Positions 1-64,000 of a DNA stretch of 64,000 nucleotides are shown here, one piece after another. The position numbers were made by a program, and so were the translations under genes. How positions within the stretch are numbered: position 1 is the stretch's first letter; the number at the start of each line of letters is the position of its first letter. The notes beneath the pieces are model-generated. The model did no database searches. It was not told where the DNA came from and saw nothing but the letters and a program-made list of their open reading frames with translations. The DNA is from Escherichia phage MN01: sequence record MT129652.1; one strand, 5' to 3'.

Positions 1-1992
1 AAATACAAGGTCCCACAGGTTTGGCAATTCGGTGTTCCTGGGACCAATTCTCTTATGGCTCGTTTGATGCAATTCACGGGCAAAGAAACAGTTAAACAAT
101 ATAAACGCGGTGATGCAATTGCCGAGGTATTCCTGCTCTCCGGGACTTCACACGGCCATGCTGTTCCTCTGAAAGGCGGTTTAGGTGAAAAACCTATTGA
201 TGCGATTAACCTGATTTTTACTACTGTCTGGGAAAGCATTAAACTAGGTAAACCCGATGTAGTCTTGTTCCGTTTCCCATCCAAAAAGATGAAAGGACAA
301 GAGCAAGCTGTTATTCGTATTATGGCTCGACTGATTCAGATGAAAACTGGTGGCCGTTATCGTGTTCTTCCGAATGCTTCTGGCCTTGGTAAAAAGAACG
401 CATACGTAATTATGTACAAAAAAGGTGTTGACCTGCTTTCGGTTGATGGTATGCCACCAGTCCCTGAGAAATATCAAAAAGTCGAAACTAAAGTTGGCGA
501 TGTATTCACTGATAAAGATACAGGTACACAGGTTTCCAACCAAGAAATCGCGGCCGAGATTCTGATTGATGCAGCAAACAAAAAGACTGATGCTTCTGTT
601 GCGCAGAAAACAAAAATCAGTCGCAGAGCTATCGCACAGGCCCAGTATGCACCTCGAGATGAAGTTCCCGAAGGTTGGGATGAAATTGATGCAGAAGCTG
701 CTAAATTTAGCAAACCGGTAACTGCTGAACCAATAAAGAATTATAAAGAATTACAAACTATTATTAAACCATCGGATGCTAATGCGATGTTCCGTATGAA
801 AGCAGCAGATTATGCTATGCGTTCTAACGGGGTGTGGAAAGAAGAAATTCGTATTGAAGATACTGACCCTATTTTTAATCGCATGCACCGTGAACTTAAA
901 CGTGCTCCGGTTGGCAGTATGAAGCAGATGCAGATTTTTGCTGAGTCTTGTGCTGAGGTTCTTAATCTACGTAAAGCCACATTTATCGAAAAACAAATGG
1001 CTTCTGCTCCACCAAATCTAAATGCAGCCGAATATGCAGCAGAGCTTTGGGAAAAAGAATATACTGCGGGAATTCGTGCGGCAGTTAATGATTTTGCAGA
1101 CGACTCCACCGAAAGTATCTTGAATTTCGTTAGTAGCTACAATGAAGCAGCCCGTTTTACCGTAAGTCAAAAAGGAACAATCATGGGCTATTGTGGCGTT
1201 AACTATATTGACATCAACAATTATTTGATGGGTAATTATTACGAGGAAGAAGCTGAATTCCTTAATAGCGCTAAAGATGTTGCACATAAAATAAAAGTGA
1301 TGGACTCGGCATTTGAGGTTGGTCAAAAACTACCTCCAGATATTACTCTATGGCGTGGTCAATATCTAAACGTTCCTACGTTTAATAAAATTAAGCAGTC
1401 GAAGTTATTTTATTTCCGTAACTATGTATCAACATCCCTTAAACCGATTATCTTTGGCGGTTGGGTTGCAAACGTTGCTATGGCTGCAGTTCATCAGGAC
1501 TATCGCGATGGAACCACTTTCCAGGGTGACGAGGAAATTGTGCTTCCTAATATTCCTGGGGCAAATCCTGATAATGCAATGATGCATGTCGGTTGGAAAA
1601 TCTCTGGAGCTGATTTAATTAACGTCATTCTTCCTGGTCAATTATCTAACAACACATCCGAGCAGGAAGTTATTCTTCCTCGTGGGACTGTAGTTAAGAT
1701 TACCAAGATTACCGATGCATCGTATAAAGGAAACGCAAACGTCAAACTGTTGGAAGCTGATATTCAAACTACCGAAATGCTGGCTGAAAATGCAGTTATC
1801 TATGATGGTGATGTGTTGATGGAAACTGGTGAGCTTGTCGTTTATCAGGGCGAGGAACCAGAAGAGCCAGTAGAATCTGTTGACTTTGCATCGTTTGCAT
1901 CCTCTGGGGTAACGAAGAAAGTCAATCAAGGTCTTGGTATTCTTGCTAGTTGTATTAATTTGGAAGCTATTCCTCCTAAATTCCTTTCGTAG
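1..1992 (+). CDS. alt: Alt-like ADP-ribosyltransferase (head-packaged), 5' partial: frame is open to the window start
   Basis: Strong resemblance to T4 Alt central and C-terminal regions as I recall them (GGRY, FYFRNFVSTSL, VILPRG, ITDASY, VIYDGD motifs); expected position next to gene 54; no stop between position 1 and the ATG at 55. Confidence 0.8.
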   Translation, partial: KYKVPQVWQFGVPGTNSLMARLMQFTGKETVKQYKRGDAIAEVFLLSGTSHGHAVPLKGGLGEKPIDAINLIFTTVWESIKLGKPDVVLFRFPSKKMKGQEQAVIRIMARLIQMKTGGRYRVLPNASGLGKKNAYVIMYKKGVDLLSVDGMPPVPEKYQKVETKVGDVFTDKDTGTQVSNQEIAAEILIDAANKKTDASVAQKTKISRRAIAQAQYAPRDEVPEGWDEIDAEAAKFSKPVTAEPIKNYKELQTIIKPSDANAMFRMKAADYAMRSNGVWKEEIRIEDTDPIFNRMHRELKRAPVGSMKQMQIFAESCAEVLNLRKATFIEKQMASAPPNLNAAEYAAELWEKEYTAGIRAAVNDFADDSTESILNFVSSYNEAARFTVSQKGTIMGYCGVNYIDINNYLMGNYYEEEAEFLNSAKDVAHKIKVMDSAFEVGQKLPPDITLWRGQYLNVPTFNKIKQSKLFYFRNYVSTSLKPIIFGGWVANVAMAAVHQDYRDGTTFQGDEEIVLPNIPGANPDNAMMHVGWKISGADLINVILPGQLSNNTSEQEVILPRGTVVKITKITDASYKGNANVKLLEADIQTTEMLAENAVIYDGDVLMETGELVVYQGEEPEEPVESVDFASFASSGVTKKVNQGLGILASCINLEAIPPKFLS

Positions 1993-2054
1993 GGTTTACA
2001 AGCACAAGGAAGTGCGATACAATGTTCATATCAATTGTACATGAGGAAAACAAA

Positions 2055-2345
2055 ATGAAATCATCTTTTCGCTTTAATGGTCAGGAACTGGTAGTTGAGA
2101 ATGTTATCCCGGCTTCAGAAGAGTTTGACAGCGCGGTGGGTAATGAACTGCGCCGCGTGTTTGGTGAAGATAAGAAGTTTGACCTTCGCCCTGTTGAAAA
2201 CTTTGTAAATTCTGAACAAACAGAAAATATTTTTAATGGTGTAGTAACTGGACAACTTGAATCTGAAGCACCAATTGCAATTACAGTCTTTGTTAAGAAA
2301 GAAGCTGTAATGACTGCAGCAGGTTTCATTTCATTCCGCAAATAA
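2055..2345 (+). CDS. small hypothetical protein, alt-adjacent
   Basis: ORF with ATG at 2055 preceded by an A-rich RBS-like stretch; followed by a strong hairpin. Confidence 0.45.
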   Translation: MKSSFRFNGQELVVENVIPASEEFDSAVGNELRRVFGEDKKFDLRPVENFVNSEQTENIFNGVVTGQLESEAPIAITVFVKKEAVMTAAGFISFRK

Positions 2346-2374
2346 AAAAGGGACCTTCGGGTCCCTTTCTTTTT
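2344..2374. terminator. bidirectional rho-independent terminator between convergent genes
   Basis: GGGACC-TTCG-GGTCCC hairpin flanked by A-run upstream and T-run downstream. Confidence 0.65.
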
Positions 2375-3332
2375 ATAATATACGTTGACTTCCACTAGAG
2401 ACCGTTCTCCCAGAACCAGTGAACGTATTGTACAGACTTGTTAATCCAGATTGAGCACCAGACAAGCGACTCAATTTGGCAACTTCTGCGTTCAAGTTGT
2501 TATCTGAACTAATACCAGATACACCCTTAATAACCTTATCTTCCAACCATTCCAGTGCAGCAGCTCTTCCCACTGCTCCCGTTGACATAACGCGATAAGC
2601 AAAAGTTACATCAAATGTAGCTATCTGATTATCCCCTTCATAACTCAATTCAGGCGCTGATACACTTACAGGAACACAACCAGTTAGCATAACAACGGTA
2701 TGCGGCAATCCATTACGTGAGTGAAGGTTAACCTGAATATCAGCTTCAACGTCTTCAGGCAAGGCCCTTAGCTGGGTAACTGGGTCTTGCACAGAGTTAA
2801 CCCAATCGTTAAATGCTCTGTAGTTTCCTGCCTCTGAATCCATTCTAAAGCTCAATACCAATGGAGAATATTCTCTTCCTGTTATCTTGATATTTGGTGC
2901 GTTATGGTTGAGGTCCATTTCGTAGTTCAATGTGTTATCCGGAAGCTTAACAGAATGAACTAATAGACCAGCCGTTGGATATGCCATATTAAAGAAATCA
3001 AGCAGGTAAGTACCAACCTCGAATTCCCCTAATAATGATTGCACAACACGGTTACTCATTGCGCCGATAAGATATTTGCTTATCCCTGATTTGCGAATAA
3101 GCTTTTGTGTTCCGGCAGTAACAAGAGTTGTTATCCCCTGAGTTAAGTCGCCTTGTGTTAAACCGAACCAATCTGAGTTAACAGGAAGGTTGCTGAATAA
3201 TGCGCCACCAAACTGGTCCAGAAGATTCTGAGATTTGGAGGAAGGAGTGGTCGCGAAGACCACACTAAAAAGGTTATTCCTTTGTAAGTCGATATTAATC
3301 GCCTGCGTTTGGAATTCTTGTAAAGTAAACAT
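2373..3332 (-). CDS. 54: baseplate tail tube initiator gp54
   Basis: 319 aa; close match to T4 gp54 as recalled; synteny 54-48-29. Confidence 0.9.
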   Translation of the reverse strand: MFTLQEFQTQAINIDLQRNNLFSVVFATTPSSKSQNLLDQFGGALFSNLPVNSDWFGLTQGDLTQGITTLVTAGTQKLIRKSGISKYLIGAMSNRVVQSLLGEFEVGTYLLDFFNMAYPTAGLLVHSVKLPDNTLNYEMDLNHNAPNIKITGREYSPLVLSFRMDSEAGNYRAFNDWVNSVQDPVTQLRALPEDVEADIQVNLHSRNGLPHTVVMLTGCVPVSVSAPELSYEGDNQIATFDVTFAYRVMSTGAVGRAAALEWLEDKVIKGVSGISSDNNLNAEVAKLSRLSGAQSGLTSLYNTFTGSGRTVSSGSQRIL

Positions 3333-4426
3333 TAGAAACCCTCCGCATATAACGAGCCACGGTTAAGCGTAATGATTTCACGGAAAGTGATTTCAAGTAC
3401 AAAAGTCGATGGCAGGTTAGGAGCAATAGCTAATCCGCCGAAATGACCATCAGGAGATTTATCAAATCTTATGCTCTGAATCTGACATGGCCCAAATAGC
3501 TCCCCACGACCATCGTACGAGCTTGTATCACCGAAGTTGCGGATATACCAGATAGTAGGGTTAGAGACCACCAGAACGTTCGTTAGGAAGCTTGTTATCT
3601 CTTCACCGAGTAACTTACCATCAAAGTTATCGATTGCTTCTTTTTTGAAGGTAGATTTATACCATGTGTCGATTTTATCTTTCAACTCGGAAGCAAACGA
3701 ACTTTTACCGGTTTCCCCATAGGAGTAATAGTTAAAAATCTCGTATATCTTCACTATCTGGATTAAGTCCTGAGCCGAACGTGGAGTCATTTCCCAGGTA
3801 TAAACTTTTGTCCTGTTATCCGGGCCAGCATACATGCTTCGTGCGGTTGTGTAAATCTGTTCACCGTGGTCGGCCATTACACCGTTTGTAACTGATTCGA
3901 GTGCGCCGAAAACTGCAGTCGATGCGATGTTACTAAGAATACCGGTGGCTGAGCCACCCCCTTTCGTAATAAGAGATTCACCAACATCATTGAATCGATG
4001 CGACACGGATTCTACATCAGACTTCGAACGAGGCAATAGGATATTTGCAACAGCGTTTGAATCAAAACTTTTACCTGTTGAACCAGCACCGGTTAATTTC
4101 GATTTAGCAAAAGATGTTAAACTTTTAACCGGGTTAAATGAAGCACCATTTGAAACTTTCTTTAATGAAGTCAATTGGCTTGACCTGTCTGAGCGTAATT
4201 CCGGAGATGTTCTTGAACTGAAATTGTATGCCGTGAATAACAGACCATTTTTATAAAGGTCATTAACTCGCATATCATCTGAAGAATCATTACCGGAAGC
4301 TCGTTCTGCTGGATATTGCGCCACAATAGTAGCTTGAGTCTGGGCAGCTTTTGACTGCCCAGCGGAGGTCTTAGAACCTCCGTTAAATAAACCCGCAATA
4401 TCAATATCGAGTTCTTTTACTTTCAT
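3332..4426 (-). CDS. 48: baseplate tail tube cap gp48
   Basis: 364 aa, same length as T4 gp48; synteny. Confidence 0.85.
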   Translation of the reverse strand: MKVKELDIDIAGLFNGGSKTSAGQSKAAQTQATIVAQYPAERASGNDSSDDMRVNDLYKNGLLFTAYNFSSRTSPELRSDRSSQLTSLKKVSNGASFNPVKSLTSFAKSKLTGAGSTGKSFDSNAVANILLPRSKSDVESVSHRFNDVGESLITKGGGSATGILSNIASTAVFGALESVTNGVMADHGEQIYTTARSMYAGPDNRTKVYTWEMTPRSAQDLIQIVKIYEIFNYYSYGETGKSSFASELKDKIDTWYKSTFKKEAIDNFDGKLLGEEITSFLTNVLVVSNPTIWYIRNFGDTSSYDGRGELFGPCQIQSIRFDKSPDGHFGGLAIAPNLPSTFVLEITFREIITLNRGSLYAEGF

Positions 4427-4434
4427 GTTATTCC

Positions 4435-6180
4435 TTAGTTAATTCTCGTGGCCTGTCTCATGCCAGGGGCAGGGGTTGAACTTTGGGGAGGCATATTGTA
4501 TTGCGTCCTGGAAGTCTTCTGAATATTATTGACCGTATTAATTTGGGCCTGAGCTGGTGCATCCTTGTATTTATTTTCTTTGGCCTTCATGCCTTCGTCT
4601 ACCTTTGCAGCTTGTTGTGCCTCCGGAGAAGTCTTAACATCCGGCGGTTTAACTTTCGGTTCGTCTTTGAACTTCTCAAGAGACTTATCAAGTTTTTCCA
4701 ACAGGGCGCGCATATTCAGGTCTTTCGGAGCTCCACCTTTTGCCATAGCAGGGTCAGCTAATTGTTTTTCAATTTTAGCTCTCATTTCCAGAGCATTCTT
4801 TTTATCGGTCGCATCTGGCTTCATTAGGTTGTCGGCAGTTTGGGTCAAACGAATAATATCAGCCTGTGCTTTGTCACGCTTCTTGAAATAGTCCAGACGT
4901 TCTTCTTCCGGAAGGTCTCTGAAGCTTGTGTCAATACCACCCGCGCGAAGCTGGTCAGCTTGTTCCTTGGTAAGGTTACCATATTTTTCGGCTTGATTAA
5001 TTAGTTCAGGCTTATCCTTATACTTCTTATTCATCTTCTCCGCAGCTTCCATTGCTTCGGCCGAACGTTTGTCATGATATTTTGCTATCTTGGTTTGGTC
5101 TTCATCATCCAGAGTTGCCCCTGTATTTTGCTGATAAGACATCAAAGCCGAGGCTTCCACATTATCCGCCAGGTCACCCATCCCAGGGATTTTGCTTAAG
5201 ATAGCCGAAATCAGTTTCGAAATACCAAGCATAAGAAGTTGAGCCATGTTCTTCGTTAAGTTAACCATCCCACGGATAATAGCTTCAGCTAATCCTAACC
5301 AGTTCCTTTCACTAAACATCGCTTCGGCATTCTTAGCCCAAGTCATTAGTCCTTCGAGTAACGGCCCCCATTCTTTGAACTTGTCATTAAATTCGGCCCA
5401 GCCTTTTTCGAATTGCTTCATGAAATATTGGAAGTAAACTCGTATTGCATCGATACCGAATACCAACAGCAATAATCCACCAATAAGCTTGGCTGCTTCG
5501 GCTGCTGCCGTAATTGTATATTTGAACAACATCCCGGAGATTCGGTCAGCTACAGAAATCGATGCCTTAAATCCTTTTTCGGTTATCTTCGAAAGGGTGT
5601 CAAGCTTATCGCCAAGTGACCAGGTATTAGTCTCTTTGCCTTCTGCATCGTTTTTTGGTTGTTCTGGTTCCGGAATGAAGTCAGCGTCGGGCTTTTGTTC
5701 TTCTGGCGGTATAAGCGCTGGAACGCTCGCTGTGGGCTTATTCTCTTCAGGCTCTGGTAGTGCATCCTCCACAGGCTTAAGGCTTTCAGAACCAGCCACA
5801 GGAGACGTGACACCTAGTTTACCGCTTATCATTGCGCTGAGTTTGTCGAGTTTATCCGAGAGAATATCCGTGAGGTTTTTAATCCCTTGTTGAGTCTTCT
5901 CGGTGGCTTCGGCCGTCAGTTCGACACCAGCACTGATATCCTGGAGGACTCCATTGTTTGTCTGGATATTCTCAATAATCTGATTACCCTTATCCTCAAT
6001 AGCTTCCGACACAAGTTCGGTTGCGGCCTGAGTATTTGTAAGAGTTGTATTCAGATTTGATAATTCATCATTCTGTTCAGCAGAGAGGGCTTCCGCCCTC
6101 CTTTGTGGTGCTAATTCTTCAATAAGCTTTTTATTCGGTCCACCGCGTCTGAAGCTCGTTTGTTCGGAGTTCTTATTCAT
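4435..6180 (-). CDS. 29: baseplate hub / tail length determining protein gp29
   Basis: 581 aa (T4 gp29 about 590 aa); synteny between 48 and 28. Confidence 0.8.
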   Translation of the reverse strand: MNKNSEQTSFRRGGPNKKLIEELAPQRRAEALSAEQNDELSNLNTTLTNTQAATELVSEAIEDKGNQIIENIQTNNGVLQDISAGVELTAEATEKTQQGIKNLTDILSDKLDKLSAMISGKLGVTSPVAGSESLKPVEDALPEPEENKPTASVPALIPPEEQKPDADFIPEPEQPKNDAEGKETNTWSLGDKLDTLSKITEKGFKASISVADRISGMLFKYTITAAAEAAKLIGGLLLLVFGIDAIRVYFQYFMKQFEKGWAEFNDKFKEWGPLLEGLMTWAKNAEAMFSERNWLGLAEAIIRGMVNLTKNMAQLLMLGISKLISAILSKIPGMGDLADNVEASALMSYQQNTGATLDDEDQTKIAKYHDKRSAEAMEAAEKMNKKYKDKPELINQAEKYGNLTKEQADQLRAGGIDTSFRDLPEEERLDYFKKRDKAQADIIRLTQTADNLMKPDATDKKNALEMRAKIEKQLADPAMAKGGAPKDLNMRALLEKLDKSLEKFKDEPKVKPPDVKTSPEAQQAAKVDEGMKAKENKYKDAPAQAQINTVNNIQKTSRTQYNMPPQSSTPAPGMRQATRIN

Positions 6181-6691
6181 TTAGGAGTTCCATTATTTTC
6201 AGTAACCCCTTAACAGGACCATTCGGACCCGGGATTGCTAATGTGCTTGTGATATCGTCTGCCCACTTAGCAACAAAAGCAGGCATATCCAGAAAGTCTG
6301 GAACATCTTCCCCGAGATAAAGGGTCTCCAGGAGATTGTCTACTGGTCCGAATTCTTCATACGGTTTATTAGAGCGGAATTTAAATGTTTTTCCTTGATA
6401 AGAGAATTCAAGGCGCTGGCAGATATAAACATCATCCAGCTTATATGTAAATCCATTAATCTCGCGTTTGTCTTTTAGCTTACCATTGAATTCCAGAAGA
6501 TGTAAAGATACAAAGTCGGATTCAGCTGCTGTAAGATTAGGGAATATTGATTGCATAATCTTTCTTAATGCAGCATAAGGGTTAGGCTCGTTTTTAATCA
6601 GATTGTGATGCTTGAGACCAAGCTTAGGAACATGAATCTCTTTATCACCCAGCTGTATTTTCTTCGTCGGCAGAATCAGTTTTAAGTTCAT
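6173..6691 (-). CDS. 28: baseplate hub distal subunit gp28 (start uncertain; ORF extends to 6733)
   Basis: Size and synteny; internal Met chosen because the longest ORF overlaps gp27 by 89 nt. Confidence 0.7.
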
Positions 6692-7814
6692 TTTTAACCT
6701 TCGGTGGTTCTTCAACTTCGATAGGCTTACCATTGGTAAACATATAGAGGTTTGTAATTGATGTATTGTTACTCACTTCATGAATAACTTCGTCTACGTA
6801 AAAATCATATTTGAATTGGTTCTTCGGGTCATAGAAATTTATCTTATCGCCCGGTGTTAATTCAAAGTTCCCGTATGTTTTGCAATGCGCGTAACCATCA
6901 TATTGAGACATGGTTATTAATCGCTGTGCTTCTTCGAAACCGTTTCGGTATGTATAATCCGAATAGCCACCAGAACGAGATACCAGAATGCTGTTTTGTC
7001 CTTCCCCAAAAGTTATTCTGGTTGCGTTCTTGTCAAGGAATGAATGTGCATACACGGTTGCGTTTTCGTATGGTTTTCTTGTATGTTGGTTCGCCTTTGT
7101 TAACCATTCAAAATCGAAGGCCAATGGAGTCTCGAGGTTTTGTATAAACTGACCAACCAATCGAGGTTCACCCACCACGAAATTAATTGGCTCTTGTGAT
7201 GTTAACCATTCATAATCCTGGATACTTATTCCATCAATATCTTCCCATACAAAAACAAATTTATCAGTTTCTACTGCCAGACCAACTTCCCTTATGAATT
7301 CCATATATTGGTTCATCGAATCACACCATGGAACGTTAGGAGCATAAACGTTTATGCCGTTTATCGGTGGAGAAAGCAATGGTCTATCCTGATAAATTAC
7401 CCCGGTCATTTCGACTAATGTTTCCTGTACACTCGGGTAAAACATACGACTAAATTTCAGGTCTTCAATTTCGTGAATAGGAGCCAGCTGAATTGTAATT
7501 ATATTATCGCCTTTTGAATCCACAGAAACTGCAAAGTGTTTGCTTCCGTATATTCTGGATTGTGTTCGGTCGGAGTTGGCATTCTTAACAGAAATCTGAA
7601 TAATCTGCTCGCCATTCATTTTTGTATGCAGGTTTTTCGTATCGTAGAATTGCAAGAGCCCCTCGTTTCTTCCATAAAGGGAATCACGCATGGTTAACGT
7701 TGTAAAGGTGGCAGCTAGTTCAACAAAACGGTGTTCAAGCCATGCATCATAATCTTCGTAAAGGCGGATGCTGATATTAGGAAAGCCTTCACGCTGCATA
7801 GATTTAACTGTCAT
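6645..7814 (-). CDS. 27: baseplate hub subunit gp27
   Basis: 389 aa (T4 gp27 391 aa); synteny. Confidence 0.85.
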
Positions 7815-8563
7815 TTTTTCAAGTCCTTCTCAACTAGTGATAAAGCAATGCCTCGTTCAATAGGAATCATATGCATGATACTATCCAGCGAATATTGATT
7901 CTTTACCAGCAAGTGGTTAATTTGGTAAAATACAAAGACTTCATCCGGGTTAAGGATAAGTTTAAAGACGTCAAGGAGGTCAGTGTATTCGGTTTTGTGT
8001 TTTTCACAACAGCCATATGTAAATGGAAGATAAACCGAATGCATTTTCTTAAGGAGCTCTTCGAGGCTCTCTATATCAATTGCATCGATAACTTGCATCT
8101 TTGTTTCTTCGGGGAGGTCTTCCCAATTGTATTTTTGTTCCAAGTCTTCGACGGTCTGAATGGTATTCAAGACAAGCTCTGACTTATCTTTATATTCCAC
8201 TTCAGGAAACTTAAATTGTATTTTTATCCCTGCAGTTTCCATTGTTGGATTTACTAATGGACCCTGATTCATGTTAAACAAAGTCTGCTTTGTCTTTTTA
8301 CATTTTTGACATTCAAACGCTACCGGGACTTTTGTCTTACCGATAGAGGAAGTGAATACCTTCAGGAATATGTAAGGCCTCCATGCTTTTGGATACTCTC
8401 CAAAATAATCTTCCAACAGTTCGTCTAATAATTGTTTTTGTTCTTCGACGGGTTTGTTGTTCATGTCGTTTCGCACAAGCAGTAAATCACGGTAATCAGC
8501 GACTGTAAACGGTTTGAAACGATGAACTCCGTCTGGCATTTCACATCTTACGATATTGGCCAT
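7811..8563 (-). CDS. 51: baseplate hub assembly catalyst gp51
   Basis: 250 aa (T4 gp51 249 aa); synteny; ATGA overlap with gp27. Confidence 0.8.
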
Positions 8564-8587
8564 AGAATCCCCTTTTATCTTTATTGA

Positions 8588-8599
8588 TATTTATAAATA
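8588..8599. promoter_or_regulatory. divergent overlapping late promoters (TATAAATA on both strands)
   Basis: Plus strand TATAAATA at 8592-8599 upstream of gp26; minus strand TATAAATA (plus-strand TATTTATA at 8588-8595) upstream of gp51. Confidence 0.7.
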
Positions 8600-8616
8600 C
8601 AGTAAAGGAGCAAATT

Positions 8617-9240
8617 ATGACTTATGAATTTATTGTCCAAATTAAAAATAAAACTATAAATTGTAGGGCTTTTACCTTGCGCGAATACAAAGATTTGCTT
8701 CAGGCAAAATTAGAAAAGCGTATGGAACCTGCAATAATTGAACTGCTTAATAAATGCACTGATGCTAAAGGATTGAATAAACAGGAAGCTGAACTGCTTC
8801 TTATTAATCTCTGGGCAAATAGTCTCGGAGCTGTTAACGTCGAGCATACATGGGTATGTGAGTGTGGAAAGGAACAAGATATTCCGGTAACGATTAGTCG
8901 CGCGAGCATCGTGGATGAGACTGAAGTTATTCGTGATTTCGGGTCGTTTAAAATTAAATTCCGTTATCCCGGACTGTTTGAAGACAGTGATAAAGGTAAA
9001 ATGATTGCTTGTTGTATCGAATATATTATCACGGAAGGCGGCGAGCGCATCGTTGTTGATGACTTAAATGAGGCCGAAATCGAGGACCTGTACAACGCAA
9101 TTACCCTCGATGATATAAATGCACTAACGGAAGAACTTCTCAAGCCACAGGTCCAAATGGCTATTCCTATCTCTTGCGAGTGTGGAGCACATTCTGTCCA
9201 TGTAATTAAGGGGCTTAAAGAATTCTTTAAGTTTATGTAA
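8617..9240 (+). CDS. 26: baseplate hub subunit gp26
   Basis: 207 aa from ATG at 8617, downstream of late promoter and AAAGGAG RBS; T4 gp26 is 208 aa; synteny. Confidence 0.8.
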   Translation: MTYEFIVQIKNKTINCRAFTLREYKDLLQAKLEKRMEPAIIELLNKCTDAKGLNKQEAELLLINLWANSLGAVNVEHTWVCECGKEQDIPVTISRASIVDETEVIRDFGSFKIKFRYPGLFEDSDKGKMIACCIEYIITEGGERIVVDDLNEAEIEDLYNAITLDDINALTEELLKPQVQMAIPISCECGAHSVHVIKGLKEFFKFM

Positions 9241-9630
9241 ATGAATATAAACAAAATGTATAGCGATGTATCTCCCGACTTATCTACAAGTTGGGATAAA
9301 GACGTTGCTAAAGTAACCGGTGCAAGGTCTGTTAAGAACAGTCTTCTGGGAATAATCACCACAAGAAAAGGGTCACGGCCTTTTATGCCTGAATTTGGAT
9401 GTGATATAAGTAATCAGCTTTTTGAGAATATCACTCCATTAATCACAGATACCATTAAACGCAACATCGTCTCCGCGGTGCGGAACTTCGAACCACGGAT
9501 AAGCAATCTACAGGTTGCAGTTGTCCCTATGTATGATGATAACTCCATTATCGTAACGGTTCAGTTTAGCATTGTTGATGACCCTGATACCCTCGAACAA
9601 ATCAGGATTCAGTTAAGTCAAAACGGTTAA
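9241..9630 (+). CDS. 25: baseplate wedge protein gp25
   Basis: 129 aa (T4 gp25 132 aa); resemblance to T4 gp25; synteny. Confidence 0.85.
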   Translation: MNINKMYSDVSPDLSTSWDKDVAKVTGARSVKNSLLGIITTRKGSRPFMPEFGCDISNQLFENITPLITDTIKRNIVSAVRNFEPRISNLQVAVVPMYDDNSIIVTVQFSIVDDPDTLEQIRIQLSQNG

Positions 9631-9667
9631 TGCTTTAATTTTATGGCTGTATAATGGTTCTAGACCC
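9631..9667 (+). promoter_or_regulatory. middle (MotA-dependent) promoter module for uvsY
   Basis: MotA-box-like TGCTTTA at 9631-9637, 12 nt spacer, TATAAT at 9650-9655, followed by conserved GGTTCTAGACCC. Confidence 0.65.
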
Positions 9668-9683
9668 TTACATTGGATACATT

Positions 9684-10118
9684 ATGAAAACAGAGATTGA
9701 ATATAAGTTAGAAGTCTTTCAGGATGAGTTAGATGCAGATTTAAAAATTGATGGTACGCAACTTCAATATGAAACACAAAACAACGTTTTGTTGCATAGC
9801 AAATGGTTGAGATTGTATACCAACTGCAAGAAAGAAATAATGCGTCTTGAGATTCAGAAGAAAACTGCACTGAAAAAACGACTAGACCATTATACGGGAA
9901 GGGGTGACCCAGGGGAAGAGGTATGCATGGATGTATACGAGAAGTCAGAATTGAAAACAGTCATGGCCGCAGATTCAAGCGTACTGAAGATTGATACTTC
10001 AATTCAGTATTGGGCACTACTCCAGGACTTCTGTAGCGCTGCATTAGATGGTGTTAAGTCACGAAGTTTCGCACTTAAACATATGTTAGAAATAAGACAA
10101 TTTGAGGCAGGCAAGTAA
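9684..10118 (+). CDS. uvsY: recombination mediator UvsY
   Basis: Close match to T4 UvsY as recalled (KLQYE..NNV, SKWL, GRGD, QYW, FCS.ALD, KSR.FA.KH); start at MKTEIEY. Confidence 0.9.
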   Translation: MKTEIEYKLEVFQDELDADLKIDGTQLQYETQNNVLLHSKWLRLYTNCKKEIMRLEIQKKTALKKRLDHYTGRGDPGEEVCMDVYEKSELKTVMAADSSVLKIDTSIQYWALLQDFCSAALDGVKSRSFALKHMLEIRQFEAGK

Positions 10119-10351
10119 TGCGATATTCTATCGACGATGCGTTTAACCAAGACGAAGAGTTCGAAGAAGAAATTAAGTATATGATGAAGGAATGGAAATT
10201 GAATCGTGCAGATATTCGTATCTGCGCCGACCACCCTTGTGGTGAAGATGTTATCTATGTTAAAGGTAAATTTGCAGGATACATCGATGATGCATTCTAT
10301 TCTCACAATATGGGTATAGATACCGGTATGAGATACTTTAAGGAAAATTAA
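10118..10351 (+). CDS. hypothetical protein (uvsY.-1 position)
   Basis: 77 aa ORF, ATGA overlap with uvsY stop. Confidence 0.55.
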   Translation: MRYSIDDAFNQDEEFEEEIKYMMKEWKLNRADIRICADHPCGEDVIYVKGKFAGYIDDAFYSHNMGIDTGMRYFKEN

Positions 10352-10462
10352 ATGAAAAATATTAGTAAGATTCTCGACGAGATGGTTATCTCTGCAAACC
10401 GACTAACTGAAATTGTTAATGAGATGAAAGCTCGTGCTGCTATTATGAAGAGCACTAAATAG
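10352..10462 (+). CDS. very small hypothetical ORF (36 aa)
   Basis: ATG at 10352 directly after previous stop; read by eye; not in the supplied ORF track. Confidence 0.3.
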   Translation: MKNISKILDEMVISANRLTEIVNEMKARAAIMKSTK

Positions 10463-10489
10463 ATATGTAAGTTTAACTGAGGAGACAAT

Positions 10490-10792
10490 CATGTCAGATA
10501 AGATTTGTGTTGTCTGTAAAACTCCAATCGATTCTGCATTGGTTGTGGATACAGACCAAGGTCCGGTGCATCCGGGCGCCTGTTATAATTATGTTCAGAG
10601 TTTGCCAGTTACGGAAAATACAGAAGAGCAACTGAACGAGACTCAACTTTTAATTTAGCTAGTGTTGTTAACCATTTTTGGTTTTGCCCCTTCCTTTTGG
10701 TCGGGGCCTTTTTATTTAGAAATCTTCGTCTTCATCATCGTCCATATCCTCAAGCTCGGCGCGTTTACCGGCAAGAGCATCACGAACACTGA
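10490..10792 (+). CDS. hypothetical Cys-rich small protein (CxxC...C; uvsY.-2 position)
   Basis: ATG at 10490 after GAGGAG RBS; frame read by eye, ORF not in the supplied track; reads through the hairpin at 10686-10717. Confidence 0.35.
10686..10717. terminator. bidirectional terminator hairpin
   Basis: GCCCC...GGGGC stem followed by T-run; A-run on the other side. Confidence 0.5.
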
Positions 10793-10943
10793 TATCATCG
10801 GAATCTTTCAGTTCAGCTTCTTTGCTGCGTTTCTTATAATAGCCTTCCAACTCCTTCAGACCGTCCATGGTCTGGCAGGAACCAATCTTAGCCATAAAGC
10901 CTTCAATTGATGCTTCGTACATAATTTCTTCGAAGGATTTCAT
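10716..10943 (-). CDS. uvsW.1: UvsW.1-like small acidic protein
   Basis: 75 aa, acidic C-terminus, directly downstream of uvsW as in T4. Confidence 0.65.
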   Translation of the reverse strand: MKSFEEIMYEASIEGFMAKIGSCQTMDGLKELEGYYKKRSKEAELKDSDDISVRDALAGKRAELEDMDDDEDEDF

Positions 10944-12442
10944 TATATTTCCACCTGTTTAATTACATAATTGAATTTTTCGTCTGCATACCGCTGAATA
11001 CGTTCTAATGCATGTTTAAGCGCAAAGTTAATATGAACATATTTCTTTTTAGCGTTTGCTGATTTGGGTTTGACCCCCATATCATCCACAATGTCCCACA
11101 CGTTTGCGGTCGATTTAGATTCATGTTTTCGAAGCACACGGCCAATTGTCTGGAGTACAATTACCTTTGACTTGACCGGGTGAGCGAAAATAATATGATG
11201 GAGGTTTTTAACGGAAATACCCGTCGAGAATACACCATATGAAGCTACAACAATAATTCCTTTTCCATTCTCTGCCATGACCTTCAGAGCATTACGGGTT
11301 TCGGTATCAACTTCCCCGGAAACATAATACACTTTCTCATGACCAGCTTCCTTAATCATTTCAAACATCGATTTGCCGTGCTCGATATTCTTAAACATCA
11401 AAAAGACGTTTTCATCTTTTTTAGAAAGCTTGAGGGCAAGGTTTGTCACCCATTTATTTCGGCGTGTAGCTTTTGTAATTACCTTGATTTCATCCTGATA
11501 AGTTTTGCCTTTCATTTTAACGGTGAATTCATCAGGGTAACGAAGGAAAATACTATTTATTTTAAGGTCAGTAACCTGACCGTCTTCCATCAATTTAGAT
11601 GTTGACACTGGTTTAAAGATATCACCAAACAGACCCATATATTGCATAAGGTTGGCTTTGCCATCACGGAGTGAACCTGACAAACCAAATTTAAACATGC
11701 AATTCGTAAGGCCTTCGATAACCGTCGAAATCGATTTACCGGTCGCCATATGACATTCGTCATTCATAAACTGGCCAAACTGTTCAAACCATTCTTTAGG
11801 TTGTTTTACAGCCGTCTGATAAGTCGATACATAAATCATCGCATCAGAATCACGTTTAGTCCCAGAACGAATACCCAAACAAGCTTCACGAGGGAACAGT
11901 CGATAATCAACAAAGTCATTAATCATCTGGTCAACAAGCGCGGTTGTAGGAACAAGGATAAGAACCTTGCCTTCATAGTTCTCGAGGTAATATCGCGCCA
12001 GAAGCGCCTGGATGAGGCTTTTACCTGCAGACGTAGGTAAGTTCAAAATCTTTCTTCTGTTGACCAGGCCATCATATACGGCGTCAGATTGATACCAATG
12101 GGGCGTTATCTTAGTATTGCCTGAATAGATTTCTTTTGACTCAACCCATTTGTTGAATTCTTCGCGAGAGATTTCTTCTTTCTCGGTGATTTGTGGGTCA
12201 ATCCAGAATGAATAGCCAAACTGGTCAGCGAACTTTTTAATTTGATTAACCAAACCGTATGGTAATTTACGATTGTAATCCAGGAGGCGGATTCGTCCGT
12301 CCCAAACTCCCTGCTTGAATTTTGGATTGAAGCGATAGTTTTCAGCTTCGAAGCTGAAGTAATCACGGAGTTCATAGAAGATTCCATCTTCACATTCAAC
12401 ATGCACGTGACTAAAATTTAGAAAGTTGATTTTAATATCCAT
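10943..12442 (-). CDS. uvsW: UvsW DNA/RNA helicase
   Basis: SF2 helicase motifs (Walker A TSAGKS, DECH box) and resemblance to T4 UvsW; start at internal Met downstream of late promoter. Confidence 0.85.
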   Translation of the reverse strand: MDIKINFLNFSHVHVECEDGIFYELRDYFSFEAENYRFNPKFKQGVWDGRIRLLDYNRKLPYGLVNQIKKFADQFGYSFWIDPQITEKEEISREEFNKWVESKEIYSGNTKITPHWYQSDAVYDGLVNRRKILNLPTSAGKSLIQALLARYYLENYEGKVLILVPTTALVDQMINDFVDYRLFPREACLGIRSGTKRDSDAMIYVSTYQTAVKQPKEWFEQFGQFMNDECHMATGKSISTVIEGLTNCMFKFGLSGSLRDGKANLMQYMGLFGDIFKPVSTSKLMEDGQVTDLKINSIFLRYPDEFTVKMKGKTYQDEIKVITKATRRNKWVTNLALKLSKKDENVFLMFKNIEHGKSMFEMIKEAGHEKVYYVSGEVDTETRNALKVMAENGKGIIVVASYGVFSTGISVKNLHHIIFAHPVKSKVIVLQTIGRVLRKHESKSTANVWDIVDDMGVKPKSANAKKKYVHINFALKHALERIQRYADEKFNYVIKQVEI

Positions 12443-12470
12443 GATGATTCCAAGGTAATAAATATATCTA

Positions 12471-12478
12471 TATTTATA
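12471..12478 (-). promoter_or_regulatory. late promoter (TATAAATA on minus strand) for uvsW
   Basis: Plus-strand TATTTATA about 30 nt upstream of uvsW start. Confidence 0.6.
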
Positions 12479-12496
12479 CACTAACCGAGGTTCATC

Positions 12497-13162
12497 ATGA
12501 TTGACAAGAACTACATTGAGGAAATTCGTGTCCTCGAGAAAAAAGAAGCCAAAGAAAAATTAGCCGAATATGCAGCATCACTTGGTGTTGATGTTAAGAA
12601 AACAAAAACCTTCGATAATATGTTGGTTGACCTGGAAGCAGGACTTAAAGCATTTGCTGACATGCCTATGCCTGATGATAATGAAGGCCTAAGCATCACT
12701 GACCTTATCGATGCTGACGATGAATTGTCAGGTGCTAAATTTGATGGTGATGAGTCAGCTAAAGAAGAAGCCAAACTATTATTTGATGCTCCAACCGAAG
12801 CAAAGGTTGAAGTTGTTGAAATCGAAGAACCAGTTGTTTTGGTCAAAGAAGATGTTCCTTTTGTCGAAGAAAAGTTCGAAGCGGCTGTTGCTAAGGTTAT
12901 CGAATCTGAAAAACCTGTATTTGCTCTGCCAAAAAACTTTAGTCCAAATCTTATGCTTATTGGCAAGAACCCTGGATTCTGCACTGTTCCATGGTGGATT
13001 TATCAGTGGATTTCTGAGACTCCGGATTGGAAAGAACGTCCGACCAGCTTCCAACATCCTACTGCACACCAAACACTATTCAGCTTGATTTATTACATCA
13101 ATCGTAATGGGTCTGTTCTAATACGAGAAACTCGTAACTCATCTTTTGTCACTTTAAAATAA
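12497..13162 (+). CDS. inh: Inh-like protein (inhibitor of prohead protease), tentative
   Basis: 221 aa, position between uvsW and hoc as in T4; no strong sequence recall. Confidence 0.45.
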   Translation: MIDKNYIEEIRVLEKKEAKEKLAEYAASLGVDVKKTKTFDNMLVDLEAGLKAFADMPMPDDNEGLSITDLIDADDELSGAKFDGDESAKEEAKLLFDAPTEAKVEVVEIEEPVVLVKEDVPFVEEKFEAAVAKVIESEKPVFALPKNFSPNLMLIGKNPGFCTVPWWIYQWISETPDWKERPTSFQHPTAHQTLFSLIYYINRNGSVLIRETRNSSFVTLK

Positions 13163-13171
13163 GGGTTTATT

Positions 13172-14590
13172 ATGGCTTATACCGTAGCTATTGCTCCTTT
13201 GGCGGCCACGGCCGTTATTGGAGCAACAACCAATTTCACTGCAACCGGCTCTGGTGCTGCAGCTGAAGGTGTTGAATCATTTGTATGGACCGTTAATGGC
13301 GTTCCTCAATCTTCTGTGACTGCAGCAATGGCTTATGTCGCTGTTGGTCCAGCAGGCAGTAAGACTATTAAAGTTGTTGCAACCACCACTCCGGCAGAAG
13401 GTGAACCAGAAACTGCTGAGGCTGAGACGACTTTAACTATCCAGAATAAAACAATGCCTGCTATTACATTGACTTTAGACCCTGCCTCTGTTACTAAAGA
13501 AGTGGGACAATCTCAAGTTGTTACTGCTAACGTATCAGGTGCCCCTGCTGGTGCTACAATTGCTTATGTTTGGAAACGTAATACAACTGTAATTTCAGGT
13601 CAAACCGGTAAAACTATTACCGTAACCGAAGCGGCGGCAGCGAATTACACTTTGAACTGTGAAGTTACTGTTTCTGCACCCGATTATAATAATGGCACCG
13701 CAACTAAAGGAGCTGCGGTATCTTTTGTTAAGAAAACTATGTCGGGTGTTTCTGTTACTTTAACACCAGCCTCAATTAGTACAGAGAAAGACTCGTCTGC
13801 ACAGTTTAAAGCGGATGTAGTTGGCGCTCCTTCCGGCGTAAATGCAACTTATTCTTGGAAGAAAAATGGTTCTATTATTCCGGGCGAAAGCAGCAATATT
13901 CTTGCCGTCGATACAGCTACAGTAGGTTCTTACTCTATTGAAGTTTCGGTAGTCCTAACAGGTGCGGATTATAACGATTTAACCGTTACCAAAACAGGAA
14001 GTGTAACAATTACTAAAAAGACTATGACAGGTGTTTCTGTTACTTTAGCGCCTGCTTCTATTACCGTCTCTGAAGAAATCCCAGCTTCTTTTAAAGCCAC
14101 AGTAGCTGGCGCGCCTGCTGGTGCTACTTTTGCCTATTCTTGGAAGAAAGATGGTTCACCAGTCGCTGGTACCACAGATACTTTTGTAGTCGATACAAGT
14201 GCCGAAGGTTCACAGGTTATTGAAGTTTCTGTTGTTGTTTCGGCTACCAACTATAATCCTGTGACTGTCAAAAAATCTGGTAATGTAACAATTACGCCTA
14301 AAGTTGCTCCTGAACCAGAGGGCGAACTGCCTTATGTTCATCCGTTACCAGTTCGTAATTCAGCTTATATCTGGTGTGGTTGGTGGGTTATGGATGAAAT
14401 CCAGAAAATGACTCTTGAAGGCAAAGACTGGAAAACCGATGACCCTGATAGTGATTTCTATCTCCATCGTTATACCCTTCAAAAAATGGTAGCCGATTAT
14501 CCAGAGGTTGATGTACAAGAATCTCGTAACGGTAGAATTATTCATAGAACTGCTTTAGACATTGGAATTATTTACGATTACGTTTATTAA
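13172..14590 (+). CDS. hoc: Hoc-like outer capsid decoration protein with tandem Ig-like domains
   Basis: Repeated domains of about 95 aa ending in a YSWKK/YVWKR-type motif; C-terminal domain shared with the next gene; T4 hoc position. Confidence 0.75.
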   Translation: MAYTVAIAPLAATAVIGATTNFTATGSGAAAEGVESFVWTVNGVPQSSVTAAMAYVAVGPAGSKTIKVVATTTPAEGEPETAEAETTLTIQNKTMPAITLTLDPASVTKEVGQSQVVTANVSGAPAGATIAYVWKRNTTVISGQTGKTITVTEAAAANYTLNCEVTVSAPDYNNGTATKGAAVSFVKKTMSGVSVTLTPASISTEKDSSAQFKADVVGAPSGVNATYSWKKNGSIIPGESSNILAVDTATVGSYSIEVSVVLTGADYNDLTVTKTGSVTITKKTMTGVSVTLAPASITVSEEIPASFKATVAGAPAGATFAYSWKKDGSPVAGTTDTFVVDTSAEGSQVIEVSVVVSATNYNPVTVKKSGNVTITPKVAPEPEGELPYVHPLPVRNSAYIWCGWWVMDEIQKMTLEGKDWKTDDPDSDFYLHRYTLQKMVADYPEVDVQESRNGRIIHRTALDIGIIYDYVY

Positions 14591-14594
14591 TAAC

Positions 14595-14608
14595 GGGCCG
14601 CAAGGCCC
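14595..14608 (+). terminator. hairpin after hoc (weak terminator)
   Basis: GGGCC-GCAA-GGCCC hairpin without a clear T-run. Confidence 0.35.
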
Positions 14609-14622
14609 TATTCGGAGGATTA

Positions 14623-17457
14623 ATGGCACAAACTATACGTCTTATTTCGGCTAATGTATCACCTGCCCCAGAAAAATACATATTGAACAAGATGTACAAC
14701 TGCGAGATTTCTTTAGAATTTGTATCACAAATAGACAAAATGGCGTTTTATAATAATAATATAGTAGACGCGGATGGAAACAAACTTACTACCGGTGGTA
14801 TAAATCTTACACCACGAGAACCTAATTCGCCATTTAAAATTAGTGGTATCTCATTTATAGTATATAAAAAGAAAGATATGTCTTATTTTATAGAATTCCG
14901 AGATATCGACGGAACTATACATAAAGTACCTCTTGTTAATATTACTGCAGACCAAATAGAAGATGGAAACTCGACACCAAAAATATTGACCTGTGCTAAT
15001 AATTCTTCAGGTGAAGAGTATCTTTATACTTTAAGTCCATACAGAATGGATGCGGGCGCTTTTAACAATATGTTTGTTATAGATTCGGTAGATTTCTTTG
15101 AATATTCTAATAAAGAAACACCGTTTCACACTGAACTTTTACCAAGTGTAGGTACTTCCTACATAATACCTAAAACCGATAGAAGGACTGCGGTATATGC
15201 TGTAGTTAATATATCTGACCGTGACACAGGTAAAAAACTTATAAATTCATTTTATTCGTTTTCGGAAATCCACCCAAATAAAACAGGGCCCACAACCCTT
15301 CTTTCAAGTCTCAAATATTTAGTTGATTCTACAGGCACAGAATTATCGATATTTCCTAAAATATCAGTCACACCACCTATTCCAAATTTAATTTTTAACC
15401 ACAATTTATACACACCTATACAAAGAGGAGTTTCTTTAGCCCCTAATAATAGATTAGACCAAACTATAAACATGTATATAGATGGTTCTACAACTGCTGC
15501 TGGAGCTGTAGTTGCGTCTGATAATGCTTCATTTCTTACTAGACCTGCTAGCACTAGCACTACAATATCAATGGCTAATCTAAAAAATGGGACCAAACTA
15601 TTTTTAAAAGATTATGACCAAAAGGTAATAAAAGAATTAGATTTTGTTGATACAGAATATATCATATTACCTATATCAAATCTTAAAGTAAAATCAATGA
15701 AACCTATGGATTTTACTAAGCCTGTTTGGGAATATGAATTTTCTCCTATATTACCCGGTATAAGTGAAACGGAACCTTATGTTGTCTTCGAAAGCTTTGT
15801 AAAAGAGACAATGAAAAAATTAGGTGACCGTTTTTATGCTAGTGATTTAAAAGGTGCTATAGTTCCTAATTCAGATTCCATAGATAATATGTTATCTAGT
15901 AATACTGCTGGTATAGAATATTATTGGCTGCATATATGGTATCCTAATTTAGGAAAAATGTACTTATTAAGAAACTCTAATGGAGATGGTCCTGGTGTAT
16001 ATCCTCTAATAAAAACGGGCAAAGAACAAGTAACCGTTTCTAAAACCGGTGAAGTTATCCATGGTAAAAATATAGAACTCGCTGCAACTGAATTTGGATT
16101 TTCAGAAATAAACGCAGGAAAACGCACATTCCAATGGTACAAGGACGGGGTTGAATTACCAGGCCAAACTACAAGGGCCCTTTTAATTACAAATTTAAAA
16201 GGCGAAGACAGCGGCGATTATAGTGTTAAAGTAACAGCTACACCTAGTCACTCGTACGCTGAAGATTCTATTATGGAATTTAGTTCTACTCCATTTAACA
16301 TCAATGTTGATACCACAAGGACCATAACAGCCGAATTGACGTGCACCCCAATGCCTATAGTAATGGGCCAGCCTTTTACTCTTTCTGGTAAAATAAGCGG
16401 TGGGTATGGAACTACTATAGAATATGTCAGGCTGATTAAAAACTCGGTAATCTTGGAAGACTATCCATTAGACTCTATGACAACTAGCACTGTTATCCCT
16501 AATGCAACTCTTACTTCAAGTGGAATTTATACTCTTGCCGTAAGTTATTTTGATAACGGAGTAAAACGTCTTGCTCTGTCTGAACCTGTTAAAGCATTTT
16601 TTGCTGATAGCAAACCATTAAATCTAACCTGTGTATTGGCAGGTCCTGATATGGCTAATGAGGGCGATGATGTTTTATTCAATGCAAATGTTGCGGTGAG
16701 TTCGGACGCCAGTTTGACACCTGTATATACAATGCATTGGTATAAAGACGATATACCGGTATCAGATTCATCTCCTGACAATTTGAGTCTAAGTATAACC
16801 AATGCTCATTATCCTGAAGATGAAGGGGTGTATTATTGTATAGTTTCGGCGCATGTTGAAGGATATGAACCTGCTACTATTGAGAGTAATAAAATTGATT
16901 TAACCATACTTACTGACATAAGATTGGTAGCAAGACTTTATTCCGACAACGCTATAATCAATAAAGGAGACACCACAATTATTAAAATAGGGTTCCAAGC
17001 AGATAGACCTGTTAACCCTACATGGAAATGGCACCACAAAGATGGTACTCTGTTACAAGAAAACGGAACCGAATTAATGGTTTCTCCAACATCAACTACT
17101 ACCTATTATGCTATTGCATATCCTGGGTACGGCGAAGGAATACAAAAACCTACAATGACTAATGAATTCACTATAGAAGTTATCGAGCCATCAGTAGACG
17201 CTGATTGTGATATCTACATTCATCCATTGATGCCTGGACGTCAAGGTGGCTTTTTATGGGTGGGGTGGTGGGTTATTGATGAAATCAACCAGGCTATAAA
17301 AGATGGATTTGATTGGAAAGCAGACCCTACTAATAGTAGATTTAAGTACCCGTGTACTATAAAGGCTATTGTTAGAGCCATGAATGACTTTGGGGGAGTT
17401 GAAGCTCAAGAATCCAGAAATGGATACATTCTTAAAGACGACTATTTCAACAGGTAA
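14623..17457 (+). CDS. second, large Hoc-like protein (944 aa) with Ig-like domains and Hoc-type C-terminal domain
   Basis: Ig I-set-like motifs (WYKDG...DSGDYSV, WYKDD...EGVYYC); C-terminal segment (W.GWWV.DEI....DWK.D...ESRNG) parallels the C-terminus of the upstream hoc-like gene. Confidence 0.7.
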   Translation: MAQTIRLISANVSPAPEKYILNKMYNCEISLEFVSQIDKMAFYNNNIVDADGNKLTTGGINLTPREPNSPFKISGISFIVYKKKDMSYFIEFRDIDGTIHKVPLVNITADQIEDGNSTPKILTCANNSSGEEYLYTLSPYRMDAGAFNNMFVIDSVDFFEYSNKETPFHTELLPSVGTSYIIPKTDRRTAVYAVVNISDRDTGKKLINSFYSFSEIHPNKTGPTTLLSSLKYLVDSTGTELSIFPKISVTPPIPNLIFNHNLYTPIQRGVSLAPNNRLDQTINMYIDGSTTAAGAVVASDNASFLTRPASTSTTISMANLKNGTKLFLKDYDQKVIKELDFVDTEYIILPISNLKVKSMKPMDFTKPVWEYEFSPILPGISETEPYVVFESFVKETMKKLGDRFYASDLKGAIVPNSDSIDNMLSSNTAGIEYYWLHIWYPNLGKMYLLRNSNGDGPGVYPLIKTGKEQVTVSKTGEVIHGKNIELAATEFGFSEINAGKRTFQWYKDGVELPGQTTRALLITNLKGEDSGDYSVKVTATPSHSYAEDSIMEFSSTPFNINVDTTRTITAELTCTPMPIVMGQPFTLSGKISGGYGTTIEYVRLIKNSVILEDYPLDSMTTSTVIPNATLTSSGIYTLAVSYFDNGVKRLALSEPVKAFFADSKPLNLTCVLAGPDMANEGDDVLFNANVAVSSDASLTPVYTMHWYKDDIPVSDSSPDNLSLSITNAHYPEDEGVYYCIVSAHVEGYEPATIESNKIDLTILTDIRLVARLYSDNAIINKGDTTIIKIGFQADRPVNPTWKWHHKDGTLLQENGTELMVSPTSTTTYYAIAYPGYGEGIQKPTMTNEFTIEVIEPSVDADCDIYIHPLMPGRQGGFLWVGWWVIDEINQAIKDGFDWKADPTNSRFKYPCTIKAIVRAMNDFGGVEAQESRNGYILKDDYFNR

Positions 17458-17462
17458 TAACT

Positions 17463-17486
17463 AAAATGGGCCGCAAGGCCCATTTT
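17463..17486 (+). terminator. rho-independent terminator
   Basis: AAAATGGGCCGCAAGGCCCATTTT hairpin with flanking A/T runs. Confidence 0.6.
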
Positions 17487-17554
17487 GCATTAAAGTACAA
17501 AATTCCTGTTTACAAGTTAAAAATTCTATGTTAAGATAGCTTCACTAACTCAAC

Positions 17555-17758
17555 ATGAGAATCATTATGGATAAGGTTAAAGTACATTTTCTGCATGAAT
17601 CTGGTATGACATTTATTGAAATCGCCAAGGTACTAGGCGGGACTGCTAAAGAGATGGCAAAAGCCTGGGTTGATGTAGAACAAGCCAAAGCTAAATTTAA
17701 AGCGAAAGAAAAGATTGTTTATCGTAAACGTTTGAATAACAAAAAGGTGAAGAAATGA
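17555..17758 (+). CDS. small basic protein, possibly DNA-binding (helix-turn-helix-like segment)
   Basis: 67 aa ORF; TFIEIAKVLGGTAKEMAKAW segment; Lys-rich tail. Confidence 0.45.
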   Translation: MRIIMDKVKVHFLHESGMTFIEIAKVLGGTAKEMAKAWVDVEQAKAKFKAKEKIVYRKRLNNKKVKK

Positions 17759-18018
17759 CATTCGCAGAAGAACTACGTCAAATCGCAAAAGAATCTCAAG
17801 ATAAAGTTGCAAATGATTTTATTGCTATATTCCGCAAAGTGGCTGTTGCCGCCGCCGAGAATGGTAAAGATGCTGTTAATATGGCAGTTTCTGAAAAAGA
17901 GTATGAAGAAGGAAACCGCGCAAAGATATCTGAATTTCTGCGAGCAGAAAAATTTACATCTTTTACCTGGAATTATGATTGGCAAGAAGCCAAGCCAATG
18001 CTGTATGTAAAATTCTGA
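17755..18018 (+). CDS. hypothetical protein
   Basis: 87 aa ORF with ATGA coupling to the upstream ORF. Confidence 0.45.
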   Translation: MTFAEELRQIAKESQDKVANDFIAIFRKVAVAAAENGKDAVNMAVSEKEYEEGNRAKISEFLRAEKFTSFTWNYDWQEAKPMLYVKF

Positions 18019-18023
18019 CCCTT

Positions 18024-18063
18024 TTTGCTTCAAATAAAAATGCGGTATAATGGTTCTAGACCC
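18024..18063 (+). promoter_or_regulatory. middle promoter module upstream of rnlB
   Basis: TTGCTTCA MotA-box-like element, 12 nt spacer, TATAAT at 18046-18051, then GGTTCTAGACCC. Confidence 0.6.
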
Positions 18064-18148
18064 TTTGCGACTATTAATTCCTTTCAGAGAAAGAAAGTAT
18101 AGTGGGTCTAATTTATAATGATATTTATAACATCAAAAGTGAGAGAAT

Positions 18149-19156
18149 ATGTTCAAGAAATACAACAGCCTTGAAAATCACTATAACAACAAGTTCATTG
18201 AAAAGATTCGCCTGCAAGGCTTCACCAACGGTGAATGGGTAGCACGTGAAAAGATTCATGGCACCAACTTTTCATTAATCATTGAACAAAACAATGTGAC
18301 ATGTGCGAAACGCACTGGGCCTATCCTGCCTGCAGAAGATTTCTATGGTTATGAAATTGTACTAAAGAACTATGCTGATTCTATTAAATCTGTGCAGAAA
18401 CTTTTGCAGGATATCAATTACCAGGCGTATCAGATTTATGGTGAGTTTGCCGGGGCAGGTATCCAGAAGAATGTGGATTACGGTGATAAAGATTTTTATG
18501 TCTTTGATATCCGCGTTACTAAAGAAGATGGTTTTGAATCCGTCCTGACTGACACTTTGATGGAAGCTTTCTGTATTATCCATAAGTTTAAGGTTGCGCC
18601 GCGCCTAGCCACGGGTAGCTTTGAAGACTTGATTAAGCTCCCTAATGACCTGGATTCCGTTGTTCCTGATTACAATTTTACAGTGGATAATGCGGGTTTG
18701 ACTACAGCAAATACCACTGATTTTGACGCGAAGGTTGAAGGTAAAGTATTCACTGCTGAAGGATTTGTATTAAAACCTGATGTTCCTGCATGGTTACCCA
18801 ACGGCGAGCGTGTAGCTATTAAATGTAAGAACTCTAAATTCAGCGAAAAGAAAAAGTCTGATAAACCTATTAAGGCTGCTGTTGTGTTGTCCCAGGAAGA
18901 CCTGGATATTTTATGGAAGTTCACTGATTATGTGACTGTTAACCGTATTAATAATGTTATCAGTAAGATTGGTGAAGTAACACCTAAGGATTTTGGAAAG
19001 GTAATGGGGCTAACGGTCCAGGATATTCTGGAAGAAGCTGGTCGTGAAGGTCTTGAATTGTCCCTGACGGAAAATCCTGTTGAAGTTAAAAAGCAACTTA
19101 TTGTAAATGTAAGAGAAACATTAAGACATGTTTGGATTGCATTAATTAGTGAATAA
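18149..19156 (+). CDS. rnlB: RNA ligase 2 (RnlB)
   Basis: 335 aa (T4 Rnl2 334 aa); nucleotidyltransferase lysine motif KIHGTN; position next to gene 24. Confidence 0.85.
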
Positions 19157-19185
19157 AAAAGGGCCGCAAGGCCCTTATTCTTTTT
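19155..19185. terminator. bidirectional terminator between rnlB and gene 24
   Basis: GGGCCGCAAGGCCC hairpin with A-run upstream and T-run downstream. Confidence 0.65.
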
Positions 19186-20458
19186 CCAATGGCGGAAGTT
19201 TAACACCAAGATAAGAACTCAATTGGCTTTGGTTAGCCATCTTATCCATATCAGCACCGTCAATAATGCGAGCTTCTTTATCGTCTTTAGCAACGGTGTA
19301 AGGGTTCGCTGTCAATGCATAACGAGCTAACAGTGCAACCGTAGGCTGTAAGCTTTCAGGGTCAACAATAACCTTGAATTCCCCGACCGAGGTATCACCC
19401 TCATCATCAACTTCGCTAAGCCCTTCCGTATAAGGCGCATAATACAAAGATGCGACCGTCTGACCTTCACCCATATCAGCATTTACACCGACAATAACAT
19501 AATCACATGGACTATTCATATCAGCGTAAAGAGGTAAACCGTTCTTCAGAACGCCATAGGCCAATTCATCCTGGTCTTCCTTTTTCTCAACCCAGCCAGA
19601 AGCGGCTAAAATAGCTGCACAACGAGAAGAAGCGACTGCATATGTACCAGCAAATGAAGTCTGACGTTGAACTGCAGAATTCATTTCACACATATAATAA
19701 TACAGGGTTCGTGCGCGGTCCTGGGCGTTATCATATTTCAGGTCAGTAAGATTCAATACACCTTTTTCAGAAACACCTTGCACCTTGAAACGGGAACTGA
19801 CAGTAATAAGGGATTGCAGTACATCCTTATTAATTTCCTCTGCCATTTGAATACCGAGAATATTATCGATGAAATCCGTTGCATCGAAACCGTTTGCTTC
19901 CAGGTCTTGTGCAAGCTCGACAGTTAAAGAAGTTTTCAGTTTTCTGGATTTGACTTCGGTCTGCCATTTATCGATACGGAAACCAGCTTCAGCAATTTCA
20001 GGATGTCCTTTTTCAAATTTATCCGTGAAAGCCGCATCTGACATCATTCTTATATGACCAGCAGCAACGGCTTCAGAAATAACTTCACCCAAATCAGTTT
20101 CGAGAGTCCCGGCGAATGGTGATGCTTCCAGAACTTTGAACACAACACTTTCAAACTGGAACATATCGCCGACTGCATAAGCTTCGTCTTTGTTTGTAAA
20201 TTCTGGAATATTCTTACGCTCGAACATACCAATCTGACCTGCAAATGTTGCCCCGCCGAGATAAGTCATTTTATCATCTGGGTTCAGAACACGAACACCA
20301 TACAGCGCTGCAACAGGCTGGGTAGTTTTCTGTTCAGCCACGAGTGCTTTAAAAATTCGTTTATTCGTGGCTTGGGTATAAGAAAGCAAATTAGGACGGG
20401 CGACCTGGTTGGCCGCCGTTAATGTTGATTCGTGAATTAGTGCGTTAATCTTTTGCAT
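19175..20458 (-). CDS. 24: head vertex protein gp24 (copy A)
   Basis: 427 aa, same length as T4 gp24; gp23-like fold signature shared with the adjacent paralog. Confidence 0.8.
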   Translation of the reverse strand: MQKINALIHESTLTAANQVARPNLLSYTQATNKRIFKALVAEQKTTQPVAALYGVRVLNPDDKMTYLGGATFAGQIGMFERKNIPEFTNKDEAYAVGDMFQFESVVFKVLEASPFAGTLETDLGEVISEAVAAGHIRMMSDAAFTDKFEKGHPEIAEAGFRIDKWQTEVKSRKLKTSLTVELAQDLEANGFDATDFIDNILGIQMAEEINKDVLQSLITVSSRFKVQGVSEKGVLNLTDLKYDNAQDRARTLYYYMCEMNSAVQRQTSFAGTYAVASSRCAAILAASGWVEKKEDQDELAYGVLKNGLPLYADMNSPCDYVIVGVNADMGEGQTVASLYYAPYTEGLSEVDDEGDTSVGEFKVIVDPESLQPTVALLARYALTANPYTVAKDDKEARIIDGADMDKMANQSQLSSYLGVKLPPLEKE

Positions 20459-21739
20459 TTACGCCTCATAAATGATTGGCGGAAGTTTAACACCGAGCAG
20501 ATAAGACATATTGCTCTGACCGGCCATTAAATCCATATTGGTTGCATCGATAATACGAGCTTCTTTATCGTCTTTGGCAACGGTGTACGGGTTAGCTGAA
20601 AGTGCGTAACGAACCATCAGAGATATAGATGGCTGCAAGCTGTCTGGGTCCACAATGACCTTAAACGCGCCGACGTGCTCTTCATCATCCAAGTCCAGGC
20701 CTTCGGTATAAGGAGCATAGAAAATTGAGCCTACGACTTCGTTCCCGCCGTAATTTTCTTTAACACCAACGGTTACATAATCCAATGGACTGTTAACATC
20801 ACAGAATACAGGGAGGCCGTTAATCAAATAACCGTACGCTGTTTCGGGGAGCCATTGCTCATCTTCTGGTCTGTGTTTCAACCAACCAGAACCGGCCAAC
20901 ATAGCAGCAACACGGCTAGAGGCAACAACAAAGGTACCGGAATAAGATGTAGTTTTCTGAATTTCGGAGTTCATTTCGCAAACCAGTTCGTACAGTTTAC
21001 GTGCACCTTCCGGGGCTGCATCATATGTTAAATCGATGGTGCCATTGTCGGAAACGCCAGTTACTTTATAACGCTTGGAAACGGTAATAAGAGACTGAAG
21101 AACATCTTTGTTAATTTCATCTGCCATAATAGTGGCAAGCAGGTCTTCCAAGAAAGCAGGAGCGTTAAAACCATTTGCTTCCATATCCTGAGCAAGTTCA
21201 ACAGTTAATGCAGTTTTCAATTTACGTGTTTTAACCGGAGCATTCCATTTGTTAACCTGGAATACAGCATTGCTAATTTCAACATCACCAGCTTCGAATT
21301 TCTCGGTGTGTGCCGCATCAGGAACAAGGCGAATGGTCGATGCAATAAGACCTTCTTGCAGAACATCAGATAACACGGTTTCTGTGGTCGATGCAAATGG
21401 ATTATCAACCAGGGCTTTGTAAACGATATTTTGGTATTTTACATATTCGCCTTTAGCCACGGGCTGAGTGGCTGTAGCTAATTCTGGAATAGTTGTACGG
21501 TCTTTAGAACCGACTTCACCTCCATAAGTAGCGCCAGTCTGGAAACTGAATTCATTATCAGGAGTAAGATATTTAACACCGTACAGTGCAGCAACAGGCT
21601 GGGTAGTACGTTGTTCAGCGATGATATCGCGGTAAATCAATTTAGTCGTAGCGCGGGTCAAAGCAACAAGATTCGGGCGGCCCAAGGAGTTGCTGGTAGT
21701 AATAGTTGACTCGCGCAGTAATTTGTTAATCTTTGCCAT
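20459..21739 (-). CDS. 24: head vertex protein gp24 paralog (copy B)
   Basis: 426 aa; clearly alignable with copy A along its full length; stop abuts copy A start (TAAATG). Confidence 0.8.
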   Translation of the reverse strand: MAKINKLLRESTITTSNSLGRPNLVALTRATTKLIYRDIIAEQRTTQPVAALYGVKYLTPDNEFSFQTGATYGGEVGSKDRTTIPELATATQPVAKGEYVKYQNIVYKALVDNPFASTTETVLSDVLQEGLIASTIRLVPDAAHTEKFEAGDVEISNAVFQVNKWNAPVKTRKLKTALTVELAQDMEANGFNAPAFLEDLLATIMADEINKDVLQSLITVSKRYKVTGVSDNGTIDLTYDAAPEGARKLYELVCEMNSEIQKTTSYSGTFVVASSRVAAMLAGSGWLKHRPEDEQWLPETAYGYLINGLPVFCDVNSPLDYVTVGVKENYGGNEVVGSIFYAPYTEGLDLDDEEHVGAFKVIVDPDSLQPSISLMVRYALSANPYTVAKDDKEARIIDATNMDLMAGQSNMSYLLGVKLPPIIYEA

Positions 21740-21765
21740 TTGCGCTTTCCTTTTGTGATATACTT

Positions 21766-21773
21766 TATTTATA
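21766..21773 (-). promoter_or_regulatory. late promoter (TATAAATA on minus strand) for gene 24 copy B
   Basis: Plus-strand TATTTATA about 27 nt upstream of the start. Confidence 0.6.
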
Positions 21774-21779
21774 AAAGTT

Positions 21780-21826
21780 GTTTACAACCAGATTAAGATA
21801 AGACATAATGATTCCATACTGAGTTA
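21780..21826 (+). promoter_or_regulatory. early promoter plus conserved leader cassette
   Basis: GTTTAC -35, 18 nt spacer, CATAAT -10, then GATTCCATACTGAGTTA leader also found at 59998, 60885 and 61413. Confidence 0.6.
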
Positions 21827-21848
21827 ACAAACAAACCTGGAGTTTAAA

Positions 21849-22130
21849 ATGAACAAATCAACTTTCCTTCTGAACACCTTTAAAAAATTGGAAATTGAAG
21901 TTATTGCATTGGTCAACAAATACCCAAATGGTGTTAATGGTAATGCTCTGAACAAACTAGTTAAAAAATATGAAAACTTAGCATATGACACTGATTTCTG
22001 GTGGAATGGTAATTATTCTACTCACACTAAAGATAAAAATGGTAACTGGTTGAAACTTCAAGAAAACAATGTTAACTTCAGAGACCTCATCAAGCGCCGG
22101 GTAGAAGTTCATTTAAATGGTATGGTATGA
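21849..22130 (+). CDS. hypothetical early protein in the 23/24 intergenic slot
   Basis: 93 aa ORF with own promoter cassette and RBS; no recognisable nuclease motifs. Confidence 0.5.
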   Translation: MNKSTFLLNTFKKLEIEVIALVNKYPNGVNGNALNKLVKKYENLAYDTDFWWNGNYSTHTKDKNGNWLKLQENNVNFRDLIKRRVEVHLNGMV

Positions 22131-22137
22131 AAACAAG

Positions 22138-22166
22138 AAAGGGACCTCAAGGGTCCCTTTTTATTT
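22138..22166. terminator. bidirectional terminator
   Basis: GGGACC-TCAA-GGGTCCC hairpin with A-run and T-run. Confidence 0.65.
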
Positions 22167-22180
22167 AACTTAATCTAGGA

Positions 22181-23740
22181 TTAAATTCCTTTAACATATA
22201 CGCGACGGAAGTAACCGTTCAAGCCGAGGCTGTTAACGATATCCGGCATGCCGTTCTGAATGCGCTTGGTCGGAGCCTGAGCAGCAGGGTCAGCAAACGG
22301 GTTGATACCAATACCGTAACGGGTTTTGAAGCCCATAACCGGCTGGAAGTTTTTCGGGTCAGAGCCACGCAGCGGGGTCAGTGCAACATATGGTGCGTAG
22401 TAGATACCAGCATCCATTTCGTTAGCGCCTTTGTAACCGATGGTGAAGTAGTCTGCACGAGCATACTGGTCGATATAGACACGGTATTTGCCACCCAGAA
22501 CACCAGCGAATACAGCTTTAGTGGTGTCAACGTTGAAACCTTTACCCAGACCCTGAGCAGCATAACTTACAGAAGTATCAACAGCAGCCAGTACGTTAAC
22601 TACGTTACGGGAAGCGATGATGAAGTTACCTGCGCCACGACCGGTCTGACGAGCGATTTCAGCGGCTTCTTTATCAATCTGGAACAGTAAAGCTTTGAAG
22701 CTTTCACCAGCCCAACGAGCACCACGGATATCAATCGGGTCCTGGAAGTCAAACACACCAGCTTTAGCGCCAACGGTGTTGGTCATACCAGATTTACCAA
22801 CCTGTGCGGAGTAGTTAATCCAATCGATAACTTCGCGGTTGATTTCCAGCATAATTTCGGTAGCCAGAATACCACTCAATTCGGCATCAGCATCCATACC
22901 GTGAACAGCGCGGAGGTCCTGTGCCAGTTCGATAGAGTAGCTTGCTTTAAGCTGACGGGATTTAGCTTCGATAACTTGTTTGTCGATACGGAAGCCCATT
23001 TCGTTCCACGGGTTATCCTGGGAACCGTTAAAACCTTCTTGCAGTTCGGCGATGGAGGTAGCCATACCTTCAGCCAGTTCAGCCAGCTGACCAGCTTCCA
23101 ACAGAGCGGTAACAGCAGCATCCAGTTTAGCAGCATCGGTAGCAGCAGCATCAACAGTTACAGCTTCAACAGCCTGGAAGTGTGCGGAACCGGTTGCTTC
23201 GAAGAAGTGAGAATAAATTTTACCAACTTCCAGAACTTTACCTGCAGCCAGTGCTTCAAAAGTCTGAGCAGCGCCCTGACCAGAGAACATAGCGTTCGGA
23301 GCATACATCGGATGGAAAGCTTCTTTAGCACCAGCAGCGACAGGGTCTTTACCATAAACTGCACGCAGGGCAAATACCTGGCCAGTCGGGTTGTTCAGAG
23401 GCTGTACGCCACAAATATCAAACGCAATCAGATGCGGAATAGCACGACGAACCATACCCATAACTGCCGGCCCAATCTGAGTTACTGCACCAGAGGTCTG
23501 GCCAGCAGCGATATTGGTAGCATCATAACCATGGTCACCACCGATTTCAGCTTCGGTCAGGAAAGAACCAAATGCTTCGGAGATTTTTTCGTCACGGTAT
23601 TCAGGAGCGGTCAGAATATCTTGTTCCTGGTTTTCAAAGATTTTAGCGATGATAGCTTGTTTAGAAGCACCAACGATTTCAGGAAGAGCTTCGTTTTCCA
23701 ACAGAGCGGACCATTTTTGAACTAATGCATTCTTTTTCAT
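22181..23740 (-). CDS. 23: major capsid protein gp23
   Basis: 519 aa; near-identity to T4 gp23 over long stretches as recalled. Confidence 0.95.
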   Translation of the reverse strand: MKKNALVQKWSALLENEALPEIVGASKQAIIAKIFENQEQDILTAPEYRDEKISEAFGSFLTEAEIGGDHGYDATNIAAGQTSGAVTQIGPAVMGMVRRAIPHLIAFDICGVQPLNNPTGQVFALRAVYGKDPVAAGAKEAFHPMYAPNAMFSGQGAAQTFEALAAGKVLEVGKIYSHFFEATGSAHFQAVEAVTVDAAATDAAKLDAAVTALLEAGQLAELAEGMATSIAELQEGFNGSQDNPWNEMGFRIDKQVIEAKSRQLKASYSIELAQDLRAVHGMDADAELSGILATEIMLEINREVIDWINYSAQVGKSGMTNTVGAKAGVFDFQDPIDIRGARWAGESFKALLFQIDKEAAEIARQTGRGAGNFIIASRNVVNVLAAVDTSVSYAAQGLGKGFNVDTTKAVFAGVLGGKYRVYIDQYARADYFTIGYKGANEMDAGIYYAPYVALTPLRGSDPKNFQPVMGFKTRYGIGINPFADPAAQAPTKRIQNGMPDIVNSLGLNGYFRRVYVKGI

Positions 23741-23761
23741 GTGTTGTATAACCTTATTAAA

Positions 23762-24580
23762 TTAAGAAATTCGTGATGCTGCGAGAGCAGACAAGTCCGC
23801 AAAGGACAGGGTAGGCTTGGTGCCTTTTTCTTCAACTGCTTCTGAAATGTAATTCAGTGCCGCAGCATCGTCTACATTTTTATTTATAGCGGCTTCGGTG
23901 ATTGGTTTGTCGGTGGCTTCTACCTGACCTTTAACCATTTCAACGATAGCGCCAATTTTGGTACCGAATGCATCAGAGTATTCCATGCCTTCTACCAGAG
24001 AACCAACTTTTTCTTTCTGAGATTCAGTCAGGTCTTTAGTTGCTTCAGTCAACGCAACTTCACGTTGGACATAATTGATATAAGCATCACGCTTAGAAAC
24101 TTCTTCGAACAGATTAGCGGTTTCTTCTTTCTGTTCAGCCAGTTCTTCCTGCATTTCTGCAACAACATCGACAGATTCTTCTGGAACAACAACGTTGTGC
24201 TCAACGAACAGTTCTTTCATGCCGGTGAACATGGATTCGAACAGGTCAGCTTTAATGCCACGGTCGACAGCCAGTTTATTTTCAGCAAGCCATTCTTTAG
24301 CAACGTGGTCCAGGAATTTAGCTGCAGATTCTTTCAGTTTTTTCTCTGCCTTTTCGTCGGCTTCTTCTTTATTCTTTTCGACTTCTTCTTCAGCTTTTTC
24401 AGCGATGGCGTGAATGTGAGATTCTGCCAGTTTGATGGCGTGTTGCTTGACGGTAGCTTCGAATACAGTGCCGAAGGTAGCTTTCGCTTCCGGGGACAAA
24501 TTAACTGATTCGAAAATACTATCGAGAGCAACGGAAGCATCGATATTCTGAGCTTCAGAAATGAGTTGTTCTTTAAGCAT
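23762..24580 (-). CDS. 22: prohead core scaffold protein gp22
   Basis: 272 aa, acidic coiled-coil-rich; T4 gp22 269 aa; synteny. Confidence 0.85.
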   Translation of the reverse strand: MLKEQLISEAQNIDASVALDSIFESVNLSPEAKATFGTVFEATVKQHAIKLAESHIHAIAEKAEEEVEKNKEEADEKAEKKLKESAAKFLDHVAKEWLAENKLAVDRGIKADLFESMFTGMKELFVEHNVVVPEESVDVVAEMQEELAEQKEETANLFEEVSKRDAYINYVQREVALTEATKDLTESQKEKVGSLVEGMEYSDAFGTKIGAIVEMVKGQVEATDKPITEAAINKNVDDAAALNYISEAVEEKGTKPTLSFADLSALAASRIS

Positions 24581-24608
24581 TTTGTAGTCCTGTTGTTAAG
24601 ATATACAT

Positions 24609-24616
24609 TTATTTAT
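24609..24616 (-). promoter_or_regulatory. late promoter for gene 22
   Basis: Plus-strand TATTTATA overlapping the gp21 stop. Confidence 0.55.
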
Positions 24617-25251
24617 AACGTCTTTAAAGCCTCTGCGAGAGCCATAAAGGCGTCATCGGCACTGGTATCGGCAACTGCCGTTTGTGATTCTGTAATCTGC
24701 TTTGGTTTGACCCAAGCGTCCGGAGCACTTGGCCCCCATACTGCATCTACTCCAACCGTCAATTTAAAACCTTCATTAACGATGCTATAACCTTTTGCTG
24801 ATTTAGTCAAGGAACCAAGTCCACGACTAGATACACCAGGAATCCAACCCGCTCTTATATTCGCAGCAAGTTTATCACCTGGGCCATGGTCGCCTTCGAT
24901 AATACGCGCGCGGCCATATACATCATTACCTTTCCACCACATTTCCTCGATAATAATTGCCGCCTGCATAGGGTCAACGTTTGCACGAGGTGGATGGTTT
25001 AATTCTCCAAGAGACTGCTTGGTTTCAACCTGTTCGGCGATATAGTCCGCAACGGCTTTTTCCAAAATATGTTTAGGATAAAGTCGTTTATTACGGTTAA
25101 CAACTTCAGCTTGTAGGAAAATACCTTCAATATAAAGTCCTGGCTTTAAACCGCTGCTGGAACCATCATGAGATTCCAACATCGGTACACCATCTTTAAT
25201 TTCGCCCGGTTGACCCCAGTGTTCGATTAGTAACTCTGGTTTCTGTTCCAT
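24613..25251 (-). CDS. 21: prohead core protease gp21
   Basis: 212 aa, same as T4 gp21; synteny. Confidence 0.85.
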   Translation of the reverse strand: MEQKPELLIEHWGQPGEIKDGVPMLESHDGSSSGLKPGLYIEGIFLQAEVVNRNKRLYPKHILEKAVADYIAEQVETKQSLGELNHPPRANVDPMQAAIIIEEMWWKGNDVYGRARIIEGDHGPGDKLAANIRAGWIPGVSSRGLGSLTKSAKGYSIVNEGFKLTVGVDAVWGPSAPDAWVKPKQITESQTAVADTSADDAFMALAEALKTL

Positions 25252-25679
25252 TAATCAAGTCCGAATGCTTTACGCTTAGCTCGAGCTTTTTTGCGCTTGC
25301 GCTCTGCTCTGATTTGCGTAGATGGGTTTGCTCTTTTCGTTTTAGTAGCCAGACGGGCAATTTGACGACGTTTAGCTTTAGAAAGACCAGTTGTTTGGAA
25401 AGCATTACGCTTACGAGTAGCTAGGTCTTTTGTGCGGGTTAACTCACCGCGAGACGATACATGTTTAACGATAAATTCGTTAAGCTGAACACCTTCATTC
25501 AGTGCGCCGATAACCGTTGCTTTTTCGTATTCACCGGCTGCAAACATGTTTTCTACAATAATATTTATATCGTCTTTTTCTAAGGCTTCAGATAATGAAT
25601 CAAATTGTCCCTGAGCTTCTTCGGAAACACTTTCGATGTTTTCAAGAGTTAATTCGTAATCATCAGGGATAATAAACAT
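25251..25679 (-). CDS. 68: prohead core protein gp68
   Basis: 142 aa (T4 gp68 141 aa); synteny. Confidence 0.75.
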
Positions 25680-25927
25680 TATTCATCGTCCTCATCTTCA
25701 TCATCGTCGTCGCCTTCGTCAGCGTCATCAGATTCTTTTTTGTCTTTCTTTTCTTCTTTGCCTTCATCTTCTTCTTTAGGCTCTTCGCCTTCAATCATGA
25801 TGGAACGTGCAATTTCAATCTTACGTTCTTCAATCAAACTACCGCATACTGGGCCAATGTTTTCAGCAAAATATTTGCGAACGGCTACGAGGTCGTTTGA
25901 TTTAATGGCTTCAAATAAATCATCCAT
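25679..25927 (-). CDS. 67: prohead core protein gp67
   Basis: 82 aa with highly acidic C-terminus (T4 gp67 80 aa); synteny. Confidence 0.75.
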
Positions 25928-27501
25928 TAGAAATCCTCTTCTTCTTCTTCAGGGTTTTGGAAACGAGCCTCTTTGGACTCCAATTCAATTTGCTTAGCTT
26001 CTTGATTAATTTCTTCATCAGACATCTGGAGGAAATCCTTCATAGCCGTTTGATGCGAAATATATTTACCGATAAACGGTTCAGCCATCGTTAGCATATT
26101 GATTCTGCGTTCCATGATTTCTGCGTCTTTCATTTCGGTGAAATAGCTATCACGGTTGAACGTAACTTTAATATTATTTAGTTCCTTTTCCCATTCCTCT
26201 TCTGAAATAATTTTTTTCAGGATAAGGTTGGTTTTAAGCGGGTCGAGGAAAACTTCTTCAAATTTATTCTGTAGCTGCCTAATCCATTTAGAGAAATTCA
26301 ATTCATCGCGAGTAATTGTCGCGCCCGCATCAAACATAACGCCACTGTTTTGGTCATTAGGGATACGAGATAATGGAATTCGGAGAGCCTGATACAGGTT
26401 GTTCTTAAACCAGCGAACATCGTCCATATCCGACATGCCTTGTGCACCCGGGAGAGTATCAACTTCGGTGACTGCTTTACCATCACGACGTTGCAACCAA
26501 TAGTCTTCTGTCATAGACATGTTGTGCTGTTGGTTTTTGATTTTACCCGTGGTTGCATCATATACGACACGGTTTTTCATCGTGTTCATAATATGTTGCA
26601 TATGCGCTGCTGCTTTACGAGACGGCATATTCCCGGTATCGATATAAAAGACTCGGCGGTCTGGTGCACGAGTTATACGATAAATGACTAAAGCATCTTC
26701 TAATAGTTTTAATTGGTTTGCAGGTTTAATTGCTCGTTGTAAGTATCCGATGATATTCTTGCCACAGCAATCGAGTAATCCAGAATGCGCATATACAATC
26801 GCCGCACGAGGAATTTTTATTTTAGTACCTGCTTCATATATACGACCATCGGCACAATAACTTTCATGGCCAGTATCGTATACAAAATATTCTCTGTAAC
26901 CATCGACAATTTTTGTACCATTTTCCATGCGTGTAACGATTTCACGGATGAACTGGATTTGTCTTGGGTCAAGGCGACGAAGTTCTTGAACTCCATCTTT
27001 AAGTTTTGCTGGGTTGATAATTTTGTGGAAGAAAATTCGAGAATCCACATACCAACGTTTAAAGTGGTCAGAACCTTTGCGCTCGAAATTAAGGAGGTTA
27101 TTAACTTCCGCGAATTCTTCGAGGATTCGGTCTTTAATTTTCTGACTAAATTCGGTAGCATCAAGGTTAAGAGCTACAACATCTTTACCGTCTTCAAAAA
27201 CGATAGCATCAGACACAATTTCTTGCACCGCGTTATCAACTTCATAATTATTTAGTAGGTTGCGGTAGGTGTCAATTAATTCCCTGGTATTTTTTACTTC
27301 AGGTTCATTGCTCCCGAACATCTGTTGCATCAATGCATTATACGGGACGTTTTGTTCTTGTGACTCAATTTCGCGAGCCCCATCGTCAAACTTCGGCCCG
27401 GTCATTGACTCTAAATTATTTTTTTCTTGTTGCTTATATTCTTGTTCATCTTCTTTAGCCCAAGGCTTAAGAAAATTTAGTATTGTGTTAAAACCTGCCA
27501 T
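25927..27501 (-). CDS. 20: portal vertex protein gp20
   Basis: 524 aa, same as T4 gp20; synteny. Confidence 0.9.
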
Positions 27502-27549
27502 TAGAGTCTCCGAAGTTTGGGAAATGAGGCCGAAGCCTCATAATAACTT

Positions 27550-27557
27550 TATTTATA
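27550..27557 (-). promoter_or_regulatory. late promoter for gene 20
   Basis: Plus-strand TATTTATA about 50 nt upstream of the gp20 start. Confidence 0.55.
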
Positions 27558-27558
27558 C

Positions 27559-28050
27559 TTATTCCCACCAGTCAATTGCGAACGTTGCTTCGAACGTTTC
27601 AATTTCGTTGTTCGAATCCCAATCCATCTGGACTTCCCCAACGTTGGTTGGCCACATGCCGGTAATAACAACTTCTTTCGTAACGGTCTTGCCATCACGA
27701 TGGAACTGGCGGACAGTAGCAGTTTTCTTATAATCGGCAGGAGCTGCACCGGTGATTTCGTTAGTCATACCGTGACACAGATTTTGCCAATCAACAATTG
27801 CTTGACGAACTTTATGAGCATCGTCGTTATAAATCGTAATAGTCCAGTCATCAAATGTACGGTCGCCCGCAACGTTGATTTTACGGTTCATGTAACCGAC
27901 AGGAACTTTTTCTACAATGCCAGCAGGCATCGGGGCTGCTTTACAATGGAAAGCAAAGTTTTTACCCAGGAATGGGATTTCGACTTCGAACAGGTTAGGG
28001 CGAGCAAAGTCGCCGGATTCGAAAGCGCGTGTGATATCGGTCAACTCCAT
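27559..28050 (-). CDS. 19: tail tube protein gp19
   Basis: 163 aa from internal Met (MELTDITRAFESGDFARPNLF...), very close to T4 gp19 as recalled. Confidence 0.9.
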   Translation of the reverse strand: MELTDITRAFESGDFARPNLFEVEIPFLGKNFAFHCKAAPMPAGIVEKVPVGYMNRKINVAGDRTFDDWTITIYNDDAHKVRQAIVDWQNLCHGMTNEITGAAPADYKKTATVRQFHRDGKTVTKEVVITGMWPTNVGEVQMDWDSNNEIETFEATFAIDWWE

Positions 28051-28102
28051 TAAGGAATCCTCTTTATAGACACAGGTCGCGCGAACGCGTCCCTGATGCA
28101 TG

Positions 28103-28110
28103 TATTTATA
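28103..28110 (-). promoter_or_regulatory. late promoter for gene 19
   Basis: Plus-strand TATTTATA about 53 nt upstream of the chosen start. Confidence 0.6.
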
Positions 28111-28170
28111 CTAGGTAATATGATTCATCATCTCAAGATAATGGCTTCCCAGAATCAACCACAGGAGCCC

Positions 28171-28217
28171 GTAGAACCGATTATGCTTTTATTTATAACA
28201 CTGTATAATGGTTCTAC
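28171..28217 (+). promoter_or_regulatory. middle-promoter module flanked by an 8-bp inverted repeat, oriented antisense to gene 18
   Basis: GTAGAACC ... ATGCTTTTA (MotA-box-like) ... TATAAT at 28204-28209 ... GGTTCTAC; same TATAATGGTTCTA core as at 9650 and 18046. Confidence 0.5.
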
Positions 28218-28254
28218 GGTTTCTAACTGATTAATTCATTCTAAGCGATGATAA

Positions 28255-30234
28255 TTATTGTGGCCCAATCAGCTCATCAAAATCAGCACCAGTGCTAGTG
28301 GCTACGAAGTTAAGAGTGATGTAGTTGATGCTGCGCGCAGGTTTAAAATAAATGCTAGCAACAAACTCATTTCGGTCTATGACCGACGGGGTGTTGTTAG
28401 TAGTATCACAAACTACACGACCTTCATAAATGCCACCAAGTGCACGAATACCATCCAAGTATTGAGAAGTTTCCATACGGAATGATGCACGAGTGAAGTT
28501 ATCGTTAAGCTCAAACAGTTTATATTTGGATGCGTCACCGATATTTTTCTTCAGCATATTCGTAAGACGACGAACGTTAATATGGTCCATCGGAGACGGA
28601 ACTTTAGTTGCAGTCTTATCACCATACAGAACAAAACCATCACCACCTGCGAAACCAACAACCGGGTTGATAGCTTCTTGATACATGCGGTCACGTTGGG
28701 TCTGACGTGGTTCAACAGCCAATTTCAGAACGTTCAGAATCTGACCGCGGTTATAACCAGCCGGAGACATCCAAGGCTGAGAAACATCATCAGTACGAGC
28801 ACACAGACCAGCCATATCAGCTGCCAGAGGAACCCAACGGTTAACGTCGTTATATTTATCATACTGATATTTATAGTTACCATCAATCGCTGCATAAGTC
28901 GTGCTGATATTCATGTTATCAGTATCAAATGCGCCAGTACCTGTACGCCAGTCAATCAGGTTATCCACTGCACGGGTCAGAGGAACGTTAACCAACAGAC
29001 CTTTCGGCGGGGAAATAAATGCCAGACAATCCTGACGTTCGTCAGCAATAGAAACCACGTGTTTCTGAACAGTGGAAGCAGTTGCATCACCTTCACCAGC
29101 TACTGCACCAGCGATAAGCAGGTTAATATGTAGAGCTTCACGGTCAGCAAACAGGTCCCAACCTTGCATCAAATCACCAGCGGTAATCTTATCGTTTGCA
29201 GAAATACCACCAGACAGATTGATGATACCACTGAAGCCTGCAGGCCAGTTGCGAGATGTTGCATAGATGTAGTTGGAAGTACCTTTTGCAAAGTAGTCAT
29301 CCAGGTAAATGTTATTACCGTAAACATCTTTTTCGCCCTGTTTGGTAGACAAAACAACGTTTTCGACGATTGCACCATCGCGGCGAACGATAATTGCATA
29401 TTGGTTTTCAGACTGCGGACCATAGTTAAACACGGCACGAGCCACAGAAGCACGCGTTCCGCCACCTGGGAAAATATTCAGATTTGCAGCTGCGCCTTTT
29501 TCAAAGTCAGCTTTAGATACGATTTCAACTTCCAGAGTCGAACCGATTTCACCTGGATAAAGAGCAACAACACCTGGCATTGCATATTTTGCTAGTGATG
29601 CCTGGAATTCCAGAGAAGTAATTGCTTCTTCACTGTTTTCTGCTTCAGTCAACAGAATGCCAGAATCGGTAACAATTTTCCCAACGGTGATGGTACCAGA
29701 TACACCAGAAGAAGTGGTTGTAACTTCCGCAGTCCATGCACTACCTAAATTAGGATACTGGTTAATAGTTTTGGCAAATGCAATAATCTTATTTGTAGGA
29801 ATAAAGATTGCCTGAATTTTACCATCAACGTCGACCTTGGTCACACGGCCAGCCGGTTCAACAACAGTCTGGTTGTGTTTAACCTGAATAACATCACCGA
29901 CAGCATAGTTTGTACCAGCAGTTACGATGGTAGTTTCAATATTGCCAGCAATAGGGGATGCGTTTTTAGCTTCGTCACGGTTAACAACACGTACAGTACG
30001 GAGGTCATTACCATATTGCAGGAAGTTCATCCCACTCATAAAGTAATCTGCTGTTTCATTATTCGGACCACCAAACAAATCAACAAGTTCAACTTCGTTT
30101 GTAATTTGAGTTACCTGGAAAGCTGGGCCCCACTGGAATTTACCAACCAGCGCCGCACGACCCGTCGCGTTACGAACAACAGTGCTTTGTACCGTTGTTT
30201 CTTTGAGCTCAATGCCCGGGGATAATAAAGCCAT
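28255..30234 (-). CDS. 18: tail sheath protein gp18
   Basis: 659 aa, same as T4 gp18; synteny. Confidence 0.9.
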   Translation of the reverse strand: MALLSPGIELKETTVQSTVVRNATGRAALVGKFQWGPAFQVTQITNEVELVDLFGGPNNETADYFMSGMNFLQYGNDLRTVRVVNRDEAKNASPIAGNIETTIVTAGTNYAVGDVIQVKHNQTVVEPAGRVTKVDVDGKIQAIFIPTNKIIAFAKTINQYPNLGSAWTAEVTTTSSGVSGTITVGKIVTDSGILLTEAENSEEAITSLEFQASLAKYAMPGVVALYPGEIGSTLEVEIVSKADFEKGAAANLNIFPGGGTRASVARAVFNYGPQSENQYAIIVRRDGAIVENVVLSTKQGEKDVYGNNIYLDDYFAKGTSNYIYATSRNWPAGFSGIINLSGGISANDKITAGDLMQGWDLFADREALHINLLIAGAVAGEGDATASTVQKHVVSIADERQDCLAFISPPKGLLVNVPLTRAVDNLIDWRTGTGAFDTDNMNISTTYAAIDGNYKYQYDKYNDVNRWVPLAADMAGLCARTDDVSQPWMSPAGYNRGQILNVLKLAVEPRQTQRDRMYQEAINPVVGFAGGDGFVLYGDKTATKVPSPMDHINVRRLTNMLKKNIGDASKYKLFELNDNFTRASFRMETSQYLDGIRALGGIYEGRVVCDTTNNTPSVIDRNEFVASIYFKPARSINYITLNFVATSTGADFDELIGPQ

Positions 30235-30263
30235 TTTGAGTCCTCTAATAGTTTGCTTTACTT

Positions 30264-32570
<2,307 letters not shown>

Positions 32571-32574
<4 letters not shown>

Positions 32575-33446
32575 AGTGGTACCCTATTTTTTCTTGGGGC
32601 TGGCGGCGCCGGGTCAACCGGTACAGGAATATCCTGCGAATATGTTTGAACAGATTCACCTTGCCAGTCTTCTTGGTCGACGTCTCGTGGAACGGCTTCC
32701 GAGTCAACAGATTCGAAATTGCCCTCCGGTGCAAGCTCTCTGGAATTTGCAAAGAAGTCAAGATAGATAGTACGGATTTCCCCGGCTACTTCCTTAACCG
32801 GTGGATATAACCAACCGTTAACTTCGAACATAATGGACCATTCGAGTCTACGACGAGTCATTGCATCACCTTCAATTTGCTCATCCATTGCTATGGACTG
32901 CAATACGATTCTTATATCACGTTCGAACGTAATTTCATTCGTATAAAGTTCAGTGATGGTTGTATTAAAATGTGGCTGGAAGTAAGGCATGATTTGTTCG
33001 ATAATCTGGAACATATCATCTTGATGCCTTGTATATATTCCAAGCTCGAAAATCATTTTGACCGGCACAGGAGAATATTGAGATATCTGCTTGCGAGGGT
33101 CGTTATTAGCAAATCGCGCCTGTGTGTGATTCTGGAGAGCCGTTTTATATTGCCCGTTATACATCAAGTCAACCATATGTAGGTTCATACGGGGCAATAC
33201 GGTCTCGATTTTGGCCTTCTGAGCAGCACGTTCTTGCGGTGTCATGTCAGGAGTCGGTGTATTCTGAATAGCGGTCCATTTTCCAAGCTGCATCATGAAT
33301 TTTTCTTTTGAAGCGTAAGAAATAGGGACCTTAATATATTTAAGTCCAGTGTCTTCTCTGGTTCTGGCCACTTGTACATGGGAAAATAAATCGCCCATTA
33401 AAACGATATAGCGACGCAGAGACGAATTATAAAAATGCCCAAACAA
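32571..33446 (-). CDS. 15: tail sheath stabilizer / tail completion protein gp15
   Basis: Resemblance to T4 gp15 N-terminal and central regions; synteny. Confidence 0.85.
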
Positions 33447-33489
33447 AGTAACCTCCAGGCGCCCAATTCGGGCGCATTAATAAATGTAT

Positions 33490-34275
33490 TTATTCATCAA
33501 AGAAACTATCGTCAAAGCTATCCTGTTTTGCCTTTGGAGGAGTCTCAAGTCCACGACCATTCTGCACAAAATATGGTTTAACATATTCAGCTGCTTCTGC
33601 GTTAATCTCATCAGATTCTGCATAAGGGATATCGCTGATATCTGTAAGGCCATCAATATTGTGGATTGGTTGTAAATCGAGCTCGCTGAATTCTGAAATA
33701 TTAATACCTTCATTCCGTTGCAATTCAGGTTTAAGTTCTTCCCCGGAGTAAATGTATTTGCTCGCGGTGATTTTACGAATGGCGTTTTGACCCACCTGAT
33801 AGAACGGGTCATAAGGTTGCACCCATGTAATTTCAAACAGGCTGTTATCGAGAGGGAAATAAATCAAATCCCCCGCGATAGGTTCAGTGCCATTACATTG
33901 ATGTTTAAACAGATTAGGGTTAATCGATATTGTGATTTCGTCATTCACCGTCATACCGAATTTACTAAAGATAGAACCATCACCCTGATAAGCATCAAAC
34001 GTATCCAGATAACCAGCAAATTTCCATGCTTTATCGAATTTACTCTGGAGGTCTTCACCGAATAACAAATCCGGTTTAACGAATTGTCTAGGGATATAAT
34101 AGAGAGACATCCCGCGCATCTGAATACTTTCAGCAACAATAGCATCGGCTAAAGTCTGGGTATTTTCATGATGCATAAAGTTTACATAAGGGTTCAATAT
34201 CTCTGTAGCATTGGTATTGTCATACCCGGTCCCGTCTTCGAGCCGGGCGAATAATCTTGAGTCATAAGTAGCCAT
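33490..34275 (-). CDS. 14: neck protein gp14
   Basis: 261 aa (T4 gp14 256 aa); synteny. Confidence 0.8.
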
Positions 34276-35213
34276 TAGCCCACCAATATAGGAGTTGGTG
34301 CATCCAGCAGGTCAAGTTCCTCACGAAGACGTTCTTTTTCCATGCGAGCTTCTTCGATTAAACGGACACCATCAACCGTGGTACCACCTGGCATCATCAT
34401 CCCCTGGTGTTTAGCCAATACGTTGCCGTTAACTTCCTTAACGAGCGCTGTGGCATAGTCTTTCACCCAACGGTTGTTGTATGCGCCATCTTGAAGTCCA
34501 AGGTCCTCACCGGCTCTCATACCGCTTATTCTGCGCGCTGGGTTATCCCACTGTGCACCCGCATTCCACGGATTATCACAATCGGCCGAAGCAAAACCAT
34601 AGCCAGCTGTATTGCCTACCATTGAATCCACACCGTTATACGATTTGGTATAAACTTCAATTACAATCACATCTCCCTGACGGAAGTTGCCCATAATTTT
34701 AAGTTGTTCAGTATCGTCATTATACCAGTAATCTGGCAGCGGAACCATCAGGTCTTGCATCATTGAACGGTATTGCATAAGCTGTGTAAAATAACCAAGG
34801 TCTGCACCAAAAGCATTTGGACCAAAGCTGTTACATGAGCTACCCATTCCACCGTTAATCCCGGCCAGCCCCAGAACAAAATCTGTGAACCACGGATATG
34901 TTGCTTGCCCGTCCATCGAAGTTAATGAACCGACGTTAGTACGAATAATCTGCGTTACTGCAAAAATATTACGTCCTTTTAAATCGAAAACACCATCACG
35001 GAATTTCTGTTGTGAAACTTCATCATGACCGATATAAAAAGCCTGATAACCTTTGTTATAACCATTATAATGATATTCACCATATAATTCTAATGCGCGC
35101 TGGATGCAATCATAAACCTGTTCGGTCGTAACTTCGATATTCGTGATTGGAGCACCAAGACGACGAAGGATTGCATCTTTTAATTGTTTCGGGTTGTATG
35201 ATTCAGTTGCCAT
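34275..35213 (-). CDS. 13: neck protein gp13
   Basis: 312 aa (T4 gp13 309 aa); synteny. Confidence 0.8.
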
Positions 35214-35231
35214 ATGTTTTCCTCTTTACTG

Positions 35232-35239
35232 TATTTATA
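35232..35239 (-). promoter_or_regulatory. late promoter for gene 13
   Basis: Plus-strand TATTTATA about 20 nt upstream of the gp13 start. Confidence 0.6.
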
Positions 35240-35241
35240 CG

Positions 35242-35264
35242 AAAAAAGGGCCGAAGCCCTTTTT
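35242..35264 (-). terminator. terminator after wac
   Basis: GGGCCGAAGCCC hairpin with T-run on the minus strand. Confidence 0.6.
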
Positions 35265-35265
35265 G

Positions 35266-37635
35266 TTATGGTGCTGGATTTAATGTCACGAATGTTGACA
35301 AAAGAACCCATGCATTATCAACGAGAACATACGGGAGACCATCATCCGCAGGAGCGACAGGAGGCCTTTTGGAGAGCTCTGTTTCTAAGGCTGATACTTT
35401 ACCTTCCAACGTAGTTATCTTCGTCTCGGCTGCAGTCAGGCGACCAGGAAGAGGAGTTACTGTACCTTCAAGAGTTGTCACACGAGTAGTTAACGGTGCA
35501 ATTTTTGCAGTATCCAATTTAATTGCAGTAATTTCATCTTCAACTGTTGCAACTCTTTCGTCTAGCGGTGCAATTTTTGCGGTATCGAGTTTAATCGTAG
35601 TGATTTCTCCTTCACTTGATGTAACTCTTTCGTCTAGCGGTGCAATTTTTGCAGTATCCAATTTAATTGCGGTAATTTCATCTTCAACTGTTGCAATTTT
35701 TGCAGTATCCAATTTAATCGCAGTGATTTCATCTTCAACTGTTGCAACACGCGTAGTTAATGGAGCAATTTTTGCAGTATCCAATTTAATTGCGGTAATT
35801 TCATTTTCACTTGATGTGACACGCGTAGTTAATGGAGCAATTTTTGCAGTATCCAATTTAATCGCAGTGATTTCTCCTTCCGCCGAAGTCATTCGACCGG
35901 TCAAGGTTACCAAACCACCTTTGTTTGTTTCGATATTTGCTTTAATGGTAACCAGCTCGCCCTCAACATTGCTAACGTCTAAAGCCAAAGCAGTGACATC
36001 ATCATCAGTCGCCGCTGTTTTGGTTTCCAGTGCGGTTATTTTACCGTCAACAGTCGTATCCTTCGTTTCTAATGCAGTGAGTCGACCATCTTGTTCTGTA
36101 TCTTTATTTTGCAGAGCAAGAACATCTGCCTTAACACCGGTGACGGAAGTATTCAGTGCACCATAACGAGTATCTAATGAACTAATTGCCGTATCATTAT
36201 CATCAACACGACCTGTTAATGTTGTTACGCGTCCATCGGTTGTTGCCAATGAAGCTTTAACCGCGTCAACTTCAGTTTTGGAATCGATAATTTCAGCCCA
36301 AGTTCCTTGCTTGCGGCCATATAACTTATTATCTAGTGGTGCGTCGTTCAGCTTGGACGCCATCATCATATCCAAGTTAATTACAACCGGGAGAACACCA
36401 CGTTCAGCCACAGTAGCACCGTTAGGGTTGGTTCCGTTCATCTGACTAGTTAAAGTCAAAATAGAGCCTTTCATACCGGTGGTATTTGTACCGATTTCGG
36501 CCTGTACATCCTGAAGACCCGATGCAGTTTCGTTAGCCAGCGTAGTGGTTGCATTCAACTTATACGTGATAGTGTTTGGCTCCGGAGATTGCTCTGTACC
36601 GATTCTCTGAGAAAGCCATGCAGTGGTTCCGCGTAAACCAGAGCTTGAATCCTGACCAACAACAACCTGTAAGCCATTAACATCCGTCCGCAAAGCACCA
36701 ATTCGACCATTAATTGTCAATGGCTCCAGCGCTGTTCCAATATCGGTTTCAACCTTCGTGAGTCTTGGTTTGATATCAGCAATATCTGTTTCATTGGCTA
36801 AAACACGTCCACCAAGATTTTCAACGCGGGTTGTAATTGCAATCCCTGTACCAAAACCAATAGCTTCTTGAATGTTGACAATATCTTCGTCAATTTCAAC
36901 TGCTTTATCATCAAGAGTATTCAGTCGAACAAATACAGCCGGTTTATCTGTTGCTAAAGTAGACTCACCTAATTCTTCACGAATTTTAATTACTTTTACG
37001 TTAAGAGAACCAACATCAGAATCATGATAGTTATCTTCAAGAGTCTTAATACGAACTCCATGCGCAACAATAGCCGAACTGTTATCGATGATGCGGCGTT
37101 TCATGCCTTTTGACGGATTTCCAATAACCTGAAGACCATTTATATCTTGGTCAACATACTGACCTAATTCATTTTTAATCCATACGAGGTCATTACGAAC
37201 TGTACGATAATATGAATCGGTTAACGGGTCATAAGCACCAACATCTTCCTTTAACTTTTTAAGACCTTCGGATGTTTCGCTTGATAGTAATTCGGTATTA
37301 AATTGACGTTCATCAAGGTCAAGAATATCCGTACGGTTTTTTTCAATTTGTTTAACAACTTCCGTGTTAGTTGTTATATCCAAAGCTTCCTGAATATTAT
37401 TGACGTTATCAATAATTTCGTTGATTTTTTCTTTAGATGCATTTGAGTTGTCGTCGAGTGTATCTACGTTTGTTTGAACGCCAACTGCAGCGGCGTTCAA
37501 ATTACCATCATGACCATATTTGGTACTGGCCGCAGTCATACAATCGCCGTTTTGTATCCAACGAATTCTCTGTTGACCTTCGTCTGGAATACCGATGCTA
37601 TACGGCAGTTCTTTGAGACTGAGTTTATTAATCAT
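35266..37635 (-). CDS. wac: fibritin (whisker antigen control protein), extended coiled coil
   Basis: N-terminal region parallels T4 fibritin (GQQRIRWIQNGD vs the T4 N-terminus as recalled); long coiled-coil with tandem repeats; position between 13 and 12; start taken at internal Met. Confidence 0.8.
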   Translation of the reverse strand: MINKLSLKELPYSIGIPDEGQQRIRWIQNGDCMTAASTKYGHDGNLNAAAVGVQTNVDTLDDNSNASKEKINEIIDNVNNIQEALDITTNTEVVKQIEKNRTDILDLDERQFNTELLSSETSEGLKKLKEDVGAYDPLTDSYYRTVRNDLVWIKNELGQYVDQDINGLQVIGNPSKGMKRRIIDNSSAIVAHGVRIKTLEDNYHDSDVGSLNVKVIKIREELGESTLATDKPAVFVRLNTLDDKAVEIDEDIVNIQEAIGFGTGIAITTRVENLGGRVLANETDIADIKPRLTKVETDIGTALEPLTINGRIGALRTDVNGLQVVVGQDSSSGLRGTTAWLSQRIGTEQSPEPNTITYKLNATTTLANETASGLQDVQAEIGTNTTGMKGSILTLTSQMNGTNPNGATVAERGVLPVVINLDMMMASKLNDAPLDNKLYGRKQGTWAEIIDSKTEVDAVKASLATTDGRVTTLTGRVDDNDTAISSLDTRYGALNTSVTGVKADVLALQNKDTEQDGRLTALETKDTTVDGKITALETKTAATDDDVTALALDVSNVEGELVTIKANIETNKGGLVTLTGRMTSAEGEITAIKLDTAKIAPLTTRVTSSENEITAIKLDTAKIAPLTTRVATVEDEITAIKLDTAKIATVEDEITAIKLDTAKIAPLDERVTSSEGEITTIKLDTAKIAPLDERVATVEDEITAIKLDTAKIAPLTTRVTTLEGTVTPLPGRLTAAETKITTLEGKVSALETELSKRPPVAPADDGLPYVLVDNAWVLLSTFVTLNPAP
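35497..35880. repeat. tandem near-identical repeats of roughly 60 bp inside wac coding sequence
   Basis: Repeated GGTGCAATTTTTGCAGTATCCAATTTAATTGCxGTxATTTCATCTTCAACTGTTGCAA units; encode repeated TAIKLDTAKIA peptide units. Confidence 0.8.
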
Positions 37636-37643
37636 TTTGGTCC

Positions 37644-39194
37644 TTAGTAATGAATTTTGATAATATAGTTTAAAGACATATTCCATGGGCGAGTTTCATA
37701 TCCAATAAGACCTTCACGGTTTAATGTACCTAAAGCATCTCTGCCGCCACCGAGTTCAAATCCATCGTTAGTAAAATATGAAGCGTTATCCCAGTCCGCA
37801 TATTTTCTTGTGCCCAGATAACCCTGATAAACTGATGCACCAAATGGAGCTTCGTTACGTTGGTATTCACCCCAACCACCCGCGTGTTTATGATATGACA
37901 TTTGCTGAGCTTGTACACCACCAACCCATGAACCATCACAACCAACACCTAAACGGTCTTTGCCATAACCATCTTGACCGCGGTTATTCAGAATATGCCC
38001 ACCGGTACCAGCACCACGAACAAACAAACCACGCATATCAGGAATACCGACGTTGGTCCAATCGCCACCGAAACGAGTTCCAACAGTATTTCGATAGTCA
38101 GGGAATTGGTCACCATTAACAGTGCCGCCATGACACATAATCCAGCCAGGAGGAGCATTATCACCTGCGAACATCATCACCGTTCCAACTGGAACCCGTT
38201 CAGAAGCATAACGCTGTGTAGAAAGTAATTGACCGCCCATATGAGCTGTATTGGAATCAAAATTGCCGGTGGAAATATAATCTAAAGAAAGACTTCCATT
38301 AATTCGTTGACCACCGCGAGTGTTGATTACATCAGCATTCCAAGCCAGCGCACCGGCACCATCACCACCAGGAGCAACCCCAGCCTGAGTGGTTAATCGA
38401 ACGACACCGCGAATATCGGTTGTAGCACCACGACCATTAAGAGTTGCTCCGGTTACCGCAACACCATCAGCACTGTTATTAATCTCTGACTGATTACCAA
38501 GACGAATAATCCCAGCGCGGTCTTGTGTTGCTGTACGAGCATTTAAACCTGCTGGAGAAATTGCCACACCGTCACCCAGGGTTCCTGCTTGCACTTCAGC
38601 ATTTGTAGCAATTCGTACTAAACCAGAAACAGTTTGTGTGGCAGTTGAATAAGTCGGAAGAGCCGCAGTTGCCTTGCCAATTGCCAGAGCAACTTTCAAC
38701 GGAGACATAGCGGTTGTATCATCTGTACCAGCTAACGCTGCATCCTCGGTACTAATACGAAGAACACCCAAATTATTTTCGGTACCAACACGAACAGTAA
38801 AAACATCATCAATTGTTGCTTTTAATGAAGATGGAACAATAGCTGCATCGGTTACTGTCCCGGCAATTGCTTCAGCATCGGTTGCATAACGGGTAATACC
38901 TACATAAGTTTCTGTGGCTTGCGTAGGGATGTCTAAACGAGCTTTTAAGGTCGCTGGAGTAACTGCAGAGTCTGGACTAATACCATCAATAACTTCTTGT
39001 GTGGTGGCTAGTCTGATGAGCCCTGCGGTCGTTTCGGAAGAGGCTGGGATATATCCATCTAACGCAATTTTATTAAGAGACCCTAAAGCCTCTTGTACGT
39101 TGGTAACAGTCGACGGGAAGGCTGTCCCCGTCGGGTCGAACGTTTTATATTCGGATTTATCGCTAATGTGTTTTAGCGTGTTAGTCGTTGTCAT
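37644..39194 (-). CDS. 12: short tail fiber protein gp12
   Basis: 516 aa; C-terminal region very close to T4 gp12 as recalled (MSYHKHAGG, NETRPWN, LNYIIK). Confidence 0.9.
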   Translation of the reverse strand: MTTTNTLKHISDKSEYKTFDPTGTAFPSTVTNVQEALGSLNKIALDGYIPASSETTAGLIRLATTQEVIDGISPDSAVTPATLKARLDIPTQATETYVGITRYATDAEAIAGTVTDAAIVPSSLKATIDDVFTVRVGTENNLGVLRISTEDAALAGTDDTTAMSPLKVALAIGKATAALPTYSTATQTVSGLVRIATNAEVQAGTLGDGVAISPAGLNARTATQDRAGIIRLGNQSEINNSADGVAVTGATLNGRGATTDIRGVVRLTTQAGVAPGGDGAGALAWNADVINTRGGQRINGSLSLDYISTGNFDSNTAHMGGQLLSTQRYASERVPVGTVMMFAGDNAPPGWIMCHGGTVNGDQFPDYRNTVGTRFGGDWTNVGIPDMRGLFVRGAGTGGHILNNRGQDGYGKDRLGVGCDGSWVGGVQAQQMSYHKHAGGWGEYQRNEAPFGASVYQGYLGTRKYADWDNASYFTNDGFELGGGRDALGTLNREGLIGYETRPWNMSLNYIIKIHY

Positions 39195-39859
39195 TACGAT
39201 ACTCGCTTATAATGGTAAAGTGAAATTGCGCCATTTGCTGTGCCACCTGATAATGTCTGGGTTGAAGTTCCAAGATATTCCCAGGAACCATAACCACCAC
39301 GCGGTTGCTGTATAATAGTCTGGCTAAGCGTACAACCATATTGAGCAAAAGGTGCAAAATTATGGTTTTGGTAGTCGTTATATGTAATATTTAATATAGA
39401 CTGGTCTACACTATCAATTGCAGAGCTTGACACAATTAAACTATCAGCAACAGCCGCCAGCAAAGCATCGTTAACCTTGGAAGCAACTAATACAGCCGAA
39501 TCCCCGACAATAACCTCAACTGGAATACCAAAAATGAAAAATAAAACAGTATCACCAACCCCAGCACCAGAAATAGACCCGGTGAATTTAATTTTATCCG
39601 ACTGGCTAATTGCCGCAGGAGAAAGGTTATTCGTATTAGTAATTACACTGCCAACCGGAAGCTCATATCGAAACGCAATATCATCTATTGCGCTCTGAAC
39701 TGTTGGATAAAAAATACCCTCGGTTGTTTGTGTTGCGGATGGGCCGCCGATTGCTCGTTGACCCATGACAGCCGTAATATTTTTTGATGTATTTTGAAAT
39801 TCTAAGTAACTAGCAAGGCGGGAAATTACTCCAGCCTTTTTATTCGTTAATGTTTTCAT
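39194..39859 (-). CDS. 11: baseplate wedge / short tail fiber attachment protein gp11
   Basis: 221 aa (T4 gp11 219 aa); synteny. Confidence 0.8.
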   Translation of the reverse strand: MKTLTNKKAGVISRLASYLEFQNTSKNITAVMGQRAIGGPSATQTTEGIFYPTVQSAIDDIAFRYELPVGSVITNTNNLSPAAISQSDKIKFTGSISGAGVGDTVLFFIFGIPVEVIVGDSAVLVASKVNDALLAAVADSLIVSSSAIDSVDQSILNITYNDYQNHNFAPFAQYGCTLSQTIIQQPRGGYGSWEYLGTSTQTLSGGTANGAISLYHYKRVS

Positions 39860-41670
39860 TAAGCAATCCTTACCCAGCGATGAGCAATCAAATATGGAGG
39901 CATTGTATAAACCGGTTGAGCTTGAGGGTCTTGCGCCTGATTAATGGTGGCTTTGTCTTCTCTGTATTTGGTATAGGCTGGACCTTGTACGTCTGGGTCT
40001 ACCTGACAACCACCGACAACAATCGGGCCATTATCATCAACAACTAAAACCTTCTCATCGGTTTCAAGTTTAGGTACGTTTATATCTTTAATATGAACTT
40101 CAACGCTACCACCTGTACCACCTGCTGTCGCTTGTGGGTTACCACCAGAATCCAGGTCATTATTGTTTGTATGGAAGTTTGAGGCAGGGTCGTCTGACCA
40201 GGCAACAATTACACGTTCTTTCAAACGTTTCCATGAACCAAATCCCATATAAGTAACCGGGTTATTTGGGTTAACCGTATTTTCGTAAATTGTACCGACC
40301 GGATAGAATAATTCAAAGATAGCGCCAACAGAAGATGGAACAACTTCCTGAAGACCGACTGGCTCAACGTTTGGTGCAAACGGATTATCAAAATCTGTGA
40401 TACGCACACGTCCGGTTAGACTCAACGTATTTCCCTGAGAAACATAAAGAGTATCAGTCTCATCACGGATTTCATCCATGGTCATAGTTGTGCCGATATC
40501 GTTATTGTACCAAATGACCGACAGAATATCACCGTCCTCAAATTCACGATAAATGCTAATGCCTTCGATACGGTTATCATCATCAAATTGCAGCAAATAA
40601 TCCTGGGTCGATTCAGACCAGCTACCACCATTTGCACTACATTCTGCAGCAGTAGAACCTTGTGCACCTTCACAATAAAATACCGGAGTTCCCGCAGTAC
40701 CAGCTTGATGCTGTAAAATACTGTTAATGAATACCTGGCATGCGTTTGGGTTAATTGGGCTACCTGGGGAAATACCAAGTTCTTCAATTGTAAAGGTGTG
40801 TTTGGTTGTCAAATCCGTAACAATCAAAGAACCATTAATTGTTGTTTCTTTGGTCCTGTCTTGACTACGAACAAGTACATCGCGGCGATTATACGAACTA
40901 CGCCATTGAGCAATACCATCATTAAATGTTCGGATGATAACAGTATCACCTTCAGCACATGGCATTTTCAGACGGATGCTTTTACCATCAAGCGCAACGA
41001 TTTCACCAGGGTTTGCACCAGGGGAACCAAATTCAGCATTCACCGGGTCGAAAATATCATCTTTACCATAAAACAGGTCGTTACCACGGTGTTTGACTTC
41101 CAAGTTCGATACGCTATATGGAATAGCACCAAACACATTGATAAAGTCAGTTTGTCCTTCGGTAGCAATAAACTGTTGGGATGCAACTGTAGCAACGTCG
41201 TTATTTGAAATTTTATCGACTTGTTTATTATCGATATATTCCCAACGACCTGGTGAACAATATACAAGTTCAAGGTCAGCTAAGTTGCGTTTAATTTCTA
41301 CTGGATTCGGTGAGCCTTTAATCGTATCCCCGACTGCAGGAACAATTGTCACCGGGTTGATTTGCCAGGTAGCAAACACATCACGCAAGCGAATTACATA
41401 ATTGTATTCTTGAGTTGTTCCTTTTGGAAGGATAACTCGAACTGCACCGGCTGATGTATCGATGGTATAGCTTCGACCCATAACAGCGGACAACTCGGTG
41501 CCTTCTTGCGTAGTCCAAGTTTTCCATGCACCAGCTGCATGAGGATTTTCACCGTCCCCTAGCTGATAATAAAGGTCGTCAAAGTTATTGTTTATTTTTT
41601 GACCGCCAAGACGAAGGTAATCACCAGTACCATCATCAACCATATTGCCAATTTTTAAATTCTGTTTCAT
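39859..41670 (-). CDS. 10: baseplate wedge protein gp10
   Basis: 603 aa (T4 gp10 602 aa); synteny. Confidence 0.85.
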   Translation of the reverse strand: MKQNLKIGNMVDDGTGDYLRLGGQKINNNFDDLYYQLGDGENPHAAGAWKTWTTQEGTELSAVMGRSYTIDTSAGAVRVILPKGTTQEYNYVIRLRDVFATWQINPVTIVPAVGDTIKGSPNPVEIKRNLADLELVYCSPGRWEYIDNKQVDKISNNDVATVASQQFIATEGQTDFINVFGAIPYSVSNLEVKHRGNDLFYGKDDIFDPVNAEFGSPGANPGEIVALDGKSIRLKMPCAEGDTVIIRTFNDGIAQWRSSYNRRDVLVRSQDRTKETTINGSLIVTDLTTKHTFTIEELGISPGSPINPNACQVFINSILQHQAGTAGTPVFYCEGAQGSTAAECSANGGSWSESTQDYLLQFDDDNRIEGISIYREFEDGDILSVIWYNNDIGTTMTMDEIRDETDTLYVSQGNTLSLTGRVRITDFDNPFAPNVEPVGLQEVVPSSVGAIFELFYPVGTIYENTVNPNNPVTYMGFGSWKRLKERVIVAWSDDPASNFHTNNNDLDSGGNPQATAGGTGGSVEVHIKDINVPKLETDEKVLVVDDNGPIVVGGCQVDPDVQGPAYTKYREDKATINQAQDPQAQPVYTMPPYLIAHRWVRIA

Positions 41671-42539
41671 TATACCGGTACTCCGATTGTTTGGGTGGAA
41701 ATTACTTTAACAGCGAGCTTCATGGCAGTGGGTGAGCTTATAGCCGCCTGAATGATATCTTGGTTATCAATTCTAAAATCGATGGCATATATCTCATCAT
41801 CTTCATTAGTTTGTCCACGTTTGATTACAGCGTATTCTGTGCTATATACCTTGCGGTCCTTAAGGTCGATGTAAAGTAATATTTCTGATGCTTTGTATTT
41901 AGTTTCGTCTGTTGAAATAGCTGTCAGCATCAATTTGATAGTTTTATAATCTGCGCGGAAAGCAAGCGGAATATCACGAACAACCGAGCTCATATTGTAT
42001 GTTTTGTCGAGCAATACAGATTGGTTACCAAACATACTTTCAATTTTGTAGTCCCAGGTCCCTACGCCGTTAGCATCGTCAATACACCACAATGTAATTT
42101 TTGTATAAGGCTGAGTAAATTTCATTTTGTTCGTTGCGGCGGTCAGGAATGAATCCGTGCCTTGCAGTTCAACTTCCAGAGGCATCGAGGTGGATAATGA
42201 ACCATTGGAGTTAATAAAGATAACACCTTCGCCTGCTTTACCTTTTGCAATTCTTGCGGTGATAACACCTTCGGCAGTATTGACATCCCGCATAGAACCG
42301 AGAGCAACAGTCGAGTTCCATTCGATGATATTTGTAGCTTTTTGATAGTAGCCAGTCGCATGAAGTACCTGGGAGTTTTCTCCATTGTTCACAGAGTACA
42401 GACGCTGGTCGCCGAATGTATTATACAAACTGTCTAAATCCACGTTCAGTTTACGACCGCCTTCATATAGAATATCACCGGTGCTGGCGTTACCAATCTC
42501 GCCGATGTCTACTAATAATTTTGGGGTTTGATTAATCAT
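41670..42539 (-). CDS. 9: baseplate wedge / long tail fiber socket protein gp9
   Basis: 289 aa; resemblance to T4 gp9 (DIGEIGNASTGDIL, YSIESMFG). Confidence 0.85.
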   Translation of the reverse strand: MINQTPKLLVDIGEIGNASTGDILYEGGRKLNVDLDSLYNTFGDQRLYSVNNGENSQVLHATGYYQKATNIIEWNSTVALGSMRDVNTAEGVITARIAKGKAGEGVIFINSNGSLSTSMPLEVELQGTDSFLTAATNKMKFTQPYTKITLWCIDDANGVGTWDYKIESMFGNQSVLLDKTYNMSSVVRDIPLAFRADYKTIKLMLTAISTDETKYKASEILLYIDLKDRKVYSTEYAVIKRGQTNEDDEIYAIDFRIDNQDIIQAAISSPTAMKLAVKVISTQTIGVPV

Positions 42540-42566
42540 AGGTAAGCCTCGTTATTGATATAGCTA

Positions 42567-42574
42567 TATTTATA
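42567..42574 (-). promoter_or_regulatory. late promoter for gene 9
   Basis: Plus-strand TATTTATA about 28 nt upstream of the gp9 start. Confidence 0.6.
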
Positions 42575-42584
42575 GAATAAAAAA

Positions 42585-42600
42585 GGGACCCGAAGGTCCC
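42585..42600 (-). terminator. terminator hairpin after gene 8
   Basis: GGGACC-CGAA-GGTCCC hairpin followed by T-run on the minus strand. Confidence 0.6.
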
Positions 42601-42603
42601 TAG

Positions 42604-43608
42604 TTAGAATTCAAAAATAATGTTAACTTCTTCTGTCTGGTCCATTGCACGAATAATTGGTGGACGGTTTTCCATATAAATCATTTCCCCAGAATGACGG
42701 TCCAAATCAATTGCATCATAGTATTCTTTGATTGCTTTGATATTTGGGTCATTAGGATGTACTTTAACTTCAAGCGGGTTGGATATAATCGATAGCTGCC
42801 GGAAGCCTTTATTCCCCGGGAGACTGAACTCTGGGAAGTAAATGGAATCCATAAATGCTTTAAATCTGATTGTATATCCTTTGATTCTGTATATTAAACC
42901 GAAATCATCTTGTTGCCAGCTGATATTGTCTTCGTAACCCCAACGTGACGGGTCTTCTTCGATTTCTTCAGGCCATGGAACAACAATATATTCGTTAGTA
43001 CAACGGTTGATGGATACATCAGGCGGAATCTCATACAAATATTCCCATAGATAACCATCGCCCATATCAACTCGTCCTTCAGTGTCACCAGTCCCTGCTG
43101 GGGCTCTCGTCGAGTTGTATTCTGCCGTCCATTTACCACCGAGTTTTAAGCACTCTTCTTTATTGATAATGGAATAAATGGAGCAAGTCCCAACATCAGG
43201 AACATCCACACAACGATAAACCATCCAACCTTTACCAACATCAGTTCGGTTATATGGAGCACTGTTAGCTACAACAATTTCCCCTACCTGGAAGTTAAGC
43301 GGATTAGGATATCTGATATCGCCCCAGTCTTTCCGTGGGACAACACAATCAAGCATTGATTTATAAACTTTGACTGCCCCCATCATATTGGTCCAAGTAT
43401 CTTCAACACCTTGTGCTGTATCAACCGGATAAGGAGGGGCGAACCCCGGGTCATTCTCATTCGAAGCCCAGGGTTCAGCACGACCGAATGTTACATACAT
43501 CGTATTCTGGTCGGGCTCGTTACCAATCATTTTATAAAAGTTATACATTTTTTCAGTTCGAAATTTCGAGGTAATTATCGAACGATAAACTACAGATGAA
43601 TTATTCAT
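42604..43608 (-). CDS. 8: baseplate wedge protein gp8
   Basis: 334 aa, same as T4 gp8; strong resemblance. Confidence 0.9.
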   Translation of the reverse strand: MNNSSVVYRSIITSKFRTEKMYNFYKMIGNEPDQNTMYVTFGRAEPWASNENDPGFAPPYPVDTAQGVEDTWTNMMGAVKVYKSMLDCVVPRKDWGDIRYPNPLNFQVGEIVVANSAPYNRTDVGKGWMVYRCVDVPDVGTCSIYSIINKEECLKLGGKWTAEYNSTRAPAGTGDTEGRVDMGDGYLWEYLYEIPPDVSINRCTNEYIVVPWPEEIEEDPSRWGYEDNISWQQDDFGLIYRIKGYTIRFKAFMDSIYFPEFSLPGNKGFRQLSIISNPLEVKVHPNDPNIKAIKEYYDAIDLDRHSGEMIYMENRPPIIRAMDQTEEVNIIFEF

Positions 43609-46600
43609 TTACCTTTACCTGTGTAGGGTCTTTCGGGTCGCGTGGATTACCAATATCATCCTTAAGACGTTGATTAACCAAATTGCGCCAGTTAGCAAAA
43701 GTCACGGCAGACTGGTCAAACAATGGACTGTATTTTTTACGACGTTCAGACGGGAGAGTCCCATGAAAATCTGAAAAATCGTTTTCGGCATCATAATCTG
43801 CTGGTAATGGGAATGGTAAACCTGCATTAGGAGCAATATTATATACTGCTTCACCTGTAACAGGACTATGCTCAATGTTTCCATCGGCCCCAATAACTGC
43901 GATACGGTCACACCATTCTGACGGAATACCCGACGACCAACGATAGTTGTTCAGTTTATTGATAATGGTTTCTGTATGTTTTAATGACAGACCAGCATTA
44001 ACAAACATTGTCAATAATGTAATTCCAACGAATCCAAATCCAACCGGATGAACAAATCGCAATACGTCATTACGATAACGAGATGTTGGGAGACTTGATT
44101 TAATGGTCATTACATAGTAAGAACGATTTCGGTTGATATAATCGATGTTGTTGCTAAGTAATTCTTTCCCACGAACACCCTGAACAATCATGCCTTCAAA
44201 GGAAGTCCTTTCGGATTTAATTTCTTGCCCAACAATAAAGCGACCAAGTAAGTTATGAATCGTGATACGCCATCTCAATTTACCCTGTTTATAGTCACGT
44301 TCCATATAAGTAACGTTACTGCGACCAGTTGGTGTGTAAATTGTTTGTCCAACAATATCTTCGCTGATGTTATCAGATTCGACGATTATGTCATACTCGG
44401 TTCCGTTCTTGGATTCAATATCGATTTCAACGTCTTCATTATATAACAATTTGAACAAAAACTTATAGGATGCTTCAGTCCCCTTAGTTGCCCAAAAATC
44501 AGACTGTCTTGCTTCAAAGAAACGAACTACTTCGTCACGCTTGGTCTTTGACAAATATATGTTTCTTTTGTACATTTCGCTCCAAAGGTATTCCCATGCA
44601 TCTTCCTCGCGTGGGTACTGGTTGCGAATTAAGTTCAAAAGGTTGTTATAATATGTGCCAGAGCCATCACTGATAAACTGCAAATAATATTCACAGAATT
44701 TTTCAAAGTTGCTATCCTGGAGCAAATAACTATCCGGAACCATCTTTGTTAAAAGAGGACGCAAGTCTGGGTCTTTCTCTTGTTCGTCATTATCTGGGGT
44801 CCATGGAATATCATGTTCCTGGTTCTGTAATTCTGCAGTAAACATAACTTCTTTCGGTTTCCAGATTAATCTAACTTCATCACGCATACGATAGTCAAAT
44901 TCAAAATAACCAATAAGCTCTCCAGTATTTTTGTGTAACATAATACCCGAGGCGTATTTTTTAAATCCATTGAATTCGATGTTAGGAGAAGTAACTTTTA
45001 CTTGACCTTTATTCCAGTATTCGTGTACAATACGTTCAGGGGATGAACCACCAAAGGTATCGATAATCTTTTGATACAGCATGTCATTATATACAACCAG
45101 AGCTCTGTCTGATGTGGTAATCCAACAACGAGTATCATCACGACGAGACCAGTTAAAGAACGGTTCAGCATAATATGACATACGTCCAGGTTTAAACTCT
45201 TCCCAACCTGAATCTTTATTCGACCTAAAACTCATCATCAAATAATGCTTGTCGTGTATCCATTGTTCATCATACACATATTTGACTGCTTCGTTAACTT
45301 CTTCAGGATACTTAATGGGGAGTTCGGTATCTGGTTCAACGGAATAACGGAAATTACTTGAACTGATAAAAAGTTCAATTCCATCAGTTGACATGCTTGT
45401 GTAGCCATGTTCAATACGACGGCGTTCATCCTCTGTATTGCCAAAAACTCGTGTCCATGTATCAGTATCGGTATTTAATTTATAAACGCCCTTTGATAAT
45501 GAATCAATAACGTTTTCGGGTTTAGTCGGGTCTTGGCGTTCTTCCTTTACTTCACCCGTGATTAATGCAAACACTTCACCGTCAATTGAATCCATCTTAT
45601 AACAAACAGCTTTTGGGTTACCACTTATTGTGCTATATCCAGCTTCAAATAATTTTTCACCAAACGTTGGGGAGTTAGGGTCATTATCAATTGGAGCATC
45701 CGAAGATTTAGCTTTGTACACGCGGTCACGGCCGGCAACGTAAATCATGGAATCGGTGGTAGTAATTGCTTCGGCAATTGTCGAGATATATGCCGGGAGT
45801 CTTGCGTATGTGCCAAATATTTCAATATCAAATCCGAGATTGATATCCGAACCAATTTTTGCAAATGTTATATCTTGAGAACTGAATCGAACATCATCAG
45901 CAGACCATCTTATGTCACTTGATTTGCGGCCGTAAAAAATTCGGTCATATCCGAGTACGTAAGTTGTCGTATCTGATTGATAATAAATTGTGCGCGATAC
46001 CGGGTTACCGATACGGTCATTAAACAATTTTACATAATACCAGTTCTGCCCTTTATCATTGGAGACTTTGACAGTTGTCTGGAATCGTTCAAACAAATAC
46101 AGTACGCCACCAAGTTCAGCAATCATTGTACGATTAACATCATTACACACCGGCTGAATACTACCCTGAATTTCGTGATATTGGTCTTCTTTTAATACAT
46201 AGTTTGAAATTGAAGACAAATGAGAATAAGCAGGAGTAAAGCTAAAATCTTCAGACATCAGCGATGCCATAATTGCATCATTATTAAAGTTGATATAAGC
46301 CTGGTTATTGTTTGTGAATTTTTCTTCGATGAATTTATTTGTTAATGTAAATTCACGCATGTGCTCAAATGTGTATGCGTTAGTTGCAAAGGTTTCAAAT
46401 TCTTCGGTATAAACCCAATCAGATTGTTCAAAACCCATTGCTGCAACAGCAACACGCATTTTGTAAAATGATACTGGACGAATAAAATCTTGTTCGAACC
46501 ATTCATTGTCTGGAGTATAACCTAAATTCCTCCATAAAAGATTTTCTTCTGGAATAGCAACACCATTTTCTTTTGTCGTAGCAATCTCAACAAAATAATA

Positions 46601-46699
46601 AAAGTTGGCGCCAACATTATCCCATTTTATGCTAACCTGGTTAGCAGATAGTTTATCAATCCGTAAGCTGGTTACATAAGGGGCTTTAACACTCATCAT
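43601..46699 (-). CDS. 7: baseplate wedge protein gp7
   Basis: About 1032 aa from internal Met (MMSVKAPYVTSL...), strong resemblance to T4 gp7. Confidence 0.9.
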   Translation of the reverse strand: MMSVKAPYVTSLRIDKLSANQVSIKWDNVGANFYYFVEIATTKENGVAIPEENLLWRNLGYTPDNEWFEQDFIRPVSFYKMRVAVAAMGFEQSDWVYTEEFETFATNAYTFEHMREFTLTNKFIEEKFTNNNQAYINFNNDAIMASLMSEDFSFTPAYSHLSSISNYVLKEDQYHEIQGSIQPVCNDVNRTMIAELGGVLYLFERFQTTVKVSNDKGQNWYYVKLFNDRIGNPVSRTIYYQSDTTTYVLGYDRIFYGRKSSDIRWSADDVRFSSQDITFAKIGSDINLGFDIEIFGTYARLPAYISTIAEAITTTDSMIYVAGRDRVYKAKSSDAPIDNDPNSPTFGEKLFEAGYSTISGNPKAVCYKMDSIDGEVFALITGEVKEERQDPTKPENVIDSLSKGVYKLNTDTDTWTRVFGNTEDERRRIEHGYTSMSTDGIELFISSSNFRYSVEPDTELPIKYPEEVNEAVKYVYDEQWIHDKHYLMMSFRSNKDSGWEEFKPGRMSYYAEPFFNWSRRDDTRCWITTSDRALVVYNDMLYQKIIDTFGGSSPERIVHEYWNKGQVKVTSPNIEFNGFKKYASGIMLHKNTGELIGYFEFDYRMRDEVRLIWKPKEVMFTAELQNQEHDIPWTPDNDEQEKDPDLRPLLTKMVPDSYLLQDSNFEKFCEYYLQFISDGSGTYYNNLLNLIRNQYPREEDAWEYLWSEMYKRNIYLSKTKRDEVVRFFEARQSDFWATKGTEASYKFLFKLLYNEDVEIDIESKNGTEYDIIVESDNISEDIVGQTIYTPTGRSNVTYMERDYKQGKLRWRITIHNLLGRFIVGQEIKSERTSFEGMIVQGVRGKELLSNNIDYINRNRSYYVMTIKSSLPTSRYRNDVLRFVHPVGFGFVGITLLTMFVNAGLSLKHTETIINKLNNYRWSSGIPSEWCDRIAVIGADGNIEHSPVTGEAVYNIAPNAGLPFPLPADYDAENDFSDFHGTLPSERRKKYSPLFDQSAVTFANWRNLVNQRLKDDIGNPRDPKDPTQVKVNE

Positions 46700-46711
46700 G
46701 GTTTCCTTAAA

Positions 46712-46727
46712 AAGCCTCCGAAGAGGC
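46712..46727 (-). terminator. hairpin with T-run between gene 6 stop and gene 7 start
   Basis: AGCCTC-CGAA-GAGGCT; on the minus strand followed by TTTTT and an AAGGAAA RBS. Confidence 0.45.
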
Positions 46728-48674
46728 TTATAGTGTAATTGGTTCAAGGTCAATCTTTGTATATTGCGGACGAAGGTCATTCTCAAATACAATCAGTGAA
46801 CCATCTTGCGTGTATATATTATCTTGGTTGGGACTTGCATAAAGTTCGATTGATTGAACTTCAAAGCGTTCGGAGGTCAATCCAATCGCGGCGATATCCC
46901 AAAAAATATAATCAGAGTAATAGTCAATTTCGCCAATTGCGTAATAAACTGTTTGGTCAGCCGGAGCTTCCATTTTATTAAAGTCATCTTGTAGGTAAGG
47001 CTGGATGTTTACGTTTTCAATAACATCGCCAGGACGGAATGGACCAATTACCATTTTACCATCACCACGAGAATCTTTATCAGTTGCAACAATGCGGACG
47101 TTATAGGCTTCACCCGTGGTCGGAACAAATTCAAATTCACTTGATTCGACTGAACGGTTGCCATACTGGTTATAGTATTTAATGCCAGATTCCGGAGTCT
47201 TAAAGAAGTTCAGGACTTCACGCACCATCGAAATGGTTGCAGACGAGCCAAGAATACTATGGTCGGTATTATCCACATATGTAAGCATTTTTGACTTAGC
47301 AAAACTTCTGTTAAAGATTTCAACTTCATCGATATAATAACGGTCAATCTGATTAATGATTTGTGCTTGCAACCATTGTTCAGATTCTTGTAATTTGTTC
47401 AGCGCATAAGACACTTTGATATTATGTTTAAGGAACAAATAATCCGGAGAAATTACCGATGGTGTAATTGTTGATACGTTGAACTCGCTAAGGTAGTTCT
47501 GGATGTCCTCACGCTGCACTGCAGTGAGATACAAGCCCGATTTAGGCTTAACTGATATAAACGCATACCCAGGTTTATTTGCGTCTGTAAACGTCTGTAC
47601 GGCTTGCACGATTGAGCCAAATCTTTCGGATACGAAGGTATCATAATCCGTTCCGGTGACAGCACGCATCTGCGCCTCACGTTTAACAACAGCCAGTTCA
47701 CGGATACGTTCGATATCTTCTGGGTCACCACCGCCATCGGCACCGACATAATCAGGGTCGTTATTATAGTTTTCGGTAATTTTATCCACTGTAATATAAG
47801 ACAAAGTATCAGCATAACTGAAATCAACAGCGCCGTTTGCATCTGCCCCGGAGGTACGGAGATACTCAATAACAATTGTTGAATCTTGTACAGGTTTAAG
47901 ACCGCCAATATAGTTGGCTTCCATAACGCCACCGGCCACAGATTTGGTGGATTCACCTTCACCGAAGAAAAATTCGGTATAGCCATCGATTGTTTCACGC
48001 ATATAAAATATGGTGGAAGTCGAACCAGCGTGAACCATTGATTTGTTCGTCCAGTCATTCCACTCAACACCGTTCACGTATAACTTAACTTCTTTGCGGT
48101 CGATATCCGGGTCGCGAATAAGAATAGGTTGTTTTGGGTCATATAAAAGTTCTGTACGAATAATACGGCCCTGTGCCAGAGATACAATCGGAAGGTATTG
48201 GTTGTTAATATCTTTAACCGCGATAACGTTTGCCGTGGTAACAAAAACATAGGGGTCAGCTGATGTATCACGAGCATAAGCCAGGAATTTAGTTCCTCGT
48301 GGGATTTCAATATTCGATGGTTGCAGAGCATGAGAACATGTCAGCATAACCGAAGTTTTTGCAGCCGAGCGAGAAGATGGAAGATAACCATTATCCTGTG
48401 CAGCCTGAACAACTGAAGACCTTAAGTTTGCAGTTCCGATAAATGATTCGTAAACTGCCGTGTTAGCAAACTGTTGCATATACAATGTATTATATGCAAG
48501 CATATCAATCAGGATATTCATTCGCGAACCTACGAAATCATAATCCTTAAATTCATCCTGGCTTGATAACCAGTCGATGATGTTCTTTTTAATTTCTTCA
48601 AACGTAGCTCCCACAAATACTTTTGGGATAGCGTTAACGGTTCTTGTTAATTGGTAATTCGTAGGAGTAGCCAT
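46728..48674 (-). CDS. 6: baseplate wedge protein gp6
   Basis: 648 aa (T4 gp6 660 aa); synteny. Confidence 0.85.
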   Translation of the reverse strand: MATPTNYQLTRTVNAIPKVFVGATFEEIKKNIIDWLSSQDEFKDYDFVGSRMNILIDMLAYNTLYMQQFANTAVYESFIGTANLRSSVVQAAQDNGYLPSSRSAAKTSVMLTCSHALQPSNIEIPRGTKFLAYARDTSADPYVFVTTANVIAVKDINNQYLPIVSLAQGRIIRTELLYDPKQPILIRDPDIDRKEVKLYVNGVEWNDWTNKSMVHAGSTSTIFYMRETIDGYTEFFFGEGESTKSVAGGVMEANYIGGLKPVQDSTIVIEYLRTSGADANGAVDFSYADTLSYITVDKITENYNNDPDYVGADGGGDPEDIERIRELAVVKREAQMRAVTGTDYDTFVSERFGSIVQAVQTFTDANKPGYAFISVKPKSGLYLTAVQREDIQNYLSEFNVSTITPSVISPDYLFLKHNIKVSYALNKLQESEQWLQAQIINQIDRYYIDEVEIFNRSFAKSKMLTYVDNTDHSILGSSATISMVREVLNFFKTPESGIKYYNQYGNRSVESSEFEFVPTTGEAYNVRIVATDKDSRGDGKMVIGPFRPGDVIENVNIQPYLQDDFNKMEAPADQTVYYAIGEIDYYSDYIFWDIAAIGLTSERFEVQSIELYASPNQDNIYTQDGSLIVFENDLRPQYTKIDLEPITL

Positions 48675-48682
48675 TTTATTTC

Positions 48683-48976
48683 CTATTTTATAAAGACTTT
48701 TGACGAGGCTTGAGCCACAGTATCACCACATGAAATCGGGTCTGCCATTTGAACAGCTTTCTTACCGGTAACAAATACCTTTGATGTGCGCGGTTGTGTT
48801 ACTCCGCCATGAGTTTCATATGGTTTTTTAATTTCGGTATGCTCGGTAATAGGGTCTCCGGCAACTAATACTGGAATTCCCCCGGTGAATACTTTACCTT
48901 GAGTTGCATTAATTACAGTCGGCGGCCATGCTTCGTGACCTGCTGTAACACATTGATTAAAACTTAATCCAGCCAT
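48683..48976 (-). CDS. 5.4: baseplate spike tip PAAR-type protein gp5.4
   Basis: 97 aa, same as T4 gp5.4; position between 5 and 6. Confidence 0.75.
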
Positions 48977-49557
48977 TAATCCCTCGCGTATACGTATGAA
49001 CGCAATTTATCCGCCCATCTTGACCAGTTGCCAACGATAGTTTTTGTGTAAACTTTTGTCATTGTCTTTCTTACTGGAGCAGGAGGTGGGTCGGTCTCAT
49101 TAACTGTACGGCTATTACTGCCCCCAGAGTTCCCTGTGTCTCCACCAGAGCTCTCTTCTTGAAAGTCATAGGTTAGGGTTACCGTGTATGAAAAGACCTT
49201 CTGGAGACTCGCTGGGGCCCTCCAGAGATACAATTGAGTACTCTTATCGGTAGGAAGGTCTTCCCATGAACCAGCAGTTTTGAATTCATCATTAAGCCGA
49301 TATTTAAGTGCATCATCTGCAAATCCGAACACGGATTCATAAACACCATAAAGATGATTTCCCTCAACATTAATGCCAGGGGTGGCCTCATATTCAGTTA
49401 TATTTATTTCGACTAATGTTTCGTTTGTTTCTAATTGAGCTGTAAACGTAACATCGATTGAGGCTCCTTCCATGGAGTCTCCTAAGTCAGTGCTCATTGG
49501 AAGTATATTAGCCAATGTCAATCCTCGAACCATCAATAGTATATTGTCCAGACGCAA
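48976..49557 (-). CDS. hypothetical protein (gene 5.1 position); start uncertain
   Basis: ORF overlapping the gp5 3' end; a later Met is likely the real start. Confidence 0.45.
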
Positions 49558-51250
49558 TAGAACTCATTGTGGACATTGTTTCGGACCAGTTGCCAGCTAC
49601 AGTCATATCAACGTTTCCGTTAACGGACCATTTGACATTACCGTTTACCGTATAATCATGGTTACCTTCGACCAAAGTTTTTGCATCACCTTTGACAGTT
49701 ATTTCAGCATTACCTTCGACAAGAATACTTACATTACCTTTGACAATAATTGTACCATCGCCTTCGATAGTTTTGGTTTCATTCCCTCTGATATGAATAC
49801 TTTCGTTTCCATCGGTCTGACGACGAACGTTAGCCATATTATAATAGGTTTCATCACCGCCAACGTTGACTTTATTATTCCCGCCAACATAAGTGCTTGA
49901 ATCGCCCTGGGTCATATAATAGCCATCGGCTACCGTCTTCGAAGTCTTACGACCATCTGGGGCAACTTCCTCATAGGAACCGGTCGGGTGAATCAGTCGA
50001 TAACGTTCTTGTCCTGGAGTGTTATCGAATTCCTGAACATGTCCGCCTTCAGTTTGCATTGTCTGCACGTAAGGATATTCGCCCTTGTAACTTGATTCTG
50101 GCTCTTTAAACAGAATCCTCGTATCTTCTGGAGTCCACGGGTCGGCTGGGTCGGAATTTGTAGGGGCTGCAAAGGTTTGAATCATTCTATATGAACGCCC
50201 GTTAAATGACCTTTCTTTAGGGGCCATAATACCATATGATTCCATGTTACCTGTGAGGATAATCATTGATACCCTTGATGCACGGCCTTTAGTTTGGTTA
50301 AACCATACAGAATCACGAGCGGCATCAAATGCTTTCTTATAATCTCCGGCTAACATTGCAGCGAGCATCGTTTTAAATTTAGCAAGCCCACCCAATCCCA
50401 TTTGGAAAGCCATGTTTTCAAGAGCCATTTGTCTCGAACGGTTTTCTTTATTGTAAACTGGACCCACAACACTATGCCGACCTATATCGTTTTGGACTTT
50501 TTTAAGGTCTTCTTGGAATAATTTAGAGGCCTCGTCCATTGATATTGCACCAGGGTTACCTTTAACTTCACGACCTATTTGATTAGATAATATTTTGTTT
50601 ATCTGATTCATATCTCTAATAGGTTGTGGTGCAATTAAGTGCCCTATACCTATAGTAGGATAACCTTCAGTGTCCCAATATACTTTCAGACGAAGACCTT
50701 CATCGCGGTGAAGCATATTTTCAATTGTGAAATTAGGATTATCATCTGGCTTAACTTGACTCAAATCAAGGCCGTCAGGGTTAATACCAAGGTCAAGGTT
50801 TGCATCCTGAATTACGTTCGAAGTTGCATCATAACCGACCTCACCGCCTCGGTTAAGCGCAGCAGCATCATTACCTACATAAAGTGGATATTGCCCTGTG
50901 GGGTCACTAAAACCTTCTGTTGTGTTTGCCTTCTGTCTTGATGCTGAGCCATATGTACCAAGGACCAATCCATTGAGCTTCCACTTGTCCAAAAAGTGAC
51001 CATATACTTGAGTACCCGGGACCATACCAGTCATGGCAGTTTGAATACCGGAAACCGATGCAGATGATGTTGGCATCAATACGGACATCCATGGCAGGTC
51101 TTCAGTTCTGATACCTTTTACAGGCCCTTGTGATTTCTCATATGGATGCATACCCCATACACGAACACGAACACGACCTTGTTGAAGTGGGTCCATTCGG
51201 TCTTCGACAACACCGACGAACCAACTTACACTATCTGACATATTAATCAT
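49508..51250 (-). CDS. 5: baseplate hub and tail lysozyme gp5
   Basis: 580 aa (T4 gp5 575 aa); lysozyme-like central region and C-terminal beta-helix repeats (VxGN-type). Confidence 0.9.
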   Translation of the reverse strand: MINMSDSVSWFVGVVEDRMDPLQQGRVRVRVWGMHPYEKSQGPVKGIRTEDLPWMSVLMPTSSASVSGIQTAMTGMVPGTQVYGHFLDKWKLNGLVLGTYGSASRQKANTTEGFSDPTGQYPLYVGNDAAALNRGGEVGYDATSNVIQDANLDLGINPDGLDLSQVKPDDNPNFTIENMLHRDEGLRLKVYWDTEGYPTIGIGHLIAPQPIRDMNQINKILSNQIGREVKGNPGAISMDEASKLFQEDLKKVQNDIGRHSVVGPVYNKENRSRQMALENMAFQMGLGGLAKFKTMLAAMLAGDYKKAFDAARDSVWFNQTKGRASRVSMIILTGNMESYGIMAPKERSFNGRSYRMIQTFAAPTNSDPADPWTPEDTRILFKEPESSYKGEYPYVQTMQTEGGHVQEFDNTPGQERYRLIHPTGSYEEVAPDGRKTSKTVADGYYMTQGDSSTYVGGNNKVNVGGDETYYNMANVRRQTDGNESIHIRGNETKTIEGDGTIIVKGNVSILVEGNAEITVKGDAKTLVEGNHDYTVNGNVKWSVNGNVDMTVAGNWSETMSTMSSIASGQYTIDGSRIDIG

Positions 51251-51849
51251 AATGACTTCTCCATTTCACGAATTAATGCCGAAATAAATGATTCGATATC
51301 ATTAGGGTCGATTATCTTTATTTCTCGTTTATATTCATTTTTGCGAATAGCATCTTCGTAGATATCCACTGCAGCTAATGGGCCTTCATACTGTGGGTAT
51401 AATTTGTTCTTATCACCTTTATCGTACCATGTGTATGGATTATCAGGATAAGAAACAAGATTCCAGAATTTTTCACCGTCTTCATTTACATGATAAAGAA
51501 CCTGATTACCACCTATATTCGAATAGCGTTGAATTGATGCCTGATACGATGATTCTTGCGAACATATCCAACCATAATAAGGGTCATAGATATTATTAAG
51601 CATAAGGAGAACCCAATAGAGTTGAGTATTACCATAGAGCTGATATGCAAGTTCTTCAGGTCTCGGAGCTCCGGCGATGTAATATGTTTTCGGTGTATAA
51701 TTAACCGCGACCTTATCAAAATATGCACGATAGTTTCTGAAGATGTCAGTCATTGGGATGCTTAAGACGTCTTCTTTCGTTAATGATGCCGAGTTTTTTC
51801 TGATTGTTTTAGCATCATAATCAATTGGGTTAAAAAATGAAAAAAGCAT
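51247..51849 (-). CDS. 53: baseplate wedge protein gp53
   Basis: Close match to T4 gp53 as recalled from MLFSFFNPIDYDAKT; ATGA overlap with gp5. Confidence 0.85.
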   Translation of the reverse strand: MLFSFFNPIDYDAKTIRKNSASLTKEDVLSIPMTDIFRNYRAYFDKVAVNYTPKTYYIAGAPRPEELAYQLYGNTQLYWVLLMLNNIYDPYYGWICSQESSYQASIQRYSNIGGNQVLYHVNEDGEKFWNLVSYPDNPYTWYDKGDKNKLYPQYEGPLAAVDIYEDAIRKNEYKREIKIIDPNDIESFISALIREMEKSL

Positions 51850-51861
51850 AAAGCCTCCATT

Positions 51862-51869
51862 TATAAATA
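51862..51869 (+). promoter_or_regulatory. late promoter for gene 4
   Basis: TATAAATA about 28 nt upstream of the gp4 ATG, with GGAGG RBS. Confidence 0.6.
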
Positions 51870-51897
51870 AGTATATCAATATTTATTAGGAGGCTAT

Positions 51898-52347
51898 ATG
51901 GCATACTCCGGGAAATTTAAGCCCACTAATATAGAAAAATATAAGGGCGACTGGAAGAAAATACAATACCGGTCAAGTTGGGAGGCTTGGCTGATGAGAT
52001 GGCTCGACAACCATCCGAACGTTGTTCAATGGGGTTCTGAGACTGTCATTATTCCCTACTTTAGCAATGCCGATGGTAAAAAGCGCAGATATTATATGGA
52101 TTTCTGGGTTAAGTTCGATACGGGACAACAGTTCTTTTTCGAAGTTAAGCCATTAAAAGAAACAAGACCTCCAGCCAAGCCAGTTAATAATACAGCCGCG
52201 AGTAAAAAGAGATTTATTAACGAGATGTACACCTGGAGCGTTAACTCTGACAAATGGAAAGCTGCGCAAGCTACCGCAGATAAAATGGGTATAACGTTCA
52301 GGATAATCACTGAAAACTCACTGAAAAAATTAGGATGGAAAGGATGA
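51898..52347 (+). CDS. 4: head completion protein gp4
   Basis: 149 aa (T4 gp4 150 aa); synteny 4-2-3-1. Confidence 0.8.
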
Positions 52348-53168
52348 GTATTTTTACATTTATCAATGAATCTGCAGATAAACCAGGTCCGAAACCCAGT
52401 AAATCCGAACAACAATGGGTTGAGATAGGGGTTGAATTTTATACAGCAAAAGAAAAAGGAATGACCTCGAAGAAGTTTGCTGAAGAGAAAGGAATCAACT
52501 ATTCGACCTTTACCAAAAGCATGTCAAGATATCATTCGAGAATTCAGACTGCTTATAAAGTATCCAAGCTCAAAAAGAAACCTGCTGGTAAACTTACGAA
52601 GGCTGAACGCCAGCTGATAATGGTGAATAGCTTTAGGAAGAGCATAAGAGATAAGATTGCCAACGAAGGCGCTGCAAGCAACACCAAATCTGCCAGATGG
52701 TTCGCAGAGACAATTAAGAAATCAGTTCGCGGACACGTAACGGCTAAACCTCAACCAGGTAAACTTTATGCTTATATCTATGATGCAAAGCATAAGGATA
52801 CTCTTCCATACTGGGACAAATATCCGTTAATCATTTATCTTGGTCTAGGTAAGCATAATTTGATGTATGGTTTGAACTTGCACTATATTCCACCAAAGGC
52901 ACGTCAAGAGTTCCTTGAGGAACTTCTTAAGCAATATGCTAATACTCCTACGATTACTAACAAGACTCATCTGAAGATTGATTGGTCAAAGGTGAAGGGA
53001 TTTAAAGGGGCTGACCAGATGATTAAAGCATATATACCTGGCAATATAAAAGGTACTATCACTGAAATCAAGCCCAGCGACTGGGCAAACGTTGTTATGC
53101 TTCCGTTGCAACAATTTATGTCGAAAGGCAAAAGATTCTCTTCACAGAAAGTATGGAGAAATTCATAA
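52335..53168 (+). CDS. 2: DNA end protector protein gp2
   Basis: 277 aa (T4 gp2 274 aa); basic; synteny. Confidence 0.75.
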
Positions 53169-53203
53169 TCTATTATCGGTCAGTGTTATTGGTAAGGACA
53201 AAA

Positions 53204-53241
53204 GGTCTAGAACCATTATAACACTGATTGTTTTAAAGCAA
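53204..53241 (-). promoter_or_regulatory. middle-promoter module on the minus strand, antisense to gene 2
   Basis: Minus strand reads TTTGCTTTA (MotA-box-like), 13 nt spacer, TATAAT, GGTTCTAGACC: the same module as at 9650, 18046 and 28204. Confidence 0.45.
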
Positions 53242-53253
53242 ACAAGGTGCATT

Positions 53254-53853
53254 ATGTCAGGTTTATATAATCAAACTAACACGACTAACTTTATATTAGA
53301 GGTAAGCGATTCAAACCTCACACAGACCTTTAAACTCAACGTTCAAGACGTTACCCTCCCTGGAGTTCACATCCCTGTGACAGATGTCCCTGGTGGAACA
53401 CAAGGTATAAATCGCTCCAGTCTTCCTGGTAGTACAATAGAATTCGACCCGCTGATTGTTAACTTTCTGTGTGACAAAGACCTAAGAGCATGGCTTGACA
53501 TTTATAAATGGATGCTCTCGCTCAACAACTACATCACACACGAATCAAAAGCATGGCATCCGAAGGGTCGCCCCGAAGCGGTCACGCTTCATATCTTAGA
53601 TAATAACAAGGACAAAATTGTCATGTCAATCCATTACTATGGGGCATGGCCGTCCGACCTGTCAGAGATTCAGTACTCATATAAAGAAGATTCTGACCCG
53701 GCTATCAATGCAACAGCAACTTTTAACTTTAAGTCTTTTGCTGTAGAAATTGATGGTATAATAATAGAAGGTAGACCACAGATTGATAGTAATGCAGCAA
53801 TGCAACAGGAAATCAGGTCTAAGTCAATGCATCCATCTATGAGAAACGTATGA
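53254..53853 (+). CDS. 3: tail completion / sheath stabilizer protein gp3
   Basis: About 199 aa from ATG at 53254; synteny between 2 and 1. Confidence 0.7.
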   Translation: MSGLYNQTNTTNFILEVSDSNLTQTFKLNVQDVTLPGVHIPVTDVPGGTQGINRSSLPGSTIEFDPLIVNFLCDKDLRAWLDIYKWMLSLNNYITHESKAWHPKGRPEAVTLHILDNNKDKIVMSIHYYGAWPSDLSEIQYSYKEDSDPAINATATFNFKSFAVEIDGIIIEGRPQIDSNAAMQQEIRSKSMHPSMRNV

Positions 53854-54526
53854 AATTAATTGCGATTGTGGGTAAAAAACGCAGTGGTAAAGATACGACT
53901 GCTGATTATGTTATTAGTCAAAATGGAACAAAGTGGCAGCTTGCAGGTCCGATTAAAGAAGCGCTTTATAAAGCGTGGATTCGTCAAGACCTGCCACACA
54001 ATTTGACCCTGGAAAATTTTGATGGACAAGGTTACGACCGTGAAAAAACCTTGATAATGAACAACACCGAAGCTTATATTCTTCTGGTTGATGCTCTTGA
54101 ATGGTTGAAACAACAATACAATCTTGACCTTCCTAATCCAGATATGGTTCGTAAAATCATTGAATTTCACACACTAAATAATGTTGAGCCCTGGACAGTT
54201 AGACGTTTCATGCAGACCCTTGGAACTGACATCGTTTGTACAGAGTTCGACAGCATGTTTTGGATTAAAACTTTTGCGTGCGATTATCTTGACAACCTCT
54301 ATTCTGGATATAAATATTACGTTGTCCCAGATGTTCGCCAAAAGAACGAACTTGATTCGCTTCGGGCGATGGGTGCTACAATAATCTTTGTAGAACGCGA
54401 TGAAGCAAATCATTCTACTGATACACACATTACGGAAGCTGGACTTCCACCACTAGCTAGTGACATTGTTATTAAAAACGATGGCACACTCGAAGAACTT
54501 TTTGATAAAATTAATAAGGTAATATA

Positions 54527-54527
<1 letters not shown>
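53850..54527 (+). CDS. 1: deoxynucleoside monophosphate kinase gp1
   Basis: P-loop GKKRSGKDT near the N-terminus; 225 aa; synteny. Confidence 0.85.
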
Positions 54528-55217
<690 letters not shown>

Positions 55218-55218
<1 letters not shown>

Positions 55219-55257
55219 TGTACAAATGAGTGTAGGTGCAGTATTATGTTCCTACAC
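55218..55257 (+). promoter_or_regulatory. early promoter with stem-loop (PeSL-like) upstream of the IP array
   Basis: GTGTAC -35, 18 nt spacer, TATTAT -10 embedded in GTGTAGG...CCTACAC inverted repeat. Confidence 0.55.
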
Positions 55258-55282
55258 CAATGAATGAACAAACGGAGTTAAA

Positions 55283-55615
55283 ATGAACCTCAAGACTTAT
55301 AACGAGTTTTTAGCTGAATCCGCCATCAATGAGACCAAATCAATTGATGATAGTGAAGGCTCTCTGAAATTTGGTTTAACCAAAAATGCAGATGGTGTTT
55401 TCTTTCAGATTGGTAATGAACGTTTTCAAACGTCCAAATATTCCAAAGCTGCAGTTGAAGCTGTCCTGAAATCTGGTGGCAAGTGGAAAGGCAAAGAAGG
55501 TACTAAAGAAATTGGTATCGCTGTTGACGGCGGTATGGCTTATTTTAAAATTGGCGATGAACAATTTATTATGTCTGCTCGCGGACGTAAAGAACTGGCA
55601 AAACTTTATAAATAA
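55283..55615 (+). CDS. internal-protein-like, capsid-targeting-sequence-bearing protein 1
   Basis: N-terminus MNLKTYNEFLAE|S resembles the T4 IP capsid targeting sequence with an L-x-E gp21-type cleavage site. Confidence 0.65.
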   Translation: MNLKTYNEFLAESAINETKSIDDSEGSLKFGLTKNADGVFFQIGNERFQTSKYSKAAVEAVLKSGGKWKGKEGTKEIGIAVDGGMAYFKIGDEQFIMSARGRKELAKLYK

Positions 55616-55623
55616 GGTTTCTT

Positions 55624-55896
55624 ATGAAAACTTTCAATGAATTTTTCAACGAGTCACAACTGAATGAAGAAGTAAAAATTAGTAAAGCAGTCAAAGCTAT
55701 GATTGACAATATCAATCACCTGTATAGCATTGACTTAACTGACCATATAACAATTGGTAACAAACGCAACTTTTTCGCGTTTGACATTTCAGAACTTGAC
55801 CAGAACCAAATTAATAACATTGAGCGTTTTGCCAATGACAAGGGTCTTCGCCATGAGACGGCTGGTTATAAAAAATATGCAATTTATCTAAAATAG
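55624..55896 (+). CDS. internal-protein-like, capsid-targeting-sequence-bearing protein 2
   Basis: N-terminus MKTFNEFFNE|S. Confidence 0.65.
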   Translation: MKTFNEFFNESQLNEEVKISKAVKAMIDNINHLYSIDLTDHITIGNKRNFFAFDISELDQNQINNIERFANDKGLRHETAGYKKYAIYLK

Positions 55897-55904
55897 GATT
55901 TCAA

Positions 55905-56147
55905 ATGAAAACTTATCAAACATTTATAACAGAATCTTCCCATGGCATGGAAGTTAAACTTGGTCAAGCCCTTGCTGAAGCAGAGCGCCTGTTTGCACGT
56001 ATCAAAGAACTTGCTGATTCAGTAGATGCATCATCTTTTAAAGGCGACCAGGGTAAAGTTAAAGCTCTCCTCGCTCTTTGTTCAGACGCCGGTGAAATTG
56101 CTAAGAACGGCACCAAGATGAAAAAACGTCTGGAAGACTTAAAATAA
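55905..56147 (+). CDS. internal-protein-like, capsid-targeting-sequence-bearing protein 3
   Basis: N-terminus MKTYQTFITE|S. Confidence 0.65.
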   Translation: MKTYQTFITESSHGMEVKLGQALAEAERLFARIKELADSVDASSFKGDQGKVKALLALCSDAGEIAKNGTKMKKRLEDLK

Positions 56148-56148
56148 A

Positions 56149-56184
56149 GTATACGCGATGGGATAACTGCAGTATAATTATCCC
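56149..56184 (+). promoter_or_regulatory. early promoter with stem-loop (PeSL-like)
   Basis: GTATAC -35, 18 nt spacer, TATAAT at 56173-56178 inside GGGATAA...TTATCCC inverted repeat; leader TCAACTACTGGAGG. Confidence 0.6.
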
Positions 56185-56203
56185 ATCAACTACTGGAGGC
56201 AAC

Positions 56204-56458
56204 ATGAAAACATATCAAGAATTTATTAACGAAGCCGCAGATGCAAAAGTTGAGTTTGCTTATGTTGGTTCCCCGCGGGGTAGTTTTTCTAATGAGGAAT
56301 TGCGCCGTTCACTAGACAACTTTATGCAGTTAAGTGCTGAAGTATCGCATGATGGTCGCTATGACATCGTTACCATTAAAGGTTCTGAAGACCTTATCAA
56401 AAAGTGGCACAAGCAGAAAGATGTTGAGATGCGTTACTATCGTATCCCTAAAAAATAA
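56204..56458 (+). CDS. internal-protein-like, capsid-targeting-sequence-bearing protein 4
   Basis: N-terminus MKTYQEFINE|A, almost identical to the T4 IPIII targeting sequence MKTYQEFIAE as recalled. Confidence 0.7.
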   Translation: MKTYQEFINEAADAKVEFAYVGSPRGSFSNEELRRSLDNFMQLSAEVSHDGRYDIVTIKGSEDLIKKWHKQKDVEMRYYRIPKK

Positions 56459-56493
56459 GTGTACTTTTAAATGGGATAGTGTATAATTATCCC
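56459..56493 (+). promoter_or_regulatory. early promoter with stem-loop (PeSL-like)
   Basis: GTGTAC -35, 17 nt spacer, TATAAT at 56482-56487 inside GGGATAG...TTATCCC; near-duplicate of the cassette at 56149. Confidence 0.6.
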
Positions 56494-56515
56494 GTCAACT
56501 ACTGAGGGTCAAAAA

Positions 56516-56737
56516 ATGAAAACGTATCAAGAATTTATTAACGAAGCTAAAATGCATGACGAATTGCCGATTCAATCTAAAACTTTTGATGGTACACTGA
56601 AGGATTTTAAAAAGTTACCAAATGATAAATTGGCAAAACTTACAGGTTCTGTATCTGAAACAGGTGGTAAGGTTACTTTCTCTGCCCGTGGTATTGTCAA
56701 CCTTAAAAAACTTTTGAAAGCCGTTGGTGCTGAATAA
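56516..56737 (+). CDS. internal-protein-like, capsid-targeting-sequence-bearing protein 5
   Basis: N-terminus MKTYQEFINE|A. Confidence 0.7.
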   Translation: MKTYQEFINEAKMHDELPIQSKTFDGTLKDFKKLPNDKLAKLTGSVSETGGKVTFSARGIVNLKKLLKAVGAE

Positions 56738-56794
56738 AACAGTTACTGGTCTAGTATATCATAACCTAGACCTATCAAAAAGTGAGGAGAATAA

Positions 56795-56981
56795 AATGAA
56801 ACGCTGTGAATTAATTAGAAATGTTACTGCCCTTGTTGCTGTTACCGCTTTTGGTTTTAGCATGTTTGCTGGCTTTATGTTGAATATGCTTTCAACTTCT
56901 GAGAATATAATCTCTTTAGTAGTTGCATTTTTAATTGGTTCAATCTCTTTCGTTATGGATAAAATCTCTAAAGGTGAGTAA
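56795..56981 (+). CDS. small membrane protein (two predicted hydrophobic helices)
   Basis: ATG after GTGAGGAG RBS; hydrophobic segments. Confidence 0.45.
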
Positions 56982-56982
56982 A

Positions 56983-57372
56983 ATGTATAAAGTGTATGCG
57001 GATTATCAGGCAAATCCATCTGAAAAACCAGATTGTCAAATTGGGTGGGCACACGACACCCTGCTTGAGGCGGTAGATAAAGCCCAGGAATTAGGGTATA
57101 GTTATGTGGATATTGTTCAACCAAATGGAACAGTTATTACACTTGAAGAATTCAAGAATATCAAAACAAACTTTTTACTCTTTGCGGGTGATAGCTATTA
57201 CCCTCGTGGCGGTTATGATGACCTTATCGCGAAGGCTGCAACTGAAGATGAACTGCGTGATATAATTAAAGAAAACGAGAATAAACCTTGTTATGGTTCT
57301 AATCGCTTTGACTGGTGGCAGATTGTTAATGCCAATACCCATACTATTGTCGATGCAGGGACATGTGAATGA
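56983..57372 (+). CDS. hypothetical protein
   Basis: 129 aa ORF, tightly packed with neighbours. Confidence 0.45.
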   Translation: MYKVYADYQANPSEKPDCQIGWAHDTLLEAVDKAQELGYSYVDIVQPNGTVITLEEFKNIKTNFLLFAGDSYYPRGGYDDLIAKAATEDELRDIIKENENKPCYGSNRFDWWQIVNANTHTIVDAGTCE

Positions 57373-57845
57373 ATATCAAATTTGGACAGACCATCCCTAA
57401 AGGTTATGTGATTGAAATTGAAACCTGGGAAAATGATGGTGATAATTATAAAACCCAGACTGTATTTGGTGTAGAAGAACAAGAAATCCAACAGTACAAA
57501 TATATCCTGGAACTTTTCCATGGTTCGCATTGCAACAACCGCAACAAATGTGGTAATTCAGAATGGGATGTGGTTAAACACTTGGTTATCGCCCACATTG
57601 CATCTGGCGTAAAATCTGGCCAGTTGACTTATGAATTTTTGGATAAAGTTCTTGGTATTGCAGATTTGGAAGCCTTGTTGAATGACGATGAAGAAGCATA
57701 CTATTTGAATGAAGCCCTTACTGAGCTCCTTGGTATGGCTTGTGAATATGATGGCGATTTCATGCGTGTAATTTCGTATGTTAAACTATATATAATCGAA
57801 GAAGAAATCCAAATTCCATCTGTTAAAGCGCTTGATATGCTTTAA
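57369..57845 (+). CDS. hypothetical protein
   Basis: 158 aa ORF with ATGA coupling. Confidence 0.45.
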   Translation: MNIKFGQTIPKGYVIEIETWENDGDNYKTQTVFGVEEQEIQQYKYILELFHGSHCNNRNKCGNSEWDVVKHLVIAHIASGVKSGQLTYEFLDKVLGIADLEALLNDDEEAYYLNEALTELLGMACEYDGDFMRVISYVKLYIIEEEIQIPSVKALDML

Positions 57846-57965
57846 TAAAAACGCGTTATTATTAATAAGTACCCTCTATTACCAAAGGTTCTTCCCTCAA
57901 AGAACCTTTCATAATAGCATGTGCTATTAATCAAACTTACTTTACTTAATTTTACTTGAGGTGTT

Positions 57966-58235
57966 ATGTTAGTATTAAAATTAGCTTTTTACGACCCTAA
58001 AACAAAGACAACCACTACCAAACGTTGCTCTATCTCGTATGAGTGCCAATTTGGCGAAATTCAGCATCCAACGGGCGAAACCTTTATGTCAATTGGTTGT
58101 CCAACATTCAATAAAGTCAAATTAATCCCGTTGGTTAATACGGCGGCTTATCTGGTTGCACCAGAAGAAATGACTTATCATACAATTCAGCATATGGTTA
58201 AAGATGATAATGCTCCCGCTGGATTTGTAATTTAA
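57966..58235 (+). CDS. hypothetical Cys-containing small protein
   Basis: 89 aa ORF; GAGG RBS; ends 5 nt before the tRNA. Confidence 0.45.
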   Translation: MLVLKLAFYDPKTKTTTTKRCSISYECQFGEIQHPTGETFMSIGCPTFNKVKLIPLVNTAAYLVAPEEMTYHTIQHMVKDDNAPAGFVI

Positions 58236-58240
58236 TTTTA

Positions 58241-58316
58241 GGCCCTGTAGCTCAATTGGTTAGAGCATCCGGCTCATAACTGGCAGGTTTCCGGTTCAAG
58301 TCCGGATGGGGCCACC
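58241..58316 (+). tRNA. tRNA with CAU anticodon (Ile-lysidine type or Met)
   Basis: Cloverleaf by eye: acceptor GGCCCTG/TGGGGCC, D-arm GCTC-AATTGGTTA-GAGC, T-arm TCCGG-TTCAAGT-CCGGA, anticodon loop CTCATAA; anticodon stem imperfect. Confidence 0.6.
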
Positions 58317-58393
58317 CGGGGTGTAGCTCAATTGTATAGAGCAACGGTCTTCTAAACCGTAGGTTGTGGGTTAGAATCCCACCACCCCGACCA
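58317..58393 (+). tRNA. tRNA-Arg (UCU)
   Basis: Cloverleaf by eye: acceptor CGGGGTG/CACCCCG, anticodon arm ACGGT-CTTCTAA-ACCGT, T-arm GTGGG-TTAGAAT-CCCAC, encoded CCA. Confidence 0.8.
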
Positions 58394-58408
58394 ATTATTG
58401 AGGATATT

Positions 58409-58648
58409 ATGGTTATTAGTGAATCATATGCAGTTATGGATATAACCAATAACGAGCTGGTTTATAGCTTTGATGAGTTTGATGAAAATGATAAACAAGT
58501 TCCATGGTTTGCATTAACTGCTCCACCTGAGCATAATAAATATCTAAGTTTCCCGACTCGCAGATTAGCAACAAATTTTATGGAATTCAATGACCTTGAT
58601 TCCAATTATAAGGTTGTTAAAGTCAAATTAGCTATTACAATTGAATGA
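58409..58648 (+). CDS. hypothetical small acidic protein
   Basis: 79 aa ORF from ATG at 58409. Confidence 0.4.
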   Translation: MVISESYAVMDITNNELVYSFDEFDENDKQVPWFALTAPPEHNKYLSFPTRRLATNFMEFNDLDSNYKVVKVKLAITIE

Positions 58649-58649
58649 G

Positions 58650-58845
58650 AAACCGGGTCGCTACCGGTAAGTCGTCGGACTGAAGTTCCCTGTTTAAGGA
58701 CTGGCATCAATAAATCTTTACGATTTGTTGATGCCCCCTTATATCACAGCTGAAACGGCGCACCCTTTTACGGAGTTTTTCCAGAGCGGGCGGTGCGCCC
58801 GGTAGTATGAGAAATCCGAGCGGATGGTGCATCCGGTACTATGGA
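58650..58845 (+). ncRNA. candidate small stable RNA(s) downstream of the tRNAs (compare T4 rnaC/rnaD)
   Basis: About 200 nt without convincing ORF, several GC-rich hairpins (GGCATCAA/TTGATGCC, GGCGCACC/GGTGCGCC, CCGGATGGTGCATCCGG), directly after the tRNA genes. Confidence 0.35.
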
Positions 58846-58846
58846 A

Positions 58847-58854
58847 TATAAATA
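58847..58854 (+). promoter_or_regulatory. late promoter TATAAATA
   Basis: Exact TATAAATA about 18 nt upstream of ATG at 58873. Confidence 0.55.
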
Positions 58855-58872
58855 TTAACAACAACCCTAATA

Positions 58873-59268
58873 ATGGAAAACAAAATGCTTACATATGCAG
58901 AATTTTTAAATCGCAATACCATCACCGAATCCGTACTGACTGAAGCTGGTAAATTTTCTTTAGTGGCTCCAGAAAAAGCCGGTGTTTCAATTGGTGACCG
59001 TGTTATGTTCAAGAAACCAGTTAATGGAGTTTCTTGGGGTATCGTAACTGGGTTTGGCATCAAAGCTAAAGACGTTAAAAATGCCGCGGCACCTGGTGCT
59101 AAACTAGCTGGTTCCAAAGTTTCAACTTATATGGTTCGCCCTAAACAGTCTCCGGGTAATGGTGCTGCTGACTGGGTTGGCGCTCCAATCGAAATCGCTC
59201 GTGATAAATTCTTGAACATCACTGACCGTGCCAACGAACGCGCTGCAATGGCGTTCGCTCGCGGATAA
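58873..59268 (+). CDS. candidate internal (head) protein with divergent targeting-like N-terminus
   Basis: Late promoter; N-terminus MENKMLTYAEFLNRNTITE|S contains an I-x-E site; alternative start at 58885. Confidence 0.45.
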   Translation: MENKMLTYAEFLNRNTITESVLTEAGKFSLVAPEKAGVSIGDRVMFKKPVNGVSWGIVTGFGIKAKDVKNAAAPGAKLAGSKVSTYMVRPKQSPGNGAADWVGAPIEIARDKFLNITDRANERAAMAFARG

Positions 59269-59305
59269 GAACACTTGCCTTGCAGGTGGAACCCCGACAA
59301 GGTAT

Positions 59306-59336
59306 AGCCCCTTCCGAAAGGTTGGGGCTTTTTTTA
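59306..59336 (+). terminator. rho-independent terminator
   Basis: AGCCCC...GGGGCT hairpin followed by TTTTTTT. Confidence 0.7.
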
Positions 59337-59358
59337 TAAATCAACTAAAGAGAAACGT

Positions 59359-59913
59359 ATGAAACTGTTAAAATATTTGAGTTGGATTCTGTTAGTTCCA
59401 CTGGATTTTATCTCCATGATTCTGGCCGTTATCCTGGCACCATTTGTAGTCCCATTCCATAATAAAAAGACTGGTAAACTTCCGTTCGGGTTTGATTGGA
59501 TGATGACTTATGATAATCCGATTGATGGCGACCGGGGTCATGTCAAACGTTGGTCAAAAATCCGAAAATGGCCATTAGGTGTTTACTTCCAACGAGTAGC
59601 TTGGCTCTGGCGAAACAAAGCATACAATTTTGCTTACCACAAGCTCGGTCGTGATTGCAATTCAGAATTCCATTATAAAGGCAATCCTGATGTTGAATCC
59701 GGCTCCCCGGATAAAGCTCATCACGGATGGCTCTGGATGTGGACGGATAATGCCTGGGGTGTTTTTGCTTCTGTTCCTTATCTTAAGGTCGGTGGAATCA
59801 CCTTTTATCTGCGCGTTTATTGTGGCTGGAAGCTCAAGAGTCTTCTGTCCCGACCAATCCCTAAGGCTATGCTCGCCTTTCATATAAATCCGTTCCGCTT
59901 TTATAAGAACTAA
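59359..59913 (+). CDS. membrane-anchored hypothetical protein (N-terminal hydrophobic helix, Trp-rich domain)
   Basis: 184 aa ORF bracketed by two terminators. Confidence 0.5.
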   Translation: MKLLKYLSWILLVPLDFISMILAVILAPFVVPFHNKKTGKLPFGFDWMMTYDNPIDGDRGHVKRWSKIRKWPLGVYFQRVAWLWRNKAYNFAYHKLGRDCNSEFHYKGNPDVESGSPDKAHHGWLWMWTDNAWGVFASVPYLKVGGITFYLRVYCGWKLKSLLSRPIPKAMLAFHINPFRFYKN

Positions 59914-59937
59914 CAGCCCGCATTGCGGGCTTTTTTA
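59914..59937 (+). terminator. rho-independent terminator
   Basis: GCCCGC-ATTG-CGGGC hairpin followed by TTTTTT. Confidence 0.7.
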
Positions 59938-59973
59938 TACCCCGAATAAATTTGAAATTTTCTTCAAAAAGTA

Positions 59974-60020
59974 GTGTACATCCAGATTGACTGGATGCAT
60001 AATGATTCCATACTGAGTTA
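59974..60020 (+). promoter_or_regulatory. early promoter with spacer stem-loop plus conserved leader
   Basis: GTGTAC -35, CATCCAG...CTGGATG hairpin in the spacer, CATAAT -10, GATTCCATACTGAGTTA leader. Confidence 0.6.
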
Positions 60021-60054
60021 CACACTGAATCAAACAAAACTTTGGAGAAATAAA

Positions 60055-60480
60055 ATGAACTTCCTGACCCTGACTTCTGCATTCTCTGTTACCCGCATCA
60101 CTAACAAAATGGTTGCCGACGAAGTATGTGAAATCTGCATTCGTGAAGATGCACTTATTCATCTGACTTCAACCCAGATTGTTGCCATCGCCAAGTCCCT
60201 TAATTCTGAACTGAAGGTAAACACCAAACAGTCAAAAGAATCTATCATTGAATTAATCCAAGCTGAAATGATTGAATTCCCAATTGAAGAAGTTAAAGAA
60301 GAAAAAATCCAGTCCAAATCTGGTAATGCTCGTGACATTTGCTTCCAGGCATTTGCAGAAATTGATATGGCAGATGGTGCAGCTCGTCGCGCCCTGATTG
60401 ATGTTCTGGTTAACACCCATGATATCAAAAAGACTGTTGTTCAGTCATATGCTTCCAACTTCCGCAAAGCTCAAAAATAA
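60055..60480 (+). CDS. hypothetical early protein sharing a C-terminal module with the ORF at 60933
   Basis: 141 aa; C-terminal motif DGAARRALIDVLV...VQSYASNFRK. Confidence 0.5.
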   Translation: MNFLTLTSAFSVTRITNKMVADEVCEICIREDALIHLTSTQIVAIAKSLNSELKVNTKQSKESIIELIQAEMIEFPIEEVKEEKIQSKSGNARDICFQAFAEIDMADGAARRALIDVLVNTHDIKKTVVQSYASNFRKAQK

Positions 60481-60491
60481 TTGAGAAAAGT

Positions 60492-60540
60492 GTTTTACTT
60501 CCAGGTGGGATAATGTATAATTATCCCATACTGAGTTACC
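60492..60540 (+). promoter_or_regulatory. early promoter with stem-loop (PeSL-like)
   Basis: GTTTTAC -35, TATAAT at 60516-60521 inside GGGATAA...TTATCCC, leader ATACTGAGTTACC. Confidence 0.6.
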
Positions 60541-60562
60541 AAATAAAACACTGGAGAATAAA

Positions 60563-60859
60563 ATGTTTAACGCACCGGCATGGCACGCTACCCAAGCTCA
60601 AGAAGAAAACAAAGCAATCATTTCTGCTAAAATTGAAGCTCAACTGAATGAATTGTGCGAAACTGCTTCTGAAGAAGTTGTTGCAATCATCAAACAGTAT
60701 CCTGCATCCAACTATTCCCTGGCATGCATCAAAACAGAAATGGTTAACTTGTGGCGCAAGAATAAGAAAACTTTCTTAGGTATGCAGTACCAGGCAATCG
60801 CGTCTGCGGTAGTAAACATGTATGACTTTGAAGTTTATTTCCCAACTTCTGAAAATTAA
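60563..60859 (+). CDS. hypothetical early protein
   Basis: 98 aa ORF with own promoter cassette and GGAG RBS. Confidence 0.5.
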   Translation: MFNAPAWHATQAQEENKAIISAKIEAQLNELCETASEEVVAIIKQYPASNYSLACIKTEMVNLWRKNKKTFLGMQYQAIASAVVNMYDFEVYFPTSEN

Positions 60860-60860
60860 T

Positions 60861-60907
60861 GTTTACTTTGGAATTTAACTAAGACATAATGATTCCATAC
60901 TGAGTTA
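60861..60907 (+). promoter_or_regulatory. early promoter plus conserved leader
   Basis: GTTTAC -35, 18 nt spacer, CATAAT at 60885-60890, GATTCCATACTGAGTTACC leader. Confidence 0.6.
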
Positions 60908-60932
60908 CCAAATAAACAAACGGGATAATAAA

Positions 60933-61376
60933 ATGAAAACTTCAAAACTGGTTAAGTACGTTAAACTGGCATTAAACAACTCTTCTGAAGCTGAAGCACA
61001 ATCCGCAGCGCGTATGTTCTTCAAACGTCTGACAGCTGAAGGTATTTCATTTAACCCGGCAGTATTTGGTATCACTCGTGGCGAAGCTGCTAAACTGGCA
61101 ACTCTGGCAGGTAAAATTTTTAAAGGTCTGAATGATGGACAGGTTAAACCAGAAGTTAAACCTACTCCTAAAGCTGAACCAAAAGCTGAACGTAAGGCAC
61201 CTAAACGCTCCGGTATGAGCAACAAAGATTTATGCTATGATATGTTCAAAACTGTTAATATGTCTAATGGTGCTGCTCGCAGAGCTGTTATTGATATGAT
61301 TGTGCGTGAGTTTGGATTCAACAAAGCATCAGTTCAGTCTTATGCTTCCAACTTCCGCAAAGAATTTGAAATTTAA
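60933..61376 (+). CDS. hypothetical early protein, Lys/Ala-rich linker, shared C-terminal module
   Basis: 147 aa; C-terminal motif NGAARRAVIDMIV...VQSYASNFRK paralogous to the ORF at 60055. Confidence 0.5.
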   Translation: MKTSKLVKYVKLALNNSSEAEAQSAARMFFKRLTAEGISFNPAVFGITRGEAAKLATLAGKIFKGLNDGQVKPEVKPTPKAEPKAERKAPKRSGMSNKDLCYDMFKTVNMSNGAARRAVIDMIVREFGFNKASVQSYASNFRKEFEI

Positions 61377-61384
61377 TTCAAAAA

Positions 61385-61435
61385 GGGGGTATACAAGCCC
61401 CCTGCTTTAAGGCATAATGATTCCATACTGAGTTA
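61385..61435 (+). promoter_or_regulatory. stem-loop plus early promoter plus conserved leader (PeSL-like)
   Basis: GGGGGTATACAAGCCCCC hairpin containing a GTATAC -35-like element, CATAAT at 61413-61418, GATTCCATACTGAGTTACC leader. Confidence 0.55.
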
Positions 61436-61459
61436 CCAAATAAAACACTGGAGAATAAA

Positions 61460-61765
61460 ATGAAATTCATCATCAACCTGGCGCTTGTTGACTTTGATAA
61501 AACTGGTAATTTCGCATCTGCTGAAAATATGATTCGTAACACCAAGTTTAAAGTGCAAGTCCAACAGGCGGTAGCAAAAGAGTTCTTTACTGATAAATTA
61601 ACTAACGTTGTTAATCACCTGAATGTGCAAGTTAAATTCACTCGTGAAGCGGAAACTACTGTTGCATTTGATTTTGACTGCCAATACCATGATGAATATG
61701 TTCGCCGCATCCTGGATATTGTGTCTGATGAACTTTACTATGGTGTGCAGGAAAACAAAATCTAA
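61460..61765 (+). CDS. hypothetical early protein
   Basis: 101 aa ORF downstream of promoter cassette. Confidence 0.5.
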   Translation: MKFIINLALVDFDKTGNFASAENMIRNTKFKVQVQQAVAKEFFTDKLTNVVNHLNVQVKFTREAETTVAFDFDCQYHDEYVRRILDIVSDELYYGVQENKI

Positions 61766-61776
61766 ATTAGTGCTTT

Positions 61777-61810
61777 AATGGGAACATGATAGTATGTTCC
61801 CTGGATAATA
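61777..61810 (+). promoter_or_regulatory. candidate middle promoter with stem-loop
   Basis: GTGCTTTAA MotA-box-like element, about 12 nt spacer, TAGTAT inside GGGAACAT...ATGTTCCC inverted repeat. Confidence 0.4.
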
Positions 61811-61837
61811 AAACATTAACCAACTGAAGGAAATACC

Positions 61838-62431
61838 ATGAATACTTTAAAGAAACTTGTTGAATTCATCCGCTCCAAACTGGGTACTGCAATGGCAAAA
61901 AACCTGTCTATTGAAGACCAATATACTCAAGCGGCGTCTACCCTGATTGACAAGATTACTGAGCTCCAGACTGCCCATGTTAAGTCTGTTAATGAAGAAA
62001 AACGCATTCGTGAGTTGGCAAATGAAAAAGACCAGCTCGCTGCTTCAAAAGAGCGTGAAATCCGCAAACTGATTGCTGATGGTGCGGATGTCCAGGTCCA
62101 TGCTAAACTGGGTCTCCTGTATCGCCGCACTGCTAAACAACTTCGTAAGAAGGCAGATGATTATGTTGAAATGCGTAATGAAATTAAATTGAAAGTTAAA
62201 GAGCTGGATGATTCTCGTCAGGAACTAGCTGTTAAACTGGAATACATCCGCGAAACCCGTAAAGTATCTGCCCTGGGTATTGCGACTGCAGATGATGTTG
62301 TTGAAATCGCTGCATTGACTAAGATTGATATTGAAGACACCCTGATGCGTGTTGAAACCTTCAAAGGCTCACAGGTTGGTGTGGATACCACGTCCGCTGA
62401 CATTGAAGAATACATCAATTCACTTAAGTAA
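61838..62431 (+). CDS. hypothetical coiled-coil protein
   Basis: 197 aa ORF, heptad-like charged repeats; GAAGGAAA RBS. Confidence 0.5.
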
Positions 62432-62437
62432 GATAAA

Positions 62438-62452
62438 GGGGGCAAAGCCCCC
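62438..62452 (+). other. GC hairpin (weak terminator)
   Basis: GGGGGCAAAGCCCCC without a clear T-run. Confidence 0.35.
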
Positions 62453-62473
62453 TAATTGGGAGAGGAGAATATT

Positions 62474-63028
62474 ATGAGCTTATATACTGACCTTATATCA
62501 AATGTAGATTGGTTTGGTGGGAGCGGTCTTGCCACTGAAACTAACACAGTTCTTTATAGAATCCGTGGTGACCTGGGTTATTCCAATGATTTCTTAAGAA
62601 GAACAACTAGTCGCGGCGATACTACCAAATTGCCTTTTATTTTTGCTTTAGCTGAAGACCTTTCTTTCGCAGATGCCTTGGAAATTATTGACGTGAATCT
62701 GGGTATTCAACGAGTGGAATTCGGTGGGCTGAGTTATTCAGTATATGCTTTAAACGAACCTAACGATTATAAACAACTTATTAATGCGGCTGATGATGAT
62801 CATTTGGTATGTTATTTGATGTTAGAAAATGGTGACCACTTTGGAATGGTTGACCGTCGTCCAACTTATACTGATATTAAAAATTATGATAAAGACGAGC
62901 TTATTATTTTAGCTGATGAATACACATTAGAGAGTCGTAAACAAAAACGGAAGCTTAACCGTTTTATTGCTGAATGTCGTGAATATGCTAAAGGGGTTCA
63001 AAATGCGAACGCTATATCTGCCAAGTAA
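62474..63028 (+). CDS. hypothetical protein
   Basis: 184 aa from ATG at 62474 after GGGAGAGGAG RBS. Confidence 0.5.
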   Translation: MSLYTDLISNVDWFGGSGLATETNTVLYRIRGDLGYSNDFLRRTTSRGDTTKLPFIFALAEDLSFADALEIIDVNLGIQRVEFGGLSYSVYALNEPNDYKQLINAADDDHLVCYLMLENGDHFGMVDRRPTYTDIKNYDKDELIILADEYTLESRKQKRKLNRFIAECREYAKGVQNANAISAK

Positions 63029-63362
63029 ACCAGAAAAATTTGTATATGCAGACAAGATTGATAAAGACCTTATGCCAGCATTTGCAGGTCTGTCTATGTG
63101 CATCGTTGGAATTATAATGATGGTGGTTTGTGGGGATATGAATATTGTTAGTGCTAACATTGCCTGGACACTAACAATTTTAACTCCTTTTATTACAGTC
63201 CTGATTATGCTATTGATAAATGTGTGGCATCAAAATCATATGAATAAAGGATATCGTGGGCGAGTTAAAGAGTGGAAACAAAAATGTGTTTCCCTACAAG
63301 AAGAGCACAAAATTAAATGTGTCGAAGAATTTATTAAGGAGGTTCGTAATGGAACGGCCTAG
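63003..63362 (+). CDS. small membrane protein (two hydrophobic helices)
   Basis: ATG at 63003 inside the 3' end of the upstream gene; hydrophobic segments. Confidence 0.45.
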   Translation: MRTLYLPSKPEKFVYADKIDKDLMPAFAGLSMCIVGIIMMVVCGDMNIVSANIAWTLTILTPFITVLIMLLINVWHQNHMNKGYRGRVKEWKQKCVSLQEEHKIKCVEEFIKEVRNGTA

Positions 63363-63702
63363 TCTTGCATCGCATGTTTATCAATTGGCTGAATATAATA
63401 TTGGTGCCAATTTATTATTGGGGATTGTCACCGCCATGCTTGGTGGTTTGGTTGGTCTGGTAATGACCACGGTTATGGCTGCAATTGAGGGAGTCATGCC
63501 TATTGAGATGGGCTTCTTTATGATAATTGCTCCGGCTGTTGTGGCTTATTTTATCCCGGTTGTGTATGATATCTGTCACACAAATGCCGTGAATGCTCCC
63601 AGCCGTAAGAGATATGCTTTGGCAATGGCTGAGTATAATAAGTTCCTAGACAAAACAAAACGTAATGACCTTGAAACCTTTATTAAGGAATGTAAATCAT
63701 GA
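63349..63702 (+). CDS. small membrane protein (two hydrophobic helices)
   Basis: ATG at 63349 after AGGAGG RBS, overlapping the upstream stop; hydrophobic segments. Confidence 0.45.
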   Translation: MERPSLASHVYQLAEYNIGANLLLGIVTAMLGGLVGLVMTTVMAAIEGVMPIEMGFFMIIAPAVVAYFIPVVYDICHTNAVNAPSRKRYALAMAEYNKFLDKTKRNDLETFIKECKS

Positions 63703-63989
63703 ATAAAATTGAAATTGAAATCCCTGAATACAACGACGAGAAATCCGCAGAAAAAGCCATCTATGACTTGCTGGGTAAAGTAGACACCATCGAATCCAAA
63801 TGTGAAGAAATTGCCGATAAGTACGGTATCCAATTCGGTACCGGCGATTACGGCACTGGCCGTACATATCATCCAGTTGGTTATGAATGTTCTGAATGGT
63901 TCGCCCACCATATTGAAAACAACGGTGGCCAGGTTGAAAACGGAATCGTTACTGTTGGCGCCTGGGTTTCCTCTTCTGAGGTGTGTTAA
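63699..63989 (+). CDS. hypothetical protein
   Basis: 96 aa ORF with ATGA coupling. Confidence 0.45.
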   Translation: MNKIEIEIPEYNDEKSAEKAIYDLLGKVDTIESKCEEIADKYGIQFGTGDYGTGRTYHPVGYECSEWFAHHIENNGGQVENGIVTVGAWVSSSEVC

Positions 63990-64000
63990 TATGATGAATG

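Follow-up and report, generated by a model that had tools for sequence, protein, structure and literature searches.

Five tandem genes with T4-type capsid targeting leaders in the ipI locus of Escherichia phage MN01, a probable set of internal head proteins

The array, its leaders and its slot

The analysed window comprises 64,000 nucleotides of Escherichia phage MN01 (MT129652.1). Five consecutive open reading frames on the + strand (55283-56737) each begin with a capsid targeting sequence (CTS) of the T4 type; they lie between 57B and a trna.4 homolog.

54763-55218 (+): 57B = Acb1 (anti-CBASS phosphodiesterase family; Pfam PF23474 Acb1, E 1.2e-59), left border of the slot
55283-55615 (+): ORF1, 110 aa, N-terminus MNLKTYNEFLAE
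55624-55896 (+): ORF2 = Ip9, 90 aa, leader MKTFNEFFNE, next L-x-E site L13-N-E15
55905-56147 (+): ORF3 = Ip5, 80 aa, leader MKTYQTFITE, predicted cut before S
56204-56458 (+): ORF4 = diverged member of the Ip6 family, 84 aa, leader MKTYQEFINE, predicted cut before A
56516-56737 (+): ORF5 = Ip8 family, 73 aa, leader MKTYQEFINE, predicted cut before A
56796-56981 (+): trna.4 homolog, 61 aa, hydrophobic, no CTS, match to phrog_1692; right border of the slot, outside the array

A preliminary description, made from the letters alone, had listed five consecutive frames of 110, 90, 80, 84 and 73 aa with these N-termini, and lengths and leaders agree with it exactly. The array had been placed at 55218-56737; the end is right, whereas 57B ends at 55218 and ORF1 begins at 55283. 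The order gp3-gp1-57A-57B-[array]-trna.4-trna.3 corresponds to that at T4 ipI, as had been proposed, and the array occupies the whole interval from 57B to the trna.4 homolog. The counterpart of 57B in phage EAWsc9 is annotated as Acb1, and the trna.4 homolog looks like a small membrane protein.

A search of all six frames of the 64 kb window with the pattern K[TS][FY]x[ETDQN]F[ILFVT]x[EST] found five sites, every one of them the N-terminus of ORF1 to ORF5, and the strict form of the motif occurs four times, compared with 0 in 100 shuffles. Within the array the leaders are identical to each other at 4-9 of 9 positions. According to the T4 reference sequences both IPII and IPIII begin with MKTYQEFIAE, as had been stated correctly for IPIII, and the leaders of ORF4 and ORF5 share 8 of 9 positions with them. 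The N-terminus of T4 IPI is MKTFKEFTS...ITE, a leader of 19 residues with I-T-E at its end. Behind the leaders the five proteins diverge completely, in line with the first reading: the mature parts have no significant pairwise similarity (BLASTP, all E >= 0.1) and no resemblance to T4 IPI, IPII or IPIII.

Targeting is governed by residues 4 and 7 of the CTS, processing by residues 8 and 10, and the cut follows L/I-x-E (PMC9026906). An aromatic residue 4 (Y/F) and F7 are present in ORF2 to ORF5, and ORF1 has the same residues at an offset of +2. The motif for the prohead protease gp21 is found at the leader end of ORF1 (L-A-E12), ORF3 (I-T-E10), ORF4 (I-N-E10) and ORF5 (I-N-E10), so that ORF3, ORF4 and ORF5 agree with all rules for targeting, processing and cleavage, as does ORF1 with the +2 offset. 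An L/I-x-E site had been expected after every leader; ORF2 is the exception, lacking it at the canonical position (F-N-E10) because of the F at position 8. The mature products are predicted to be 63-98 aa long and mostly basic.

T-even phages have two internal protein (IP) loci, 57B-trna.4 and e-denV, and the array lies in the former. Across 30 loci this slot varies from 268 to 1666 bp and holds 0-5 CTS ORFs of roughly twelve families (single-linkage clustering gave 11 clusters, with unrelated families fused in one of them), which bears out the view of a hyperplastic region. According to later citing papers, Repoila 1994 (PMC395341) had already reported the IP loci with their leader, their polymorphism and the promoter/stem-loop blocks; the phenomenon of IP arrays is also established in Comeau 2007, Arbiol 2010 and Silas 2025.

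Hairpin promoters and transcription

Three predicted early promoters with the -10 box inside an inverted repeat lie within the array, and further motifs and a further hairpin are found in and around it.

54309-54316 (+): TATAAATA, T4 late-promoter motif within gene 1, ahead of 57A-57B and the array
55219-55257 (+): predicted hairpin early promoter 1, before ORF1; -35-like TGTACA 55219-55224, -10 TATTAT 55242-55247, stem GTGTAGG/CCTACAC (55230-55236 / 55251-55257) enclosing the -10
55607-55614 (+): TATAAATA, overlapping the ORF1 stop codon (codons Y-K-stop), 10 nt before the ORF2 ATG
56150-56187 (+): predicted hairpin early promoter 2, before ORF4; -35-like TATACG 56150-56155, -10 TATAAT 56173-56178, stem GATGGGATAA/TTATCCCATC (56157-56166 / 56178-56187)
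56460-56493 (+): predicted hairpin early promoter 3, before ORF5; -35-like TGTACT 56460-56465, -10 TATAAT 56482-56487, stem GGGATA/TATCCC (56473-56478 / 56488-56493)
56748-56772 (+): hairpin GGTCTAGTATAT/ATAACCTAGACC enclosing a TATCAT box, before the trna.4 homolog; right-hand cassette border

The promoters were predicted with a purpose-built scan for a T4-early-type -35, a spacer of 16-18 nt and a -10 inside an inverted repeat. Six were found in the window versus 0.57 expected from shuffles, three of them within the array. Two of these three were missed by a generic sigma-70 scan because their -35 is of the T4-early type. Only two of the five genes had at first been credited with a stem-loop early promoter of their own; the number is three (ORF1, ORF4 and ORF5). 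The region upstream of T4 ipI has the same architecture, a hairpin-wrapped early promoter preceding the gene. In the hairpin at 56748-56772 the scan found no matching -35 at the right spacing.

The ORF1-ORF2 and ORF2-ORF3 junctions comprise 8 nt each. Judging from the sequence and the parallel with T4, early transcription would start at the hairpin promoters before ORF1, ORF4 and ORF5, with ORF1-ORF2-ORF3 forming one transcription unit. Late transcription would probably reach the array by read-through from TATAAATA inside gene 1, the candidate source. In T4 the same late-promoter motif likewise lies within gene 1, ahead of 57A-57B-ipI, and the interval from 57B to ipI has none. The second copy of TATAAATA, at 55607, was considered as a late promoter of ORF2 and rejected because the start codon of that gene is too near; the match may be due to chance.

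The PeSL and IP-associated recombination elements (Arbiol 2010; Comeau 2014) are likewise short intergenic blocks of early promoter plus stem-loop; they are enriched where variable genes begin or end and recur from one cassette to the next. Unlike the PeSLs of RB49, the elements of the array are of the T-even type, with a T4-early-like -35 (TGTAC/TATAC) and AT-rich stems; T-even-type elements are regarded as analogs, not homologs, of RB49 PeSLs (Arbiol 2010). Promoter 3 together with the CTS codons is a near-repeat of the 5' region of ORF4, about 95 bp by eye. Recombination between such repeated blocks of hairpin promoter and CTS codons would lead to gain, loss and reordering of cassettes.

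This repeat leads to the question whether the shared N-terminus is a targeting peptide at all, or merely a by-product, either of a recent tandem duplication or of a DNA block conserved for translation initiation or recombination. Hairpin promoter and first ~30 coding bases indeed recur at the DNA level in the ORF4 and ORF5 cassettes, and recombination could maintain this repeat. However, the mature parts are unrelated, so the array genes are not paralogs, and ORF2 and ORF3 retain the peptide with different codons and without the promoter block. Moreover, the peptide is conserved as a protein across genera while the remainder diverges, and experiments in T4 show that the identical peptide suffices to direct proteins to the head (PMC9026906). 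The by-product explanation is thus effectively refuted.

Families of the mature proteins

No family had been assignable to any of the five proteins at first sight. ORF2 to ORF5 match PHROG families of internal head/virion proteins with E values from 1e-15 to 1e-56, and ORF1 alone has no name. ORF2 is 79-87% identical to Ip9 proteins (79% to Ip9 of RB15). ORF3 matches phrog_3499 (2.4e-41), and its mature part is 100% identical to ip5 of VR26, annotated as 'similar to RB51 Ip5'. ORF4 matches phrog_8111 (1.6e-15) and shows 45-50% identity (E 1e-8 to 1e-10) to Ip6/ipVI of VR20, VR25, GiZh and Tequatrovirus phages; just 14 records are more than 90% identical to it, and three close clusters were found in 5.8 billion proteins. 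ORF5 is 81% identical to ip8 of VR5, matches phrog_8765 (1.3e-20) and belongs to a family with 107 phage records, of which Klebsiella phages account for 52. VR25 and VR26 carry homologs named Ip5, Ip6 and Ip9. In deposited Gaprivervirus genomes the five-gene array is ~97% identical, DK-13 and vB_YenM_P8 being near-identical phages, and four of its five genes are already annotated as internal head proteins in close relatives.

The array can thus be set beside the series Ip4-Ip10, which goes back, as far as the later literature relates it, to Repoila 1994 and is annotated in RB15, RB51, T6, VR5, VR7, VR25 and VR26: ORF2 corresponds to Ip9, ORF3 to Ip5, ORF5 to Ip8, and ORF4 is a relative of Ip6. 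In contrast to that series, ORF4 has merely 45-50% identity to typical Ip6, ORF1 is nameless and ORF2 has an atypical F8. Sequence searches with the five mature parts against PDB sequences, Pfam, NCBIfam and PADLOC gave no significant match. The confidence of the predicted models was pLDDT 75 for ORF1 and 54-64 for the other four.

In ORF1 the CTS is moved two residues from the N-terminus (MNL-KTYNEFLAE). Candidate cleavage sites are L-A-E, followed by S, at residues 10-12 and a second one, I-N-E, at 15-17; the mature part has ~98 aa and a pI of 9.3. True relatives of ORF1 all bear MKT[YF]-x-x-F[LI]-x-E, and the prefix MN[LI] occurs only in this lineage of the family. Where the identity of the mature parts falls to 27-38%, the leaders of the relatives are still identical at 6-8 of 9 positions. 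The homolog in phage STP4-a sits between e and denV, the slot of T4 ipIII/ipII. None of 55 records bears an Ip name and no named family was matched; the database labels are 'hypothetical' or, wrongly, 'profilin'. ORF1 represents an unnamed CTS family, for which annotation as an internal protein would be appropriate. An exhaustive profile search found no ORF1-like domain without a CTS. The sole match of this search outside CTS proteins was P0034, a repeat protein of doubtful relevance. A first single-linkage clustering had joined ORF1 and ORF4 into one family; this was rejected as a chaining artefact because direct comparison gave E = 0.34.

The model of the mature part of ORF1 has the topology (ββββα)x2 and a Whirly/PUR-like fold, in one model of moderate confidence (pLDDT 75). 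A Pfam scan of all 12 members of the family gave no support for the PUR, Whirly, MRP or SsgA profiles, for which reason the fold assignment stays structural and tentative. Sequence profiles show no similarity of ORF1 to the Whirly/PUR-alpha/MRP1-MRP2 fold class. It is a rather improbable proposal that ORF1 stands for an unrecognised Tevenvirinae IP family in both IP loci whose injected product (ORF1*) would be a Whirly/PUR-like single-stranded nucleic-acid binder acting on nucleic acid. If true, ORF1* could for example shield the entering DNA end or mask ssDNA/RNA that triggers defence, whereas Ip1-3 act through protein-protein inhibition of a nuclease.

Packaging, processing and possible role

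The machinery that would handle such leaders is encoded in the same window, as revealed by tblastn with T4 proteins.

24622-25245 (-): gp21 prohead protease, 87.5% identical to T4 over 208 aa

The genes for gp22, gp67, gp68, gp20 and gp23 adjoin it, and gp21 is the enzyme expected to take off the leaders. From the identity of the leaders, the CTS of about 10 residues would direct each protein to the prohead's scaffolding core of gp22, gp67 and gp68, as shown for T4 IPIII, the peptide being sufficient for head targeting in T4 experiments (PMC9026906). There gp21 would cleave after the L/I-x-E at the leader end, and the resulting mature proteins of 63-98 aa would remain with the packaged DNA and enter the cell with it. 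Literature on virion proteomics of Gaprivervirus or of Ip5, Ip8 or Ip9 was searched for, and nothing usable was found. ORF1 to ORF5, located in the hyperplastic ipI locus of a T-even phage of the Gaprivervirus type, are very probably internal head proteins.

Packaging may be confined to some members. ORF1 with its MNL offset and/or ORF2 with its F8 might have lost efficient targeting or processing, and would then be ordinary early cytoplasmic proteins or packaged uncleaved. Since CTS residues 8 and 10 control processing and 4 and 7 control targeting (PMC9026906), it is of relevance that the Ip9 of the window is the sole one with F8 among 16 aligned sequences, all 15 relatives having I, that even Ip9 of VR20, VR25 and VR26 has L at CTS position 7, and that the MN[LI] prefix is confined to one lineage of its family; furthermore, both genes lie behind a predicted early promoter. 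However, the spacing of Y/F4, F7 and E10 is intact in both proteins, and each has a second L/I-x-E nearby (I-N-E17 in ORF1, L13-N-E15 in ORF2). Their mature sequences are well conserved and hence under selection, and the T4 IPI leader, itself 19 residues long and ending in I-T-E, demonstrates that leader length is flexible. Loss of efficient targeting or processing in ORF1 or ORF2 is considered quite unlikely, and packaging of all five remains the preferred reading.

The locus resembles the T4 IPI-III/ipI locus in the 57B...trna.4 slot, the CTS, the type of gp21 site and the small, mostly basic proteins. It differs in that the mature sequences are unrelated and that five genes are found here compared with one in the T4 slot. 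In T4, Ip1, Ip2 and Ip3 each block a GmrSD type IV restriction enzyme of their own. Mature-part homology to IPI*, IPII or IPIII, one mark of GmrSD inhibitors of the Ip1-3 kind, was not found, and published screens of the prototypes ip4-ip10 against eight GmrSD systems brought no reproducible inhibition. Gaprivervirus reportedly has no known genes for hmC synthesis (PMC8056088), and enzymes specific for glucosyl-hmC may for this reason not be the relevant enemy. A 2026 paper on 5-hydroxycytosine was considered as a source on DNA modification here and set aside, as it does not deal with this lineage.

By analogy with T4, an anti-defence role is the most likely one: in the cell the proteins would be at work ahead of all phage gene expression, and would most likely inhibit, with narrow specificity, defences that attack incoming DNA. 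They might also be packaged for a mainly physical purpose, as basic, DNA-associated head contents that neutralise charge and aid condensation or ejection of the DNA, with ORF1* as a nucleic-acid binder. This would leave the extreme turnover and non-homology of the slot cassettes unexplained, and all three T4 IPs, basic too, are specific nuclease inhibitors. The Whirly-like assignment, moreover, comes from one model (pLDDT 75) that sequence profiles do not support, and the same fold class takes in SsgA and ErpC, which do not bind nucleic acid. A mainly physical role is thus held to be unlikely.

The array is an ordinary case of the T-even internal-protein locus known since 1994 and nothing new in kind: leader, polymorphic array and promoter/stem-loop borders are textbook T-even features, and an Ip name already exists for four of the five proteins. 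What is added concerns ORF1, a probable IP family without IP annotation, with a canonical CTS in its relatives and one relative in the e-denV slot. The locus also provides a list of five probable internal proteins in the Gaprivervirus lineage. Injected internal proteins act before phage gene expression and are therefore first-line counter-defence tools which shape the host range, and such a role is relevant to the selection and engineering of T4-like phages for therapy.

Leaders and position of the array

The five consecutive small genes of the preliminary description (ORF1 to ORF5) are present downstream of gene 57B, with the leaders quoted there and all on the + strand.

Genes of the array and family assignment
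ORF1, 55283-55615, +, 110 aa, N-terminus MNLKTYNEFLAE
ORF2, 55624-55896, +, 90 aa, N-terminus MKTFNEFFNE; Ip9, 79% to RB15 Ip9 (UniProt Q38376), 'ip9' in VR25/VR26
ORF3, 55905-56147, +, 80 aa, N-terminus MKTYQTFITE; Ip5, mature part identical to VR26 ip5, labelled 'similar to RB51 Ip5'
ORF4, 56204-56458, +, 84 aa, N-terminus MKTYQEFINE; diverged Ip6, 45-50% to Ip6/ipVI of T6-type phages
ORF5, 56516-56737, +, 73 aa, N-terminus MKTYQEFINE; Ip8, 81% to VR5 ip8; 107 phage records, half of them Klebsiella phages

When all six frames of the 64 kb were scanned, a loose motif for the capsid targeting sequence (CTS) was found at five sites, all of them ORF starts and belonging to ORF1 to ORF5 only; a strict motif occurred four times in the window vs 0 in 100 shuffles. 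Pairs of leaders have 4-9 of 9 positions in common, and pairwise similarity of the mature parts remaining after leader removal is not significant (all E >= 0.1). A Shine-Dalgarno-like purine-rich stretch precedes 5/5 ORFs, and no overlapping rival ORF across the array exceeds 62 aa. Four of the five mature parts are basic (pI 8.8-9.8); that of Ip9 (ORF2) is neutral.

The T4 leader had been quoted correctly as MKTYQEFIAE: read directly from the T4 genes, both IPII and IPIII start in this way, and the N-terminus of IPI is MKTFKEFTSTTTPVSTITE. According to mutational work on IPIII, CTS residues 4 and 7 are the main basis of targeting, residues 8 and 10 govern processing, and the prohead protease gp21 cleaves after L/I-x-E (summarised in PMC9026906). 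The leaders of ORF3, ORF4 and ORF5 match these rules fully, that of ORF1 with a two-residue N-terminal offset particular to this lineage. The proposed L/I-x-E leader end is found in these four but not in ORF2, where the canonical site reads F-N-E, with F at position 8, which is I in each of the 15 Ip9 sequences aligned; residues 13-15 then supply an L-N-E. The T4 IPI leader comprises 19 residues ending I-T-E, so longer leaders are functional. Both AlphaFold models (ORF1 and ORF2/Ip9) show the leader as a short helix, after which comes a linker of lower confidence; this would be the expected look of an accessible protease site.

Upstream of the array lie gp3, gp1 (dNMP kinase; Pfam 4e-77), gp57A (5e-25) and 57B. 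The first ORF past it (56796-56981) is a homolog of T4 trna.4, and a trna.3-like gene is next. The gene order in T4 (NC_000866) is 1 - 57A - 57B - ipI - trna.4 - trna.3; therefore, the array occupies exactly the ipI slot, as had been claimed. Gene 57B (54763-55218) belongs to the anti-CBASS nuclease family Acb1 (Pfam PF23474, E 1e-59), so a known counter-defence gene is directly next to the presumed injected proteins. The counterpart of the T4 tRNA region, a tRNA-Met (CAT) and a tRNA-Arg (TCT) at 58241-58393, lies about 1.5 kb past the array on its downstream side. The nearest genomes are those of Gaprivervirus phages: an identical five-gene layout with ~97% identity (4.5 kb compared) is found in DK-13 and in Yersinia phage vB_YenM_P8.

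The portal gp20, the core proteins gp67, gp68 and gp22, the capsid proteins gp23 and gp24, and gp21 (87.5% identity to T4 gp21) are all encoded in the window and are the machinery on which the leader depends. Gene 24 is tandemly duplicated (19187-21739, - strand; two full-length matches to T4 gp24):

21739-20471, -, match 1, 69% identity to T4 gp24, capsid vertex protein
20458-19187, -, match 2, 55% identity to T4 gp24, capsid vertex protein

Internal protein families

ORF2 to ORF5 belong to PHROGs families labelled internal head/virion protein (E 1e-15 to 1e-56), ORF1 to one of unknown function. The earlier statement that no family could be assigned to the mature products does not hold for the former, which are Ip9, Ip5, a diverged Ip6 and Ip8. 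ORF4 is represented by only 14 records with >90% identity and by three close clusters among 5.8 billion proteins.

ORF1 homologs (55 matching records) are 'hypothetical' in all those listed except EAWsc9, which has 'profilin'. Relatives starting with a canonical MKTY-x-EF-[LI]-x-E exist in Edwardsiella, Salmonella, Citrobacter, Serratia and Pectobacterium phages. An exhaustive profile search (1.84 billion representatives) gave six clusters only, with the leader in every genuine one, and 6-8/9 leader positions are identical even where the mature part is down to 27-38%. Moreover, the homolog of Salmonella phage STP4-a is located between endolysin e and denV, the interval containing ipIII and ipII in T4. 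On these grounds ORF1 acts like an internal protein (IP), and an Ip annotation of its family is warranted.

Leaders, ipI slot, gp21 with the core genes and PHROGs families together support the reading as candidate packaged internal proteins. The array as a whole is nothing new. Earlier work has already reported each of its components, from the conserved leader and the pair of polymorphic IP loci with their numerous alternative ORFs to the early promoter/stem-loop blocks as proposed shuffling mediators and the anti-restriction rationale (Repoila et al. 1994, as described in later papers; Comeau et al. 2007; Arbiol 2010; Comeau 2014; Bair/Rifat/Black 2007-8; Silas 2025), with over 30 variants on record (Comeau et al. 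2007). What remains as a small addition is the ORF1 family as Ip, together with the Whirly/PUR-like fold which, judging from its model, it may possess.

Some public annotations look unreliable (Escherichia phage EAWsc9, 1984-4611; vB_YenM_P8, 3498-3683). Doubtful labels are 'profilin' for the ORF1 homolog, 'homing endonuclease' for a 99-aa MQTFHEFLVE ORF, 'RimM' for a trna-region ORF and 'prohead core protein' for the membrane protein trna.4.

Promoters and variability of the slot

The predicted stem-loop early promoters reported for the array are present, but number three instead of two (before ORF1, ORF4 and ORF5). A sequence scan shows T4-early-type -35 boxes (TGTACA, TATACG or TGTACT), a spacer of 16-17 nt and a -10 box (TATTAT or TATAAT) inside an inverted repeat. 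T4 ipI has the same upstream design, GTTTAC and then a hairpin around -10. A fourth hairpin lies upstream of trna.4, and the window contains six hairpin early promoters vs 0.57 expected. At the ORF1-ORF2 and ORF2-ORF3 junctions 8 nt separate the stop codon from the next ORF; therefore, ORF1 to ORF3 look like a single transcription unit.

Prohead loading needs late expression. The T4 late-promoter motif TATAAATA at 54309 inside gene 1 is the only copy placed to serve the whole array, and late expression would start from there; in T4 the motif likewise lies inside gene 1. A second perfect TATAAATA (55607-55614) shares bases with the ORF1 stop codon and lies only 10 nt ahead of the ORF2 ATG, too near to act for that gene; it may have arisen by chance.

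Between the cassettes of ORF4 and ORF5, promoter block and CTS codons together make up a near-repeat, estimated by eye at roughly 95 bp, which is apparently a ready substrate for cassette gain or loss. EAWsc9 is without ORF5 and has one additional cassette past Ip9. A further hairpin early promoter at 60488-60540 (60516; TTTACT, 16 nt spacer, TATAAT, stem TGGGATAAT/ATTATCCCA) has a stem nearly equal to those of ORF4 and ORF5, yet the next ORF (60563-60859, 98 aa) has no CTS; this element could pair with those of the array in recombination.

The 57B-trna.4 slot was compared over 30 loci (28 from IMG/VR, one without a detectable trna.4 homolog; two GenBank records; the window). Its length ranges from 268 to 1666 bp, and it holds 0-5 CTS ORFs in varying order, representing roughly a dozen unrelated families (single-linkage clustering gave 11 clusters, one of which joins families that are not related); Gaprivervirus has 4-5 and most other genera 1-3. 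Hyperplasticity is thus borne out in length, ORF number, families and order. The Ip9 mature part is 82-100% identical where Acb1 is only 75-83% (window 55624-55896 vs relatives' loci L009-L024), a conservation unusually strong for a hyperplastic, presumed arms-race locus. Some Gaprivervirus genomes carry a cassette that is not in the window:

EAWsc9 (L002) 2606-2905, relatives' loci L004 6139-6438 and L006 6139-6438, between Ip9 and the next IP, 99 aa, variant leader MQTFHEFLVEN... with Q for K at residue 2

It may represent a further IP family with a modified CTS.

Possible functions

The mature parts of ORF1 to ORF5 have no sequence match in PDB, Pfam, NCBIfam or PADLOC and none to IPI, IPII or IPIII. 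For Ip9, the model (pLDDT 77.6) shows a generic α-ββ-α-ββ sandwich, for which no structural neighbour was informative. Judged from sequence, the five are likely to be CTS-directed, gp21-processed, injected head proteins, with somewhat less assurance for ORF1 and ORF2.

The best functional precedent is provided by T4 Ip1, Ip2 and Ip3, which are mutually non-homologous and each block a different GmrSD type IV restriction enzyme; the remaining Ips of the two loci were proposed to target further GmrSD variants, and ip4-10 vs eight GmrSD systems gave nothing reproducible (Silas et al. 2025, PMC12373910). Gaprivervirus reportedly lacks the known hmC pathway but has kept Alc and DenB (2021 survey, PMC8056088); therefore, the relevant host enzymes may differ. 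By analogy, an anti-defence role of the array proteins is somewhat probable; type IV restriction enzymes specifically are unlikely as their targets.

Follow-up and report, generated by a model that had tools for sequence, protein, structure and literature searches.

A non-coding stretch behind the tRNA genes of Escherichia phage MN01 probably joins an rnaD ortholog to the upstream part of a late-gene cassette

The structured non-coding interval that follows the tRNA genes of Escherichia phage MN01 is very probably composed of two elements joined end to end, namely an ortholog of rnaD, which specifies the T4 species 2 small stable RNA, and the upstream part of a late-gene cassette. The analyses were carried out on a window of 64,000 nucleotides (the whole stretch of DNA analyzed, sequence record MT129652.1), and the features of the region are compiled in Table 1. 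In the initial annotation, positions 58650-58845 had been described as about 200 nt without a convincing open reading frame, containing at least three GC-rich hairpins and located after tRNA-Arg and a small ORF. These descriptions were borne out, as only short, unconserved ORFs of at most 41 aa are present within 58649-58884, the hairpins H1, R1 and R2 are GC-rich and accompanied by a 14-bp AU-rich stem, and both tRNA-Arg and a 79-aa ORF precede the interval. The natural boundaries of the two elements are near those given initially. The further proposal of a homolog or analog of the T4 RNAs rnaC and rnaD was right for the 5' 120 nt, which represent a full-length rnaD ortholog and a stronger case than had been proposed, but failed for the 3' 80 nt, which comprise two GC-rich hairpins and show no similarity to rnaC.

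Folding of the whole stretch (215 nt, + strand) yielded a minimum free energy (MFE) of -74.2 kcal/mol (z = -3.43), with 0/200 shuffles performing as well, and a weaker signal was obtained for the minus strand (z = -2.87). Most of the signal is contributed by the first 120 nt (z = -3.76), the energy of the last 81 nt alone, termed segment B, not being significant (z = -1.70; 10/200 shuffles). Screening of known RNA families, as recommended in the initial annotation, retrieved only the two tRNAs from Rfam at gathering and permissive thresholds and nothing credible within 58650-58845; since Rfam contains no family for rnaD or segment B, such a check would find nothing. Moreover, positions 58645-58846 had no blastn match in 5,426 E. 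coli genomes or PLSDB, which were searched for host or plasmid homologs and antisense targets.

Table 1. Features of the region between the tRNA cluster and the tRNA-operon terminator of phage MN01.
Feature	Position	Strand	Detection or remark
tRNA(CAU)	58241-58316	+	ARAGORN; Rfam tRNA (62 and 74 bits for the two tRNAs)
tRNA-Arg (UCU), last of the cluster	58317-58393	+	ARAGORN; Rfam tRNA, 73.7 bits
79-aa ORF between tRNA-Arg and rnaD	58409-58648	+	phrog_33509, E 4.5e-57
rnaD ortholog (T4 species 2 small stable RNA), ~120 nt	58645-58764	+	BLAST, nhmmer, covariance model
H1, ACCGG/CCGGU, 7-nt loop GUCGCUA	58652-58668 (arms 58652-58656/58664-58668)	+	RNAalifold
P1 5' strand, GUCGUCG	58671-58677	+	RNAalifold, MFE; partner 58756-58763 (CGGCG-C-AC)
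P2 5' strand, UGAAGUU	58681-58687	+	Partner 58748-58754 (AGCUGAA)
P3, central hairpin, allele 'a', UAAGG...CCUUA	58695-58741	+	Encloses the 14-bp stem
14-bp AU-rich stem inside P3	58703-58716/58722-58735	+	
P1 3' strand, CGGCGCAC	58756-58763	+	
Cassette, 504 bp (structured spacer B, late promoter, 127-aa gene)	58765-59268	+	
Segment B, structured spacer at cassette start	58765-58846	+	
U-rich stretch AGUUUUUCCA, candidate anti-Shine-Dalgarno (anti-SD)	58774-58783	+	Overlaps the conserved GGAG (58772-58775)
Repeat unit R1	58784-58809	+	Hairpin CGGGCG-GUG-CGCCCG at 58787-58801
R1 hairpin arms	58787-58792/58796-58801	+	6 bp, GUG loop
Repeat unit R2	58818-58843	+	Hairpin CGGAUG-GUG-CAUCCG at 58821-58835
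R2 hairpin arms	58821-58826/58830-58835	+	6 bp, GUG loop
T4-type late promoter TATAAATA	58847-58854	+	Motif scan
Translation initiation region: UGGAAAAC (SD-like GGA), spacer, AUG at 58885	58874-58887	+	
ORF127, orphan 127-aa late gene	58885-59268	+	
Ultraconserved hairpin and tRNA-operon intrinsic terminator	59276-59304 and 59306-59336	+	Fold z = -3.22

Identity, boundaries and fold of the rnaD copy

T4 rnaD (T4s002, NC_000866 71053-71171) aligns end to end with the MN01 copy, showing about 88% identity over the full length (nhmmer E 1.6e-22, positions 1-119), and BLAST searches with rnaD matched 732 phage records, with 93% identity to the ncRNA annotated as 'rnaD, species II RNA' in phage RB3. 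A further 172 hits belong to Karamvirus and Jiaodavirus. Furthermore, a covariance model (model R1) based on 15 homologs, none of them from the clade of MN01, produced a single match within the 64 kb, reaching 139.2 bits (E 1.6e-32) over model positions 1-122 with all 17 pairs formed. The rnaD copy belongs to a VR20-like Gaprivervirus. Irrespective of the flanking sequences, the conserved block begins and ends at the ends of the T4 RNA, and both the block and the annotated 3' end of T4 finish at 58764. The copy closes the tRNA cluster on its 3' side and precedes a conserved hairpin and the operon terminator.

T4 and MN01 thus have the 5' and 3' boundaries, the position in the tRNA cluster and the predicted fold (H1, P1, P2 and P3) in common, the central hairpin of MN01 representing the same allele as in T4 and RB3. 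According to the annotations and, for TH40, an alignment, rnaD directly follows tRNA-Arg in T4, RB3 and TH40. In MN01, by contrast, the 79-aa ORF, whose TGA stop (58646-58648) falls inside the rnaD 5' end, separates it from tRNA-Arg, and the gene cassette takes the place of rnaC on the 3' side. TH40 lacks the 79-aa ORF in the alignment, yet retains rnaD and the cassette. Judged from the sequences, the 79-aa ORF and the cassette are insertions around rnaD. The RNA ends with the CCA-like CACCA in T4 and with CACCC in MN01; a tRNA-like 3' end of rnaD was considered and rejected, as the CCA of T4 is not conserved and other copies have CACCC, CACCG or CACAG.

The tRNAs and the species I and II RNAs of T4 are all derived from one middle transcript of about 1.75 kb, which terminates after the species I gene (PMC2330249). 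Infected cells were found to contain both RNAC and RNAD, of which the former was confirmed by Northern blot (PMC9697503). No function is assigned to rnaC or rnaD in the literature found, including, for rnaD, PMC3014915, PMC9697503 and PMC12685909. By analogy to T4, MN01 rnaD would be transcribed within a tRNA-operon precursor ending at the terminator at 59306-59336, from which host RNases would then excise it, and the stable product of about 120 nt would accumulate; its presumed ends, stability and processing are modeled on the T4 RNA.

The RNAalifold consensus is identical to the MFE fold of the MN01 copy (z = -3.76) and consists of the 5' hairpin H1 followed by a rod, which is closed by the long-range helix P1 and comprises, in this order, P1, a purine-rich internal loop, P2 with tandem G.A, an invariant UCCCUG and an exchangeable terminal hairpin. 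Among 25 sequences including Karamvirus and Jiaodavirus, 97.8% of the cells were paired and 8 of the 17 pairs were changed on both sides; the covariation score was equalled in 0/500 shuffles, and slid controls paired in at most 40%. Double-sided changes affect three of the five H1 pairs across genera, with every cell paired, three of the four pairs of the P2 core, and three pairs of P3 within allele a; in other phages, the P3 site is occupied by two unrelated alleles. P2 contains tandem G.A / A.G between Watson-Crick pairs. Among 22 sequences, its pair 58684:58751 is A:U in nine and U:A in ten, the remaining three having a mismatch, and distant homologs have the helix rewritten as UUUAAU/AUUAAA or AGAAUU/AAUUUCU. 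A canonical kink-turn at the tandem G.A was rejected by sequence reasoning only, given Watson-Crick pairs on both sides and a 3-nt bulge one pair away.

The P1 core CGUCG/CGGCG is invariant in the 25 sequences from several genera, and P1 shows no covariation because it never varies. Support for this predicted helix is indirect and comes from the MFE and from the loss of a competing hairpin in divergent copies. The local hairpin H2 (AGUC-GUCG-GACU) pairs in T4-like copies, but was rejected as a part of rnaD; P1 was preferred, since H2 is destroyed and P1 persists in the copies of UPEC01, Karamvirus and Jiaodavirus. As P1 and UCCCUG stay invariant beside the freely covarying H1, P2 and P3, they may form a sequence-specific platform, with a protein as the most likely partner and the rest of the RNA as scaffold, a reading that deserves serious attention although we would lean slightly against it.

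The cassette in the slot of rnaC

No rnaC was detected anywhere in the 64-kb window by nhmmer (E up to 10), blastn returned just chance words of 11-12 nt across the window, and in the T4 alignment the columns from 130 onward are unrelated. The tRNA-like T-arm GGGTTCGAATCCC, which is located near the 3' end of T4 rnaC, is missing from 58765-58846, and neither ARAGORN nor the Rfam tRNA model reported anything in this segment. rnaC is likewise absent from several other T4-like phages, and the insertion point of the cassette corresponds to the junction between rnaD and GAACACTTGCC in rnaC-less phages, the junction being identical. Because the insertion lies exactly at the join of rnaD and the terminator block, the cassette fills the rnaC slot without kinship to rnaC. 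This block (59276-59336) is homologous to the block after rnaC in T4, and its terminator stem covaries when T4 and rnaC-less phages are aligned. Compared to T4 rnaC (species 1, T4s001), segment B occupies the same map slot between rnaD and the terminator block and is also structured and non-coding. However, it measures about 81 nt as opposed to 139 nt, shares no sequence similarity with rnaC and, unlike the latter, is tied to a protein gene and a late promoter and lacks a tRNA-like T-arm or acceptor-like end.

No more than 15 of 50,697 phage records contained the cassette, at a single place in each of the 15 genomes. Its gene, ORF127, is confined to the same 15 phages and represents one protein cluster among 5.8 billion; it has no Pfam or PHROG match, and its homologs, consulted as a clue to the donor of segment B, comprised its own cluster only. 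Nearly all variable sites of the gene (36 of 37) are third codon positions. A 1-nt indel in six of seven phages breaks the frame from the ATG at 58873, and the start is therefore placed at 58885. At its N-terminus, the protein carries MLTYAEFLNRNTITESVLTEA, which is reminiscent of the capsid-targeting leader found in internal head proteins of the T4 type, and this likeness extends to neighbouring MKTYQEFI.E genes and to MKTYNEFLNESVLTEAS in L032. The late-promoter motif has 20 matches in the window versus 5.3 expected, promoter and leader (58847-58884) are invariant in seven phages, and the leader of the late transcript is unstructured (z = +1.25). That the region might turn out to be only the 5' UTR of the late gene, as the initial annotation had considered, does not apply to segment B, which lies upstream of the late promoter. 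Since the promoter is located 3' of it, segment B is expected only in read-through (pre-late) transcripts and could act as a leader only there.

Possible roles of the structured spacer

In segment B, 8 of 82 columns are variable, whereas the adjacent ORF varies at 36 of 128 third codon positions (Fisher p = 0.0016). The segment is hence about three times less variable than these positions, and its low variability could in part be due to a recent sweep of the cassette. R1 and R2 constitute a tandem repeat with a period of 34 nt, matched by 0/100 shuffles. Within R1, the pair 58790:58798 is changed from G:C to A:U in TH44, TH54 and M719 (compensatory), R2 shows a change from A:U to G:U in TH44 and TH40, and R1 and R2 differ from each other by two fully compensated pairs. 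Based on purifying selection and the compensated tandem hairpins, the most probable mode of action of segment B is that of a cis-acting RNA on the read-through transcript, as far as can be judged from sequence comparison. In the window, B hairpins occur as the two adjacent units only, with no further copies. In IMG/VR, a degenerate hairpin pattern matched unrelated coding repeats, and none of at least 120 metagenomic loci, among the matches listed for a double-hairpin pattern, fits the window, this pattern being poorly chosen and flooded by GGT-GCN-NCC-GGT collagen-like repeats.

As a leading guess, which is tentative, AGUUUUUCCA would pair with the Shine-Dalgarno region UGGAAAAAC of ORF127 and silence this gene on the tRNA precursor. 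The U-rich stretch is complementary to positions 58874-58882, and the late promoter separates the two arms, so that the inhibitory helix would be possible in read-through RNA only. Translation of ORF127 would be restricted to the shorter late transcript, the 90-nt loop between the arms being compacted by the two hairpins. Nine Watson-Crick pairs can be formed in six of seven phages (18/5000 shuffles), and in the MN01 allele one A is lost, leaving a run of 7 bp (446/5000 shuffles). In the RNAalifold consensus of the seven phages, as in the MFE structure of the majority allele, the fold is closed by this helix; for MN01, the corresponding structure lies 0.9 kcal/mol above the MFE. Predicted pairing probabilities are 0.76-0.87 for VR20, TH40 and UPEC01, at most 0.19 for MN01, TH44, TH54 and M719, and at most 0.08 in all seven phages with rnaD attached. 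Even for the late RNA, the predicted unpaired fraction of the Shine-Dalgarno sequence amounts to only about one half. Both arms of the candidate helix are invariant and hence show no covariation.

The same logic of occluding the initiation region has precedents in the T4 genes e, soc, 49 and I-TevI (PMC3014915, PMC2330249), and occlusion of this type was also proposed for segB, inside the tRNA precursor. The arrangement in MN01 has in common with the T4 cases that the late promoter lies between the arms and that the gene resides within a unit active before late times. In contrast to T4, the arms in MN01 are about 100 nt apart and enclose two extra hairpins, and the candidate helix is predicted to be A/U-rich, marginally stable and weakened by the 1-nt deletion. 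Another inverted repeat (58600-58618 / 58860-878), tried as an RBS-hiding element, was treated as chance, since its arm at 58600-58618 lies inside the 79-aa ORF and is missing in TH40. About as likely as the pairing of AGUUUUUCCA with the Shine-Dalgarno region is a role of the B hairpins as processing or stability elements. In this alternative, the hairpins would provide rnaD with the structured 3' flank otherwise formed by rnaC, and would also serve as a cap for the downstream message.

Further explanations of the region are less probable. Segment B exactly occupies the rnaC slot of T4 and RB3, is under purifying selection with compensatory changes in both hairpins, and possesses U/A-rich single-stranded flanks (58765-58783 and 58844-58872) as possible endonuclease sites, all of which would suit a small stable RNA of about 80 nt serving as a non-homologous functional stand-in for rnaC. 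Such an RNA is nevertheless unlikely, considering that segment B has no rnaC similarity and no Rfam match, that its folding energy is unexceptional (z = -1.70), and that it always accompanies ORF127, which suits a leader better than an independent gene. Moreover, the species 1 RNA is processed by an RNase P route known from the literature of the 1970s, and this route is closed to segment B, since it lacks the T-arm. Even less credence is given to a single composite RNA of about 190 nt consisting of rnaD and segment B, in which the repeats would mask the rnaD 5' hairpin region and 3' tail. The MFE structure of the 215 nt pairs 58652-58668 with 58819-58837 and 58757-58764 with 58792-58799, all 24 pairs are standard in seven phages, including three one-sided changes to G:U, and the fold is about 5 kcal/mol better than the two local folds summed. 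However, this complementarity is within chance (129/500 shuffles for the 5' arm, 23/500 for the 3' arm and 47/500 for the sum), no pair is changed on both sides, and the G -> A change at 58790 is compensated in the local R1 hairpin only. The local rnaD fold, on the other hand, covaries in about 20 phages without segment B and would presumably form first during transcription.

A function of the B hairpins as terminators or attenuators, halting early or middle transcription before the late gene, would be biologically sensible as a shield of this gene from upstream transcription, and the two GC-rich hairpins are indeed located just 5' of the late promoter. It is, however, highly improbable, and slightly less likely than the composite RNA: R1 and R2 are followed by GUAGUAUGAG and GUACUAUGGAAU instead of a U-tract, a terminator scan of the + strand from 58400 to 59300 was empty and reported neither hairpin, and the T4-homologous operon terminator lies further downstream. 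Finally, ORFs of 26-41 aa exist on both strands, and a CDS has been annotated in M719 (WMU95760.1, minus strand) and in UPEC01 (QQG31067.1). That the interval encodes a small protein can practically be dismissed, since nearly identical phages carry unrelated sequences in place of the central hairpin, an exchange that no reading frame survives; furthermore, substitutions track base-pairing and not codon position, and the T4 and RB3 homologs are annotated as stable RNAs.

The cassette was also compared to the mobile PeSL and PmSL promoter-stem-loop cassettes of T4-type phages (PMC2839356, PMC4122927). In both cases, stem-loops immediately precede a promoter and border a small orphan gene, which varies between close relatives in a hyperplastic region. 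Unlike in these cassettes, the promoter is of the late type TATAAATA and not of the sigma-70 or Mot type, no sigma-70-like site being present on the + strand within 58650-58860, and the stem-loops of segment B form a tandem pair with GUG triloops. Whereas PeSL elements exist in many dispersed copies mediating shuffling, segment B is single-copy in the window and in the 15 genomes. Not far from the cassette, typical PeSL-like hairpins that include TATAAT were observed at 56156-56188 and 56473-56493.

Significance for T4-like phages

The boundaries of rnaD remain exact despite the loss of rnaC, the insertion of ORFs on either side and the replacement of the central hairpin, and in T4-like phages of Klebsiella and Enterobacter, diverged rnaD copies adjoin tRNA genes. 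P1 (CGUCG/CGGCG) and UCCCUG are constant in every copy compared, and the other helices covary. The finding is real and largely ordinary, and it will not surprise a T4 specialist. Its main value consists in better annotation, as the rnaD copies of the clade (VR20, TH55, UPEC07 and relatives) are unannotated or hidden under spurious hypothetical CDSs. Furthermore, the cassette with its structured spacer provides a small example of a late gene placed inside a pre-late tRNA operon. If segment B were a lineage-specific stable RNA after all, released from the tRNA-operon precursor, it would have replaced rnaC in its position and possibly also in its role as partner of rnaD, and rnaD/rnaC would represent a replaceable two-RNA module and not two fixed genes. 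The comparison bears on the 50-year-old question of what the species 1 and 2 RNAs of T4 do, and its outcome is a concrete, testable structural model that marks nucleotides to be mutated or used as bait.

Organization and folding of the region downstream of the tRNA genes

The window originates from a T4-like myovirus, and its best matches over 58200-59300 were Escherichia phages TH55, UPEC07, DK-13 and vB_EcoM_VR20 of the genus Gaprivervirus (96-98.5% identity). The initial annotation had described the stretch following tRNA-Arg and a small ORF (ORF79, 79 aa) as highly structured, and this observation was confirmed: the 215-nt plus strand folded at -74.2 kcal/mol (z = -3.43; 0/200 shuffles equally stable), the minus strand folded less strongly (z = -2.87), and the GC-rich hairpins H1, R1 and R2 are all present. 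Taken by themselves, 58645-58765 reached z = -3.76 and 58766-58846 z = -1.70 (10/200 shuffles equally stable).

Features of the locus and of homologous loci (window coordinates unless a locus is named)
Feature	Position	Description
tRNA(CAU)	58241-58316	ARAGORN and Rfam
tRNA-Arg(UCU)	58317-58393	ARAGORN and Rfam
ORF79	58409-58648	phrog_33509; non-coding stretch comes next
H1, 5' hairpin of rnaD	58652-58668	GC-rich; (A/G)CCGG-7 nt-CCGG(U/C); RNAalifold and MFE
P1, long-range helix of rnaD		GUCGUCG / CGGCG-C-AC; ends one base short of annotated 3' end
P2, long-range helix of rnaD		UGAAGUU / AGCUGAA; tandem G.A
P3, hairpin of rnaD	58693-58741	central, terminal hairpin
AU-rich stem	58703-58735	14 bp
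504-bp insert (cassette)	58765-59268	82-nt segment B; late promoter; 30-nt leader; 127-aa ORF, stop codon abutting GAACACTTGCC
U-rich linker of segment B	58765-58783	conserved GGAG
Tandem repeat of segment B	58784-58809, 58818-58843	34-nt period; 0/100 shuffles
R1	58787-58801	GC-rich hairpin
R2	58821-58835	GC-rich hairpin
Late promoter	58847-58854	T4 type, perfect: TATAAATA
ORF127, cassette gene	start 58885
Diverged rnaD-like elements	L254 2450-2551; L250 2583-2684; L252 2408-2510
Diverged rnaD-like elements, further loci	L307 410-512; L306 410-534; L304 410-511; L305 411-512

The tRNA(CAU) gene was called Met (CAT) by ARAGORN, and public records are split between trnI and tRNA-Met; it aligns with a T4 gene annotated as tRNA-Ile, also with a CAT anticodon, and is probably not tRNA-Met but a tRNA-Ile2 with a lysidine modification. 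ORF79 ends in a TGA stop codon (58646-58648) inside the first bases of rnaD (AUGAGAAACC, the same as in T4), so that excision of rnaD at the T4 position would leave the ORF79 message stopless. Furthermore, a sigma-70-like site, TTGTTA-16-TACAAT (9/12 matches), is located at 58614-58641 within the 3' end of ORF79, and its predicted start (~58648) corresponds to the rnaD 5' end. It could provide rnaD with its own promoter where ORF79 splits it off tRNA-Arg, or be a chance match, with 23 such sites found in the region versus 15 expected.

Identity, structure and distribution of rnaD

By blastn, 58640-58870 matched 732 phage records, nearly all of them only within bases 9-125 of the query. The matching segment of RB3 and RB10 carries the ncRNA annotation 'rnaD, species II RNA' (93% identity). 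In the T4 annotation, tRNA-Arg is directly followed by rnaD (species 2, 119 nt) and then rnaC (species 1, 139 nt), both classical genes without assigned function (PMC3014915, PMC9697503, PMC12685909). rnaD of T4 and RB3 aligns with the window from first to last base, with total divergence from the rnaC start onward. Using T4 rnaD as query, nhmmer recovered 58645-58764 (E 1.6e-22), and a covariance model derived from 15 homologs, all outside the window's clade, matched 58645-58766 over its full length with every pair formed (139.2 bits, E 1.6e-32) and detected no second copy in the window. T4 rnaC as nhmmer query yielded no match anywhere in the 64 kb. The proposed kinship with the T4 small RNAs was thus partly supported: judged from sequence homology, 58645-58764 is rnaD, whereas the rnaC half of the proposal did not stand. 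The suggested search against known RNA families was uninformative, as Rfam contains no family corresponding to rnaD. The conserved block keeps the same first and last bases next to every flank compared, which include tRNA-Arg, rnaC, the cassette, the terminator block and the ends of three different ORFs.

RNAalifold, run on 22 sequences, gave the same fold as the MFE structure of the window copy. Among the T4-like copies, pair six of H1 alternates between A:U and G:C, and one P2 pair is A:U in nine, U:A in ten and mismatched in three sequences. Across 25 sequences, 97.8% of cells were paired and 8 of 17 pairs showed double-sided change, in an alignment fitted to the covariance model, which favours the model; the covariation score was reached by 0/500 shuffles, and slid controls paired at most 40%. 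Support for P1 is indirect, since this helix is invariant in all copies compared, and P3 shows covariation within its own allele. A local hairpin competing with P1 (AGUC/GACU) was rejected, being broken in UPEC01 and in the Karamvirus and Jiaodavirus copies.

Comparison of the window with L042/L011/L016 and L014/L035/L049/L052/L053 revealed at least three unrelated alleles of the central hairpin between near-invariant arms. These are swapped among near-identical phages, the window carrying allele a, and TH44 and M719 allele c. Moreover, UPEC01 rnaD (L053 1392-1504) represents a natural compensatory variant: clustered changes (GGACUGA to GGGGCC, CAGCUGAAAC to CAUCAGGCAC) put C-G pairs in the place of the tandem G.A of P2 (GCCUG/CAGGC) and abolish the alternative local hairpin, and the model score is still 71 bits.

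The covariance model was also run on the sequences surrounding homologs of the DUF7338 gene that lies downstream. In Enterobacter and Klebsiella phages of the genera Karamvirus and Jiaodavirus, it gave weak yet full-length matches directly behind tRNA-Asn. H1 is replaced there by UCAG/CUGA and P2 by UUUAAU/AUUAAA or AGAAUU/AAUUUCU, both compensated, and AAGUCGUCGG, UCCCUG and ACGGCG are identical. These elements sit in large tRNA clusters (172 GenBank records), either without annotation or under overlapping hypothetical CDSs.

A late-gene cassette in place of rnaC

rnaC is missing in 5 of 16 IMG/VR T4-like loci with rnaD (L048, L032, L042, L011 and L035, versus L001, L002, L044 and others), and rnaD then runs straight into GAACACTTGCC, the deletion fusing GGCGCACC to GAACACTTGCC. 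Retention of rnaD therefore appears more consistent than that of rnaC. The GAACACTTGCC block is an ultraconserved hairpin, with the operon terminator behind it. The 33-nt CACTTGCC(T)TGCAGGTGGAACCCCGACAAGGT, forming the hairpin just 5' of the terminator (block 59276-59336, fold z = -3.2), is invariant in T4, the window and rnaC-less phages, and the terminator stem covaries (GCCCC/GGGGC vs GGCCC/GGGCC). The window junction equals the rnaC-less junction, split by the 504-bp insert; segment B (58765-58846) is the leader of this cassette, not rnaC.

Among 50,697 phage records, only 15 contain segment B, and ORF127 occurs in exactly the same 15, forming one cluster only in a 5.8-billion-protein collection. 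ORF127 is a real gene, because 36 of its 37 variable sites fall at third codon positions. Insertion of ORF79 and of the cassette was independent, since TH40 carries the cassette without ORF79. The N-terminus of ORF127, MLTYAEFLNRNTITESVLTEA, resembles the MKTYQEFI.E leaders of neighbouring internal-protein-like genes and also MKTYNEFLNESVLTEAS, placed just past the same terminator in another phage (L032). In T4, leaders of this type target proteins to the capsid and are cleaved by the prohead protease. A small-gene cluster at ~55624-56737 encodes N-termini resembling such leaders (MKTFNEFFNE, MKTYQTFITE and, twice, MKTYQEFINE), and ORF127 (58885-59268; MLTYAEFLNRNTITE) represents a displaced, divergent member of this group. 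TATAAT-containing hairpins directly upstream of two internal-protein-like genes (56156-56188, GATGGGATAACTGCAGTATAATTATCCCATC; 56473-56493, GGGATAGTGTATAATTATCCC) resemble the promoter-stem-loop (PeSL) cassettes known from T4-type phages.

Constraint and possible role of segment B

Each repeat unit of B contains a hairpin with a 6-bp stem and a GUG triloop; two pairs, both fully compensated, distinguish R1 from R2, and among related phages R1 changes G:C to A:U in three and R2 A:U to G:U in two. In seven phages, B is constrained, because 8/82 of its columns vary versus 36/128 adjacent third codon positions (Fisher p = 0.0016); promoter and leader vary at 0/38 columns. The compensatory pattern points to B acting as RNA. 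Lying upstream of the late start site, B can act only in read-through transcripts from upstream, and the flagged stretch is not simply the 5' UTR of the late gene, as had been considered. In T4, the tRNA cluster yields one middle transcript of ~1.75 kb ending past the species I gene (PMC2330249).

Hypothetical CDSs over rnaD and B in related-phage records (L052 1350-1604, minus strand; L053 1390-1542; L307 345-482) are very likely spurious, such small ORFs being incompatible with hairpin allele swaps and base-pair-driven substitutions. No similar sequence was found in E. coli genomes or plasmids. The whole-interval MFE pairs B with invariant rnaD arms, and these pairs are retained in 7/7 phages; this cross-pairing was rejected, with complementarity within chance (47/500 shuffles) and no double-sided change. 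The B hairpins were also rejected as terminators, lacking U-tracts.

One tentative role for B is occlusion of the ORF127 Shine-Dalgarno (SD) region in read-through RNA, AGUUUUUCCA (58774-58783) being complementary to UGGAAAAAC. Nine Watson-Crick pairs are available in 6/7 phages (18/5000 shuffles). In the RNAalifold consensus this helix is the closing one and encloses R1 and R2, and the majority allele has it in its MFE fold; the late leader by itself shows no structure. However, loss of one A shortens the run to 7 bp in the window allele (446/5000 shuffles), where the anti-SD fold lies 0.9 kcal/mol above the MFE, and the pairing probability, 0.76-0.87 in three phages, is at most 0.19 in four and at most 0.08 in all seven with rnaD attached. 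Anti-SD pairing would account for the need for a leader in a late gene sited before the operon terminator, and the related gene in L032, past the terminator, has no such leader. Published work describes the same logic for the T4 genes e, soc, 49 and I-TevI (PMC3014915), and segB within the tRNA precursor is a proposed further case (PMC2330249). Of similar, still doubtful weight is a function in processing or stability, in which the hairpins would take the place of rnaC as a structured 3' flank of rnaD, or would cap the 5' end of the downstream message. The remaining probability is shared by hitch-hiking of B, a role at the DNA level, and B as a small RNA in its own right.

The comparative by-products, namely an explicit covarying rnaD structure with invariant P1 and UCCCUG and swappable P3 alleles, frequent rnaC loss, and Karamvirus and Jiaodavirus homologs that lack annotation, are useful but incremental. 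New are one more rnaD member and a clade-specific swap of rnaC for a late-gene cassette whose leader is structured and under constraint.

Follow-up and report, generated by a model that had tools for sequence, protein, structure and literature searches.

Downstream of the tRNA genes of Escherichia phage MN01 lies a small ORF which has a predicted late promoter of its own and an N-terminus resembling the capsid targeting sequence (CTS) of T4-type internal proteins (IPs), and this raises the question whether an additional protein of the phage head is encoded at this locus. The stretch of DNA that was analyzed, called the window here, comprises 64,000 nt of record MT129652.1 (one strand, 5′ to 3′). 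It belongs to a T4-like coliphage of the genus Gaprivervirus (VR20/SP18/UPEC07 group), and the region 58640-59360 shows 98% identity to the phages UPEC07 and TH55. In every annotated record inspected the ORF is called a hypothetical protein (VR20_145 in VR20, QUL77609). An earlier note on this DNA had read it as a further CTS-bearing internal protein. This reading found support in the specificity of the motif, in three homologues which also bear a CTS, and in a conserved ATAAATA upstream of the gene. Judged from these features, the region 58885-59268 quite probably encodes a late-expressed, CTS-targeted and gp21-processed internal head protein of the T4 type.

On the plus strand the gene order of the region starts with gp3, gp1, 57A, and 57B, followed by five tandem small CTS ORFs (starting at 55283, 55624, 55905, 56204, and 56516), by trna.4, trna.3 and other small ORFs, and by the genes for tRNA-Met (58241) and tRNA-Arg (58317). 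Behind tRNA-Arg, a 79-aa ORF, a stable-RNA segment, the studied ORF, and a DUF7338 gene (59359-59913) are located. The prohead protease gp21 and the scaffold core protein gp22, the machinery which CTS proteins need, are both encoded within the window (Table 1), and gp55, gp33, Alt, gp67, and gp68 are present in the VR20 genome.

Some details of the neighborhood differ between phages or records. The tRNA at 58241-58316 has the anticodon CAT and was classified as tRNA-Met by ARAGORN and in VR20, and as tRNA-Ile2 (cat) in the EAWsc9 record. The 79-aa ORF (58409-58648, phrog_33509) separates tRNA-Arg from the first stable RNA, whereas in Tequatrovirus the stable RNA follows directly 3′ of tRNA-Arg. 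The product of the DUF7338 gene is labelled "holin," "amidase-6 domain" or hypothetical, depending on the record. Further downstream, the ORFs 59974-60480 and 60933-61376 are paralogues with the common C-terminal motif GAARRA[LV]ID...VQSYASNFRK.

The ORF 58885-59268 is a real gene under purifying selection, since 40 of the 41 sites that vary among 10 copies of its 384 nt lie at codon position 3 and only one amino-acid change, V17I, was found. If the ORF had arisen by chance within a spacer of the RNA operon that codes for nothing, its hypothetical status in all records and the lack of a match in Pfam, PHROG, and NCBIfam would be understandable. However, 40 of the 41 substitutions are synonymous third-position changes, a pattern which refutes this explanation, and homologues of about 40% identity keep the same length and motifs; the chance ORF was rejected and retains practically no likelihood.

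The start codon had to be corrected. According to the earlier note, a 131-aa ORF begins 18 nt downstream of the late promoter TATAAATA. This longer ORF (58873-59268) does exist in the window, but its start is not the conserved one. Positions 58877-58880 show an A4/A5 length polymorphism: 13 of 15 related phage records have an extra A, by which ATG 58873 loses its frame with the gene, and this frame break was checked directly in 8 copies. In the 13 A5 records the in-frame codons upstream read TAA TAA TGG AAA AAC AAA ATG. In the window, UPEC07 and TH55, the only sequences with ATG 58873 in frame, it would put MENK before the CTS. ATG 58873 was rejected as the start because its frame is broken in most relatives, and ATG 58885 is therefore taken as the conserved start of a protein of 127 aa. 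It is preceded by a weak GGA 7 nt upstream and was also picked by the annotators of VR20 and by the gene callers behind the sequences P0001 and P0002.

Table 1. Features of the locus and of related genes with the evidence for each (positions refer to the window unless stated otherwise).
Feature	Position	Strand	Evidence and remarks
gp22 scaffold core protein	23765-24580	-	tblastn with VR20 gp22, 98.5% identity
gp21 prohead protease	24616-25251	-	tblastn with VR20 gp21, 100% identity
First stable RNA of the tRNA operon (T4 rnaC/rnaD-type)	58649-58764	+	95% identity over 121 nt to the Tequatrovirus segment after tRNA-Arg
Variable cassette of 505 bp (structured leader segment, late promoter, ORF)	58765-59269	+	alignment with RZ and SP18
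Pair of short GUG-loop hairpins, GC-rich, upstream of the promoter	58787-58801 and 58821-58835	+	RNA fold, weakly significant (z = -1.7)
T4-type late promoter TATAAATA (gp55-dependent)	58847-58854	+	exact match; predicted 5′ end at about 58860 (inferred)
CDS, 127 aa plus stop (corrected start)	58885-59268	+	substitution pattern; frame of the upstream ATG broken in relatives
Predicted propeptide with CTS, residues 1-15 (MLTYAEFLNRNTITE)	58885-58929	+	motif specificity; ip5-like layout
Predicted mature protein, 112 aa (107 aa with cleavage at E20)	58930-59265	+	basic; SH3-like beta-barrel and C-terminal helix predicted
Intrinsic terminator: two hairpins (59276-59304, 59306-59329) and U-run (59329-59335)	59276-59335	+	fold and conservation
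Unannotated CTS ORFs	VR20 (KP007360.1): 57723-57986, 71854-72132, 72777-73109; window: 55283, 56204		N-terminal CTS

The CTS of T4 is MKTYQEFIAE. Compared to this sequence, the MLTYAEFL of the ORF is identical in M1, T3, Y4, E6, and F7, and L8 is a conservative exchange. Residues 8-10 are L-N-R and form no cleavage motif, as residue 10 is Arg and not Glu. As a whole, the N-terminus reads MLTYAEFLNRNTITE/SVLTE/A and contains an [IL]-T-E site twice, at residues 13-15 and again at 18-20, where it ends at position 58944 (E20). By extrapolation from this sequence, cleavage by gp21 is predicted after E15 (I-T-E) and/or E20 (L-T-E) and not after residue 10, since the latter is Arg rather than Glu. 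In the T4 protein IPIII, residues 4 and 7 of the CTS mainly carry the targeting and residues 8 and 10 the processing; targeting is still possible with a non-cleavable residue 10, and the propeptides of IPs comprise 10-19 residues (PMC9026906). The earlier description of a degenerate targeting sequence with an I-x-E site was supported as to the CTS and to the I-T-E at residues 13-15, but "degenerate" does not hold, as the match to the CTS is better when the protein is read from 58885.

The specificity of this N-terminus was assessed with the CTS core motif [TS][YF]x[ETQ]F[ILMFV], which was searched in the six-frame translation of the window. Ten matches were obtained. Six of them are the five IP genes and the ORF, all directly behind the initiator Met (at residue 3 in the ORF and in four of the five IP genes, at residue 5 in the fifth), and the other four lie in non-coding frames. 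The whole VR20 genome (170 kb) yielded 19 matches, 10 of them not N-terminal and 9 at the N-termini of small ORFs. The N-terminal matches are confined to eight ORFs of the two IP loci (including ip5, ip6, ip7, ip10, and three unannotated ones) and to VR20_145. With a background of about 3e-5 per position, the chance that any of the approximately 290 genes has the motif at residue 3 is below 1%. At the level of sequence, the N-terminus of the ORF has both the CTS and the [LI]-x-E motif which serve as sequence criteria for internal proteins of the T4 type.

In addition, several ORFs annotated as "hypothetical" in both Ip loci of VR20 and UPEC07 start with a canonical CTS (MKTYQEFITE, MKTYQEFINE, MNIKTYNEFLAE). 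Going by this start, such ORFs (Table 1) are probably internal proteins too.

Homologues of the ORF are rare. Word-indexed searches returned near-identical copies only, and tblastn against 50,697 phage records gave 15 records with identities of 98.5% or more, almost all of them classified as Gaprivervirus. An exhaustive HMMER scan of 1.84 billion representatives revealed two distant relatives, to which a profile search added a third, whereas searches of IMG/VR and metagenome contigs found VR20 and one contig with an identical domain, and no further relatives. The family consists of the 15 near-identical phage records and three metagenomic sequences; it is so small that its conservation rests on four lineages. 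The distant homologues P0003 (202 aa), P0004 (125 aa), and P0005 (134 aa) are 38-46% identical over the C-terminal domain, and their N-termini, as listed, are MYTFKEFLVE/SELDLITE/A, MKSFKEFMLSE/K, and MLTYNEFLEE/KSGNNLTE/A. The linker behind the CTS differs freely among the homologues, and in P0003 (contig L008, 1994-2602) the CTS and the conserved domain are separated by an additional module of about 85 aa, as if the targeting signal stayed constant while the cargo domains behind it were shuffled. Free linker and additional module are in line with a modular construction of CTS and cargo, as one would expect for internal proteins.

The contigs of the homologues are T4-like, and Pfam families of T4 accessory genes were found on neighboring ORFs. 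Upstream of the homologue, tRNA genes are found in L008 and L009, in the latter a tRNA-Arg(tct) gene followed by a small ORF and a stable-RNA-like stretch with the sequence CCAGAGCGGGCGGTGC. A hairpin with a T-run is located 3′ of the homologue in L007 and L009, and the one in L009 resembles that of the window. The ORF at 1121-1564 of contig L007, which lies 3′ of the P0004 gene, is a homologue of the paralogues 59974-60480 and 60933-61376 of the window, so that a loose synteny reaches downstream of the ORF.

The internal proteins of T-even phages share the CTS only and are thought to be diverse anti-restriction proteins (PMC3012670). Their genes are recognized by the signal sequence, and two Ip loci have been described; the T4 proteins Ip1, Ip2, and Ip3 are inhibitors of GmrSD type IV restriction enzymes, each of a different one (PMC12373910). 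The small, non-essential T4 protein IPI (Ip1) has a CTS of the form MxTYxEF[IL], as has the ORF. Its propeptide of 19 residues, compared to the 15-20 predicted for the ORF, is likewise longer than 10 residues and ends in an [LI]-x-E gp21 site, which in the ORF is a predicted one. Both genes adjoin a tRNA gene cluster in a hypervariable region, but the IPI gene is located between 57B and the tRNAs and the ORF downstream of the tRNAs and the stable RNA. Both mature domains are compact and of mixed beta/alpha type (in the ORF by prediction), but there is no sequence similarity or detectable fold similarity between them, and E10 is replaced by Arg in the ORF. The mature form IPI∗ inhibits the GmrSD of strain CT596.

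The layout of the ORF is found again in Ip5 of T6, VR7, and VR20 (VR20_122, annotated in VR20 as similar to T6 Ip5), which has the 15-residue propeptide MKTYNEFLTVTTLNE/A. Both share M-x-T-Y-x-E-F-L, the lack of Glu10 and an [LI]-x-E at residues 13-15, and 8 of the 15 residues are identical. However, the mature domains are unrelated and ip5 belongs to the e/denV Ip locus. As ip5 has the same layout without E10, the seemingly degenerate layout of the ORF is an existing variant among IPs.

The T4 proteins Ip2 and Ip3 (IPII, IPIII), with which the earlier note had asked for a comparison, are CTS-bearing, packaged, and coinjected with the DNA. The ORF resembles them in the CTS and, by prediction, in packaging and injection, but no homology was found, and in Ip2 and Ip3 the CTS has 10 residues, is cut after E10, and belongs to genes at another locus.

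The five tandem IP genes of the window (55283-56737; 110, 90, 80, 84, and 73 aa) have the CTS, the small size, and the strand in common with the ORF, whereas similarity is limited to the first 15-20 residues. They are located in the canonical 57B-proximal Ip locus behind stem-loops resembling early promoters, whereas the ORF has a well-placed exact late promoter. The stem-loops lie in the spacers 56160-56190 and 56470-56500 (GGGATA...TATCCC) and enclose GTATAAT; we take them to resemble the "promoter-early stem-loop" cassettes of T4-type hyperplastic regions.

The predicted mature protein has a pI of 10.1-10.3, and all homologues are basic as well. With an alignment of five sequences, AF2 gave a model of moderate confidence (pLDDT 70.6, pTM 0.63), in which residues 1-21 are disordered or of low confidence, except for a short helix at 4-10, and are followed by five strands and a C-terminal helix; on the single sequence the prediction was useless (pLDDT 36). 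The best-conserved stretch is a loop with the pattern KN-x-x-AP-x-x-x-x-AGSKV. The predicted fold resembles KOW, Tudor, and SH3-like binders of nucleic acids or proteins. No useful Pfam, PHROG or NCBIfam match was obtained for the protein and its homologues, the only NCBIfam match being one of P0003 far below the cutoff, and no PDB sequence reached an E below 0.5 in a profile search. The mature domain showed no homology or fold match to any characterized IP or anti-defense protein. In a phmmer comparison with 9 IPs the alignments were mostly N-terminal, covering the first 15-20 residues, and none was significant; a homology of the mature domain to other IPs was rejected.

An alternative, with which the resemblance of the fold to nucleic-acid and protein binders would agree, is that the ORF does encode a late protein, but one that stays out of the head. 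Its CTS-like N-terminus would then be a relic, for example of a recombination with an ip gene, or serve another purpose, and the barrel would act in the producing cell, for example in nucleic-acid binding. The absence of the canonical E10 and the position of the gene outside the two known Ip loci (57B-tRNA, which ends about 2.1 kb upstream of it, and e/denV, at a distance of about 10 kb) fit this explanation. However, a relic is unlikely to be kept in four lineages at about 40% identity while the linker changes freely, and the targeting residues Y4/F4 and F7 are retained in all four. The lack of E10 is shared by the annotated internal protein gene ip5, and in T4 a non-cleavable residue 10 still permits targeting (PMC9026906). 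The location is a habit of the IP family and not a defining property. A non-packaged protein seems unlikely on these grounds, and the ORF is most likely, as far as its sequence tells, a CTS-bearing internal protein at a third locus with a cargo domain matching no known family. A proteomic study of VR20-type virions covering the protein was not found in a literature search.

The exact late promoter motif claimed for this locus was confirmed. The window contains 20 copies of TATAAATA, whereas 5.3 ± 2.5 are expected, and none of 100 shuffled sequences reached 20. About half of the copies are followed, after 17-29 nt, by a long ORF that has a Shine-Dalgarno sequence, which matches the expectation for real late promoters. 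The copy at 58847 is the sole exact one on the plus strand between 55615 and 64000; its spacing of 30 nt to ATG 58885 is just above the 17-29 nt of the other late genes in the window. Apart from the length of the A-run, the 60 nt upstream of this ATG carry no substitution in the 10 aligned copies, whereas 31% of the third positions are variable, which indicates that the promoter and the leader are constrained too. The leader of the late transcript is predicted to be unstructured.

When the upstream regions of the ORF and its three homologues were aligned, ATAAATA appeared as an invariant island in otherwise diverged sequences. The ATG follows it after 30 nt in the window, and after 28, 29, and 34 nt in the three homologues. 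Counting both strands, this heptamer is present only once in L007 (1.8 kb) and in L008 (9 kb). The first base of the promoter is T in the window only and A, G, and A in the homologues, which raises some doubt about the strength of the promoter in those phages. Late expression of the ORF seems to be supported by this exact, invariant motif and its conservation in the homologues.

Further upstream in the cassette, a weakly significant fold predicts two short hairpins with GUG loops (Table 1). The first shows a compensatory exchange of G-C to A-U in UPEC07 and EAWsc9 (G58790A with C58798T), and its 5′ half is the sequence CCAGAGCGGGCGGTGC that recurs upstream of the homologue in L009 (2906-2921). 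The hairpins may serve in RNA processing or be what is left of a former RNA gene.

The first stable RNA, which matches about 500 phage records and has no family in Rfam, forms the left flank of the cassette. Homology with RZ and SP18 breaks off after GCGCACC (58764) and resumes at AACACTTGCC (59270). In between, the cassette consists of an 80-nt segment with the two GUG-loop hairpins, followed by promoter and ORF. RZ, SP18, and a Tequatrovirus have about 150 nt at this place, which end in the tRNA-like sequence GGTTCGAATCCCGG; for this second stable RNA, the sequences of SP18 (L003, 1626-1770), RZ (L004), and the Tequatrovirus (L006, 1622-1768) were compared. The T4-type arrangement in these phages is tRNA-Arg, stable RNA 1, stable RNA 2, a conserved hairpin region, and a terminator. 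In the alignment, the cassette is seen to replace the second T4-type stable RNA in the lineage of the window.

The earlier note had also placed a strong terminator behind the ORF and regarded the gene as an isolated late unit. The former was verified by the hairpin 59306-59329 with its T-run: the region 59269-59345 folds with -27.3 kcal/mol (z = -3.1), and none of 200 shuffled sequences folded as well. It was not listed by a scan for consensus terminators, probably due to a 2x2 internal loop in the stem. The latter holds only in part: the gene has a predicted late promoter of its own, but the terminator is common to the tRNA/stable-RNA operon, which it closes, and is conserved in phages with and without the ORF, including a Tequatrovirus. 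Since it is inherited from the RNA operon, early or middle read-through could express the ORF as well.

From this arrangement a second alternative arises, in which the ORF is an early or middle gene in the distal part of the tRNA/stable-RNA operon and TATAAATA is an AT-rich octamer present by chance. In favor of it, the ORF is flanked by a stable RNA on one side and on the other by the terminator of the operon, which phages lacking the ORF have too. Moreover, another exact TATAAATA, at 55607, may have no function, as it reaches into the 3′ end of the ORF before it and leaves only 9 nt to the following ATG, which hints at chance copies. On the other hand, with about 5 chance copies per 128 kb of both strands, only about 8e-4 would be expected within any 20-nt slot in front of a gene, the motif at 58847 is invariant in 10 aligned sequences, and three diverged loci have retained ATAAATA at a distance of 28-34 nt, two of them as a single copy. 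Read-through and a late promoter can also coexist. An operon gene without a late promoter of its own is very unlikely based on these data, and the late expression of an internal protein gene remains the preferred reading.

A near match to the promoter, TATAAATC (7/8), is located at 59335-59342, where it overlaps the final T of the T-run of the terminator, 16 nt before the DUF7338 gene. VR20 and TH40 have an exact TATAAATA at this place, and an exact copy is also found 3′ of the terminator in a Tequatrovirus (L006). Because TATAAATA abuts the terminator in all of these, the late promoter at this place looks ancestral.

For the internal protein the following course can be proposed. That the gene is transcribed late, that its product is packaged, where this is cut, that it is injected and, most of all, that it acts against a host defense is what we infer. 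Late in infection, RNA polymerase with gp55 would start at TATAAATA 58847 and produce a short transcript with an unstructured leader that ends at about 59335. The CTS of the 127-aa product (M-L-T-Y-A-E-F-L, with Y4 and F7) would direct the protein to the scaffold core formed by gp22 in the prohead, where the gp21 protease would remove the propeptide after E15 and/or E20. The basic mature protein of 107-112 aa, presumably a small beta-barrel with a helix, would stay with the packaged DNA and be injected with it. By analogy with T4 Ip1-3, it is reasonable to suppose that the injected protein then disables a host defense at the start of infection.

The Gapriverviruses are without known enzymes of hmC synthesis but keep Alc, DenB, and gp56 (PMC8056088); the host defense relevant to them may therefore differ from the targets of Ip2 and Ip3. 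A wider interpretation, which we put forward only tentatively, is that the ORF and its homologues form a new family of injected anti-defense effectors. It would be characterized by a basic SH3-like barrel with the KN-x-x-AP...AGSKV loop, would have given rise to a third Ip locus by an ip cassette replacing a stable RNA, and would counter a defense relevant for Gapriverviruses, its patchy spread being the mark of an arms race. If this were true, the patchiness of the gene, which is present in 15 Gaprivervirus records, whereas SP18 and RZ keep the stable RNA, would be explained.

The gain from this locus is incremental, in that a known class is extended and no new mechanism is revealed. The ORF has been hypothetical in the records inspected and lies outside the loci where ip genes are normally sought, and one of the two T4-type stable RNAs is replaced here in nature by a protein-coding cassette. 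Natural phages with the cassette (VR20, UPEC07) and without it (SP18, RZ) exist, which makes a comparison of host ranges easy. Given that T4 Ip1, Ip2, and Ip3 all inhibit GmrSD enzymes specifically, each a different one (PMC12373910), any additional protein with a CTS, such as the one predicted here, is at once a candidate inhibitor of some host defense.

Follow-up and report, generated by a model that had tools for sequence, protein, structure and literature searches.

ORFs A and B, two small genes of Escherichia phage MN01, end in a common module which, judged by its predicted structure, is a new small domain family with a common homeodomain-like fold. This module links three protein families that PHROGs lists as separate and of 'unknown function' (phrog_9997, phrog_18416 and phrog_17275); the recognition of the shared module, of the pairing of the genes and of the fold all come from this analysis. 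ORF A (141 aa, 60055..60480, the A-type protein) belongs to phrog_9997 and ORF B (147 aa, 60933..61376, the B-type protein) to phrog_18416. Both lie on the plus strand, as do all of their parts and cassettes described below, in the window, by which we mean the whole 64,000-nucleotide stretch of DNA that was analyzed. Each protein matches its family profile over its full length (ORF A: E-value 1.7e-70, residues 1-141 on positions 3-143 of 145; ORF B: E-value 9.3e-93, residues 1-147 on positions 1-147 of 147). Deposited annotations read 'hypothetical protein' for both, save for two automated GenBank labels found in one record each: 'rho-N domain-containing protein' for A and 'H15 domain-containing protein' for B. 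A full-text literature search on the three PHROG families and on the locus tags found no paper, and the literature that mentions Gaprivervirus does not treat these genes.

The 3.2 kb surrounding the two ORFs is 93-98% identical to T4-like Gaprivervirus coliphages, including SP18, VR20, VR25 and VR26, and Yersinia phage P8 is also among these matches. The window can be assigned to Gaprivervirus, as a T4-like phage close to SP18, VR20 and VR25. Orthologues of ORF A in SP18, VR7 and VR26 show 93-100% identity. Both ORFs are placed between the tRNA genes (tRNA-Met, 58241-58316; tRNA-Arg, 58317-58393) and the e.x/lysozyme block (gene e), an interval that counts among the variable regions of T4-type genomes. 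In the window, as in VR20 and VR25, A and B are separated by a 98-aa gene (60563..60859, plus strand; phrog_27242, unknown function) with promoter cassettes at its bounds. In VR26 this gene is missing, and A and B are directly adjacent with a gap of approximately 86 nt. Because of this absence, the 98-aa gene is judged to stand outside the A/B pair.

A 55-nt promoter/leader cassette with the core CCATACTGAGTTAC is found four times in this region: before ORF A, the 98-aa gene, ORF B and the next downstream gene, with -35/-10 hexamers at 59975-60003, 60494-60521, 60862-60890 and 61390-61418, respectively. Four exact copies of the 14-nt core and one copy with a single mismatch (at 21814) make 5 observed matches, as compared to 0.04 matches (≤1 mismatch) in shuffled sequence. 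The early cassette of ORF A (59975..60054) consists of TGTACA, a 17-nt spacer and CATAAT, followed by the conserved leader CCATACTGAGTTAC at 60008-60021 and GGAG at 60044-60047. It is preceded by a terminator-like stem-loop, AGCCCGCATTGCGGGCT, and a T run (59915..59931), which ends the upstream DUF7338 gene and forms the first part of a terminator-plus-promoter cassette before ORF A. The cassette of the 98-aa gene (60494..60562) has TTTACT, 16 nt and TATAAT, and the early cassette of ORF B (60862..60932) has TTTACT, 17 nt and CATAAT. The gene that starts at 61460 has a stem-loop (61384-61403) and a promoter (TATACA, 17 nt, CATAAT) within its own cassette (61384..61459). An earlier note, made from the DNA sequence alone, had given each of the two genes a promoter cassette of its own, and these four copies agree with it. 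A and B are regarded as genuine early genes, each driven by a separate early promoter cassette of sigma-70 type. As relatives carry genes for internal head proteins upstream, a role as capsid-targeted internal proteins was considered for A and B; it was rejected since both genes have early promoters and neither N-terminus resembles the T4 capsid-targeting sequence.

When the two proteins were compared by BLASTP with composition-based statistics, 32 of 73 aligned residues were identical (44%, E-value: 1e-18). The similarity covers residues ~90-141 of A and ~95-147 of B. The earlier note's claim of a shared C-terminal module is upheld, while its length is slightly greater than the ~45 aa first given, at approximately 52 aa. 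A tblastn search of all 64 kb of the window with either module as query recovers the other copy and nothing else (E-value approximately 1e-15), and the N-terminal parts of A and B find no match there. A and B also match each other's PHROG and the 71-aa phrog_17275, in each case via the module. The conserved core comprises C..F in helix 1, IDM, RR..ID and VQSYASNFRK, and a set of 16 diverse family members shows no variation at C, F, R and VQSY.SN.RK. These invariant residues correspond to C96, F100, R112 and V128-K138 (VVQSYASNFRK) of ORF A and to C101, F105, R116/R117 and V134-K143 (VQSYASNFRK) of ORF B. A low-complexity explanation, which the earlier note had named as a possible refutation, is excluded by the BLASTP E-value and by a conserved core that is not of low complexity. 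The residues just before helix 1 form a short basic stretch, and the net charge of the module is +1 to +4.

AlphaFold2 models built from family alignments (mean pLDDT: 83.6 for ORF A and 75.5 for ORF B) both predict the module as a confident three-helix bundle, with pLDDT 84-91 overall and 87-91 in ORF B. In ORF A the module spans aa 91-141 (60325..60477; helices 92-100, 108-122 and 126-140) and in ORF B aa 96-147 (61218..61373; helices 97-105, 113-127 and 131-145). The N-terminal domain of ORF A (aa 1-78, 60055..60288; pLDDT 76-93) is modelled as three short strands and helices 31-36, 39-49 and 61-74, with a helix, extended loop, helix arrangement, and its loop S.N.EL.VN.KQSK is nearly invariant in alignments. 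A linker (aa 79-90, 60289..60324) that is predicted to be disordered, with pLDDT <50 at residues 84-89, joins this domain to the module. The N-terminal domain of ORF B (aa 1-68, 60933..61136) has helices 3-15, 19-36 and 49-58 and is followed by a Lys/Pro/Ala-rich linker (aa 69-95, 61137..61217; net charge +5) with pLDDT <50, the model being disordered at 70-91. ORF A is acidic overall (pI 5.7; N-terminal domain net charge -4), while ORF B is strongly basic (net charge +13, pI 10.0). The two N-terminal domains are structurally unrelated in the predicted models. The structure predictions proposed in the earlier note thus returned a common C-terminal three-helix module behind differing N-terminal domains; together with the tblastn results they bear out its description of the N-terminal regions as unrelated, and the linker that it had read in the second protein is present and predicted to be disordered.

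Structural searches with the module models recovered engrailed (1du0) and Bsg25A/Elba (4x0g), on which both A and B superpose over 47-54 residues at 1.6-2.0 Å, and further matches included the Oct-1 POU-HD, MATalpha2, BEND6, BANP and MogR. The leading low-rmsd matches are DNA-bound domains; RecX repeats and some unrelated helical proteins match the fold at similar Z. A search of a viral structure library returned family members only, among which standalone proteins of 74 and 71 aa can be superposed on it (for the predicted fold of the 74-aa protein, 0.9 Å over 51 columns). The module model has the three-helix fold with helix-turn-helix geometry that is expected of a homeodomain-like domain. 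Since the module is also found alone, as proteins of 69-74 aa, it is judged to be a real domain that folds separately.

When A and B, and 31 family members singly, were scanned against Pfam, nothing significant was found and there was no homeodomain match at E ≤ 5; an NCBIfam scan of the family likewise gave nothing significant. Several weak matches were considered and rejected. NCBIfam entries for the CT847 effector and LIC10729 scored far below their cut-offs, and PBP_like (PF12727), which matched over the module in 10 of the 31 members, stayed below threshold and was hit in an unrelated part of a periplasmic-binding fold. In a PDB profile search, TAL effectors reached whole-protein E-values as low as 1e-15 by the summing of 11-23 repeats; these values are an artefact because each repeat singly scores only -3 to +4 bits (per-repeat E-value >300), the module being present as a single copy. 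The next PDB match was the homeodomain 2da3 (E-value: 0.017 with the module profile). An hhalign comparison of the module with six homeodomains, the sequences of which were entered by hand, was not significant (probability 4.4%, P = 0.009), although it paired module residues V, Y, N and R with V45, W48, N51 and R53 of the homeodomain, in the register expected from the fold match. No significant sequence-profile match to homeodomains was found, nor was there the sequence-profile match and full helical domain of ~90-110 aa that characterize a BEN domain. As the fold matches but no significant sequence match exists, the module can be called homeodomain/BEN-like in predicted fold and a member of neither family. 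The first reading of the sequence could not assign the module to a known family, and the Pfam, NCBIfam and PDB profile searches are in keeping with this; the profile search with the module alone that it had suggested matched no well-known domain of established function.

The N-terminal domains were searched in the same databases. That of ORF A has no PDB or Pfam sequence match, and the Rho-N/HeH/SAP reading of its helix-loop-helix was rejected because its profile does not align significantly with the N-terminus of E. coli Rho (probability 0.2%). That of ORF B matches no PDB sequence; T7 Gp2 was rejected as not significant (E-value: 0.88). Linker histone H1/H5 (H15) was also rejected for ORF B, as there is no Pfam match and the resemblance is compositional: the similar segment is the disordered Lys/Pro/Ala linker, with pLDDT <50. 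The ORF B N-terminal motif LALNNSSEGEA..AAR.FF is similar to DUF2786 (PF10979), but the matches fall below the Pfam cut-off (2 of 11 B-type members, best E-value 0.043, with no match for ORF B of the window) and DUF2786 is itself without known function.

The module defines a small family. An exhaustive HMMER search of 1.84 billion representative proteins with the module profile (E ≤ 0.001) gave 15 proteins, of which 13 are real family clusters; the two weakest matches were rejected as long repeat proteins with summed weak repeats. The real matches comprise A-type proteins, B-type proteins (one of them with an insertion, 198 aa in length), a divergent B-like variant (two proteins) and standalone module proteins of 69 and 74 aa. 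The N-terminal domains that precede the module are of at least two unrelated kinds, the A-type domain of strands and helices and the all-helical B-type domain with its divergent variant. A tblastn search of 50,697 phage records identified the module in 45, from phages of Escherichia, Shigella, Yersinia, Morganella, Providencia, Acinetobacter and Erwinia; in this collection, it is limited to Gaprivervirus and to phages of Morganella, Providencia, Acinetobacter and Erwinia. A scan for VQSYASN[FY]R in 185,579 bacterial and archaeal species (one genome each) gave no match. The module seems to be confined to virulent phages.

A and B are found near one another in several phage lineages. Morganella phage MP1 has B first, then one gene and then A. 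Erwinia phage RF1 and two viral contigs of ~45 kb have A before B, with an HNH endonuclease gene between the two in RF1. One of the ~45-kb contigs (L011) carries the pair in the opposite orientation to the surrounding genes, among them those for terminase, thymidylate kinase-like, Rz-like spanin, RusA-like and HNH proteins; the terminase shares 52% identity with the one in Yersinia phage PY100, which places this lineage outside the T4-like phages. A metagenomic T4-like contig carries DUF7338, A and B in the same order as the window, and another contig carries an A-type gene followed by the divergent B-like variant. Acinetobacter phages have A without B, and in VR7 the B protein is reduced to its N-terminal domain. 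A third, standalone copy of 71 aa (VR7ORF277c-like) is present just downstream of gene 52 in related Gaprivervirus genomes, at a locus outside this window, and the terminator/promoter cassette that precedes it in VR26 is almost identical to that before ORF A.

Over 47 ungapped residues, the A module of the window shares 64-68% identity with its A-type counterparts in RF1 and the ~45-kb contigs, but only 51% with the B module of its own genome. A and B are best described as an old, conserved paralogous pair, the duplication of which predates the spread of the pair among lineages; A-type modules group across phages and not with the B of the same genome. The earlier note had proposed domain shuffling of a common module onto different N-terminal regions. 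This proposal holds insofar as the module occurs behind unrelated N-termini and alone, but not as an event visible in this phage, because both architectures are also present in MP1, the ~45-kb phages and T4-like contigs and the A-types group together. It is highly improbable that the module was copied onto a second gene in this lineage by recombination between promoter cassettes. The region carries repeated cassettes that are prone to recombination (PMC4122927), and a 31-nt stretch encoding VQSYASNFRK at the 3' end of the module is 30/31 identical between A (60439..60469) and B (61332..61362), both of which would fit recent copying. Against it, the rest of the module DNA is only ~50% identical (108 nt upstream of the stretch: 50%), RF1 joins MP1, the ~45-kb contigs and other T4-like contigs in carrying both full architectures, and the grouping of A-type modules across phages is contrary to a recent origin. 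In other phages, A and B share only 73-77% identity over the 10 codons for this motif, and in a post hoc test the probability that 9 or more of 10 identical residues would use the same codon, given the codon usage of the window, was ~1e-3. The simplest reading of the 31-nt identity is a short gene-conversion tract in the Gaprivervirus lineage, which would explain it better than recent shuffling.

With respect to function, we tentatively propose that A and B may be a pair of early nucleic-acid-binding proteins that use the nearly invariant helix VQSYASN(F/Y)RK. Nucleic-acid binding is suggested because the best low-rmsd fold matches are DNA-bound, because ten consecutive residues of helix 3 are conserved, with the exposed polar Q, S, S, N, R and K included, and because the residues before helix 1 are basic and B (net charge +13) has a histone-tail-like linker. 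Almost no variation is seen in helix 3, be it on the buried or on the exposed face. The module would act as a homeodomain/BEN-like helix-turn-helix that contacts nucleic acid via its third helix, with a short basic arm before helix 1. A second contact could be made in A by the helix-loop-helix with its conserved lysines and in B by the Lys/Pro/Ala-rich tail and helical domain. Early in infection, A and B would bind DNA, either the host nucleoid or that of the phage, and once bound might take part in host takeover or phage-genome handling. Several observations count against nucleic-acid binding: the module is only mildly positive, whereas a typical homeodomain is far more basic, A is an acidic protein with a net charge of -4 in its N-terminal domain, no significant sequence-level link to any DNA-binding family was found (hhalign probability 4%), and the Rho-N/HeH likeness of the A N-terminus fails a direct profile test. 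Three-helix bundles are also promiscuous in fold searches, and the T4 early protein AsiA has a helix-turn-helix-like fold yet binds a protein (sigma-70) and not DNA.

The low charge of the module and the acidity of A would be easier to understand if the module were a protein-binding domain, the invariant helix 3 of which docks on one conserved host protein (such as RNA polymerase or sigma, Rho, RecA or a nucleoid protein) while the N-termini bring differing activities. This is the interaction-module proposal of the earlier note. Helix 3 does not vary among phages of Escherichia, Yersinia, Erwinia, Morganella, Providencia and Acinetobacter or among the paralogues, which is consistent with a single conserved target. 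The pair is also a portable unit in unrelated phages, and in the ~45-kb phages it runs opposite to its neighbours, as is often seen with accessory host-targeting genes. As DNA-bound domains lead the low-rmsd matches and B carries the histone-tail-like Lys/Pro/Ala linker, however, we consider docking on a host protein somewhat doubtful. A broader proposal, which we hold to be unlikely, is that A, B and the standalone 71-aa paralogue might form a portable host-takeover or anti-defence set in which the shared helix locks onto one conserved target of Gammaproteobacteria, be it a host protein or a specific nucleic-acid structure, and the N-terminal domains deliver differing activities; such a set would account for the movement of A and B together between unrelated virulent phages and for their absence from bacterial genomes. 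It is more doubtful still that the module serves oligomerisation, with A, B and the 71-aa paralogue as homo- or hetero-oligomers and function residing in the N-terminal domains. In its favour, several lineages carry A and B together and adjacent, one protein is acidic and the other basic, and in most pairs the A and B of one genome have the same residue, F or Y, in helix 3. Against it stand the Acinetobacter phages with A alone and VR7 with only the N-terminal domain of B, and a self-association surface would not usually keep ten consecutive residues, exposed polar ones included, wholly invariant across distant lineages.

For most of the early genes that T4-type phages carry in their variable regions, no function is known. 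The present analysis ties three such 'unknown function' PHROG families together by one small domain, now with a predicted fold, and two of the genes are recognized as a conserved pair, adjacent or nearly so, across unrelated virulent phages. If, as in our preferred reading, the module binds nucleic acid and does so in a plain manner, it would be one more small helix-turn-helix family; if its target is a conserved host machine, it would be a new phage tool for host takeover.

The module resembles homeodomain-like and BEN domains in its three-helix fold, its size and the basic stretch before helix 1. It differs from them in a longer helix 2 and a much lower net charge, in its occurrence in bacteriophage proteins and in the lack of a significant sequence relationship. 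PMC2839356 and PMC4122927 describe PeSL (promoter-early stem-loop) terminator/promoter elements in T4-type variable regions, and the repeated terminator/promoter/leader units found here match these; they bound each gene and also an indel difference, the 98-aa gene that is missing in VR26. Such cassettes account for the gain and loss of whole genes, but not for the origin of a module shared inside coding sequences. T4 MotB is described in PMC7827196 as a non-specific DNA-binding protein that acts with H-NS. Although no sequence relationship of MotB or Ndd of T4 to A and B was found, and the analogy is one of context and not of structure, these T4 proteins are like A and B in being small, in being expressed from early promoters and in being encoded in the variable regions of T4-type genomes.

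The codons for the VQSYASNFRK motif, which forms the third helix of the C-terminal module shared by the early paralogs ORF A and ORF B, are nearly identical in the two genes: bp 60439-60469 of A match bp 61332-61362 of B at 30 of 31 nt (P about 1e-3 under a codon-usage null, in a post hoc test). In contrast, A and B are only ~50% identical over the 108 nt of the module located 5' of this stretch, and the same 10 codons show 73-77% identity in the A-/B-type pairs of other phages. Based on these differences, the alignment suggests a short gene-conversion tract between A and B over the 31-nt stretch.

A third copy of the module is found as a standalone 71 aa protein (phrog_17275) in the related phage VR26 (L015, bp 3948-4163), immediately 3' of gene 52, at a locus that the window does not cover. 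VR20 (L016) and VR25 (L017) carry the standalone copy at the same locus. The terminator and promoter cassette preceding it nearly matches the cassette upstream of ORF A. Within the window, a fifth early promoter/leader cassette (GTTTAC ... CATAATGATTCCATACTGAGTTAA ... GGAG ... ATG, bp 21780-21852) precedes another small ORF, distant from the 60-kb cluster. Immediately 3' of the B stop codon is a GC-rich stem-loop (AGGGGGTATACAAGCCCCCT, bp 61384-61403), overlapping the following promoter cassette in its -35 region. Because it is not followed by a T run on the + strand, this structure may be a cassette stem-loop rather than a strong terminator.

Upstream of A, bp 59359-59913 encode a 184 aa DUF7338 protein (full-length Pfam match, E-value: 1.6e-62; phrog_2143). 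The "holin" label given to this protein in one related record is unsupported by the family assignment. Adjacent tRNA-Met (CAT) and tRNA-Arg (TCT) genes (bp 58241-58393) mark a tRNA cluster upstream of the A/B region.

In Yersinia phage P8 (L001, bp 4755-5180), codon 41 of the A orthologue is an in-frame stop, and the annotation lists two short ORFs. In phage VR7 (L004, bp 3103-3309), the B orthologue is shortened to its 68 aa N-terminal domain, lacking both the linker and the module. Evidently, natural loss or truncation can affect both genes.

In Erwinia phage RF1, the A-type and B-type genes are separated by an HNH endonuclease gene (L003, bp 2127-2630) resembling an inserted free-standing homing endonuclease. 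In MN01, A and B are separated by a 98 aa gene (phrog_27242, bp 60563-60859) with promoter cassettes on both sides. VR26 lacks this gene, and its A-to-B gap is about 86 nt. The difference is an insertion/deletion delimited by cassettes, as has been described for PeSL elements.
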